Shown here piece after piece: positions 1-32,000 of a DNA stretch of 32,000 nucleotides; positions within the stretch are counted from its first letter, which is position 1; each line of letters starts with the position of its first letter. The DNA is from Nitrososphaera viennensis EN76 (GTDB lineage Archaea; Thermoproteota; Nitrososphaeria; Nitrososphaerales; Nitrososphaeraceae): positions 2,340,001 through 2,372,000 of the forward strand of contig NZ_CP007536.1 in the NCBI RefSeq assembly GCF_000698785.1, given 5' to 3'. The position numbers and the translations under genes were made by a program. The notes beneath the pieces were generated by a model. The model had not been told where the DNA came from. It saw only the letters and a program-made list of their open reading frames with translations, and did not search any database.

Positions 1-311
1 AAGAGGTGCGAAAAAGGGCCGTGGCCGATGTCGTGCAAGAGCGCGGCAAGCCGCAGCTCCTCGACCACCTCGGCGTTGTCGATGTAGCCCTTGCCAAGCA
101 GGCTCTCGCATGCAAGGCCGGCGATGTGCATCGCGCCAAGCGAGTGCTCAAAGCGCGAGTGCTGGGCGCTCGGATACACGAGGTGCGCGCCGGCAAGCTG
201 GCGTATGCGCCGGAGGCGCTGGAATGCCGCGCTGTCGATGACGTCTTTTTCCGCCTGCGAAAACCGGATGTAGCGGTGTATCGGGTCCGTGATCTCGCCT
301 GCAAAATCCAA
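1..311 (-). CDS. HD-domain metal-dependent phosphohydrolase (dNTP triphosphohydrolase-like). Only the N-terminal part is present; the gene runs off the left edge.
   Basis: My own minus-strand translation from TTG at 311 gives MDFAGEITDPIHRYIRFSQAEKDVIDSAAFQRLRRIRQLAGAHLVYPSAQHSRFEHSLGAMHIAG...LRLAALLHDIGHGPFSH. This contains the HD-superfamily H...HD metal-site signature. The listed + ORF 6..437 is its antisense shadow. Confidence 0.8.
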   Translation of the reverse strand, partial: MDFAGEITDPIHRYIRFSQAEKDVIDSAAFQRLRRIRQLAGAHLVYPSAQHSRFEHSLGAMHIAGLACESLLGKGYIDNAEVVEELRLAALLHDIGHGPFSHL

Positions 312-348
312 GGTACGTACTACGAGATGCACACCGAAGGGGAGCGAC

Positions 349-948
349 TTAAACTTTCAGTGCCTTTCTTACTACTTTCAGTATTTCCTGGTGGACCTGC
401 TCCCTACCCTTTGAGCCGTCCAGGACCTTCCACTTGAACTGCCTTGCAAACTTTTGGTAGTTCTTGTACGCGGCTGCCGCAAGCTTGGCGTCGCCCTCAA
501 ACGCGTCGAGCACCTCTGCGCGGTTCTTTGACACGCTCGGGTTAACGAGCAGGATGAGAACCATGTCCTCCTTTGGCAGGCCCTTGTCAAGCTTTTGCAG
601 CCACCCTGCGTCCATGCCGTTAGAGACGCCATATACCAAATTTGACTGCCAGTAGCGGTTCATGATGACTATGGTGCCGTTTTCCACCATGCTCTCTATC
701 TCCTTCTTTTTCTCCCACCTGTTTGCAGAAAAGAGCAGGTGCTTGACCTCTGCAGGGTAATCGCGTTTTCCGTCGAGAAACGCTCGGATCTCCGTGCCTA
801 TCGGCGTCGTATAGTCTGGAAAGTCGACTACCACGCATATCTTGCCGAGGGCCTTGATGGCTTCCTGCAGCATGCGAGACTGGGTAGTCTTGCCGGCCTT
901 GTCCGTACCCTCTATAACAATTATCTTGCCCCTTGTTGCCACCGCCAC
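349..948 (-). CDS. tmk: Thymidylate kinase
   Basis: The 199-aa ORF has the P-loop IVIEGTDKAGKTTQ, typical of Tmk (EGxDxxGKTT). Length and overall pattern fit dTMP kinase. It lies 37 nt upstream of the HD gene on the same strand. Confidence 0.9.
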   Translation of the reverse strand: MAVATRGKIIVIEGTDKAGKTTQSRMLQEAIKALGKICVVVDFPDYTTPIGTEIRAFLDGKRDYPAEVKHLLFSANRWEKKKEIESMVENGTIVIMNRYWQSNLVYGVSNGMDAGWLQKLDKGLPKEDMVLILLVNPSVSKNRAEVLDAFEGDAKLAAAAYKNYQKFARQFKWKVLDGSKGREQVHQEILKVVRKALKV

Positions 949-1102
949 AGGTCAAGGCAGGCGCCAATAAAAAGATGTTGAATAATTCCAGAGAAAGTGG
1001 GTTTGTGAGATTTGCATCTTCGATTTGCCCAGAATTTTAAACCAAAAAACCAACAAATTAAAATATTATCCACCTTGTTAACAGGTGAGCACGGGTTAGC
1101 GC

Positions 1103-1780
1103 TTGAAAGACGGAAAATCCAACATCGCAATATTTGACACGTTCAAGACCCGCCGGAACAAGTTCACCGGCGAGGCCAAGAGGCAGCGGGGCATAATCGC
1201 GCACCTTGCCACCGAGCAGAGCCCGGAGCTGCGCACCCGCACGTCTATTGCGCATGCAATAGCGGAGCAGCACGGGATACTGTGGCAGAACATCTATTCT
1301 GGCATATTCCGCGACCTCGACGAGGTCCTAATCCCCGCCGGCGTGGTGAAGGAGGGAGGCAGGCTGCCGCTCCGCCGCGGGCCAAAGGCGCTCCAGCTTG
1401 AAGGCGTGCCTTTTTACGAGCTTACGGACACGGGGCTTCTCGTGGCGTCTTCGATAGAGGAGCTTGGCGACAAGCGCATGGGGCTTTTAAAGTCGTACGT
1501 GTCGTCGCTTCCCGCAAACGACGCGCCATGCAAGGCCATGAAGGACGGCCTGCTGCTCTTGATAGAGCGTGCCCCGTCGTTTGTGACAAAGGTCATCAAC
1601 GAGTACATCTACGCCTACAGCACGGGCCTGATAAGCAGCATAGCGCCTCTTGAGACGAAGAAGCTGCGCTCCGTCATTGCAAAAGAGATTGCCGTGGAAA
1701 AAGAGCTCGTCGAGGCGTTTTCCGTGTTCTCGGGCGAGCAGAAGGACCTTGCGCGCAACTTTTTCAAGGTAATGACTTGA
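1103..1780 (+). CDS. Hypothetical protein, possibly a winged-helix DNA-binding protein
   Basis: The 225-aa ORF starts at TTG, with an in-frame stop just upstream. Composition is protein-like, and the segment TRTSIAHAIAEQHGILWQNIYSGIFRDLDEVLIPAGVVKEGGR looks wHTH-like. I recognise no family. Confidence 0.55.
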   Translation: MKDGKSNIAIFDTFKTRRNKFTGEAKRQRGIIAHLATEQSPELRTRTSIAHAIAEQHGILWQNIYSGIFRDLDEVLIPAGVVKEGGRLPLRRGPKALQLEGVPFYELTDTGLLVASSIEELGDKRMGLLKSYVSSLPANDAPCKAMKDGLLLLIERAPSFVTKVINEYIYAYSTGLISSIAPLETKKLRSVIAKEIAVEKELVEAFSVFSGEQKDLARNFFKVMT

Positions 1781-1792
1781 AGAAAAGGGAAC

Positions 1793-1975
1793 TTACTTGC
1801 CCTTGTAGCCGCAGGCGGGGCACTTGTATTCCCTGGACTTGCCCTTGCAGCCCTCGCAGCGCCAGATGCGCGCGTTCCTGCACTTTGGGCACGAAAAGTT
1901 CTCTGAAATCTCGCCCGGGTGGACGTCCCTGCCGCAGGCGTTGCACTTGGGCATGTCGTACGAGCCGGAGTACAT
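1793..1975 (-). CDS. Small four-CxxC zinc-ribbon protein (COG2888/DUF1610-like)
   Basis: MYSGSYDMPKCNACGRDVHPGEISENFSCPKCRNARIWRCEGCKGKSREYKCPACGYKGK has four CxxC pairs and is 60 aa from Met35 of the listed 94-aa ORF. The longer N-terminus up to 2077 would run into the hsp20 promoter. The start is uncertain; Met at 1954 is also possible. Confidence 0.7.
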   Translation of the reverse strand: MYSGSYDMPKCNACGRDVHPGEISENFSCPKCRNARIWRCEGCKGKSREYKCPACGYKGK

Positions 1976-2032
1976 ATATGTGTCTCTGCAGCTGTTTGCC
2001 TTCTGGACTATTTTTACTTTGTTACAACAAAC

Positions 2033-2046
2033 AAAGGATTTATACT
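2033..2046 (+). promoter_or_regulatory. Putative BRE/TATA promoter of hsp20 (tttatac)
   Basis: The TATA-like 'ggatttatac' is centred about 28 nt upstream of the ATG at 2070. That spacing is expected for a leaderless archaeal transcript. Confidence 0.4.
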
Positions 2047-2069
2047 GACTGCACGAATCTACTCCATAT

Positions 2070-2456
2070 ATGACCATAGGAAGGTACGTGGCCCGCGAGA
2101 TTTCAAAGGAACTTGACCACAGGTCGAGGGAATTTTACGAGTTTGTCATGCCCGCCATTGACATGGTGGAGGATGGAAACGAGCTTGTGGTCATGATCGA
2201 CCTGCCCGGCTTTGCCAAGAAGGATATCACGCTAATGATACACCGCAACATCCTCTCGATAGCCGCCAAACGCGAGGCCGGCGAGGTAACCGGCACTGTC
2301 CACCAGAGGCACAGGCCACTGTGGATAGAAAAGAGGATCATGCTCCCGATCTCTGTCAAGGAGGGCGAGAAGGTGGTGGGCACGGCGACGTACACAGACG
2401 GCGTGGTGACGCTCAAGATACCGATGCCGTACAAGGAAACGATCCCGATTGCCTAA
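2070..2456 (+). CDS. Small heat-shock protein, Hsp20/alpha-crystallin family
   Basis: The 128-aa ORF has an alpha-crystallin domain pattern: PAIDMVEDGNELVVMIDLPGFAKKDITLMIHRNILSIAAKRE...ATYTDGVVTLKIP. Confidence 0.9.
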   Translation: MTIGRYVAREISKELDHRSREFYEFVMPAIDMVEDGNELVVMIDLPGFAKKDITLMIHRNILSIAAKREAGEVTGTVHQRHRPLWIEKRIMLPISVKEGEKVVGTATYTDGVVTLKIPMPYKETIPIA

Positions 2457-2465
2457 CTAACTCGG

Positions 2466-2475
2466 TCTTTTTTTC
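2466..2475 (+). terminator. Oligo-T tract downstream of hsp20
   Basis: A T7 run (2468-2474) lies 12 nt after the hsp20 stop. Archaeal termination commonly uses oligo-T. Confidence 0.4.
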
Positions 2476-2564
2476 TCCCTGTAGCTAGTTTATATTCACG
2501 TCTGGGATCCAATGAGTATGCATAGCCTCCGGGGTTATGTCGCCGCTGTCGTCGTTTCTGCAAG

Positions 2565-4238
2565 ATGCCTGAATTGCATGAAGGGCAAGAAGTGAACCGC
2601 GATTTGGAAGACCCGTCCCAGCTTAAAGAGCAGATCGCCTTCAAGTACATCAGCAGTAGTGAATCCCCTGCAGAATTCAAGCGGCCGTCGCGCCTCCACG
2701 TGGCCAGAATCATACTAAAGCTGCTTCCTGTGGCGCTGAACTTCCGCAGGGACAGGCGGGAATGGGTAAAGCACGAAGGCCGCAACGTGGACGAAGAAAA
2801 GTACAGAAAGCATGCAAGACGCGCGCTCAAGACCTTCCTCGAGCTGGGGCCTTCGTACATAAAGCTGGGCCAGTGGCTTTCCACGCGCGCCGACATGCTC
2901 CCCCTTCCGTACATGGAGGAGCTGTCCAAGCTGCAGGACGACGTGCCGCCAGCGCCTTTTGAGCAGGTAAAGGGGATGATTGAGACAGAGCTTGGCGGCA
3001 AGATAGAAGAGGCCTTTGAGTCGTTCAACACGGTCGCGCTTTCAGGGGCGAGCCTGGGCCAGGTGTACCTTGCAAGGCACGACGGCAAGGACGTGATAGT
3101 AAAGGTCGCAAGGCCCGGCATCGAGGAATCTATAGAGAAGGACATCTACATCCTGAGAAAGATACTGCCGCTTGCCACAAAGTTCATCGACCCGAACCTG
3201 CGCTTTTCAGCTGAAGGGATGCTTGCACAGTTTGCAGAAACGGTGCACGAGGAGATGGACTACAGGATCGAGGCCGAGAACCTTGTGACCATAAGGCAGA
3301 ACCTTGCCGACGACAGCACCGTGCTGATACCCCGGGTCTATCCTGAAAGGACTTCAAGGCACGTGCTGACGATGGACTATTTGCCTGGGACCAAGATCAC
3401 AGACATCGAGGAGCTGGACAGGATGAGGATGGACAGGGAAAAGCTCGTGGTCCGCGTCCACAGGCTGTTCTTCAAGATGCTCCTGCGCCACAACATCTTC
3501 CATGCCGACCCGCACCCCGGCAACATCTCGGTATCAGGCGACGGCAAGATAATACTCTACGACTTTGGAATGGTGGGCCGGCTGGACAACGCGACGCGGT
3601 TAAAGCTCATCCGGCTCTACCTGGGGCTGGTGGAAAAAGACGCCGGCCGGACCGTAAACGTGCTGATGGAGCTTGGGACCTTGGAGCCCAATGCAAACAG
3701 GTACGTGATAGAGAAGGCCATAGACCTCAGCATACAGTCGCTCTATGGCCGGCAGGTGGACAAGATGGAGGTCAAGGCGCTCATGGACCTTGCAAACAAG
3801 ACCATGAGCAGGTTTCCCTTCAAGCTGCCCAAGAACCTTGCGCTTTACATGAGGATGACCTCCATCCTGGAAGGCATTTACCAGCACCACAGGGTGAGGT
3901 TCCAGTTCATCAAGGTGCTTGCAAACCTGCTTGAAGAAGAAGGCCTGATACGGGAGGCCTACATAGAGGAGGCCAAGTCCTCCGTGCAGCGCATCCGCAA
4001 GTCGGTCGAGGCCGCTATGAATCTCGGGCAGTTCCTGCAGTCTGCGTACGACTCTGTCCTTTCTGGCAAAACCGGTAACAACAATAATAACAACAACCTG
4101 ATGGCCGGCTCTATCCTTGCAGCAAGCTTGTTCATCGGCTCGTCGATAATCTATCCGCAGAATTCCCTTGCCGCGTACGCGGGCTTTGGGGCCGCCGCGG
4201 TGACCATCGCAGTATCAATATTTAAAAGAAAATCATAA
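2565..4238 (+). CDS. ABC1/UbiB-family atypical protein kinase with C-terminal membrane anchor
   Basis: Family motifs are present: ELGPSYIKLGQWLSTRADMLPLPYMEELSKLQDDVPP, ASLGQVYLA, VKVARPGI, FHADPHPGNI and ILYDFGMVG. The C-terminus is hydrophobic. A run of 7 Asn lies near the C-terminus. Confidence 0.9.
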   Translation: MPELHEGQEVNRDLEDPSQLKEQIAFKYISSSESPAEFKRPSRLHVARIILKLLPVALNFRRDRREWVKHEGRNVDEEKYRKHARRALKTFLELGPSYIKLGQWLSTRADMLPLPYMEELSKLQDDVPPAPFEQVKGMIETELGGKIEEAFESFNTVALSGASLGQVYLARHDGKDVIVKVARPGIEESIEKDIYILRKILPLATKFIDPNLRFSAEGMLAQFAETVHEEMDYRIEAENLVTIRQNLADDSTVLIPRVYPERTSRHVLTMDYLPGTKITDIEELDRMRMDREKLVVRVHRLFFKMLLRHNIFHADPHPGNISVSGDGKIILYDFGMVGRLDNATRLKLIRLYLGLVEKDAGRTVNVLMELGTLEPNANRYVIEKAIDLSIQSLYGRQVDKMEVKALMDLANKTMSRFPFKLPKNLALYMRMTSILEGIYQHHRVRFQFIKVLANLLEEEGLIREAYIEEAKSSVQRIRKSVEAAMNLGQFLQSAYDSVLSGKTGNNNNNNNLMAGSILAASLFIGSSIIYPQNSLAAYAGFGAAAVTIAVSIFKRKS

Positions 4239-4345
4239 TCGTGCTAAATTTACTATAATGTGTCACCTCTTTAGGTAATTTTCGTCGATACCAGCTCTCT
4301 CACAAACATTTTCTATACCTGCCGATATTATACGTCTGTGAAATA

Positions 4346-7300
4346 ATGCACGTGCAAGCTGCTGCCGACGTACAGGAGATATTCTGGGTCTCGTATACCG
4401 TGCTGGAAGTCAACCAAGGCGACAACCTAGAAGACGTCCTGCAGAAATTTGCGACCATAATCAACGTGCAGCTGACCCTGCAGGAAGACCAGAAATTCCC
4501 CTTCGTCCCGTTCAATGGCTTTGAAAACGCCAAGAAATCAAGCAAGGTGTTCCTGTACGGGCCAAGCGGGTGCGGCAAGTCAAAAGCCATCTTTGAAATC
4601 ATCCGGGAAAGAATAGCCCGGATAAAGCGCATCTACATCATAAACCCGAGGCAAACACTCGGGGGCGAATCGGGGAGAACAGCCCTCTCTAACCTGCTCA
4701 ACAAGGTCGGGCCGGAAGACGCGGTGGTCTGGGACAACTTTCCTGACGACCTTGTAAAAAGGGATATCAAGAGCGCGACAAGGGTGCTGGAGCTTGTCAG
4801 CTCAAGGGACCTGAACAACCTCCTGGTTGCGCTAAAGCCAAGGTACCTGGAGATCTACCGCGAGATCACCGACGCCGTCCCGGAATTCCACAGCGCCGAG
4901 ATATCCTACGACAAGGGCCGCTTCAAGAAAATCATTCAAGAGTATGGCGCGCAGATATCGCAGTTTCACCGGCTATACGAGGGCAACATAGCAAGCCGTA
5001 TAGAGGGCGTCTCCCGGGCGCTCTGGAGAAAAGAGCCGATACCGATAACCATACTTGATTATTACCGCGAGCTTTCCGGGAAAGAAGAACAAGGCGACAA
5101 TAAAAATTCCGTTAACGCGGTTGCAGAAGCAGAGAAACTCTTGCGCGCCGGCGACTATTACGAGAGCCAGTTTGCCTTCATCGCCCGTGCAGACGAGCGC
5201 CGGGAAGACGCCGAGTTCCTCTACACTCTGAAGCTGTGTTATGAGGCGGGCCTTGGCAGGACGTTTGGCCGCATAGAAAAGTTGCAAAAGGGGATATTTG
5301 GCAGCCTGCCGCCGAGGGACCCCCTGCGCAGGCTGGGCACGTGGGTCTACCTCTCCGGCCAGGACTATGCGATGCACGACGCCCGGAAGGACGCGATAAA
5401 ATTCAACGACCACGTGATGCTGAAAATCGTAAACTACCTTGTGGGCAATTTCCGGGATGTCCTTCCTGCAGAAAACAACCAGATCTATTCATTTGGGATG
5501 TTCCTGGGCAAGCACGTCCAGTTCGTACCGCGGGACACGTCGCAGCCTTTCCTTCCTGCCAGCGTTTACGGCTTTATGAAAGAGAATCGATATTTTACGA
5601 TGGGGTTTGGCCAGGGCGCCGGCTCGATCTTCCTTTCGCTGGACGAACCGCTCCAGCAAGGCATACTGCGGAGGGTGGAAGTGGACATCGAGTTCACGCG
5701 GGGTCTGTGCGAAAACCTGGGATCAAACTTTTCTCTGTTCGATTCGGAAAACCAGGGAAAAATCCTGGGCATGACAACAAGCGGCCTGCCGTTTGCAAGG
5801 TACCTTGGAGAAAGCCTTGGAACCCATTTTTTCTCCCTGCCCCTGAAGCTCAGGGAAGAAATTTCCAGGAGGGCCAGAAAGAACGTGCAGTTTTCAGACG
5901 GCCTGGGGATGGGCATGGGGTACATCATGCCTCTTCTGGATGAAAACTTGCGGCAGGATGCGTTCAAAAAGGCAGAAAATGACAGCGAGTTTACAAGAGG
6001 GCTCGGCTACGGCCTGGGCCGCAATTTTCCTTCAATTCCTGCAGACTTTAAAGCCAGGATCTTTGAACTTGTCGAAAAGGACCGGGAGTTTGCAAAGGGC
6101 CTTGGCTACGGCATAGGGTTTCAATTCGAATCATTCACTCCGGAATTCAAAGCCCGGCTGTTTGAGCTTGCAGAAAAAAACAGCGAATTTTCCTACGGCC
6201 TGGGCATCTTTTTTGGCTTTGCATTCTCGTACCTCTCAAAACAGATGCAGGATCAAATGCTCGGGGTGGCAGAGAGGCACAGCGAGTTTGCTTACGGCAT
6301 GGGCATGGGAATAGGATACCTTTTCGTATACCTGACTCCGGAGCTGCAAGGCGAGATTCTTCAAAAGGCAGGCAAGAACGCCAAGCTGACCTATGGGATA
6401 GGATCGGGCTTTGCTTTTTCATTCAAGAATTCGCCCCCGGAAGTCCAGGACGATATCCTTGCGCGGATTGAAAAGAACAGCGAGCTAACGTACGGCCTTG
6501 GCTACGGCCTTGGATATGTGTTTCCCTACCTGTCAGGCGAGCAGCGGGAACGCAGTTTCCAAAAAGCCGGTACGAACCCGCAGTTTGCAAAGGGATTTGG
6601 CATGGGCATAGGGCGAATTTTTGCGTACCTCGACAGGTTCCATGATGAAATCTTTGACAGGGCCCGGGCGAACCCGCATTTTGCAAAGGGTCTGGGGTCT
6701 GGCCTCGGGTACGTTTTCACTTATTTTCCGCCAGGCCTGCGCGAAAAAATCACTGCAAGGGCGGAGGCCAATCCAGAACTGACGTACGGCCTTGGCACCG
6801 GCTTGGGCTTTACTTTCTCTTATTTCAAAAAAGAGGATCAGGACCTTTTCTTTGAAAAGATAATACATGATGCCTATTTCGCCCGGGGCCTTGGCACCGG
6901 CCTGGGCTACGCCTTTGCCTATCTCCAGCCGGACACCCAGAAACACGCATTTGCCCGGAGCCATGAGAACGTGCAATTTGCGATTGGGATGGGCGAAGGC
7001 CTTTCCAGAATCTACTCCTATCTTGATGAAAAGACCCAGAATGAAATTCTCAAAAAGGCCGTTGCAGGAAGCGGCCTCGCAAGAGGCCTGGGCCGCGGTT
7101 TTGGCTCTGTATTTCCGTATCTTGATGCCGGCATGCTTGGAACCGCTGGCCGGCATGCAGAGACGGACGGGCAGTTTGCAAGAGGCCTGGGCGAGGGCCT
7201 CGGCACCATCTTTCCTTACCTGTCACCTGACACCCAAGCCCGCGCCTTTGAAAGGGCAAAAAATAGCGCCCAGTTTAACATAGGCCTTGGCACCGGCCTG

Positions 7301-8098
7301 GGCTACATCTTTGCCCATCTGACGGGTGACATCCAGACACTCATCTCTGCAAAAGCCCGGAACGACGCATCCCTTGCCCGGGGCCTCGGCACCGGCCTGG
7401 GCTACATCTTTTCCTATCTTGGCGGCACGCTCCAGAAAGATTTTCTCGACAGGGCAAAACAAGATCCGTCCTTTTCCCATGGCCTGGGCTCCGGCATAAG
7501 CTACGGGCTTGCTTACTGTCCAGATGACTTGAAGAAAGAGGTTGTCAGATATTCAAAGAGCGACCCGCATTTTGCCACCGGCCTCGGCACCGGCCTCGGC
7601 TACATCTTTCCATATCTTCCGGGGCCACTGCGCCAGGAATTGCTCGGCCTGGCAGAACAGCATCCAAGCTTTGCCACCGGCCTCGGCACCGGCCTCGGCT
7701 ACCACCTCCCGTCATTTACCGAGCAGCTGAAGGAGGAGATCATTGGCTGGATAGACAAGGACAGCAACTTTGCCACCGGCCTCGGCACCGGCCTCGGCCG
7801 CTCATTCCAGCACCTCGACGGGATAACGCAGCGGGGAATCCTCGACTGGATAGACAAGGACAGCAACTTTGCCACCGGCCTCGGCACCGGCCTCGGCCGC
7901 AACCTGCCTTCGCTTGCCGAGCAGCTGAAGGAGGAGATCATTGGTTGGATAGACAGGAACAACAGTTTTGCAACCGGCCTGGGGAAGGGGCTGGCCGACA
8001 GCTTTCAATACCTCGACGGCGAGCTGCAGCGCAGAATCGCGCTCTTGGCCCAAAAGAACCGCGCTTTTGCATCGTCCCACCAGTTCAAGATTAGCTAA
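4346..8098 (+). CDS. Giant P-loop NTPase with a C-terminal array of about 25 tandem 33-aa GLGxGLG repeats; function unknown
   Basis: The ORF is an uninterrupted 1250 aa. Walker A is LYGPSGCGKSKA (aa 70-81) and a Walker B-like motif is AVVWDNFPDD (aa ~126-135). A helical-looking middle region spans about aa 140-415. From about aa 416 to the end there are 33-aa repeats with consensus xFAxGLGxGLGYIFPYLxxxxQxxhhxxAxxNx. Confidence 0.85.
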   Translation: MHVQAAADVQEIFWVSYTVLEVNQGDNLEDVLQKFATIINVQLTLQEDQKFPFVPFNGFENAKKSSKVFLYGPSGCGKSKAIFEIIRERIARIKRIYIINPRQTLGGESGRTALSNLLNKVGPEDAVVWDNFPDDLVKRDIKSATRVLELVSSRDLNNLLVALKPRYLEIYREITDAVPEFHSAEISYDKGRFKKIIQEYGAQISQFHRLYEGNIASRIEGVSRALWRKEPIPITILDYYRELSGKEEQGDNKNSVNAVAEAEKLLRAGDYYESQFAFIARADERREDAEFLYTLKLCYEAGLGRTFGRIEKLQKGIFGSLPPRDPLRRLGTWVYLSGQDYAMHDARKDAIKFNDHVMLKIVNYLVGNFRDVLPAENNQIYSFGMFLGKHVQFVPRDTSQPFLPASVYGFMKENRYFTMGFGQGAGSIFLSLDEPLQQGILRRVEVDIEFTRGLCENLGSNFSLFDSENQGKILGMTTSGLPFARYLGESLGTHFFSLPLKLREEISRRARKNVQFSDGLGMGMGYIMPLLDENLRQDAFKKAENDSEFTRGLGYGLGRNFPSIPADFKARIFELVEKDREFAKGLGYGIGFQFESFTPEFKARLFELAEKNSEFSYGLGIFFGFAFSYLSKQMQDQMLGVAERHSEFAYGMGMGIGYLFVYLTPELQGEILQKAGKNAKLTYGIGSGFAFSFKNSPPEVQDDILARIEKNSELTYGLGYGLGYVFPYLSGEQRERSFQKAGTNPQFAKGFGMGIGRIFAYLDRFHDEIFDRARANPHFAKGLGSGLGYVFTYFPPGLREKITARAEANPELTYGLGTGLGFTFSYFKKEDQDLFFEKIIHDAYFARGLGTGLGYAFAYLQPDTQKHAFARSHENVQFAIGMGEGLSRIYSYLDEKTQNEILKKAVAGSGLARGLGRGFGSVFPYLDAGMLGTAGRHAETDGQFARGLGEGLGTIFPYLSPDTQARAFERAKNSAQFNIGLGTGLGYIFAHLTGDIQTLISAKARNDASLARGLGTGLGYIFSYLGGTLQKDFLDRAKQDPSFSHGLGSGISYGLAYCPDDLKKEVVRYSKSDPHFATGLGTGLGYIFPYLPGPLRQELLGLAEQHPSFATGLGTGLGYHLPSFTEQLKEEIIGWIDKDSNFATGLGTGLGRSFQHLDGITQRGILDWIDKDSNFATGLGTGLGRNLPSLAEQLKEEIIGWIDRNNSFATGLGKGLADSFQYLDGELQRRIALLAQKNRAFASSHQFKIS
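5591..8065 (+). repeat. In-frame tandem repeat array with 99-bp period, about 25 units
   Basis: I parsed the repeats by hand from the translation; 24 units are 33 aa and one is 32 aa. The DNA core ggcctcggcaccggcct(c/g)ggctacatcttt recurs at 99-bp spacing, for example near 6889, 7276, 7381, 7579, 7680, 7778 and 7877. Confidence 0.9.
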
Positions 8099-8129
8099 AC
8101 TTGCTCCTCACCTACTTATAAGCATCTGA

Positions 8130-8942
8130 ATGCAGATTAGCGGTGGCATGAGTTCGACAATTGAGGACGGCGGCGGTGACGATGATGATTATGGTGGAGA
8201 AGAAGGACTTGACGACTTTCCGATAGTGGGCTCTGCGCAGGAGATCCTGGACGACAAGCCATCAGCTTCATCATCTTCTTTTGACTTTCCCGCGGAGGAA
8301 GAAGTGTCCTTCTCTGGCAAGAGCGAGAACTATTGCGTGTGCTTCATAGACATGGTGAACTCGACCGTCGTCACGTCAGGGCTGGCCTCTGCCAAGCTCG
8401 TCAGGTACTACTCTATCTTCCTAAACGCCACGGCGGCAATCGCCAAGAACTTTGGCGCAAAGGTGATAAAAAACGCCGGCGACTGCCTGATATACTATTT
8501 TCCTGCCACGTCCGACCCCGCAAGCAATGCTGCATTCTCTGACGTGCTTGAATGCTGCACGGCCATGATAGACGCCAACAAGGTCATCAACGCCAGGCTC
8601 AATACAGAGGGCCTCCCGCCGCTCGGCTATCGGATAAGTGCCGATTATGGAAAGGTGGAAGTGGCCCGGTCGGCAACTTCCAACAGCGACGACCTGTTCG
8701 GGTCGACGATGAACCTGTGCGCCAAGATAAACTCAAAGGCCCCAAAGAACGGGGTGGTGGTAGGGGCAGACCTGTACAGGGTGATCCAGTCCATCCCCGC
8801 GGTCGCCGAGCTGTACAATTTTGAGCAGGTCTGCTCGTATCTGGTCGGCCCGGAGCAGCAACAATACCCCGTGTTTTCCGTCGCAAGGCGGCAAAAAAGG
8901 AACATCGTCAACCCCTTCAAGGTAATGCCTGCAAGAAGCTAA
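8130..8942 (+). CDS. Stand-alone class III nucleotidyl (adenylate/guanylate-type) cyclase domain protein with an acidic low-complexity N-terminus
   Basis: Class III cyclase motifs occur in order: CFIDMVNST (metal Asp), KVIKNAGDCLIYYF (second Asp), YRISADYGKVEVA, DLFGSTMNLCAKINS and NGVVVGADLY. The N-terminal ~60 aa are Asp/Gly/Ser-rich. The start could instead be the ATG at 8148, with a TATA-like cttataag at 8115-8122. Confidence 0.8.
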   Translation: MQISGGMSSTIEDGGGDDDDYGGEEGLDDFPIVGSAQEILDDKPSASSSSFDFPAEEEVSFSGKSENYCVCFIDMVNSTVVTSGLASAKLVRYYSIFLNATAAIAKNFGAKVIKNAGDCLIYYFPATSDPASNAAFSDVLECCTAMIDANKVINARLNTEGLPPLGYRISADYGKVEVARSATSNSDDLFGSTMNLCAKINSKAPKNGVVVGADLYRVIQSIPAVAELYNFEQVCSYLVGPEQQQYPVFSVARRQKRNIVNPFKVMPARS

Positions 8943-9032
8943 TACCCGAGTCCTAGGCATAAGAGGCCTTTATCTTTTCGATAACCCTTTCGTAATCCGG
9001 GCCCTTCTTCCTTGCGTACCTCTCCATCGCAG

Positions 9033-10715
9033 TCAGAGGAATCCCCCCATTGACACGGCAAGCCCCGCGAAGAACAGGTTGACCGCCGTGGCGTTGCGGC
9101 CGACCTGGTGCATGAACTTTTTCATGCCGTGCTTGTAGTTGTGCTGCCAGGTCTTGTAGATTATGCCGAATTGCTCGGCGGTCATGGCGCTTCCGATGTT
9201 GTAGAAATCCGACCTTTCGAGGAGGCCGATTGGCACGAACGTCAGCGGGGCCACGGCAAACCTGGAGCCCTCCTGCTCGCTTTCAATCTCGTGCAAAAGC
9301 CGGATTGTCTCCCAGCTGTCGTCAGGCGTCTCGTCGTTGTCAAGTCCCATTATCAGGCTAAAGGCGGGTATCCAGTAATTTTCGTTCAGCGTCTTGACGG
9401 CGGTCTTGACCACCCAGTGCCATTCATCCGGCTTGTACGGGGCAAGCTTGCGGTCGGCGTACTTGCCGATGAGCCTGACGCTCCCGGTTTCAAGGCCGCA
9501 CTGGATGCCGATAAAATTGCCCGGCCCCGCATTTATGATCCTTGACACGCTTGGGATCAGCCTCTCGTCGGCTATTGCCCCCGACAGTGTCCCGTGCGTC
9601 GGGTTGGTGTGCTCGACGCCGGTAGCCATAACGCCCCTGAACAGCTCCTCGATCGCCTCCCTGTTTGGCTGCATGTTCTTGCTGGAGCGGGGGTTCATGC
9701 CGTAGACGAAAATGTCGTCGCTGTGTATCCAGGCGTTTTTCAGCCCTCCGTACTTCATGTTTATCTCTATCTCCTTCTGCACCTTCTCGACAGGGTAGTA
9801 TCTCAGCGGCCTAAGGGTCACGTCGCAGAACTTGCACCCGCGCCCGCAGCCGCGCATCACCTCTATCATGCCGTGCATGCTGGGGTTGACTATGTTTGGG
9901 ATTTCTTCAATCGAAGGCTCGTTCCAGTAGTGCACAAACCTGCCGTGGTACGTCTTTTCTCCGCGCAGGAATTCCTTTATCTCCACCTTGAACTGGCTCT
10001 TCTTGAAGGGGTTGTTTGCCACGTCAAACTCGCCTCCGATGAGGGCGTCAAAGAACGGGCCTGCCGCGCCGTCTATCTCGGGGGCCATGCCGCCAAGCTC
10101 GCCTTCCAGGATGGCGTATATGCCGTATTCCTCTATCTTGGCCGGGTCGTAGTTGTACTGCCAGGTGCCGGACGCCCCGACAACGACCTTTGCCTTGCTA
10201 GAGTTTCTGGCCTTTGCGGCGTTTATCCTGCCGTGGAGCTCCCTGCTGCAGTATTCAGTGTAGGACATGAGGTGCCTGCCGTACGTAAATGTCATGCTGA
10301 CTGGCCCCATGCCGAGAGGGTCCATCTCGTAGACGCCCACCGCCTCCGTCTCCGGTCCGATGAATTCCCCGACGTGGTCGGGATGCACGACTGCAACGTC
10401 GCCCGCGCTGTAGCCACTCTTCAACAGCGCCGCCTCGACCTTCCTCAGGCCGTACGGCGCGTACATGGCCCTCCCTCCTGCCGCCTGCGCGATGGGGTTG
10501 CACAGGAAATTGAAAAGCGGCATCGGGGTAACCTGGTTTCCAAATACCAGCCTTGACAGAGACCTGCTGCCGGTCATGTAGTACCAGAAAGAGTTGGCGC
10601 CATTGCCATCATTTTGCTCCAGAGCCGGAAAACACCCAAGAAACGATGCCAGGGAGATTCCCCTGTACGGCGACATGAGGGTGCGGTCGGCGGTCAGGAC
10701 GATCTTGGGCGCCAC
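9033..10715 (-). CDS. Large radical SAM enzyme with an N-terminal extension (B12-binding-like layout)
   Basis: The 560-aa ORF has the canonical CxxxCxxC cluster motif MRGCGRGCKFCDV, about 290 aa from the N-terminus. The + strand ORF 9594..10556 is an antisense shadow. Confidence 0.85.
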   Translation of the reverse strand: MAPKIVLTADRTLMSPYRGISLASFLGCFPALEQNDGNGANSFWYYMTGSRSLSRLVFGNQVTPMPLFNFLCNPIAQAAGGRAMYAPYGLRKVEAALLKSGYSAGDVAVVHPDHVGEFIGPETEAVGVYEMDPLGMGPVSMTFTYGRHLMSYTEYCSRELHGRINAAKARNSSKAKVVVGASGTWQYNYDPAKIEEYGIYAILEGELGGMAPEIDGAAGPFFDALIGGEFDVANNPFKKSQFKVEIKEFLRGEKTYHGRFVHYWNEPSIEEIPNIVNPSMHGMIEVMRGCGRGCKFCDVTLRPLRYYPVEKVQKEIEINMKYGGLKNAWIHSDDIFVYGMNPRSSKNMQPNREAIEELFRGVMATGVEHTNPTHGTLSGAIADERLIPSVSRIINAGPGNFIGIQCGLETGSVRLIGKYADRKLAPYKPDEWHWVVKTAVKTLNENYWIPAFSLIMGLDNDETPDDSWETIRLLHEIESEQEGSRFAVAPLTFVPIGLLERSDFYNIGSAMTAEQFGIIYKTWQHNYKHGMKKFMHQVGRNATAVNLFFAGLAVSMGGFL

Positions 10716-10816
10716 ATAAACGACAAGCTTCTCAAAAATTTAAGTACATGAGTATGGCCGTTCTGGTACTGGCTTCTCTCGGTGCATTCCTGAAAGACAA
10801 TCAGTTAGTCAGTCAA

Positions 10817-11245
10817 TCAATCAATGTCAAGTCTCGCGGCAGCAGCCGCGCGCTCTTTTTGGCCGGCTGCATAGTTGAGGAAAATTTTCCCTGCCGTCGA
10901 GCCGGCAAGGCATCCTGCTATTATGGCATCCCTGGCGGCATCTGTGGAGCTCTTGCCATCCTCCTTGCGCTTTCTGTAAACTGCCCTGCCTACAAGCGCC
11001 GCCGCTGCGGCGCCTACGAGGTATTCTGGCGCGTCGGCCAGAAGGTGTCCAAGCGGGTCCTTGCGCGGGTCGACCCTGTCCATGTGCGCCGTGTAGTAAG
11101 TGCCATAGTCACGTATGTGGAGGTTGCCGTACCTGTACTGTTTTTTGGCGCCTTTCTTGCTTCCAAGGGACGTCTCCTCGATGCCTATTATCGGCCTGAC
11201 TGCTTTTGGGATGATGATGTTGCCGTCAGGGTCTACAAAATCCAC
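10817..11245 (-). CDS. Hypothetical protein
   Basis: The 142-aa ORF has a natural composition (HIRDYGTYYTAHMDRVDPRKDPLGHLLADAPEY). I prefer it to the overlapping + ORF 10748..11257, which is Cys/Arg-rich and shadow-like. Confidence 0.55.
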   Translation of the reverse strand: MDFVDPDGNIIIPKAVRPIIGIEETSLGSKKGAKKQYRYGNLHIRDYGTYYTAHMDRVDPRKDPLGHLLADAPEYLVGAAAAALVGRAVYRKRKEDGKSSTDAARDAIIAGCLAGSTAGKIFLNYAAGQKERAAAAARLDID

Positions 11246-11559
11246 GGCCGAAAATAGGCCGGTTTCGGATATAAAACTAGCGAATCAACGAATTTATCTT
11301 TCGATTTTGTTGCGTAACAAGAGGCGGCCAGAACCGAGCTAATTTTATATGCAATATGCTTAGAGGGCTAGATAGAGACCTGTATCCCAGTAGAAACAGA
11401 TGAATTTGTATGGTTCTGTTCTTGGCTTTACACAAAGAGCTTCCACTAATGCCATCCTGCTTCAAATTAGAAAACAGTATCCTATAGGGTTCGTTGGTAA
11501 TATGAATTCTAAAAATGGCTGGTTGTGCAAGAAACAGTCACTGATAATGGGCAAAGAAT

Positions 11560-12210
11560 TTGAGGCTGGGCCTACAACAGGCTAAAATAGGACTATCCAA
11601 AAACACGGTTGTGAAATTACTCATCCTAATTGTGATTGGAATATTCCTTGCGCTTTCATCCGGCATTTCTATCGCCCATGCAGATCATCTCCCACCGTCT
11701 TGTGTCCGAGACATAACTGGTGGCCCAGATGTGCCTATTGATCCTGAATTGAAGTATCAGTTCGGTCCGAAGTGGGGTGTAACAATTGAGGGTCAGGTTC
11801 GCTCTTTCTCCTATGACGGGCATATCCACAACGCCACAGCTAACGTAGAAAAGCACTCTCTTAATTTCAATGTAGATAGCAGTTGCTTATTTCTCAGACT
11901 TTCCCGCGACCTGATCGACTCTACTCAAAATGGGCAAGATGTTCCTTTCACCGTTTTGGTTAATGGTCAGGTGAGTGAGGACGTAGTAGAGGATGTCGTG
12001 CCTTCTACGGGCGATAGAGTGCTGTCCATAAAAATACCCCAAGATTACTCGAATGTGGAGATAATCGGCACTACAATCGCTCCTGAGTTTGGTGCACTCG
12101 CAGCCCTTCTCGTACCGTTAGCAATGGCAGGAATCGTGGCATACTCGACGATTTTTCGCAAACACAGGGGCAGCTTACCAAGTCAGAAAGACTTGTCGCA
12201 AATTAATTAA
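11560..12210 (+). CDS. Secreted protein with a PEFG-CTERM-type archaeosortase sorting signal
   Basis: It has an N-terminal signal-like segment (LLILIVIGIFLALSSGISIAHA). The C-terminus is APEFGALAALLVPLAMAGIVAYSTIFRKHR, giving the PEFG motif, a TM helix and a basic cluster. G+C is lower than in its neighbours (about 47% in one 60-nt spot count). Confidence 0.7.
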   Translation: MRLGLQQAKIGLSKNTVVKLLILIVIGIFLALSSGISIAHADHLPPSCVRDITGGPDVPIDPELKYQFGPKWGVTIEGQVRSFSYDGHIHNATANVEKHSLNFNVDSSCLFLRLSRDLIDSTQNGQDVPFTVLVNGQVSEDVVEDVVPSTGDRVLSIKIPQDYSNVEIIGTTIAPEFGALAALLVPLAMAGIVAYSTIFRKHRGSLPSQKDLSQIN

Positions 12211-12239
12211 CCCGCAACCTTTCACTATATCTCATCGCT

Positions 12240-12782
12240 TTGCCGGTCAAAGTTATTGCAAGCAGGCGCGTCTACAGGGGCGCCATCTCGCTCCGCAAGG
12301 ACAGGTTCTCGATAAACGGCGGGAGGGTGGTCGAAAAAGAGATAGTCGAGCACCAGCCGTCTGTCGGCATCATCGCTGTAACAGGCGACGATAGCATCCT
12401 CCTCGTGAGGCAGTACCGGCGTGCCCCGGACAAGACGCTGCTAGAGATCCCTGCCGGCAAGATAGAGAAGGGCGAGACGCCGAGGCAGGCGGCTGTTCGC
12501 GAGATGGACGAGGAGATCGGATACGCCGCCGGCAAACTGGAGCCCTTTCTCAAATGGTACCTTGCGCCCGGCTATGACACCGAGCTCATGCACCTGTTTG
12601 TCGCCACAAACCTGAAGAAAATAAAGAAAAGGCGCGCGATGGACGACGACGAAGATATAGTCACGAAAAAGGTCAGGCTTGCCGCCGCCGTGAAAAAGTG
12701 CCTCAACGGCGAGATAGAGGACGCCAAGACCATAGCCGCAATCATGGCGTACGCTTCTTCCTCATCATCAAAGCCACTCTGA
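12240..12782 (+). CDS. Nudix hydrolase, ADP-ribose pyrophosphatase-like
   Basis: The Nudix box is GKIEKGETPRQAAVREMDEEIGY, and the NudF-like context LLVRQYRRAPDKTLLEIPAG is present. The start codon is TTG. Confidence 0.85.
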   Translation: MPVKVIASRRVYRGAISLRKDRFSINGGRVVEKEIVEHQPSVGIIAVTGDDSILLVRQYRRAPDKTLLEIPAGKIEKGETPRQAAVREMDEEIGYAAGKLEPFLKWYLAPGYDTELMHLFVATNLKKIKKRRAMDDDEDIVTKKVRLAAAVKKCLNGEIEDAKTIAAIMAYASSSSSKPL

Positions 12783-13784
12783 CTGGACCGGCTGGTACAC
12801 CTTTTTCCTTGCGTCCTCGAGGCTGCTGCGCTCTATTATCAGCCCCTGCCTCTTCAGGTCGTCGACTGCCGCCTGCACAGTCCTCCTCGGCAGGTGGCTA
12901 AGGCTGATGAGCTCGCCCTGCTCCACCGGGTGCTTGGTCTTTATTATGTAGTAGATGAACTTTGACGCCGGCCCGCCCTCCGGGTCCTTGCGTATGTACG
13001 AGACGCCAAACGCCGATTTTGACAGAAAGCCCCTCCTCTGCGACTCGACGGAAGCGATTGCGTCCGGGTGGACCTCTGCAAGGTTGACGCGCTGGCCAAA
13101 CTCTGCCATCAGGGCAGACTGCTGCGATTCAAGCGGCGCCTCAAAGATGAACGTGCTTGGCGGGTACTCGTTTGTCATGGCGCCTACAAAGCTCCATTTT
13201 ACGAGGCCTTTTTCGTCGTATATGCCGACGTTATAGCCCTCGTTTGCCTCGATGACCACCTTTTTAGAGTCGAGTTTCACTGCCTCGTCGATCTTTTTCA
13301 GGGTGTCGTCGATCCCAAGCTGGTGCCTTGGGTCCTTCTTGCCCACCTTCCACTGGTATTCCAGGCCTGCCGCCTTGATTGCCTCCGTTATCTTTTTCTT
13401 CTGGGCCATCGGCAGATCGATGCTGCTCTCGCCTATCTCGACCATGTCAAAGCCGACCTTTGCAGCCTCCCTTGCAAACCTCTCAAGCGAGCTCTCTACT
13501 ATGGCAAATTCGGTTATCGTGCTTCCCGTCGAGACCTTGATGCCAAAGCCGTGGTAATAGTCGATCTTTTTCTTCAGGCTTTCGTCAGAGACGAGCATAG
13601 GGAGCGCCCCGTACACCTTGACGACGTCTACAAAGGGCGCTATCGTCGCAAAGTTCTCCCTGTCCAGCCCCTGGAACTTGTCGATCGTGCATGTCAAGCC
13701 TTCCTTGCGGGGCTTTTTTGCATCCATCCTGTTCTTGGCAAGGCCGTCGAGCATAGTTCTATATGATATATGCAGATTCTGCAT
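12768..13784 (-). CDS. comA: Phosphosulfolactate synthase (ComA) family enzyme fused to a C-terminal winged-helix domain
   Basis: Strong resemblance to ComA from memory: VEIGESSIDL, VVIEANEG and IFEAPLESQQSALMAEFGQRVNLAEV...SVESQRRG. An extra ~80 aa tail, LSHLPRRTVQAAVDDLKRQGLIIER, looks MarR/ArsR-like wHTH. The true start may be Met11 at 13754. Confidence 0.85.
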   Translation of the reverse strand: MQNLHISYRTMLDGLAKNRMDAKKPRKEGLTCTIDKFQGLDRENFATIAPFVDVVKVYGALPMLVSDESLKKKIDYYHGFGIKVSTGSTITEFAIVESSLERFAREAAKVGFDMVEIGESSIDLPMAQKKKITEAIKAAGLEYQWKVGKKDPRHQLGIDDTLKKIDEAVKLDSKKVVIEANEGYNVGIYDEKGLVKWSFVGAMTNEYPPSTFIFEAPLESQQSALMAEFGQRVNLAEVHPDAIASVESQRRGFLSKSAFGVSYIRKDPEGGPASKFIYYIIKTKHPVEQGELISLSHLPRRTVQAAVDDLKRQGLIIERSSLEDARKKVYQPVQSEWL

Positions 13785-13788
13785 ATAT
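13766..13788. promoter_or_regulatory. Perfect 23-bp palindrome ATATATGCAGA-t-TCTGCATATAT in the comA / transporter divergent region
   Basis: I read it directly and verified the 11-bp arms by reverse complement. It overlaps the first listed ATG of the comA-like ORF. It sits 12-34 nt upstream of the alternative start at 13754, which is the TATA/BRE position. Confidence 0.5.
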
Positions 13789-13824
13789 TTCTAGGTTGCC
13801 AGTCGCGTATTGCGCATTTGATGT

Positions 13825-13836
13825 CAATTATATTGC
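13825..13836 (+). promoter_or_regulatory. Putative TATA promoter (caATTATATTGC) of the substrate-binding protein gene
   Basis: The TATA centre is about 27 nt upstream of the GTG start at 13858. The same AAtTATATTGC motif recurs at 14964 and 31877. Confidence 0.45.
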
Positions 13837-13857
13837 GCCGACCGCGCTAGCAAAAAG

Positions 13858-14913
13858 GTGGACTTTAGGCTCAAGCTGGGCATAGCCGCGGCCCTTGTCG
13901 TTTTTGTCATTGGAACTTCACTGGCTCTCAACGACCAGCCCCTTGCCAGGTACAGCGGAGCGTCAGGCCCTTCAGACACATTGAGGCTTGGCTACTTTCC
14001 AAACGTCAACCACGCGCAGGCAGTCATCGGGGTTGGAAACGGCGACTACCAGAAAGCCTTTGGAGGCATCAAGCTTGAGACGCAGATATTCAACGCCGGC
14101 CCAGCGGCAGTCGAGGCGCTGTCTGCCAACAGGATAGACTGCTCGTACGTGGGTCCAAACCCTGCCGTCAACGGCTACCTGAAATCCGAGGGTTCGCTTA
14201 AGGTCGTGTCGGGCGTGTCAAGCGGGGGCGCCGTGTTTGTCGTACGAGACGACGCCGGCATAAACTCGCCGGACGACCTGGCAGGGAAAAAGCTGGGCTC
14301 TCCGCAGCTGGGCAACACGCAGGACGTTGCGCTGCGCAACTACCTGAAAAGTCACGGCTATGATGTCCAGATTATCGGGGGCGACCCCGAGATAGCTCCG
14401 GCCAAGACAGCCGACATATTGACATTGATGGTCAAGAAGGAGATGGACGGCGCGTGGGTGCCCGAGCCGTGGGGCGCAAGGCTTGTCCGGGAGGCAAACG
14501 CCCGCATCCTTGTCAACGAGCAGGACCTCTGGCAGGACGGCAAGTTTGCGACGTCGCTTTTGATATGCAAGGCCAGCTACATAGAAAGCAATCCCGAGAC
14601 TGTCAAGAGGTTAATCGAAGCGCATGTCAGCGAGACCCAGTGGATAAACAGCCACAAGGAACAAGCGATAAAGTCGTTCAATACGGCTGTTGCAGAGATA
14701 CTCGGCTCGGAATTCAACGAAGACGACCTGCGCACGTCGCTGACAAGGATGGAGTTCACCTACGACCCGCTTGAAGAGACAGTGCAAAAAGCGGCCGACG
14801 ACGCTTACGCGCTCGGCCTGCTCGACAAAGAGCCCGACCTTTCAGGCATGTTTGACCTGCAGATCCTAAACGGCGTATTGCAAGAGAGGGGACTTGCAAC
14901 AACAGCAGGGTGA
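13858..14913 (+). CDS. ABC transporter substrate-binding protein, NitT/TauT (nitrate/sulfonate/taurine, NMT1-like) family
   Basis: The 351-aa ORF has an N-terminal membrane anchor or signal (LGIAAALVVFVIGTSLAL). The SsuA/TauA-like pattern includes LRLGYFPNVNHAQAVIG and GKKLGSPQLGNTQDVALRNYL. Confidence 0.85.
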   Translation: MDFRLKLGIAAALVVFVIGTSLALNDQPLARYSGASGPSDTLRLGYFPNVNHAQAVIGVGNGDYQKAFGGIKLETQIFNAGPAAVEALSANRIDCSYVGPNPAVNGYLKSEGSLKVVSGVSSGGAVFVVRDDAGINSPDDLAGKKLGSPQLGNTQDVALRNYLKSHGYDVQIIGGDPEIAPAKTADILTLMVKKEMDGAWVPEPWGARLVREANARILVNEQDLWQDGKFATSLLICKASYIESNPETVKRLIEAHVSETQWINSHKEQAIKSFNTAVAEILGSEFNEDDLRTSLTRMEFTYDPLEETVQKAADDAYALGLLDKEPDLSGMFDLQILNGVLQERGLATTAG

Positions 14914-14963
14914 CAACATGTGCTAAAAACCCGCATATCTTCAACTAATTGCGCATATGCCGC

Positions 14964-14975
14964 AAGTTATATTGC
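14964..14975 (+). promoter_or_regulatory. Putative TATA promoter (aaGTTATATTGC) of the permease gene
   Basis: It has the same motif as 13825. It lies inside the 5' extension of the listed ORF 14949, which argues for the downstream start at 15021/15024. That start is preceded by aaaggaggag. Confidence 0.4.
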
Positions 14976-15023
14976 AACGCCGTTAACGATCCTGCAAAAC
15001 AAAGGAGGAGCTTGGCGATAGTG

Positions 15024-15842
15024 ATGCAACAGCAGCAAAAAACCACAGGAGCGCGCAAGAAAAACGGGAACACGACAATTAGTGACCTTGCAAGCATTGC
15101 GCTCTTTCTTGCGGCATTTGGGGCCGCGTGGCAGGTGGTCTACCTTGCGGGCTTCTTTCCAGAGCAGTCGCTTCCTTCGCCAATCTCTGTCGCGCAGTCG
15201 TTTGCAGACCTTTCATCTGCCGGGTCGCTTGGCGCCGGCGTCGCTGTGACGATGGGCAGGCTTGCCGCCGGCTTTGCCATCTCTGTGGCAATCGGGGGCG
15301 CAGTGGGCCTTGCGATGGTGCGCTTCAAGGACTTTGGCAAGACCATGAGCTCGTTTTCGGTCGGCCTCCAGTCGTTCCCGAGCATAGCGTGGGTGCCCTT
15401 TACGATACTCCTGATCGGCTTTAACGACTTTGGCATCCTGTTCGTCATGGTGATAAGCTCCGTGTTCTCGGTGATGATGTCGACGTACAGCGGCATACGC
15501 AACATACCGCCCATCTACATGCGCGCCGCGCGCAACATGGGAGCAGACGGCTTTGTGCTGTTCCGCCACGTCATGCTGCCGGCAGCGACTCCCACCCTGA
15601 TAATCGGGCTCCGCCAGGCCTGGTCATTTGCGTGGCATGCGCTCGTGGGCGCAGAAATACTCATCTCGCTTGTGGGCCTTGGGCACATCCTGAGCGTTGG
15701 AAGGGAGCTTGGCAACATGGGCTGGATAATGGCAACCATGATAGTGATATTTGTAATAGGCATGGTGGTCGACAGGGTCATCTTTTTCAAGCTTGAAGAG
15801 CGCATCCGCTCAAGGTGGGGCCTCAACCAGCACGCCGACTAG
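15024..15842 (+). CDS. ABC transporter permease, NitT/TauT (SsuC/TauC-like) family
   Basis: It is a multi-TM protein with the binding-protein-dependent permease pattern RAARNMGADGFVLFRHVMLPAATP (EAA-like loop). I moved the start to the ATG at 15024; see the promoter call. Confidence 0.85.
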   Translation: MQQQQKTTGARKKNGNTTISDLASIALFLAAFGAAWQVVYLAGFFPEQSLPSPISVAQSFADLSSAGSLGAGVAVTMGRLAAGFAISVAIGGAVGLAMVRFKDFGKTMSSFSVGLQSFPSIAWVPFTILLIGFNDFGILFVMVISSVFSVMMSTYSGIRNIPPIYMRAARNMGADGFVLFRHVMLPAATPTLIIGLRQAWSFAWHALVGAEILISLVGLGHILSVGRELGNMGWIMATMIVIFVIGMVVDRVIFFKLEERIRSRWGLNQHAD

Positions 15843-16140
15843 ACGCAGCAATCTCGCTTATTTTTTGCGCAAGAATGACATCGTAGTTGCTCACCTTGTT
15901 GCCGATGTCGTGCGTCACAAGGGCGATGGTGACGTGGTTGTAGACGTTTGACCACTCTGGATGGTGGTTCAACTTGTCCGCCTCTATTGCCACGTGGGTC
16001 ATGAACGCAAACGCCTCTGCAAAGTCGCCAAACTCAAACGACCTGTGCAGCTTGCCTTCGGCTATTTTCCAGCCGGGCATTTTTTCAAGCGCCTTGTCAA
16101 GCTCCTGCTTTGAAAGCTCGCGATAGTCTTCGTCATGCAT
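15823..16140 (-). CDS. Pterin-4-alpha-carbinolamine dehydratase (PCD/DCoH family)
   Basis: The 105-aa ORF carries the motifs GWKIAEGKLHRSFEFGDFAEAFAFMTHVAIEADKLNHHPEWSNVYNHV. It overlaps the permease 3' end by 20 nt in convergent orientation. Confidence 0.85.
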   Translation of the reverse strand: MHDEDYRELSKQELDKALEKMPGWKIAEGKLHRSFEFGDFAEAFAFMTHVAIEADKLNHHPEWSNVYNHVTIALVTHDIGNKVSNYDVILAQKISEIAASSRRAG

Positions 16141-16180
16141 GCAAAGTCTTTCGGAGGCGCGCCTAATACGTCTTGCCTAG

Positions 16181-16205
16181 CAAAAACAACAACAAAAAAA
16201 GAAAA
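16181..16205 (-). terminator. T-rich tract downstream of the 463-aa secreted protein gene
   Basis: The minus strand reads cttttctttttttgttgttgtttttg, starting 11 nt after the stop at 16216. Confidence 0.35.
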
Positions 16206-16215
16206 GCGGGAGGAG

Positions 16216-17607
16216 CTAGACCCTCAGGCCAAAGCCCCGCAGCCTGCCGTACACTACTGCGCCTGCCACGCCAAGCGACGCGACGAGGGCTGCCACCGGG
16301 AACTCGGGCACCACCTGTATGCTGGACTGGACCGACTCGCTCGTGGCGTTTATCTTTTCGACCCTGACCGTGAAGGAGCCCTGCTTGTCAAAGGCGACGT
16401 CCTGCGAGGAGATGCCTTCCGGCGTCGTCACGCCTCCGCTCCTTGACACTTCCTTTCCGTCGGCATCCTGGATCACAAGCTCGTACGTCGCCGCAGACGC
16501 CGGCTTGCCGTCCTTGCCGGTTATCTTGACCCCAAAAGGCACGGGCTGCTGCGGGAATATCGACTCTGGCATCGTCAGGCTGACGGCATAGCTTGAAGAC
16601 TCGCTCTGGACCTGCATCACTTTTACCTCGCTTTCAGGGTCCGGCGGGCTCAGGGCAAACACCGCCTGGTCAGGCGACCTGTTTTCCGCGTTTATCTTGT
16701 CCCTGAGGCTGAGCAAATGCTGCTTTGAGATGGTAAAGTGCACCACCGTGTTCTCCGCGCCAAAGTTGTCCACGAACACCGGCACGTCAAGGCCGTTTAC
16801 GGTCCCCTTGAGCGATTCCCTGTCAAAGTCGGACAGCGCCTTTGGTATGAACACTTCGGTGTGCAGCATGCCCGTCCTGTTCGCTATCTCTGACTTCCAG
16901 TCGTAGGGCATGGAAAACTGGATGGTCTTGGTCTGCTCGTCGTAGCTTGACTTGTCTATTGCGCCGTAATAGTTCCTGATCTTGACCTGCTGGGTAGAGC
17001 CGCCAGCAGCTGGAACGCTGACTGTCTCCTCCCTGCCCGGCGTCACCCAGACGTCGTACTGCAGGATAGGCTCTACCTGCGTCCTCGTGGTCCCGACAGT
17101 GTGTATCTCTACAAAGAGGTTGTAGAGCCCTGCCTGGGTAAAGACCGGGCCTTCGACCACGATGGGCTGGCCGTTGTTCCAGATTCCCCCGTACTGCACC
17201 TCTGAAATGCCCTTTGCCTGCGCAGCCGGCATGTCCTTCGGGACAATCTTTATCCGCAGGTTGCCGCCTGGATCGTAGAACAGGCCCTGGCCGCCATAAG
17301 CGTCGCCGCCTTCGGTCTGGATCGGTATCTCTTTTCCGTCCTTTTTGAAGAATATCCTGTACGTGACTTCCTTGAAATTCTCGTTGCTGTTTTCGTCAAA
17401 GAACCTTGCCGTAATGAACACGGGCTCGGTCGTGGAGGTGATCACCGGCGGGTCAAGCTTTAGGAAAAGGCTCGCCTTCTTGCCTCCAAAGTCGGCAGCC
17501 GGCGGCTGCATGCCCCCGTGCGCAAAAGCACTCGGGATGAGCGGTACGCCTACGAGCACCGTCGCAAAAAACACCATCGCAAAAATCGCTACAGCCTTGC
17601 TTTTCAT
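16216..17607 (-). CDS. Large secreted protein with a PEF(P)-CTERM-type sorting signal
   Basis: It has a signal peptide (MKSKAVAIFAMVFFATVLVGVPLIPSAFAHG). The C-terminus is VVPEFPVAALVASLGVAGAVVYGRLRG, giving the motif, a TM helix and a basic cluster. The body is rich in beta-strand-like sequence. Confidence 0.8.
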   Translation of the reverse strand: MKSKAVAIFAMVFFATVLVGVPLIPSAFAHGGMQPPAADFGGKKASLFLKLDPPVITSTTEPVFITARFFDENSNENFKEVTYRIFFKKDGKEIPIQTEGGDAYGGQGLFYDPGGNLRIKIVPKDMPAAQAKGISEVQYGGIWNNGQPIVVEGPVFTQAGLYNLFVEIHTVGTTRTQVEPILQYDVWVTPGREETVSVPAAGGSTQQVKIRNYYGAIDKSSYDEQTKTIQFSMPYDWKSEIANRTGMLHTEVFIPKALSDFDRESLKGTVNGLDVPVFVDNFGAENTVVHFTISKQHLLSLRDKINAENRSPDQAVFALSPPDPESEVKVMQVQSESSSYAVSLTMPESIFPQQPVPFGVKITGKDGKPASAATYELVIQDADGKEVSRSGGVTTPEGISSQDVAFDKQGSFTVRVEKINATSESVQSSIQVVPEFPVAALVASLGVAGAVVYGRLRGFGLRV

Positions 17608-17851
17608 TCGGGAGAAAAATCTGCCTTTGTAGTATATAATCCTAATTTAAGCCGCCTGGGGCGACTGCGAAATCCGCCATTGCGCACACACATACTTGCC
17701 TTAATATCAACCAACAGGACTGACCTGTAATATTCGCTGGAAGAAGGGTTCCCGACCAGAGACATTCAGGTAAAATCATAATACCCTGACGCGCCAACAT
17801 GAATCATGCGAAATATCGCATAGGCATAGATGAATGGTAATAATCGATCTA

Positions 17852-18010
17852 ATGCCGTATTTCATAGCATTTCTCGCAATCTTGCTTATACCTGCGTCTG
17901 TTATAGGCTATTTCAACAAGACTTGGCGAATACGGCGTGCTGTGATAATTGTAACGCCATGCCTGATTGCTTTAGGTTACATAGTCATTTTTGGCATACC
18001 ACGCCTTTAA
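17852..18010 (+). CDS. Possible small two-TM membrane protein (52 aa); below the ORF-track length cutoff
   Basis: My own translation gives MPYFIAFLAILLIPASVIGYFNKTWRIRRAVIIVTPCLIALGYIVIFGIPRL. It has two hydrophobic helices separated by a basic loop. I recognise no homology. Confidence 0.3.
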   Translation: MPYFIAFLAILLIPASVIGYFNKTWRIRRAVIIVTPCLIALGYIVIFGIPRL

Positions 18011-18046
18011 CCTAATATACGGCAGTGCGAGCACCAAGACGTTTGC

Positions 18047-18056
18047 AATTTATAGG
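18047..18056 (+). promoter_or_regulatory. TATA box (aatttatagg) of tRNA-Val
   Basis: It is centred about 29 nt upstream of tRNA position 1 (18081). Confidence 0.5.
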
Positions 18057-18080
18057 GCGGTCAAACCTTGCAAGAACAGC

Positions 18081-18155
18081 GGGCGGCTGGTCTAGCTCGG
18101 TTATGATACCGCTCTTACACAGCGGTGGTCGGGTGTTCAAATCACCCGCCGCCCA
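18081..18155 (+). tRNA. tRNA-Val (anticodon UAC)
   Basis: I folded it by hand. The acceptor stem is GGGCGGC/GCCGCCC and the anticodon stem is CCGCT/AGCGG. The anticodon loop CTTACAC gives U33, anticodon TAC and A37. The T arm is GGGTG-TTCAAAT-CACCC and the discriminator is A. CCA is not encoded. Confidence 0.92.
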
Positions 18156-18220
18156 TTCTGTCCTGCCATTTTTGCCATAATACATGCGACTTTGCAAAGT
18201 CATGAACTAAAGTAGCAGTT

Positions 18221-18248
18221 ATAGGTTCGAATCCCATCTCCTCCTCCA
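18221..18248 (+). other. Orphan tRNA 3'-half-like remnant (T arm + acceptor 3' strand + CCA)
   Basis: ATAGG-TTCGAAT-CCCAT has one A:C mismatch in the T stem. It is followed by CTCCTCC, T and CCA. No complementary GGAGGAG 5' acceptor strand occurs in the preceding ~600 nt. Confidence 0.55.
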
Positions 18249-18279
18249 CCATCTAAAAAATCCAGAGTGAAAAACACAC

Positions 18280-18723
18280 ATGGGCACAACAGCAGTAATC
18301 CGCGGCGCAGGCAGAATAGCAAAGGCAATCGCAGGTTTCCAGTCAAACATCAAAAAGGACTGGTGCGCCTGCGTTGACTCGTCCATCCCCGCGTTTTCCA
18401 TGAGCGACGGGATAAAACAGGGCTACATCTCTGCAAAAAAGCGGGGCGTGAGGATCCGGTACGTCACCGAGATAACAGCCGAGAACCTTGAGCACTGCAA
18501 AGAGCTGATGACGTTTGTCGAGCTGCGGCACCTCGCCGGCGTGCGGGGCAGCTTTGCTGTCAGCGAGACCGAGTTTGTCGCCGGCATCCGGGGCAAAAAG
18601 GCGCTGGCAAAGCTTGTCCGCAGCAACGTGAAAGAAGTGGTCGCGCACCAGCGCGATGCCTTTGAAACTTTGTGGGAAAACGCGACTCCCGCAAAACGCA
18701 GGATAAAAGAGCTTGAAAGCTGA
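18280..18723 (+). CDS. TrmB-like regulator C-terminal-type domain protein with no HTH encoded
   Basis: The 147-aa ORF includes CVDSSIPAFSM...AKKRGVRIRYVTEITAENLEHCKELMTFVELRHLAGVRGSFAVSETEF...VKEVVAHQRDAFETLWENATPAKRRIKELE. From memory this resembles an archaeal regulator family annotated as TrmB-like. Only 125 nt lie upstream, holding the tRNA remnant, so a DNA-binding domain is absent. Confidence 0.6.
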   Translation: MGTTAVIRGAGRIAKAIAGFQSNIKKDWCACVDSSIPAFSMSDGIKQGYISAKKRGVRIRYVTEITAENLEHCKELMTFVELRHLAGVRGSFAVSETEFVAGIRGKKALAKLVRSNVKEVVAHQRDAFETLWENATPAKRRIKELES

Positions 18724-18972
18724 AATAAAACAACTGCAAACGCGCGCATACCTCCTTGCCTGCCGGGTGTCAAAAGGAAGCGAGGCGGCGCCCTTGCGTG
18801 CTCTGGCAGCATATCTACAAGCTGTAGCCAGGCGGCCCTTATGCATGAAGTAAATTTTTCATGATGTCCATATTAATAATATGGAAATTTGTAATTAGAA
18901 ATATGATCATGTATTATATCTGTAAAAAGCAACAGTTAGTTCAAATTTATATTTTCGTACGTGGGATAGTAC

Positions 18973-19248
18973 ATGATCAGAATGGGAACAGTTGCTTTGC
19001 ACCTTGGCAACGGAAGGGGAGAAGAAGAAGGCTTGCCAAGCGTCATTGTAAAGTGCCCTGTATGCGCAGGGTCAGGCTCTATTCAATGCATCAAAAACAA
19101 CCGCGTCAATCCCTTCTGCCTGTCGCTTCCCCTCGCGACTGAGGAGAGGTGCAACTGCTGCGACGGGCGCGGATGGGTTAGAAAAGAACAGCAGGAATGC
19201 AGTTCCTTCTGCCGCTGCGCCAAGGAGGAGGGAGTAAGTGCAAAATGA
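18973..19248 (+). CDS. Small Cys-rich protein with two DnaJ-type CxxCxGxG zinc-finger motifs
   Basis: It has CPVCAGSG and CNCCDGRG motifs plus additional Cys residues. A TATA-like aaatttatatttt is centred about 24 nt upstream of the ATG. Its stop overlaps the next start (ATGA at 19245-19248). Confidence 0.6.
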   Translation: MIRMGTVALHLGNGRGEEEGLPSVIVKCPVCAGSGSIQCIKNNRVNPFCLSLPLATEERCNCCDGRGWVRKEQQECSSFCRCAKEEGVSAK

Positions 19249-20081
19249 ATTCAAGGATGATAGCCGCGATCTTCATAATTGCGGGGCTTGTGGCAGTGGT
19301 CTATGTCTTTTCCATCGTTCCATACCTGTTTGGCTCCGCAAGGCCGGCCTCGGTGCTGCCTGTCATGCAGATCCTTATCCCTGCCCTGGCTTTTCCGCTC
19401 ATAGCGGTTCTCGTGTTTCTCGTGCCCAGGCGGCGGGTTGCAGCTCAGGCGGCGGTACCTGAACACAAGGTTCGTGACGAGGCAGAATACCGGCACAGGA
19501 TCAGGTCCCTGTGGTCTGGTACTGCCGCAGGCTTTTTTGCAGCGGCGATACTCGTGAGCCTGATAATCGGGGGCGACGCGCTGCTCGGGCTTCCCCTTGG
19601 CACCTTTTATTCCATAATCGGCATCGCGATGGGCGGCCTTGACGTTTCTACTGCGATATTCTTTGGCGCTGTCCTGCATTTGATGATGGGGACCCTGATA
19701 GGCGCGGTGTTTGGCTACCTCACGGCTGTGGTGGGGCCCTTCAACATAACCGGCATGGCAAAGGGGACGGGAGTCGGCATCCTGGCGGGCTTTATCGCGT
19801 TCTCTGTGCTCTTTGTCCCGCTGACCCGGTTTGAAGTGGAACCTTCGCTCGTGAGGATTCTTGCAGGCATTTATCCGCCCGGCACTTCTGCAGACGTCCT
19901 CCAGAACAAGGCCGTCGACCTAATGTCGTCGGTTCTTGCAGGCTCTATCCTCCTGCACGTGGTTTACGGCGCCATCCTAGGCTCGATCACCGCGCTCCTT
20001 CTTGGATTCCCCGAGGGCGAAAAAAAGGAGAAGGAAGACTACAAAACCGACGCCCCTAATCATCGCCTGACAAAGACGTAG
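19245..20081 (+). CDS. Polytopic membrane protein (about 7 TM, Gly-rich helices), hypothetical
   Basis: I chose the start at Met17 of the listed ORF because of the ATGA overlap with the upstream gene, and aaggaggaggg lies upstream. It has multiple long hydrophobic segments. Confidence 0.7.
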   Translation: MNSRMIAAIFIIAGLVAVVYVFSIVPYLFGSARPASVLPVMQILIPALAFPLIAVLVFLVPRRRVAAQAAVPEHKVRDEAEYRHRIRSLWSGTAAGFFAAAILVSLIIGGDALLGLPLGTFYSIIGIAMGGLDVSTAIFFGAVLHLMMGTLIGAVFGYLTAVVGPFNITGMAKGTGVGILAGFIAFSVLFVPLTRFEVEPSLVRILAGIYPPGTSADVLQNKAVDLMSSVLAGSILLHVVYGAILGSITALLLGFPEGEKKEKEDYKTDAPNHRLTKT

Positions 20082-20327
20082 AGCTGAAATAACGCGCGCG
20101 CGTGCCTGTACTTAACAACACAGACACATGCCTGTAATCTAGAAAGCCAAAATCCTTGGATCTCTATGGGAATAGTGGTAATTGCAAAAGCTACTAAAAA
20201 TTGGTGGGGAAACATCAAACTATTCTTATTGGCACATTACAAGGTAATCTCTCTATTTTCTCTACGATGTTTATGACTGATCCGTTAGAGGAAATTATTA
20301 GTCTCAGCCTTGCATAACAAATACAGG

Positions 20328-20447
20328 ATGGACAAGGAACGTAGTAACAAAGATGAACCGGTGACAATCATTGTTACTCGGACGGCCAAAAGAGGCAAAA
20401 TTAGAGAATTTGAAGAATGGCTGGACGGCTCAAAGACCCTCCTCTAA
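20328..20447 (+). pseudogene. 39-codon remnant resembling the N-terminus of an ABM (antibiotic biosynthesis monooxygenase-like) domain protein
   Basis: My own translation gives MDKERSNKDEPVTIIVTRTAKRGKIREFEEWLDGSKTLL*. The VTxxVxRxxKxGxxxEFEEWL pattern is typical of ABM/DUF-type N-termini. It is truncated and overlaps the next ORF. Confidence 0.3.
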
Positions 20448-21440
20448 GAGAGATCGCAATAGGTCACACCACAATAGCTCTTTCGTACAAGGACGGAAAA
20501 TTTGGAGCAATATCGAACATATGTAATCACGTAGGCGGACCTTTGGGTCGCGGACGATTCGATGGTGACTATGTTGTATGCCCATGGCATAACTGGAAGT
20601 TTCACAGAATGACTGGATTTGGTGAGCCAGGTTTCGAAGATGATCGTGTACCACAATATGAGCTCAAGATAGAGAATGGGAATCTCTACATCAACTTCCA
20701 ACCGGTTACGGAAAGAAACAAGCTTCAGCATGCTCCACACCGTCTATCTAGGCCGGTAAAGCGCGAGGAGGGGCCTATCAGGGTTGTTGGCATATCTACA
20801 ACTGCCACGGACTCAAAAAATCCCAGATATTCCACATCTGACAAGCTGCTCGAAATTGCAATAGAACATGCAAGGACAGTTCTAGGAGCACAGACCATTC
20901 TTATTCGGTTGAATGACCTGAAATTTCGAAATTGCGAGGGGTATTACTCCAAGGCTGCCAGGGCATGCACCTGGCCCTGCTCTATTACCCAGATGGACAA
21001 AACTGACGAGCTTGATCGCGTTTACGAAGCATTGGTGCACTGGGGAGACGTTATCATAGTTTCAACCCAGATTAGATGGGGTGCTGCCAGCTCATTGTAT
21101 TACAAGATGGCGGAAAGGATGAATTGCATTCAAAATCAAATCACGATTAGCGACAGGGTTCTGATCCAGAATAAGGTTGCGTCATTTATCTAACCGGAGG
21201 ACAGGATAACATACAGGATGTTGCAGGCCACATGCTCGGATTCTTTGCAGAGCTCGGCTTCGTGTTCCGCCGTTTCCATATATTGCTCATTCCAGAGGAT
21301 GGTCTGCTGAGGACATGGAGGACAACATTGCATACGTGGAAAGGACGACGGATCTGCATGACGGGGCAAAAGACCTTGTGAGACGATGCATAGAAATGGC
21401 AGAATTAATTCTAGGAAAGAAACTATCTGAGGAAAAATAG
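20417..21440 (+). pseudogene. Rieske [2Fe-2S] domain fused to an NADPH-dependent FMN reductase / iron-sulfur-flavoprotein-like domain, disrupted by two 1-nt frameshifts
   Basis: Frame 1 (20417-21193) carries the Rieske motifs CNHVGGPL and CPWHNWKF, then the flavodoxin-like IRVVGISTT...VIIVSTQIRWG, and ends ...VASFI*. Translation continues in a second frame from 21193 (TGGQDNIQDVAGHMLGFFAELGFVF). It continues in a third frame from 21267 (PPFPYIAHSRGWSAEDMEDNIAYVERTTDLHDGAKDLVRRCIEMAELILGKKLSEEK*). Confidence 0.7.
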
Positions 21441-21874
21441 TCCGCCCGGGAAGGAAGGCACAAGCATTGCATATCGAGCAACGAGATAATAATGCAGGCC
21501 AATAGCTCTGGGAATAATGTAAACTGCGGTGCAATGACAGGCAAATCAACAGACCGGGAAAAATACCTGTTGCCACATTCCATAGAATGTCCCACGTAAC
21601 TTGTCCTTTTATCTCGACAAAAAAGTGATGAACAAAGAGATGTTTGGCTCGAGAATCATTGAATTCAAAGAAAATGGACACAGTTTATCGCTGACTAGTG
21701 CTTTTTGTTTTCTCTAACACCTCTTTTGCCCCTGTAATTAGTGAGGCCTATGTCCGCAGCAGTAGATTTGATACATTTCCTTTCCATGGCATAGTCACCT
21801 TTACTCTGGTGTCTTTCAATGTTCTGAAACACTGCTGTATATCTCGGCTACCTCCAAGGTTAATGAATAATACA

Positions 21875-22198
21875 CTAACCAGTGTCAATCGAGATTTCCA
21901 GAGTTTTTTCATCGATAATGACGGGATATGAATGCAGATTGGTGACCCAATCCGTATCAAGAGAGGCTTTTGCTGTGCGTATATCAAATATTCCCTGATG
22001 CCAGGGGCAAACCAGGTTGTAATCTTCTTCTAAAATTCCTTCTTCCAGCGGGCCTCCTTCGTGCGAACATACCGAATCCATGGCATAGAACTTGTCCTTT
22101 ATTTTTGTCAATACAATTGATTTGCCGTTGACATCGACTTTCACGAGTTTGCCCTCTTGCACATCATCCTTCTTTAAAGAAATTTTCGAGACGGTCAC
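21875..22198 (-). CDS. Rieske-type [2Fe-2S] ferredoxin
   Basis: The 107-aa ORF has a GTG start and the motifs CSHEGGPL and CPWHQGIF, about 19 residues apart. This layout matches small oxygenase-associated Rieske ferredoxins. Confidence 0.8.
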   Translation of the reverse strand: MTVSKISLKKDDVQEGKLVKVDVNGKSIVLTKIKDKFYAMDSVCSHEGGPLEEGILEEDYNLVCPWHQGIFDIRTAKASLDTDWVTNLHSYPVIIDEKTLEISIDTG

Positions 22199-22260
22199 GT
22201 CTAAAATATCACTTCTTGGCTAATAAAAGATTCCTGGATGGACATTCAATCTTGCAGCAT

Positions 22261-22449
22261 TTGACAAAAAGATATCACGATAACCTGAGCCAAGGTAGGA
22301 CGGTGGAGCAAAAGCGCGAGCTTGTAAAGGTGCTGACAAAAGAAACTGCGCGCATATTGAACGCAAAGGAAGACGCGGTGCGCGTCCTCATCTACGAGGT
22401 GTCAAAGGAGAACTGGGGCAACGCCGGCGTGCTTGGACTTGATATGTGA
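22261..22449 (+). CDS. 4-oxalocrotonate tautomerase family protein; N-terminus suspect
   Basis: The family core is GRTVEQKRELVKVLTKETARILNAKEDAVRVLIYEVSKENWGNAGVL. A 62-aa product from the in-frame TTG at 22261 fits the family size, and the listed ORF starts at 22216. The first strand appears frame-disturbed; see findings. Confidence 0.65.
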   Translation: MTKRYHDNLSQGRTVEQKRELVKVLTKETARILNAKEDAVRVLIYEVSKENWGNAGVLGLDM

Positions 22450-22455
22450 CTGTGG

Positions 22456-22980
22456 CTATTTTTTGCGCCTGTCAAGTACAACGACAACTACGCCTGCTAT
22501 CATTGCCATAATGCCTGCGATGACTGTTCCGACGCCTGCGATGACTCCGCTGAACATCTCTGTGTTAACGTTGTCCTGGCCCACGCCCGGTATGTAGCCG
22601 AGCACGATGTCTATTGACGTGTCCGTGCCGCCGTTGTTTGTGACAGTCAGCCTGTGGCTGCCTGCCTGCGCGGGCACCGTCCCTTCTGCCAGCGTCTCGC
22701 TAAACTCTTTGCTCAGGACCTCGCTTCCGTCCGGCCCGGCAAGGACTGCCGTCATGGGGACGGAATTTCTCGCCGAGACCACCACCGAAAGCGTCCTTTC
22801 TGGGTCTGCGACATTGAACTCGGCAGACGCGGACCTGCCTGCGGCAAGCGACACTTCCTGCAATATCGTCGTGTCTTTTTGCAGCTGCTCTGCTATCGGG
22901 AGCGCCCATACCACGGTCAGCGCGATGCCTATCGCAAAGAGCGCCGCGCCGCCTATCAGGACATAGTAGCCGCGTTTCAA
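22456..22980 (-). CDS. Hypothetical protein with N- and C-terminal TM helices
   Basis: The 174-aa ORF has the TM segments YYVLIGGAALFAIGIALTVVWAL and GVIAGVGTVIAGIMAMIAGVVVVVL, followed by RRKK. The extracytoplasmic middle is beta-rich. Confidence 0.6.
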   Translation of the reverse strand: MKRGYYVLIGGAALFAIGIALTVVWALPIAEQLQKDTTILQEVSLAAGRSASAEFNVADPERTLSVVVSARNSVPMTAVLAGPDGSEVLSKEFSETLAEGTVPAQAGSHRLTVTNNGGTDTSIDIVLGYIPGVGQDNVNTEMFSGVIAGVGTVIAGIMAMIAGVVVVVLDRRKK

Positions 22981-23014
22981 CGATTGTGTTATGTATGTCT
23001 GTGATCCTTTGTTA

Positions 23015-24397
23015 TTAACCTAATGTGTCTTGGGCGGCAAACTTTTCGATTATCCTGCCCATGCATTTCGTGCACTTGTTCAGGAGGTCTATTCTCGCAA
23101 ACTCGTTTGGCGAGTGGATGCGCGCAAACATGTACGTGCTCCCGACGGATATGCAGGGCGCCTTGAGCACCTTGACAAACGAGTACATCGGGCCGGTGCC
23201 GGCAGAAGACACGCTCCGTATGGAACTGCCAAACGCCTTCCTTGCCGCCTCGTCCACCTTTTTCACGAACGGGTCGGAGATGGGAGTCCTTGCCGCCGCC
23301 TCGCCGTGGATGAAATTGACCTGTATGTCTGAAAAGCCGTGGTCCTTCAGGTGCCTTTTCAGCCGCGCCAGCTGCCTTTCAGGCACCATGCCCGGCACGA
23401 GGCGGAAGTCGATTTTTGCCCGCGCCCTTGCCGGGAGCACCGTTTTTGCTCCCTCGCCGATGTAGCCCGAGTCAAAGCCGGCGATGTTGCAGGTAGGCAT
23501 CCCGACAAGCGCCTTTTTGGCGTCCTTGCCCCGGGCGCCTGCCACAAAGCGCCTGATGCCGTACTCGTTCTTGAATTCCCCCTCGTCAAACGGCTCTCTT
23601 GAAATGACCGCAAGCTCTTGCTTTGTAAACGGCCTGACCTCCTTGTACCAGTCCTTTATCGTGACCCTGCCTGACTTTTCGTCGCGCATCGTCGATAGCG
23701 CCGACACAAGCCGCCACGCCGGGTTTTCGATGAGCACCGCAAGGCTGGAATGCGCGTCCCTCGACGGTCCTGTTGCAATGAGCTCGACGTACAGGAGGCC
23801 CTTCATGCCGAGGCTTATTATCGGCCTGTCCTTTGCGTCGACGTAGCCAAACTCCCATATCACGCCGTCGCACGCAAGTTTTTCTTCGTATTTTTTCAGG
23901 TACTGCTCGACATGCACGCTCCCGACCTCCTCCTCTCCTTCCACCATGAACTTGATGTTGCAGGGGACGTCGCCAGTCTCCTTCAGGAAATACTCGACTG
24001 CCTTGATGCGGGTTATCAGCTCGCCCTTGTCGTCCGCCGAGCCCCGCCCAAAGACCTTGTTGTCCTTGACGGTGCCGCTGAACGGCTCGTCCTCCCACAG
24101 CTCCAGCGGCTCCTCCGGCTGCACGTCGTAGTGGTTGTAAAAGAGAAGCGTCTTGGCGGCAGGGTTTGCCCTTGATTTCACTTCGCCATAGACGATGGGC
24201 GGCACGGTCTTGTCGTCATCGTCGAGGTACAGCACCTCGGAGTTGATGCCTGCCTTTTGCATCATCTTGGCGACAAGGTTTGCGCATTCAACGAGGCCGA
24301 CCTTTTTTGCCGAGACGCTCGGCTGCCTGATTAGCGCCTGCAGGTCCGAGATCAGGTCGTTCATTCCGGCGTCGACGAGGGAGTCTATCGTCATCAT
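23015..24397 (-). CDS. M20-family metallopeptidase (ArgE/DapE/CPG2-like dipeptidase/deacylase)
   Basis: Motifs are LLFYNHYDVQP, GRGSADDKG and MVEGEEEVGS. I set the start at MMTIDS (24397). The listed 5' extension to 24469 runs through a TATA-like box (24425-24432) and into a MITE-like element. Confidence 0.88.
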   Translation of the reverse strand: MMTIDSLVDAGMNDLISDLQALIRQPSVSAKKVGLVECANLVAKMMQKAGINSEVLYLDDDDKTVPPIVYGEVKSRANPAAKTLLFYNHYDVQPEEPLELWEDEPFSGTVKDNKVFGRGSADDKGELITRIKAVEYFLKETGDVPCNIKFMVEGEEEVGSVHVEQYLKKYEEKLACDGVIWEFGYVDAKDRPIISLGMKGLLYVELIATGPSRDAHSSLAVLIENPAWRLVSALSTMRDEKSGRVTIKDWYKEVRPFTKQELAVISREPFDEGEFKNEYGIRRFVAGARGKDAKKALVGMPTCNIAGFDSGYIGEGAKTVLPARARAKIDFRLVPGMVPERQLARLKRHLKDHGFSDIQVNFIHGEAAARTPISDPFVKKVDEAARKAFGSSIRSVSSAGTGPMYSFVKVLKAPCISVGSTYMFARIHSPNEFARIDLLNKCTKCMGRIIEKFAAQDTLG

Positions 24398-24444
24398 CAA
24401 TAGTCGGTAACACTCAAGATATTGAAAATAAAGGTTGCTTTCAG

Positions 24445-24603
24445 GTACACTGTTAAGTTGGCTGCGCATTTTGCCCTTTTTATTCGGATGTTAAGTTACG
24501 GATGGTTTTTTGGCATGGTGAACACCTGTACGTCGCACAATATCACCCGCAAGTTAACGCCTGGCAGAAAAGATGGAAATCAGCAGCCAACTTAACAGTG
24601 TAC
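24445..24603. mobile_element. MITE-like non-autonomous element, 159 bp, with 21-bp perfect terminal inverted repeats and a 6-bp target-site duplication
   Basis: The left TIR is GTACACTGTTAAGTTGGCTGC (24445-24465). The right TIR (24583-24603) is its exact reverse complement. Direct TTTCAG flanks lie at 24439-24444 and 24604-24609. There is no internal ORF, and a subterminal TGTTAAGTT copy lies at 24489-24497. Confidence 0.65.
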
Positions 24604-24610
24604 TTTCAGG

Positions 24611-24682
24611 GGCTCTGTTAACTTATCGTTTGCTCAATGATATATGAGACAGATGCCTAGCCGACGGTAAATTAACAGAGCC
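24611..24682. repeat. Inverted repeat GGCTCTGTTAA / TTAACAGAGCC with 11-bp arms and a 50-nt spacer
   Basis: I read it directly at 24611-24621 and 24672-24682. It shares the CTGTTAA core with the adjacent MITE termini. Confidence 0.4.
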
Positions 24683-25093
24683 TCTTACGGGCTTTTGCTC
24701 TTCCAAAATACATAACTCGCAGCAAGCACAATTCCCACAAAAATTAGCACCAACGGAATAATGCTATCATCTAGACCGAATGAATAAGGATAAAATTGTA
24801 TGATAGCTCCTATGATTATCAAGAGAAAGATAGAAAGCAGTATTGGATCGCGAAAAATAGCATAATAGATGCCTTTAGATAACTCTTCATCTTGTAATTT
24901 TCATACATATTCTCTTGTAATCAGGTTCGGTTATTGCAATCTGCCATTAAAAGTCATCAGATTGACACAGCCAAAATACGACCCGATCAGAATTTGCTAG
25001 CATGCGCCGCGCCGTTACAGCCTTTCAAACGGCAATCATCAACCGACAAGGAAGGATAATAACAATATTACACTCTCGTAGTAGAGCTACTCG

Positions 25094-25360
25094 ATGACTG
25101 TAAAGTTACAGTTGATCCTCCTTGCTGCAGTAGGCGTGACGATCACAATCGCGTCATCTTGTTCCTGCGGTGGCGAAGCTTTGGCGCAAACCGACAGCAC
25201 CAATTCAACTGATTCAGGACAGAACACAGAGGAAGTCGCAATTCATGTAGAGGGGAGAACCAATACTGTTTTTCTGGCTTATCGCTTGGCTCCTGCTGTC
25301 GCAATAGTGGCTGCCTTTGTTGGTTTTATAATATGGAAGCAAAGACGCAACAAATCCTAG
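25094..25360 (+). CDS. Small secreted / C-terminally anchored protein, hypothetical
   Basis: The 88-aa ORF has an N-terminal signal-like segment, an acidic Ser/Thr-rich middle and a C-terminal TM (PAVAIVAAFVGFIIW) followed by KQRRNK. Confidence 0.45.
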   Translation: MTVKLQLILLAAVGVTITIASSCSCGGEALAQTDSTNSTDSGQNTEEVAIHVEGRTNTVFLAYRLAPAVAIVAAFVGFIIWKQRRNKS

Positions 25361-25448
25361 CTCCGTGTGTTTTAGCAGCGTCTAAATCCTTGACAAGTTA
25401 TGGCGCTGCGCTGCAAAGTCATTAAAATGATAATTGCCATAATCCTGC

Positions 25449-25805
25449 ATGGCAAGTAGTAGTAGCAGTACTAGCCTTCAAAATTCAAAATGGCAAAGCT
25501 GCATAGATGCCTGCATGCGCTGCGCCGAGGCGTGCGAGTTCTGTGCTACGTCTGACCTTAAAGAATCGGACGTAAAGATGATGGCAAGTTGCGCCCAGAT
25601 AAACAGGGAATGCGCGGCCGTCTGCTGGACTTCTGCATCGCTGATGTCGATGGACAGCCAGTTTGCAAAGCAGTTCTGCGACCTGTGCGCGACTGTCTGC
25701 GACGCATGCGCAAAAGAATGCAACCGGCATACCGTCGACCACTGCAAAATGTGCGCAGAGCAGTGCCGCAGCTGTGCCGACGAATGCAGGCGCATGACGA
25801 AATAA
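25449..25805 (+). CDS. Cys-rich four-helix-bundle metal (copper)-binding protein, DUF326 family
   Basis: It has repeated Cx2-3Cx3Cx2C patterns (CIDACMRCAEACEFC, CAQINRECAAVC, CDLCATVCDACAKEC, CKMCAEQCRSCADEC). These are typical of DUF326/YhjQ-like proteins. Confidence 0.8.
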   Translation: MASSSSSTSLQNSKWQSCIDACMRCAEACEFCATSDLKESDVKMMASCAQINRECAAVCWTSASLMSMDSQFAKQFCDLCATVCDACAKECNRHTVDHCKMCAEQCRSCADECRRMTK

Positions 25806-25852
25806 AGACTGCACAGCCTGTTCATGTCAAAATAACAGGAGTGATTGCATGG

Positions 25853-25987
25853 ATGGCTTTCAAGTGCAAAAAATGCGACATGGAATTTGACGACAAGGAG
25901 CATCTAGAGCGCCACAGGCAGGTGCACGGCAGAAAGCCAAAGGTGCGCTATGCCGGCGAGATTAACTTTGACCATGTGGGAGTCTAG
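25853..25987 (+). CDS. Small classical C2H2 zinc-finger protein (44 aa)
   Basis: MAFKCKKCDMEFDDKEHLERHRQVHGRK... fits C-x2-C-x12-H-x3-H exactly. AGGAG lies about 12 nt upstream. It is the 3' portion of the listed mixed ORF 25589..25987. Confidence 0.6.
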   Translation: MAFKCKKCDMEFDDKEHLERHRQVHGRKPKVRYAGEINFDHVGV

Positions 25988-25990
25988 GTT

Positions 25991-26251
25991 CTAGCCTTCG
26001 ATTTCTTGGCGCCTGATTATCAGGAGCGCGACGCCAAAAGACCCTGACAGCAAACCTGCGATGAGCAGGTTGGGATAATGCACCACAAATGCGGGCGGGA
26101 CATGCGCCGTGCTGCAGCCTCTTCCGCACCTCGGCTTGAATTCCTCGCTACTATTTCCGGCCAGGAACTGCGAATAGGCGCCCACGCTGACGCTCAGCAA
26201 GAGGCCTGCAACGATCACCGCGCTTACCCCTAGCATGATAAACGGTTTCAC
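25991..26251 (-). CDS. Small two-TM membrane protein, hypothetical
   Basis: The 86-aa ORF has two hydrophobic helices flanking a loop that contains CGRGC. Confidence 0.5.
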   Translation of the reverse strand: MKPFIMLGVSAVIVAGLLLSVSVGAYSQFLAGNSSEEFKPRCGRGCSTAHVPPAFVVHYPNLLIAGLLSGSFGVALLIIRRQEIEG

Positions 26252-26490
26252 CTTGTTATCCCTCCATGTCAGCCGCCGGCTCTACTACTACCGGCATAGC
26301 CAAGATAACGCAAAACGCGGATAAAAAATCTGCGAAAAGGAGGTGCGCACCGTGACAGCAGCCCTCCAAGGCAAGGTGCAAGCTCCGGGAACAGAGGAGC
26401 CGCGTACACACGCCCGGAGGAATCACGGTGCAAAGAAATCTTGCTTGGGGATGCAATATAATCTAATAATATAATATCAGCGGCTGCCCA

Positions 26491-27021
26491 TCAGTCATTT
26501 ACCGGGCAACTAAATCCGCTCTTGCCACTCATCATCTGCGAAAACTCGTCCCCGGACATCTCCTTGCTCTGCGATACTGGCACAAGGCCAAGCAGCCTGG
26601 ATTCCAATGTCATCTTTACCTTCATGCCGGCGTCGCCTGCACTACTCTTGCCGTTCAGGCTGTCTGCAAACGACTGGAACACTGCCGCAAGGGCCGCCCT
26701 GCCGTTTATCTGGAGCGCGCCGTCCACTGTGGTAGCAGCATTTGCCGGGACGGAGCCATTTTCAAATTCCATCGTGGCAAAGTCGCTGTCCTTGTACGTC
26801 GCCACGAACTGCAGCCTGTCAAAGCCCGCTGGAAAAGGCGTCGGGTTGCACACATCCATCGCAACGTCTGTGGACGACTGGGAAAAGTTGTACCCCTGCG
26901 CCCCGCGCGACCTGTACTGGAGGTTTGCGTTGGCGTAGCTGCTGGCCGCAAGCAGCGAAACAAAGATTATTGCCGCCACCGCGGCCACTCCTGCAGCTAT
27001 GTACCCCGTTCTCATCCTCAC
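26491..27021 (-). CDS. N-terminally anchored protein, tentatively LEA type-2 (LEA14/NDR1-HIN1-like) fold
   Basis: An N-terminal TM is followed by VAMDVCNPTPFPAGFDRLQFVATYKDSDFATMEF..GSVPANAATTVDGALQIN. This resembles the LEA_2 pattern NPNxFxh...hxYxhxxxGxxhA. The family call is from memory only. Confidence 0.55.
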   Translation of the reverse strand: MRMRTGYIAAGVAAVAAIIFVSLLAASSYANANLQYRSRGAQGYNFSQSSTDVAMDVCNPTPFPAGFDRLQFVATYKDSDFATMEFENGSVPANAATTVDGALQINGRAALAAVFQSFADSLNGKSSAGDAGMKVKMTLESRLLGLVPVSQSKEMSGDEFSQMMSGKSGFSCPVND

Positions 27022-27085
27022 AATTCCGGAAAGCGCATAATAGTTAAGACTTGAGTAAGCTCTTTCTGTACTCTAGTGCTCTGCT

Positions 27086-27490
27086 CTATTTCTCGAGGTC
27101 GCGCTTCCAGTTCCCGATCTCGGCGTCAAATGCCTTCAGTTGCTCCTCAAACTGCCCGTCAGTCATGCCGTCTGGCCGTACAAACGTCCAACTGACCGTC
27201 GCGCCGGCCTTGTTTGGAATCACGCGCACATAGACATCCCACGTGACGTCCTGCCATGCAAAGACGTGGTCAAGTATGCCATGCTCTTTTGAAACAAGGG
27301 CGTGCCTTATCCTTGCCTTTCCCACAGGCGTGTCGCCGGACCACCATCCGCCGTCGCCGGTCTTGACAAGCGACTTGATGGCGCCTCCTGCTTCCAGGTT
27401 TTTCATGTCCTCAAAATACGCAAACGCGTCTTGCGCGCTCTTGCTGGTAGTCAGCGTCTTGACAATCACTTTTCTTGGCTCATTGCTCAT
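27086..27490 (-). CDS. SRPBCC (START/AHSA1/polyketide-cyclase-like) superfamily protein
   Basis: The 134-aa ORF has size and strand/helix alternation typical of SRPBCC proteins. The family assignment has moderate confidence. Confidence 0.7.
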   Translation of the reverse strand: MSNEPRKVIVKTLTTSKSAQDAFAYFEDMKNLEAGGAIKSLVKTGDGGWWSGDTPVGKARIRHALVSKEHGILDHVFAWQDVTWDVYVRVIPNKAGATVSWTFVRPDGMTDGQFEEQLKAFDAEIGNWKRDLEK

Positions 27491-27552
27491 ATGTGCAGTA
27501 TCTGAGCAAGGATAACTAGATAAGGACCATCTCCCCCATAGGGGGTAAGTGG

Positions 27553-28322
27553 ATGATAGACCGGCAGCTGGTGGAGCTTGGGCTCACGCAGGGCGAGGCC
27601 CGCGTCTTTCCCTGCTAAAGCTTGGGCCTTCACGGGTGGGAGCGGTTGTCAAGGACTCTAAAGTGTCGTACTCGAAGGTCTACGACGTGCTGGAGCGCCT
27701 TGCCTCAAAGGGCCTGGTCAGCCATGCGACCATCGGAAACATCAGGCACTTTAACGCAGTCGAGCCTTACCGCCTGCGCGACTATTTGCAAAAAAAGGAG
27801 GACGCTCTAAAGGCGCAAAAGGCGGCTGCAGAAGGGCTTGTCGTCGAGCTTGCCAAGGTGGCAAACAGGAACAGGGCACATGGGGCAGAGATATTTACAG
27901 GGGACAGGGGGCTCCGCACCGCCTACGAGATCCTGCTCAAGGACGCGTCGAAAAACGACGTGCTGCGCTACTTTTACCCGTTTGACGATTACCATCCCGT
28001 CGCCACGCCGTTCTACTCCCGACTCTACCTTTTCCAGAAGGAAAAGAGGATGGCAGCCCAGCGCGGCATCGGGACGGTCGCGTTCAGCAGGTCGGCGCAC
28101 TATCGTGAGATCGCCGGCATGGTCGATATGAGGTTCGTCCCGTTCCCGCTCCCCGGCACGATGGACGTCTTTCAGGACAAGCTGCTGATGGTGTTGTGGG
28201 AGGGCAAGATTGGGATACTCGTCACGTCAAAAGAGATCGCCGACCACTTTGCGCGGTACTTTGACAGCGTGTGGCAGGTGGCTGCTGCTAGTACCGGTAC
28301 TCGTCGCCGCAGTCGCCGATGA
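27553..28322 (+). pseudogene. TrmB-family transcriptional regulator with an apparent -1 frameshift inside the wHTH-coding region
   Basis: The frame from the ATG at 27553 gives MIDRQLVELGLTQGEARVFPC*. The listed frame then continues ...LSLLKLGPSRVGAVVKDSKVSYSKVYDVLERLASKGLV. Together they rebuild the canonical TrmB N-terminus (LGLTxxEAxVYxxLLxLGPxxxxxxxxxxxxxxSKVYDVLxRLxxKGLV). The junction is at the T3 run 27607-27609. Confidence 0.75.
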
Positions 28323-29289
28323 GCTCAAACAGGTTGCGCGACCTTGCAGTCACCGCCTCTATCCTCTCCCTGTCTTCATCGTCAAGCTTCAACCCAAAGA
28401 TGCGGGCGTTGTCATGCCTGTGCTCCGCTATTCCAAGCCGTGCGCCTATGATGACCCCTGCAACCGCCGGCCTGTCAAGGATATAGCGCGCAGCCACGTT
28501 TGCAATACTTGCGTTGTGCCTGGCAGCGACCTGCTTTAGCGCCGCCAGCAGTTCCTGAAACAGTTTCCAGCCGCCCCATACGTCTATCATCTTTTTGTAC
28601 TTGCGCAGGCTCGGCGTGTCAAGCTGGGCGTTTCCCGGCTCGGGACTGCCAAGGTATCTCTCTGACAAGAGGCCGCCGCACACCGTGCCGTATGCAAGAA
28701 TCACAGAATTGTTCTTGCTGCAAAACTCTTGCATCTTTACCTGCGGCCGCTGGTCGATTATAGAGTACTGCACCTGGTTTGAAACGATCTTGATCCCCGC
28801 GTCGGCCATGTCCTGCATGTGGTCCGTGTCAAAATTGGTCAGGCCGACGTTGCGCACCCTGCCTGCGTCCCGGAGCTCCGACAGGTGCACCAGCGCGTCG
28901 AGCCACGCGGGATTTGCATAGTCCCACCAATGGAACTGCACGAGGTCTATCGACTCGACGCCCATCCTGCGCCGGGAGCGCTCGATAGCCTGCTCCACCA
29001 CTGCCCTTGTCATGCGCGCAGGCTCTGGCACGAACTTGGTGAACGCTTGCATTTTTGCCAGCTCGCTCTCGCCTTTTTCTTCAGCAAGCATCCTCCTGAA
29101 GCCGCCTATGAAATCCTCCGCCGGCCCGTAAATGTCGGCAAGGTCCCAGCTGGTAAAGCCGGAATCGTGGTACGCCATCATTTCGCCGATTGCCTTTTCG
29201 TGCTCTATCCTGCCATGGCCTCCTGCAACCTGCCACATGCCGTTCAGTACCCTGCACACCCTTAGATCGCCAAGAGCCGCGGTTTCCAC
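28288..29289 (-). CDS. Aldo/keto reductase family oxidoreductase
   Basis: The 333-aa ORF shows the AKR pattern: SWDLADIYGPAEDFIGG, IDLVQFHWWD, VRNVGLTNF and NQVQYSIIDQRP. The start codon is GTG. Confidence 0.88.
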   Translation of the reverse strand: METAALGDLRVCRVLNGMWQVAGGHGRIEHEKAIGEMMAYHDSGFTSWDLADIYGPAEDFIGGFRRMLAEEKGESELAKMQAFTKFVPEPARMTRAVVEQAIERSRRRMGVESIDLVQFHWWDYANPAWLDALVHLSELRDAGRVRNVGLTNFDTDHMQDMADAGIKIVSNQVQYSIIDQRPQVKMQEFCSKNNSVILAYGTVCGGLLSERYLGSPEPGNAQLDTPSLRKYKKMIDVWGGWKLFQELLAALKQVAARHNASIANVAARYILDRPAVAGVIIGARLGIAEHRHDNARIFGLKLDDEDRERIEAVTARSRNLFELIGDCGDEYRY

Positions 29290-29388
29290 GCTCTTGCTAT
29301 CATTCCACGCGCAATTTATGTATATTATCTACTATTGATCTTCGGCAATAGAAGAATTTTATGATCCACGAACCTCTTTAATATGATG

Positions 29389-29562
29389 GGTGCGAGAGCT
29401 CTTACGAGCGATAACGAGCGCCATAAACAAGCCGTTCAACAGGAAGGGCAAGTATCGCAATCCCGAATACGACGACAGCGAGATCGAGGGCATGATGCGC
29501 TATTTCAAGCTGTCAAACTACTATGACCTCTTGCGCCTGCTCAAGAACATGTGCAGAGAGTA
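29389..29562 (+). CDS. Possible small protein (57 aa); below the ORF-track length cutoff
   Basis: My own translation from GTG gives MRELLRAITSAINKPFNRKGKYRNPEYDDSEIEGMMRYFKLSNYYDLLRLLKNMCRE**. It is helical-looking, ends in a double stop, and an AT-rich promoter-like region lies upstream. Confidence 0.35.
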
Positions 29563-29566
29563 ATAA

Positions 29567-30055
29567 TTAATTCTTGAACAGCCTGACGAGCCTTGCCATA
29601 TAGTTTACAAGCACGAAAAATACTGCCCATGCCGCTATGGACGCTGCCATTGCAGAAATGTATGCATCATTGCCTGATGATGACTGCAACAGCTGGAACT
29701 GCACCCCGACCTTGGTGAGCGAAAACGCCACTTCAGACACTGAAAATGTAGCAAGCAGTTTTTTGATGTCAGCTCTCACCCTCTTGCCGTCGCGCCTGCC
29801 TGTCGCCGGTTCGATGTACTTGCTCCTGTTGTCCCAGTAGTACAGAAAAGCAAACGCCGGTATGTACACCGAGTATTCTGCGGCAAGCGTGATTGCCGAG
29901 TTGGCAAGGCTGTTGCTGGTTTTGTCATAGCCCGAGTACAGCTGGGCCACCAGCGCGCCGGTGAAAAACGCACCCAGGCCTGCGATGATGATGTTCCTGT
30001 TAAAGTTGATTGCTTCTCGGTACCGCTTGAAAAAGCCTGATTTCTCGCCGCTCAA
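29567..30055 (-). CDS. Membrane protein, hypothetical; 4-nt overlap with the 3' end of tyrS
   Basis: The 162-aa ORF has 3-4 hydrophobic helices. Its start overlaps the tyrS stop at 30052-30055, which suggests co-transcription. Confidence 0.6.
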   Translation of the reverse strand: MSGEKSGFFKRYREAINFNRNIIIAGLGAFFTGALVAQLYSGYDKTSNSLANSAITLAAEYSVYIPAFAFLYYWDNRSKYIEPATGRRDGKRVRADIKKLLATFSVSEVAFSLTKVGVQFQLLQSSSGNDAYISAMAASIAAWAVFFVLVNYMARLVRLFKN

Positions 30056-31098
30056 TTCAGCGCCGGCTCTCTTCCCTTGAAATGTTTGTACACCGGCTCG
30101 ATTATCCTGTTGACGTACGTCGCAGCCGCGTTTTTCAGGTCCATAGGGTGGATTTTTTTTGCGACAAAATCGCTTTCGACTTCCTTATAGCCGCCGTACG
30201 TCGTGCTGCCGCCGTACTTGGCCGGCCTCTCTACCGTAAACTCGGAAAACTCGTGGAACGCGACATAGCGCACAAGCTCAAGCACGGGGTTGCCCTCCGC
30301 CACGCCGACTGGGCAGAACGCCTTGGCTATCTTTTCCCTTATCGCCTTTTCATCGTCGTGTATCAAAATCCCGCTTGCCGGCTTGCTCTTGCTCATCTTG
30401 CTTGACACCTTGGCGTCTTCGGTTGCGTTTTCGTCAAGGCCAAGCTTGACCGGCTCTGTAAGGCCGGGGAGCAGGTGGTGGTGGACGCACACTGGCGGCT
30501 TCCATCCCATCTTGGGGAATATCTCCCGTACAAGCATGTGGATCTTGCGCTGGTCCATCCCAGAATGCACGATGTCAAGGTCAAGCGCCTTGATGTCGAC
30601 TGACTGCATGGGCGGGTACAGGAGCTGGCCGAGGTCCATGTTGTCCGTCTCTTTTCTGCCCATTATCGTGAGCGAGCGCATGGTCCTTGCAAGCGTCATG
30701 TGCTTTGAAAAGCGCACGAAATTCTCCCAGTATCCCGGCGTCTTTTCGTACAGGTCGCTGCCAGTGACGACATTGACTCCGGGGCAAAAGAACTGGAACG
30801 CGTCGGCGTAGTACTGCGACACCTTTCGTATCCTGTCCCAGTCTCCTCCCAGCTTGTCGTTGATGTATGTGTGCCAGTCGGCAAGAAAGACCGTGCAGTC
30901 GATTCCTGCCTTGATAAAGTCGTTTATCTTGAAACCCGTAAGTATCAGGCTGCCAAGGTGCAGTATGCCGGATATTTCGAGCCCGATGTAGTGCCTTGGC
31001 CGGCTCTTTGTCTCAAGGAGCGCCCTCAGCTCGCCTTCAGTGATTACTTCTTCTGTAGGCTCTCTCATGACAAGCGCGACGCGCTCTTCAACATCCAT
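30052..31098 (-). CDS. tyrS: Tyrosyl-tRNA synthetase, archaeal type
   Basis: The KMSKS motif (SSKMSKSKP) is present. The HIGH-region equivalent is YIGLEISGILHLGS, and FLADWHTYINDK and YPPMQSVD are also present. The length of 348 aa is typical of archaeal TyrRS. Confidence 0.9.
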   Translation of the reverse strand: MDVEERVALVMREPTEEVITEGELRALLETKSRPRHYIGLEISGILHLGSLILTGFKINDFIKAGIDCTVFLADWHTYINDKLGGDWDRIRKVSQYYADAFQFFCPGVNVVTGSDLYEKTPGYWENFVRFSKHMTLARTMRSLTIMGRKETDNMDLGQLLYPPMQSVDIKALDLDIVHSGMDQRKIHMLVREIFPKMGWKPPVCVHHHLLPGLTEPVKLGLDENATEDAKVSSKMSKSKPASGILIHDDEKAIREKIAKAFCPVGVAEGNPVLELVRYVAFHEFSEFTVERPAKYGGSTTYGGYKEVESDFVAKKIHPMDLKNAAATYVNRIIEPVYKHFKGREPALN

Positions 31099-31129
31099 CT
31101 ATCTCTCGTAAAAGCGGGCCGTCGCAGTT

Positions 31130-31834
31130 CTATAAACCTTGTACCCCTATGACAGGAGAGTGGTCCTCGAGCCACTCTTTGTGCTGCCTGTAGCCGGGGT
31201 CTGCCGACTCTACCAGCTGCCAGAACCTTTTAGAGTGGTTCATCTCTGTAATGTGGCACAGTTCGTGCACGATGACATAATCGATGACCTCTGCCGGCGC
31301 GGCGGAAAGTAGCAGGTTAAAGTTCAGGTTCCTTTTCTTTGAGCAGCTGGCCCAGCGCGATTTCTGGCGCTTTACTGTGAACTTGTTGTACGTCAGGCCA
31401 AGCCTAGCGCTCAGGCCAGGCAGGCGCTCTGCGATGACTTTTGCTGTTTGTTCTCTGTACCACTGCTCTATCTCTCGCTTGTACCTGCGCATGTCTGTCA
31501 CGTGGAACGTGGCCGTGCCAAGCCCGTCCGAAACAATGGCAGAAGCAAGCCTGTCCTTGACTAGGCGCACGCGGTACCTCCTGCCGAGATAATAGACGAC
31601 ATCGGATTCTGTGTGGCCGGTTTTTTCGCGCAGCCTGCTGTAATAGTTTGCAGTCTTGATTATCCAGTCGCGCTTGTACTGCACAAACTCTTGCAGCTTG
31701 TCCTCATCATAGCCTGCCGGCACCACCGCCTCGACCCCGCGTATGCCGGAAACAAGGCGCAGGCGCCTTGCCCTGCTGCTCGTCCTGACGCTGATGCACA
31801 GGATGCTGCCGTCGTCAAGCGGAAGCGAAAGCAA
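31130..31834 (-). CDS. M48/YgjP-like (DUF45) zinc metallopeptidase
   Basis: The HExxH motif sits in the context IDYVIVHELCHITEMNHSKRFW, and the length and layout are YgjP-like. Confidence 0.85.
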   Translation of the reverse strand: MLSLPLDDGSILCISVRTSSRARRLRLVSGIRGVEAVVPAGYDEDKLQEFVQYKRDWIIKTANYYSRLREKTGHTESDVVYYLGRRYRVRLVKDRLASAIVSDGLGTATFHVTDMRRYKREIEQWYREQTAKVIAERLPGLSARLGLTYNKFTVKRQKSRWASCSKKRNLNFNLLLSAAPAEVIDYVIVHELCHITEMNHSKRFWQLVESADPGYRQHKEWLEDHSPVIGVQGL

Positions 31835-31875
31835 GCCAGCGGAAATCCTGCGTGCCAGCTTTAAAGTCTTGTGCG

Positions 31876-31887
31876 CAATTATATTGC
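31876..31887 (+). promoter_or_regulatory. Putative TATA promoter (caATTATATTGC)
   Basis: It has the same motif as at 13825 and 14964. It is centred about 28 nt upstream of the ATG at 31911. Confidence 0.35.
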
Positions 31888-31910
31888 ACCTTTTTCAAAC
31901 AACTGTTGAT

Positions 31911-32000
31911 AATGCCTGTTGCCATCAGGATAAAACAGGGCGGCCTTGAGAAGGCTTTATCATCTCTTGACATCGACGAGGGAGTGAGGATCGAGTCCGG
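31911..32000 (+). CDS. 5' end of an unidentified gene that runs off the right edge
   Basis: The frame is open from the ATG to the window end (MPVAIRIKQGGLEKALSSLDIDEGVRIES...). A promoter-like motif sits at leaderless distance. It is too short to identify. Confidence 0.35.

Follow-up and report, generated by a model that had tools for sequence, protein, structure and literature searches.

The locus described here, in which an open reading frame for a giant NTPase with a repeat array (ORF A) adjoins, on the same strand, one for a class III nucleotidyl cyclase (ORF B) in the soil ammonia-oxidising archaeon Nitrososphaera viennensis, raises the question of whether the two genes form one signalling device, and if so, whether it serves ordinary physiology or defence. 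Archaeal cyclic-nucleotide signalling is barely understood: class III enzymes are very few among the predicted archaeal adenylate cyclases (PMC8646023), and the many class III cyclases of the Nitrososphaeraceae, which are soil ammonia oxidisers, are merely listed in genome papers (PMC13577086). The features of the locus are given below by their positions in the window, that is, the whole stretch of 32,000 nucleotides that was analysed.

4346..8098, + strand: ORF A, 1250 aa, STAND-like NTPase and predicted 25-unit alpha-solenoid, matched by both own-built HMMs (NTD and REP)
4346..4519, + strand: small N-terminal alpha/beta subdomain, aa 1-58, conserved in the family (AF2 model)
4520..5584, + strand: NBD, helical domain and winged-helix-like module, aa 59-413 (AF2 and Foldseek)
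4559..4582, + strand: Walker A (P-loop) GPSGCGKS, aa 72-79, evident in the sequence itself
4724..4750, + strand: Walker B strand VVWDNFPDD, aa 127-135 (model strand at 126-132)
5366..5380, + strand: Y-A-M-H-D, aa 341-345, immediately behind a modelled beta-hairpin (335-342)
5585..8056, + strand: 25 tandem 33-aa GLGxGLG repeats, aa 414-1237, alpha-solenoid in the AF2 model
7636..8031, + strand: 198-nt (two-repeat) block in two copies, 74% identical as DNA
8099..8129, + strand: spacer between ORF A and ORF B, 31 nt
8130..8942, + strand: ORF B, 270 aa, class III nucleotidyl cyclase, detached output domain (PF00211 match)
8208..8231, + strand: LDDFPIVG, ORF B aa 27-34, within an acidic low-complexity tail
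8319..8828, + strand: cyclase catalytic domain, ORF B aa 64-233, with D74, D118, K114, D188, N195 and K199

An exact-sequence lookup returned AIC17076.1 of N. viennensis as a 100% identical match for ORF B, and no identical entry for ORF A in the protein collection searched. The start of the cyclase differs between public records (270 aa vs 264 aa), and the spacer contains TTATAA at 8119-8124, 24-29 nt 5' of the alternative start Met7 (8148), which might conceivably serve as an archaeal TATA box.

The NTPase and repeat modules of ORF A

The first-pass annotation described ORF A as a frame of 1250 aa with a Walker A and a Walker B-like motif, and re-reading at 4346..8098 bore this out, with both motifs kept in the family: G72, S74, G77, K78 and S79 of Walker A are invariant or nearly so, and W129, D130, N131, F132 and P133 of the Walker B strand are invariant. 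In the AF2 model, the subdomain in front of them has two strands (14-21, 44-46) and one helix (28-38), and its residues S16, N40, V41, Q42 and P52 are conserved across the family. The helical region of approximately 275 aa noted after the Walker motifs was likewise recovered in the AF2 secondary structure at about aa 190-415. Y341, M343, H344 and D345 are also invariant or nearly so in the family; the YAMHD stretch (aa 341-345) may be comparable to the MHD motif of NB-ARC winged-helix domains, a likeness taken as a lead only.

The AF2 model of the NTPase domain (pLDDT 87, pTM 0.86) was matched best in Foldseek by Apaf-1 (E 4e-6, TMq 0.48), with SAMD9, MalT, EfAvs5, NLRP2/3, SSO1545, CED-4 and Avs4 among the other top matches, so that STAND proteins rank top, and the STAND alignments span approximately 440-460 columns. 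By AF2 and Foldseek, ORF A has the STAND succession of NBD, helical domain and winged helix with an Apaf-1/NLR/MalT-like structure, together with Walker A/B motifs and C-terminal superstructure-forming repeats. The STAND/NLR-type layout proposed earlier therefore stands by fold (Apaf-1, SAMD9, MalT, Avs5 and NLRPs in Foldseek) but not by curated profiles: none of the STAND, NACHT, NB-ARC and AAA_16 profiles of Pfam and NCBIfam was above threshold in the NTPase domain. The search for NACHT, NB-ARC and AAA domains gave sub-threshold matches only, PF01637 being the nearest profile (sub-threshold in 26 of the 28 NTD members, best E 4e-6), and sub-threshold matches to AAA_16, nSTAND6 and nSTAND5 occurring in 10, 9 and 3 of these members, respectively. 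The NTPase sequence profile compared with PDB sequences returned P-loop matches only, mainly ABC transporters and helicases. Relatives of the NTD carry SIR2_2, DUF4062 or a methyltransferase N-terminally, or a TPR array C-terminally, and in this they resemble classic STANDs; an eLife paper on conflict systems makes no mention of DUF4062 or Thaumarchaeota. As part of the whole reading given below, the N-terminal module is probably a STAND-like AAA+ NTPase acting as a nucleotide-dependent switch. The database names "RNA helicase" and "GTPase SAR1" were rejected as P-loop-only annotations (Pfam).

The claim of approximately 825 aa of tandem 33-aa repeats was reproduced in full: 25 units lie in register over aa 414-1237 with a period of 33 (one unit has 32), and the lag-33 residue autocorrelation is 0.35, compared with 0.072 ± 0.009 in shuffles (z ~32). 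The consensus is N-x-x-F-A-x-G-L-G-x-G-L-G-x-x-F-x-Y-L-x-x-x-x-Q-x-x-I-x-x-x-A-x-x, in which the four glycines of a G-x-G-x-G-x-G pattern fall on every other residue of helix A. The AF2 model of the repeats (pLDDT 90.6, pTM 0.91) has two helices of approximately 12 residues per unit, and the array is predicted to form a HEAT-like alpha-solenoid. It shares with the HEAT/ARM solenoids (karyopherins, CAND1, and the HEAT regions of mTOR) the two-helix hairpin repeat and the long solenoid, that is, the helix-turn-helix hairpin solenoid of HEAT proteins is present but a profile match or significant structural match is not: the Pfam search of the repeats gave no match, including HEAT and ARM, and in Foldseek against the PDB, the best matches were HEAT karyopherins at E 3.5e-3 and TM ≤0.18, with none at E ≤ 1e-3. 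It differs from them also in its 33-aa unit and the four glycines of helix A. In line with the novelty suggested for the repeat, Pfam contains no such unit and the PDB offers no significant neighbour. Outside the family, a search that scored 8000 word-seeded candidates, a weak test of restriction, found only six matches to the repeat, all archaeal. The duplicated 198-nt block bears witness to tandem duplication as a way in which the array has grown, and the NTD has diverged more slowly than the repeat region. The solenoid may be the sensor arm, binding a ligand or a partner.

Linkage and genomic setting of the module

That the two genes are a functional pair, with the cyclase 31 nt downstream on the same strand (8130..8942, +), had been proposed from this one locus, and the comparison of related loci agrees. 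In essentially every related locus that offers enough sequence (approximately 30), NTPase, repeats and cyclase follow one another in this order on the same strand, and in at least nine loci all three modules lie in one polypeptide. Single NTD-REP-CYC ORFs of 1572-1732 aa occur in L008, L012, L014, L016, L025, L029, and L032; the fused loci also include L026, which is cut by a contig end, and L036, which has a frameshift. Repeats and cyclase are fused in L005, L009, L015, and L017. In split loci, the gaps are approximately 50 nt or less. Eight independently called proteins of 1230-1746 aa have the NTD-REP-CYC architecture, and fused and split states are interleaved in the NTD tree. Because the three modules are fused in many genomes, chance adjacency of ORF A and ORF B is excluded, as judged from the fusion loci and the called fused proteins. 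The description of the cyclase as stand-alone did not survive, as relatives encode it in one ORF with the NTPase and the repeats, and it is better described as a domain detached from a protein of three modules. On the balance of the evidence, ORF A and ORF B are probably two halves of one three-module signalling enzyme split by gene fission. The NTPase-repeat-cyclase family is restricted to ammonia-oxidising archaea, and two to three diverged paralogues can occur in one genome.

The same cyclase family is also fused to receiver domains, either next to the module (L018, L020, and L021) or alone (L042 and L043), while most module-linked cyclases have no other input domain. The module is favoured as one of several inputs that feed the thaumarchaeal cyclase family; receiver domains are a further one.

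The genes of the window are housekeeping genes, the neighbours of the module being UbiB and a radical-SAM enzyme, and no mobile or defence genes were seen in it. The order UbiB, module, radical-SAM, NUDIX and ComA is kept in L006, L007, and L013 and partly in L022 and L034, and the context of the module is syntenic within Nitrososphaera. A survey of 45 loci, reaching 5 kb from the module, turned up no further conserved partner or effector gene.

The first-pass annotation left open whether the role is in defence or in environmental sensing. Regulated cAMP signalling of a physiological or environmental kind is favoured over Pycsar-like anti-virus defence, owing to the housekeeping context, the conserved gene order, the lack of a partner gene and the receiver fusions of the cyclase family; the housekeeping context and the missing conserved effector lean to ordinary signalling. 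For anti-virus defence, a STAND sensor with a diversifying solenoid would trigger a Pycsar- or Pucsar-like cNMP alarm, acting on an effector encoded elsewhere. This is unlikely, though several observations fit it: the fold is STAND-like, with Avs5 and Avs4 among the Foldseek matches; the mad8 model matches 21 of the 28 NTD members (best E 1e-9); distant NTD relatives bear SIR2_2 or DUF4062; diverged paralogues (two to three) may share a genome; the repeats diverge faster than the NTD; and purine cNMP defence systems exist, according to the Pucsar preprint. Twelve PADLOC PycC models also match the cyclase (best E 1e-12, 46 bits), but these models are themselves class III cyclases, which any class III cyclase would match, and the PDB relatives of ORF B are ordinary ACs and GCs. 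Against defence, the PADLOC models for Avs or NLR gave no match, no adjacent or conserved effector gene is present across the 45 loci, the window and the orthologous loci are stable housekeeping neighbourhoods, and members of the cyclase family also occur in two-component receiver fusions. Pycsar and Pucsar have in common with the module a small class III-type cyclase, ORF B being matched by the PycC models, but here the Lys/Asp pair is of the purine type, the context is housekeeping, and a giant NTPase-repeat protein is an obligatory companion of the cyclase; no adjacent cNMP-activated effector, such as a cNMP-binding TM or TIR protein, was found beside the module, nor does it lie among defence or mobile genes.

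A conflict system, too, would fit the module's STAND architecture, weak PycC-model matches, SIR2-bearing relatives and the presence of several paralogues in a genome. With the same low confidence as for the alarm, the protein can be seen as an archaeal NLR-like immune or danger sensor that puts out a diffusible second messenger instead of a toxin, whose paralogous, diversifying GLG-solenoids would each see a different invader or stress ligand, with cAMP or another cNMP as a cell-wide alarm in ammonia-oxidising archaea; oligomerisation would then recruit and dimerise the cyclase through its D-F-P motif, a step sharing that joint low confidence. If true, no STAND immune receptor before it would have been linked to the synthesis of cyclic nucleotides, and archaeal class III cyclases would gain their first functional role.

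The cyclase and its putative control

ORF B matches Pfam Guanylate_cyc (PF00211) with 30.9 bits (cut-off 21.9) over aa 64-233 and aligns to CyaB 3r5g (E 6e-7), with low identities to PDB entries. Five canonical motif blocks and both metal-binding Asp had been recognised in it. The Asp residues are conserved, D74 in 117 of 121 relatives (the other four are gaps) and D118 in all 121, but the canonical transition-state Arg is replaced by Lys (K199) in 119 of 121. The substrate pair K114/D188, of the adenine-type Lys/Asp kind, is present in 121/121 relatives and the transition-state N195 in 118/121, while the GD motif and R168 are invariant across the 121 sequences. Proper alignment has thus kept the catalytic residues (metal Asp, Lys/Asp and Asn). 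The Lys/Asp pair, in contrast to the Glu/Cys type that goes with GTP, predicts ATP as the substrate, and because of this pair, the product is most probably cAMP; the cyclase is most probably a homodimeric output module making it. As the transition-state Arg is Lys, the cyclase activity is putative.

The replacement of Arg by K199 in 119/121 relatives, together with the Pfam score of only 30.9 bits and the low PDB identities, would suit a homologue that is non-catalytic or differently catalytic, serving as a nucleotide-binding or dimerisation module with no cNMP signalling. This is improbable, since the two Asp, the Lys/Asp pair, the Asn, the GD motif and R168, invariant over 121 sequences, argue for kept chemistry, and Lys can give the same positive charge.

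Upstream of the catalytic domain lies a motif of the pattern [YF]-x-[DE]-[FY]-P-h-h-G, which is common to the fused linkers and the split cyclase tails and is absent from unlinked cyclase-REC paralogues. This D-F-P motif is a candidate docking peptide for the NTPase-repeat protein. In the three-module reading, the NTPase would keep the protein closed in the resting state, and a ligand on the solenoid would bring about nucleotide exchange and oligomerisation; two cyclase domains would then meet, forming inter-subunit active sites that produce cAMP. In N. viennensis, the separate cyclase polypeptide would probably be recruited via the acidic D-F-P motif in its N-terminal tail. The anatomy, the kept synteny and fusions, the classes of fold, the catalytic residues and the occurrence of the motif are observed; from these we infer sensing by the solenoid, oligomerisation-driven activation, the cAMP product, motif docking and the physiological role. 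The output is C-terminal to the repeats, unlike the usual STAND order of effector, NTPase and sensor, which makes proximity-induced dimerisation less obviously transferable. Neither a ligand nor a receptor for cAMP was found.

An ATP-driven scaffold or chaperone that places or assembles the cyclase, with regulation coming from elsewhere, such as receiver domains, is another, quite doubtful, way to read the NTPase-repeat protein. It would accord with the HEAT-like solenoid, HEAT proteins being typically scaffolds, with the REC input that some linked cyclases have of their own, and with the lack of a recognisable ligand-binding domain in Pfam; however, a further input domain is lacking in most linked cyclases, and those STAND proteins whose mechanism is known sense through their repeat arm. 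That the genes are mere neighbours and the NTPase an RNA helicase, as some sources name it on weak PF00910 RNA_helicase matches (15.9-18.1 bits vs cut-off 21.5), is scarcely credible, as the match covers only the P-loop (aa 68-103), SF3 helicases are not top in Foldseek and all three modules are fused in many genomes.

Relation to known systems and meaning of the module

STAND proteins (Apaf-1/CED-4, NLRs, MalT, SAMD9, and Avs) have an NBD, a helical and winged-helix-like module and then a long repeat array, all shared by the module, and their usual order is effector, NTPase and sensor. In the module, the output comes after the repeats or on a separate gene rather than N-terminally, the repeat is a new 33-aa GLGxGLG unit, and the family is found only in ammonia-oxidising archaea. 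Unlike Avs, it has only a 58-aa subdomain, and no N-terminal toxic effector, in front of the NBD, and no Avs/NLR model of PADLOC matched.

Cyclase-bearing STAND ATPases are already known in Actinobacteria (Rv0386/Rv1358/Rv2488c type), the Rv0386 type consisting of a class III cyclase, an NB-ARC-like ATPase, TPR and a LuxR HTH. Both kinds unite a class III cyclase, an ATPase of the STAND type and helical repeats within a single protein; however, the cyclase of the Rv0386 type is N-terminal, its repeats are TPR, its output is DNA-binding and it is bacterial, whereas the archaeal one has a C-terminal or detached cyclase, GLG repeats and no DNA-binding domain, neither TPR nor HTH being found by Pfam in ORF A or ORF B. 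The first-pass annotation knew of no described NTPase-GLG-repeat plus cyclase system; given these actinobacterial proteins, the broader class is not new. A STAND with an enzymatic output is an already known kind, and what is new here is a variant confined to ammonia-oxidising archaea; the NTPase-GLG-repeat-cyclase machine itself appears to have no earlier description. The thaumarchaeal CYC-REC proteins belong to the same cyclase family, with 50-60% identity and the same invariant residues, including Lys for Arg, but their input is a receiver domain at the C-terminus, and the D-F-P motif is missing from them; some are encoded immediately downstream of NTPase-repeat genes, and most stand alone.

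One cyclase subfamily is thus tied obligatorily to a large, lineage-specific STAND-type ATPase with an uncatalogued repeat. The gains are a concrete input-output module, a natural split/fused pair suited to interaction studies and a candidate docking motif that can be mutated. The module would carry the STAND paradigm of sensor, nucleotide switch and proximity-activated effector to archaeal second-messenger synthesis, and it could reveal how globally important nitrifiers sense their environment or viruses.

The two genes and their predicted architecture

The module consists of two genes on the same strand, both present as the first-pass annotation had described them, with coordinates and strand confirmed; a short motif preceding the catalytic domain of the second gene is listed with them.

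4346-8098, + strand: ORF A, 1250 aa, with an NTPase domain, a helical region and 33-aa repeats
8130-8942, + strand: ORF B, 270 aa, a class III cyclase
8208-8231, + strand: LDDFPIVG, within the acidic tail of ORF B (aa 27-34)

The ORF B product is 100% identical to N. viennensis AIC17076.1 (270 aa, 'putative adenylate cyclase (modular protein)'), and a second public version, a RefSeq record, is 264 aa long and starts at Met7. The 31-nt spacer between the genes contains a TTATAA box (8119-8124) that lies 24-29 nt before Met7 (8148); the cyclase may thus be transcribed from a promoter of its own into a leaderless mRNA, besides read-through from ORF A. Searched as a profile against 1.84 billion cluster representatives, the first 430 aa of ORF A matched 253 sequences at E <= 1e-3 and so delimit a small family. 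All relatives with a named source belong to Nitrososphaera, Nitrosocosmicus, Nitrososphaeraceae, Nitrosarchaeum, Nitrosopumilales or unclassified Thermoproteota.

In the NTPase domain, residues 72-79 form a Walker A motif (GPSGCGKS) and residues 127-135 read VVWDNFPDD. Its AlphaFold2 model, built from a 28-sequence alignment (pLDDT 87, pTM 0.86), opens with a small alpha/beta subdomain (aa 1-58). In the P-loop alpha/beta core, Walker A follows strand 67-71 and strand 126-132 carries Walker B; the model also has a helical domain together with a helix/beta-hairpin/helix unit typical of winged helices. The top Foldseek match in the PDB was Apaf-1 (E 4e-6, TMq 0.48, about 450 columns); SAMD9, MalT, EfAvs5 (SIR2-STAND), NLRP2/3, SSO1545, CED-4 and Avs4 also ranked high, and the AAA+ proteins Clp, RuvB, Orc/Cdc6 and DnaA were interspersed with and below the STAND matches. 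No curated profile exceeded its threshold for this domain. The most consistent sub-threshold Pfam match was PF01637 (archaeal ATPase), found in 26 of the 28 aligned members, among which AAA_22, AAA_16 and nSTAND5/6 also recurred, and a profile search of PDB sequences returned P-loop matches only. An 'RNA_helicase' label was rejected, as its matches span only the P-loop. An invariant YAMHD (aa 341-345) follows the beta-hairpin, and we take its resemblance to the MHD motif of NB-ARC domains to be a candidate relationship only.

Distant relatives of the domain carry N-terminal SIR2_2 (protein P0297), methyltransferase (P0331) or DUF4062 (P0017) domains, and at locus L037 (5476-10544) a downstream TPR-rich protein replaces the repeats and cyclase beside the NTPase relative. 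Such swapping of partner domains is STAND-protein behavior. On account of the fold match, the absence of a curated-profile match and the modular partner domains, we call the modeled domain STAND-like by fold and architecture, in a family outside current profile libraries. The STAND/NLR-type reading proposed earlier is therefore upheld by fold and layout, with Apaf-1, MalT and NLRP proteins on top, but not by any curated profile at threshold; among NACHT, NB-ARC and AAA profiles, AAA_16 and AAA_22 appeared below threshold, but nothing above it.

The repeat array covers aa 414-1237 of ORF A with 25 in-register units, each 33 aa long except one of 32 aa, and has the consensus N-x-x-F-A-x-G-L-G-x-G-L-G-x-x-F-x-Y-L-x-x-x-x-Q-x-x-I-x-x-x-A-x-x. 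Residue autocorrelation at lag 33 reaches 0.35, while shuffled sequences give 0.072 +/- 0.009 (z about 32); it is still high at lags 66 and 99 and bears out the tandem 33-aa repeats first noticed in the sequence. At the DNA level, repetition is recognizable in the last units only, the last four repeats (7636-8031) being a duplicated two-repeat block of 198 nt with 74% identity. Homologues have 12-26 HMM-detected units. The AlphaFold2 model of aa 401-1250 (pLDDT 90.6, pTM 0.91) is an uninterrupted alpha-solenoid of two ~12-residue helices per unit, with the GLGxGLG segment in the first helix, where glycines at alternate positions would form two small-residue stripes permitting tight helix packing. 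The best Foldseek PDB matches of the solenoid were HEAT-repeat karyopherins, CAND1 and mTOR, none at E <= 1e-3 and with TM 0.18 or lower. As the array also has no Pfam match, its description as novel holds. A word-seeded search with nine repeats, a weak test, retrieved six archaeal proteins only.

The cyclase, its linkage to ORF A and a shared motif

With 30.9 bits, ORF B clears the Pfam cut-off of 21.9 bits for a class III cyclase domain. Alignment to Pseudomonas aeruginosa CyaB (3r5g, E 6e-7) places the metal sites at D74 and D118, an adenine-type substrate-specifying pair at K114 and D188, and the transition-state Asn at N195, while K199 occupies a position that is normally Arg. All six residues are essentially invariant among 121 relatives, and a single chain supplies every catalytic residue, the arrangement seen in homodimeric class III enzymes. 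Both metal-binding Asp positions recognized earlier are confirmed, but the canonical Arg is a Lys family-wide. Judged by its sequence, ORF B is apparently a competent adenine-type cyclase.

Own-built HMMs for the NTPase domain (NTD), repeat unit (REP) and cyclase (CYC) were run on six-frame ORFs of 41 related loci and the window. The order NTD, REP, CYC on one strand was found wherever enough downstream sequence was available, with one clear exception, L037, the most divergent locus, which encodes the TPR protein and no cyclase. All three modules lie in a single ORF of 1572-1732 aa in L008, L012, L014, L016, L025, L029 and L032; two further fused-type loci are cut by a contig end (L026) or frameshifted (L036). 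REP-CYC fusions occur in L005 (Nitrosarchaeum limnium), L009, L015 and L017, and the window-like split state in L007, L013, L019, L021-L024, L028, L030 and L033, where the gaps do not exceed about 50 nt. A few loci have a repeat region fragmented into several ORFs. Independently called three-module proteins include P0197, P0201, P0205, P0207, P0209, P0213, P0217 and P0246. Fused and split states are interleaved on the NTD tree (neighbor-joining, no bootstrap), and one Nitrosocosmicus MAG has three paralogues in different clades. The conserved order and the fusions, a classic Rosetta-stone case, are evidence that ORF A and ORF B act together, and their pairing is obligatory. The functional pairing is thus supported and the synteny in related loci with enough sequence confirmed; the cyclase, a separate gene in the window, is not truly stand-alone but the detached domain of a three-module protein.

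The 30-90 residues preceding the catalytic domain are poorly conserved, bar one motif, [YF]-x-[DE]-[FY]-P-h-h-(G), located in the REP-CYC linker of fused proteins (L008, L009, L012, L014-L017, L025, L026, L029, L032) and, where the cyclase is split off, in its N-terminal tail. Many cyclase-receiver (CYC-REC) proteins belong to the same cyclase family, either directly 3' of NTD-REP genes, in one clade with a C-terminal receiver (L018:14062-15396, L020:14242-15465, L021:7685-8896), or stand-alone (L042, L043). The strict pattern was found in 33/56 receiver-less cyclases vs 5/53 CYC-REC proteins and the loose pattern in 51/56 vs 7/53 (Fisher p 3e-8 for the motif distribution, indicative only given phylogenetic non-independence). 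The motif is absent from the unlinked CYC-REC of L042 and L043, and variants are present in the linked ones of L018 and L020. We infer from these sequences a docking or tether element kept after gene fission, a candidate docking peptide.

Genomic neighborhood

Thymidylate kinase, Hsp20 and UbiB/ABC1 kinase genes precede the module, and the window further encodes a radical-SAM protein, NUDIX, ComA-MarR, ABC-transporter parts, a Rieske protein, M20 peptidase, TrmB, aldo-keto reductase and a class I (Trp/Tyr-type) tRNA synthetase. Three orthologous loci (L006, L007, L013) keep the flanking genes, and L022 and L034 keep part of them. No mobile-element or defense genes were found in the window, so that the module sits in a housekeeping neighborhood, not the defense island considered in the first-pass annotation.

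Several neighbors have features of their own. The radical-SAM protein (9033-10715, - strand, 560 aa), convergent to the cyclase, weakly matches TIGR04013 (B12-binding/radical SAM); a 77% identical counterpart occupies the same position in L022 and L034, and in L007 and L013 a paralogue with 30% identity precedes the module. At 12768-13784 (- strand), a (2R)-phospho-3-sulfolactate synthase (ComA, E 9e-64) has an apparent C-terminal MarR/TrmB-type winged-helix fusion, an unusual enzyme-regulator combination in an ammonia oxidizer, with 83% identity in L013. GC content falls to 0.44-0.47 at 20000-22000 and 24000-25000 vs about 0.55 elsewhere in the window; this low-GC region includes the Rieske-domain protein (20414-21190) and ORFs without a Pfam match (21193-21684, 22459-23019). 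None of the related loci examined has an equivalent of these low-GC stretches, which may therefore be recent acquisitions or fast-evolving sequence. A 141-aa ORF (25562-25984, + strand) has a borderline C2H2 zinc-finger match (E 2.4e-5, 25.0 bits vs cut-off 25.2), and P0241, a distant NTPase relative, a weak C2H2-type match at its end.

Relation to known systems and proposed role

The combination of a STAND ATPase, a repeat sensor and an enzymatic output is already known, and Actinobacteria have class III cyclases fused to NB-ARC-like ATPases and TPRs (Rv0386 type). The module differs in its NTPase family, which no curated profile covers, in a glycine-rich 33-aa repeat not yet catalogued, in the position of the output (after the sensor, or detached and bearing a conserved tether motif) and in a distribution restricted to ammonia-oxidizing archaea. 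Class III cyclases are uncharacterized in these archaea (PMC8646023; PMC13577086). No description of an NTPase-repeat-cyclase module was found in the full-text collection searched, in agreement with the earlier statement that none was known.

Ordinary signal transduction is the fairly probable role, ahead of defense, because the housekeeping context is stable, an effector is absent and the cyclase family is shared with two-component receivers. That the module is a defense system is unlikely, even with its STAND architecture, NTD relatives bearing SIR2 and DUF4062, and multiple diverged paralogues. PADLOC models of PycC, the Pycsar cyclase, match ORF B (best E 1e-12), as expected of any class III cyclase. 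Pycsar-type systems, however, need an adjacent cNMP-activated effector, and clustering of all flanking ORFs from 45 loci revealed lineage-specific synteny blocks only and no additional gene travelling with the module, hence no such effector.

The signaling mechanism proposed for this conserved three-module unit, with its intact P-loop, STAND-like fold, solenoid and shared tether motif, rests on analogy with STAND proteins of known mechanism and on the need of class III cyclases to dimerize for activity. A ligand would bind the solenoid, upon which the NTPase would exchange nucleotide and oligomerize, drawing together the cyclase domains (held by covalent linkage or by docking of the D-F-P motif) to make cAMP, which would be sensed by receptors encoded elsewhere. 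In the clade with linked CYC-REC proteins, the cyclase could integrate inputs from the NTPase-solenoid protein and from two-component phosphorylation.

Follow-up and report, generated by a model that had tools for sequence, protein, structure and literature searches.

A previously uncatalogued solenoid repeat, encoded in a window of 32,000 nucleotides from Nitrososphaera viennensis EN76, appears to serve as the arm of a STAND ATPase that has a class III cyclase as its output and a MalT-like sensing mechanism, a reading to which we assign a probability of roughly 0.6. The repeat protein is a complete open reading frame of 1250 amino acids (4346..8098, + strand), in which a predicted STAND-type ATPase module is followed by an array of 33-residue repeats. 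In soil ammonia-oxidising archaea the solenoid is probably the sensor arm of this ATPase switch, whose partner is a cAMP-type cyclase. These archaea drive nitrification and, to our knowledge, almost nothing is known of their signal sensing; the locus provides a concrete, testable receptor-to-cyclase module for them.

Periodicity and composition of the repeat array

An earlier note on this DNA had described about 25 consecutive units of 33 residues between positions 5591 and 8065, and this description holds. Nucleotide 5591 is codon 416, in frame, and unit 25 ends at nucleotide 8062. Residue identity at a lag of 33, a measure that involves no unit HMM, is 0.353 compared to 0.073 +/- 0.009 in 2000 shuffles (z = 31), with 66 and 99 as the next-strongest lags; the N-terminal 415 residues of the same protein give 0.06 in this test. 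A unit HMM finds 25 units, each of 33 residues bar one of 32. Three of them are degenerate (units 1-3, aa 416-514, 5591..5887, + strand; i-E of 3e-8, 2e-4 and 2e-6), and the remaining 22 are canonical (units 4-25, aa 515-1239, 5888..8062, + strand), with the signature xFAxGLGxGLGxxFxYLxxxxQxxIxxxAxxNx. When the HMM was rebuilt leaving out one canonical unit at a time, every held-out unit was recovered with E = 2e-8 to 7e-20.

The features first read from the unit by eye are likewise found in the canonical units. The glycines are conserved at G5 and G7 (22/22 each), G9 (21/22) and G11 (18/22), and the aromatic cluster (Y/F/R12, F14, Y16, L17) is present in the 22 units. The helix-like segment with its polar turn corresponds to a helix B core of Q22, I25, F/L26 and A29, closed by N/D32. 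The last four units form a C-terminal A-B-A-B module (units 22-25, 7667..8062, + strand), marked by W28 and an RNLPSL/RSFQHL variant, in which units 22 and 24 are 76% identical and units 23 and 25 are 55% identical. Homologue P0001 and the family consensus show this alternation too.

The array is conserved across 105 homologues of the repeat protein (32-47% identity, E down to 0), and its length is kept within the family at ~24-27 units. In 70 of these homologues the unit HMM gives 33 as the dominant spacing (748 intervals), followed by 34 (97) and 35 (50). Carriers of the unit number 220 among 1.84 billion representative proteins. Those with informative names are archaeal and mostly from Nitrososphaeria, the sole exception being one partial MAG protein, and two to three paralogues occur in several of the Nitrososphaerales MAGs scanned.

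Predicted structure and known repeat families

That the array builds a solenoid, as proposed earlier, agrees with its AlphaFold2 model (m6071dfa94d8d), a regular all-helical array with pLDDT 92 and pTM 0.91. In each modelled unit a turn of 3 residues links a helix A of 13 residues to a helix B of 12-13, and the units stack as antiparallel helical hairpins, as in the HEAT/Arm families. The glycine ladder described earlier keeps its spacing but is not a loop or beta feature, since the model puts all four glycines within helix A, where they form two interleaved GxxxG motifs. How the A helices pack, how the array curves and which face it exposes are deduced from helical periodicity only. By this reasoning, helix A (FAxGLGxGLGxxF) would direct F2, L6, L10 and F14 to the helix-B layer and present small residues on its two side faces, one formed by A3-G7-G11 and the other by G5-G9, and the interleaved GxxxG motifs should allow unusually close packing of adjacent A helices. 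Positions 4, 8 and 12, where the residue varies and is often Tyr, Arg or Thr, would be exposed. The FxYL segment would close the hairpin, helix B would bury Q22, I25, L26 and A29, and N/D32 would cap the following helix. It is plausible that such an array acts as a binding surface. Two interleaved GxxxG faces on one helix are an unusual design rule for an uncatalogued repeat; the family could enter Pfam/InterPro and is of interest to repeat-protein engineers.

The earlier inability to assign the unit to a known family is upheld by profile searches. At E <= 10, hmmscan of the whole protein returned no repeat family from Pfam, NCBIfam or PADLOC; the precomputed Pfam annotation contains no repeat domain in the 105 homologues, and the unit profile has no match among PDB sequences. 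For TPR, there is no hmmscan match in the repeat protein, and hhalign against CTPR3 gives a probability of 0.05%. Ankyrin repeats also have a period of 33 residues, a pair of helices in each unit and a turn rich in Asp/Asn, but the unit here lacks both the TPLH/GH signature and the beta-hairpin finger, the Pfam Ank models do not match, and hhalign against an ankyrin consensus gives 0.02%. The units of LRR, WD40 and pentapeptide repeats contain beta strands, of which the 835-residue model has none. As judged from sequence, the unit is a previously uncatalogued family of alpha-alpha solenoid repeat.

At the fold level, the model weakly places the array in the general HEAT-like alpha-alpha solenoid class. 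The best Foldseek matches in the PDB are the HEAT solenoids importin-13, CAND1, CRM1 and mTOR, at a weak E of 4.6e-4 and TM of 0.17; with global TM-scores of only 0.12-0.20, the superhelix geometry differs from that of HEAT proteins. Tandem helical hairpins in a long solenoid are common to the array and to HEAT-like proteins (importin-beta/CAND1; PBS-lyase/HEAT_2), as are a helix A with small residues and an Asp/Asn turn ahead of the next unit, and PBS-type HEAT-like repeats have a similar hairpin layout, with small residues near the end of helix A, a short turn, helix B and an Asp/Asn turn. The array could therefore be an extremely diverged HEAT-like member of the PBS-lyase/HEAT_2 type that current profiles miss, an alternative that concerns classification only and is compatible with the mechanism proposed below. 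We consider it unlikely, if not to be dismissed: besides the low TM-scores, hmmscan at E <= 10 found no match to HEAT, HEAT_2, HEAT_PBS, HEAT_EZ, Arm or TPR models across 825 repeat residues, and hhalign against alphaRep (a HEAT-PBS consensus sequence) gave 0.2%. The strict 33-residue period, compared to ~37-47 in HEAT and ~30-31 in the PBS type, is distinctive, as are the four glycines at i, i+2, i+4 and i+6 that make two GxxxG faces. Far less credible still is the view that the periodicity is an artefact of a DNA-level tandem repeat left open by chance in one reading frame. TRF does report a 99-nt period at 7669-7980, and several long open reading frames in other frames overlap the region. 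However, repetition at the DNA level is limited to the last four units, with ~33% amino-acid identity on average among the others, and the reading frame, signature and period are kept in the 105 homologues. Together with the confidently predicted fold, this divergence and conservation effectively refute the artefact.

The ATPase module and the cyclase partner

Residues 1-415 (4346..5590, + strand) are predicted, on the basis of fold and motifs, to be a STAND ATPase module with nucleotide-binding, helical, winged-helix and second helical domains. In an alignment of 71 sequences, the Walker A/P-loop GPSGCGKSK (aa 72-80, 4559..4585, + strand) is nearly invariant at G72, S74, G75, G77, K78 and S79, and the Walker B-like VVWDNFPDD (aa 127-135, 4724..4750, + strand; beta strand 126-132 in the model) is invariant at W129, D130, F132 and P133. 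H344 and D345 are also invariant within the MHD-like YAMHD (aa 341-345, 5366..5380, + strand), which closes the predicted winged-helix domain right after a beta hairpin (335-342) and follows the family pattern Y[AS]MHD[SAV]x[RK][END][AS]. We take YAMHD as the putative equivalent of the NB-ARC MHD motif; the His of the MHD/LHD motif in STAND winged-helix domains contacts bound ADP. The AlphaFold2 model of the module (m71ddecbb14c7, pLDDT 90) has the order of secondary structure expected for STAND proteins, including the tripartite nucleotide-binding/helical/winged-helix arrangement, as far as a prediction can tell. Its best Foldseek matches in the PDB are Apaf-1 (3shf, E 3.8e-6), SAMD9, MalT (8bob), Avs5, Avs3 and NLRP3, and STAND structures including Dark rank ahead of or among AAA+ proteins. 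The curated NB-ARC, NACHT, nSTAND and AAA_16 profiles do not recognise the module, giving sub-threshold P-loop matches only; for the repeat protein, ATPase_2 reaches 18.3 bits (cut-off 33.2) and Sll1717 15.5 (cut-off 75), and the family profile has no STAND match among PDB sequences.

The array is predicted to form the C-terminal arm of an Apaf-1/MalT-like STAND ATPase that acts through a class III cyclase, a context absent from the earlier note. Foldseek aligns the modelled ATPase module to E. coli MalT (8bob) with E 2.6e-4 and TM 0.38-0.45, and the two proteins share a domain order of ATPase module, helical-repeat sensor arm and C-terminal output domain. They differ in the output, a LuxR DNA-binding domain in MalT and here a class III cyclase, fused or in a separate gene, and in the arm, which in MalT is SUPR/TPR-like and here belongs to another family; at the sequence level the two proteins show no similarity. 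With Apaf-1 and NB-ARC proteins the module shares the P-loop and Walker B, and the invariant His-Asp pair of YAMHD, closing its predicted winged-helix domain, resembles their MHD motif; Apaf-1 differs in that its sensors are WD40 repeats and its effector an N-terminal CARD, and Pfam NB-ARC does not match the archaeal sequence. For the evolution of STAND/NLR proteins, the family would represent an archaeal branch undetectable by sequence profiles, MalT-like in the order of its domains and with a cyclase as output.

The cyclase lies 31 nt downstream of the repeat protein (intergenic gap 8099..8129, + strand), its frame being closed by a TGA directly before its ATG. It is a stand-alone class III nucleotide cyclase of 270 aa (8130..8942, + strand) that passes Pfam PF00211 (E 2.5e-7, 30.9 bits with a cut-off of 21.9), and its best relative in the PDB is CyaB (3r5g), reached by the family profile at E 5.7e-12. 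An N-terminal linker with a conserved FP-containing motif (DFPIVG here, aa 29-34) precedes the catalytic domain (aa 64-233, 8319-8828, + strand). All 28 aligned sequences have D74, K114 and D118, and R168, D188, N195 and K199 are identical in the 27 sequences with a residue at these positions; the residues conserved in these 27-28 relatives include the two Asp that bind metal, the substrate Lys and the Asn. Where class III cyclases canonically have a transition-state Arg, the family has a conserved Lys (K199 here), and thus the cyclase activity and its product are putative only.

At 27 related loci, the cyclase is either fused C-terminally to the array, as in many relatives, or encoded by the next same-strand open reading frame downstream, and no other neighbour is conserved beyond close orthologues. 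Physical association of the repeat protein and the cyclase is assumed for the split form; the coexistence of natural fused and split forms makes their coupling directly testable. A comparable combination of class III cyclase, NB-ARC-type ATPase and helical repeats in one protein occurs in the mycobacterial cyclase-ATPase-TPR-LuxR signalling proteins Rv0386, Rv1358 and Rv2488c. In these bacterial proteins the cyclase is N-terminal and the repeats are TPRs, while in the archaeal system the cyclase is C-terminal or separate.

Proposed mechanism and alternatives

By analogy to MalT and other STAND proteins, the solenoid would keep the ADP-bound ATPase closed in the resting state. A ligand would bind the variable surface of the solenoid and promote nucleotide exchange and oligomerisation of the ATPase, which would bring cyclase subunits together and switch on synthesis of cAMP or a related cNMP. 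Gathering the subunits would be activating because the active sites of class III cyclases are formed across the dimer interface. The array diverges faster than the ATPase module (37-38% and 50-57% identity, respectively, between syntenic orthologues), and surface positions in units 10-21 show only 8-19% identity among homologues, from which we infer sensor-like evolution. Units 1-3 are more conserved at the surface (0.23-0.30 identity), and a per-position comparison found no surface position that is conserved among orthologues yet variable among units.

Two other functions can be weighed against this sensing role, both of them improbable in our view and about equally so. The protein could belong to an antiviral or conflict system, as a STAND receptor of the Avs/NLR-like kind in which the solenoid would recognise some viral protein and the cyclase would make a Pycsar-like alarm messenger. 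Avs3 and Avs5 among the fold matches, the paralogues, the high variability of the array surface and the surroundings of other unit carriers, with TPR and CHAT genes beside some and an IS605 element plus an nSTAND3-TPR gene beside others, are in keeping with such a role, and NTP-dependent conflict systems have been described with cNMP cyclases as signalling modules (PMC7159879). On the other hand, the PADLOC search of the repeat protein gave only a weak 14.7-bit match to the P-loop, and no cNMP-activated effector gene is linked to the locus, which lies amid housekeeping genes (thymidylate kinase, ABC1 kinase, radical SAM, NUDIX, tRNA synthetase) and keeps its synteny among Nitrososphaera MAGs, as a mobile defence island would not be expected to. 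Alternatively, the array could play a passive part as scaffold or spacer, with a rigid arm holding the cyclase in position, in a dimer or at a given site in the cell, and with regulation due only to the ATPase or to other proteins. Its conserved length is consistent with this, as is the lack of a surface position of the kind sought above; the first units, the best conserved among homologues, and the recurrent terminal A-B-A-B module also fit docking sites rather than ligand pockets. Yet the repeat arm is the sensor in characterised STAND proteins (Apaf-1, MalT, Avs), and the unit is also borne by other, unrelated NTPase chassis that carry no cyclase, namely a KAP NTPase and a Conexivisphaera calida protein with a weak, sub-threshold AAA_16/AAA_22 P-loop match. 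Recruitment of this kind is easier to reconcile with a portable recognition module than with a spacer specific to the cyclase. Genuine TPRs occur in some relatives, such as P0154, in a separate C-terminal region past the 33-aa array.

The sensor-arm reading can be extended, more tentatively and with a probability well short of even, to an NLR-like class of Nitrososphaeria's own, in which the lineage-specific double-GxxxG solenoid would sense a ligand and STAND oligomerisation would assemble the class III cyclase to give a cyclic-nucleotide signal. If true, ammonia-oxidising archaea would have their first defined pathway from receptor to second messenger, and the solenoid would be a new portable sensor module reused by several NTPase chassis. 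The ligand of such a receptor may be a viral or foreign protein, and the cyclase may be part of the receptor chain or the product of a gene of its own that the receptor recruits.

The 33-residue repeat array and its predicted fold

The repeat-bearing ORF (4346-8098, +) encodes 1250 aa, and position 5591 is the first base of its codon 416. A unit HMM seeded with obvious copies of the repeat resolved 25 tandem units, three degenerate (aa 416-513) and 22 canonical (aa 515-1239), the latter all 33 residues long save for a single 32-residue unit. The 33-residue period described in an earlier note is borne out by two checks that do not depend on this HMM. At a lag of 33 the fraction of identical residues is 0.353, compared with 0.073 ± 0.009 in shuffles (n = 2000; z = 31), lags 66 and 99 rank next, and the N-terminal 415 residues give an identity of 0.06 in the same test. 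Leave-one-out HMMs score each held-out canonical unit at E 2e-8 to 7e-20. The sequence signature given in that note also proved accurate across the canonical units: glycine occupies position 5 in 22/22, position 7 in 22/22, position 9 in 21/22 and position 11 in 18/22 (alignment A3), followed by an aromatic stretch (Y/F/R at position 12, then F14, Y16 and L17) and a second half marked by Q22, I25, F/L26, A29 and N or D at 32. Repetition is visible at the DNA level in the last four units only (99-nt period, 7669-7980), so the array is old, did not arise by recent expansion of the DNA and is kept by protein-level selection. These four units form an A-B-A-B module, found again in the family consensus and in one homologue, P0001. 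A scan of the rest of the window gave no further copy of the repeat.

AlphaFold2, given an alignment of the repeat region of the window protein and 63 homologues (A1), returned an entirely helical model with a mean pLDDT of 92 and a pTM of 0.91 over 835 residues. Within each unit, helix A (13 residues) spans xFAxGLGxGLGx and is joined through a helical turn of three residues (xYL) to a helix B of 12-13 residues, with a short polar turn after it. The solenoid anticipated from the sequence is therefore modelled with confidence as an all-helical array, while what had been called a glycine ladder falls inside an alpha helix. Two other readings, of the ladder as a beta, loop or P-loop-like element and of the Gly/aromatic segment as membrane-spanning, were rejected, because the confident model is a soluble helical hairpin whose helix B is charged. 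From helical periodicity we infer that F2, L6, L10 and F14 face helix B, and that A3/G7/G11 and G5/G9 form opposite small-residue faces. These would amount to two interleaved GxxxG motifs permitting close A-to-A packing of adjacent units. By the same periodicity positions 4, 8 and 12, which vary and have many Tyr, Arg and Thr residues, should be exposed, and N/D32 would suit an N-cap role for the following helix.

The claim that the repeat belongs to no known family was upheld. No repeat family was found by hmmscan of the whole protein against Pfam, NCBIfam or PADLOC (E <= 10), precomputed Pfam repeat domains are absent from all 105 homologues, and the unit profile retrieved nothing meaningful from PDB sequences. 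Against consensus template sequences, hhalign gave the unit profile probabilities of 0.2% for HEAT-PBS (alphaRep), 0.05% for TPR (CTPR3) and 0.02% for ankyrin. The unit could still be a HEAT homologue that profiles fail to detect, since Foldseek against the PDB returned HEAT solenoids only (importin-13, transportin-SR2, CRM1, Kap121, CAND1 and mTOR). These matches are weak (best E 4.6e-4, TM 0.12-0.20), and we regard this origin as doubtful; if true, it would change the label and not the mechanism. Among viral models, the best matches were giant-virus DUF4116 solenoids (TM 0.11). The sole non-cyclase PDB entry matched by the family profile, the 'CAP repeat' 8VD6 (E 5e-6, profile positions 1107-1262), is a de novo protein designed with ProteinGenerator that has a sequence period of 33 aa (PMC12339374). 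We rejected it as a homologue, because the match reflects a coincidence of period and helix-turn-helix composition; the case illustrates that repeat profiles may score significant-looking matches without homology. Our literature search found no description of the repeat motif family or of a STAND-cyclase in Thaumarchaeota. We propose the repeat as a candidate new family, an uncatalogued alpha-solenoid with a distinctive double-GxxxG helix.

A putative STAND ATPase module and its cyclase partner

The model of residues 1-520, built with 70 homologues (alignment A2), has a pLDDT of 90 and consists of an alpha/beta P-loop domain, then a helical and a winged-helix domain, the latter bearing a beta hairpin, and lastly a second helical domain that runs into the repeats. 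Foldseek placed STAND proteins at the top, including Apaf-1 (E 3.8e-6), SAMD9 (E 5.2e-5), MalT (8bob, E 2.6e-4), Avs5 (E 3.3e-4), Avs3 (E 9.4e-4) and NLRP3 (E 1.5e-3), with generic AAA+ ATPases behind. A conserved Walker A motif (GPSGCGKSK, aa 72-80) is accompanied by a Walker B-like motif (VVWDNFPDD, aa 127-135), in which W129, D130, F132 and P133 are invariant, and by YAMHD (aa 341-345, with H344 and D345 invariant). The latter lies directly after the wing hairpin, and we take it to be a putative counterpart of the NB-ARC MHD motif. No sequence profile from Pfam, NCBIfam or the PDB recognises the module, so its assignment as a sequence-divergent STAND member draws on the predicted fold and the motifs instead.

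A class III nucleotide cyclase of 270 aa (8130-8942, +) begins 31 nt downstream of the repeat gene in a different frame. It matches PF00211 at 30.9 bits (cut-off 21.9 bits), and its best PDB relative is CyaB (3r5g). In about half of the homologues, which are ~1600 aa long, this cyclase is fused at the end of the repeat array. Across the 40 genomic loci it is present in every one that extends far enough, fused for example in L006, L007, L009, L015, L020, L022, L028 and L031, and as the next same-strand ORF in L004, L008, L013, L017, L018, L021, L024, L026 and L027. Among the neighbours it alone is conserved outside close orthologues; the genes for the ABC1 kinase and the radical-SAM protein recur only in L001, L004, L008, L025 and L027. 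A pseudogene or sequencing frameshift was rejected as the origin of the split, because no fewer than nine other loci, the syntenic orthologues L004 and L008 among them, have the two-gene layout; the split in the window is thus a natural, recurrent arrangement. A programmed frameshift joining the two ORFs was likewise rejected, as a TGA immediately precedes the cyclase ATG in its own frame. That fused and split forms both occur speaks for a physical partnership of repeat protein and cyclase.

Residues D74, K114 and D118 of the cyclase are invariant (28 sequences), and R168, D188 and N195 show no variation among the 27 sequences with a residue there. The position usually held by the transition-state Arg carries a conserved Lys (K199) in this family. 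A motif with an invariant Pro and a near-invariant Phe precedes the catalytic domain in fused and split forms alike (DFPIVG in the window; roughly [DE]-F-P-x-x-G in the family). Class III cyclase clusters are noted as conserved in Nitrososphaeraceae in one paper (PMC13577086). Some loci have partner cyclases of 404-445 aa as against the usual ~240 aa (L011 12062-13396, L012 12242-13465, L014 7685-8896), and the fused protein P0034 ends, after its cyclase, in a CheY-like receiver domain (PF00072), which suggests extra regulatory input in some paralogues. The 31-nt intergenic gap (8099-8129) holds an archaeal TATA-like element, CTTATAAG, ~14 nt upstream of the cyclase ATG, a spacing too short for a typical leaderless start.

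Distribution and a proposed sensor role

Searching 1.84 billion representative proteins with the 25-unit profile gave only 220 matches at E <= 1e-3, many of them short fragments; 109 passed E <= 1e-10 and 44 passed E <= 1e-30. When a two-unit profile was used in a word-index search, five short fragments were all that came back. The window protein, taken at full length, has 105 homologues (32-47% identity), and those with names come from Thaumarchaeota/Thermoproteota, Nitrososphaeraceae and Nitrosopolaris, with one partial protein labelled Eisenbacteria. Scanning GTDB with one genome for each species yielded the 40 loci, all from archaeal MAGs and none bearing an isolate label, the closest being 86% identical. 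The label is Nitrososphaera, Nitrososphaeraceae, Nitrosocosmicus or Nitrosopolaris for most of them, whereas for seven it is no narrower than Thermoproteota or uncultured archaeon, and two are soil MAGs labelled Nitrosopumilales. Several genomes hold two or three copies of the repeat gene. In L012 (7914-11962), L019 (9318-12012) and L010 (2753-7471) the gene is split across three or four ORFs that overlap in different reading frames, with an intact cyclase downstream; the fragmentation probably stems from errors of assembly or long-read frameshifts within a repetitive gene, or else marks decaying paralogues.

The repeat also occurs on other chassis. KAP-family NTPases P0215 and P0216 bear ~8 units, P0134 (BBE42418.1, Conexivisphaera calida) has nine near-identical units and a weak, sub-threshold AAA_16/AAA_22 P-loop match, and P0154 and P0217 add true TPRs after the array. 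Genes near these carriers include TPR, CHAT, nSTAND3 and IS605. The P0134 locus (L043 3100-5661 and 1-366, AP018732.1) adjoins an nSTAND3+TPR protein and an IS605 OrfB/TnpB-type gene, and looks like a variable, conflict-type region.

The order ATPase switch, 25-unit solenoid, cyclase matches the switch, sensor and output of MalT, although the output in MalT is a DNA-binding domain. By this analogy, the array is probably the sensor arm of a Nitrososphaeria-restricted STAND-cyclase signalling module. Among syntenic orthologues it evolves faster than the ATPase module (37-38% compared with 50-57% identity), and identity at surface positions among homologues is only 8-19% in units 10-21, compared with 23-33% in units 1-4. 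When a ligand face was sought among positions that differ from unit to unit but are kept across orthologues, none stood out; the homologues (30-40% identity) are too diverged. That the array is a passive scaffold seems improbable to us. Equally hard to favour is an antiviral, Avs-like system, a reading encouraged by the fold matches of the ATPase module, the paralogy of the repeat gene, its variable array surfaces and the genomic context of other repeat carriers; however, the window locus is housekeeping and syntenic, goes unrecognised by PADLOC and has no linked cNMP-dependent effector.

For the sensor-arm reading, we postulate a mechanism modelled on MalT and further members of the STAND class. 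Units at the start of the array would pack against the ATPase module and hold it closed, and ligand binding by the variable mid-solenoid could trigger nucleotide exchange and oligomerisation. The terminal module or linker might then present the cyclase for assembly into catalytic dimers producing cAMP or a related cNMP. Such a module would not be a new principle, but would offer a clean, testable way into the signalling of ammonia-oxidising archaea.

Other features of the window

In the ABC1/UbiB-type atypical kinase (2565-4238, +; PF03109, E 6e-73), seven consecutive Asn (GKTGNNNNNNNLMAG) come just ahead of the hydrophobic C-terminal tail. No Pfam family was found at E <= 1e-3 for ORFs 1103-1780 (+, 225 aa), 10748-11257 (+, 169 aa), 16216-17607 (-, 463 aa) and 19197-20081 (+, 294 aa). 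The G+C content is 0.44-0.47 at 11001-12000 and 20001-22000, compared with ~0.54-0.57 elsewhere in the window, and these stretches include several ORFs without a Pfam match (11560-12210, 21190-21681) and a Rieske-domain protein (20417-21193). The sole RNA gene in the window by ARAGORN and Rfam is a tRNA-Val (anticodon TAC; 18081-18155, +). Lastly, the ORF at 12768-13784 (-, 338 aa) combines a ComA domain ((2R)-phospho-3-sulfolactate synthase; PF02679, E 9e-64) with a C-terminal MarR-like helix-turn-helix that scores below cut-off (PF12802, E 6e-5), an enzyme-regulator fusion that is unusual for a thaumarchaeon.
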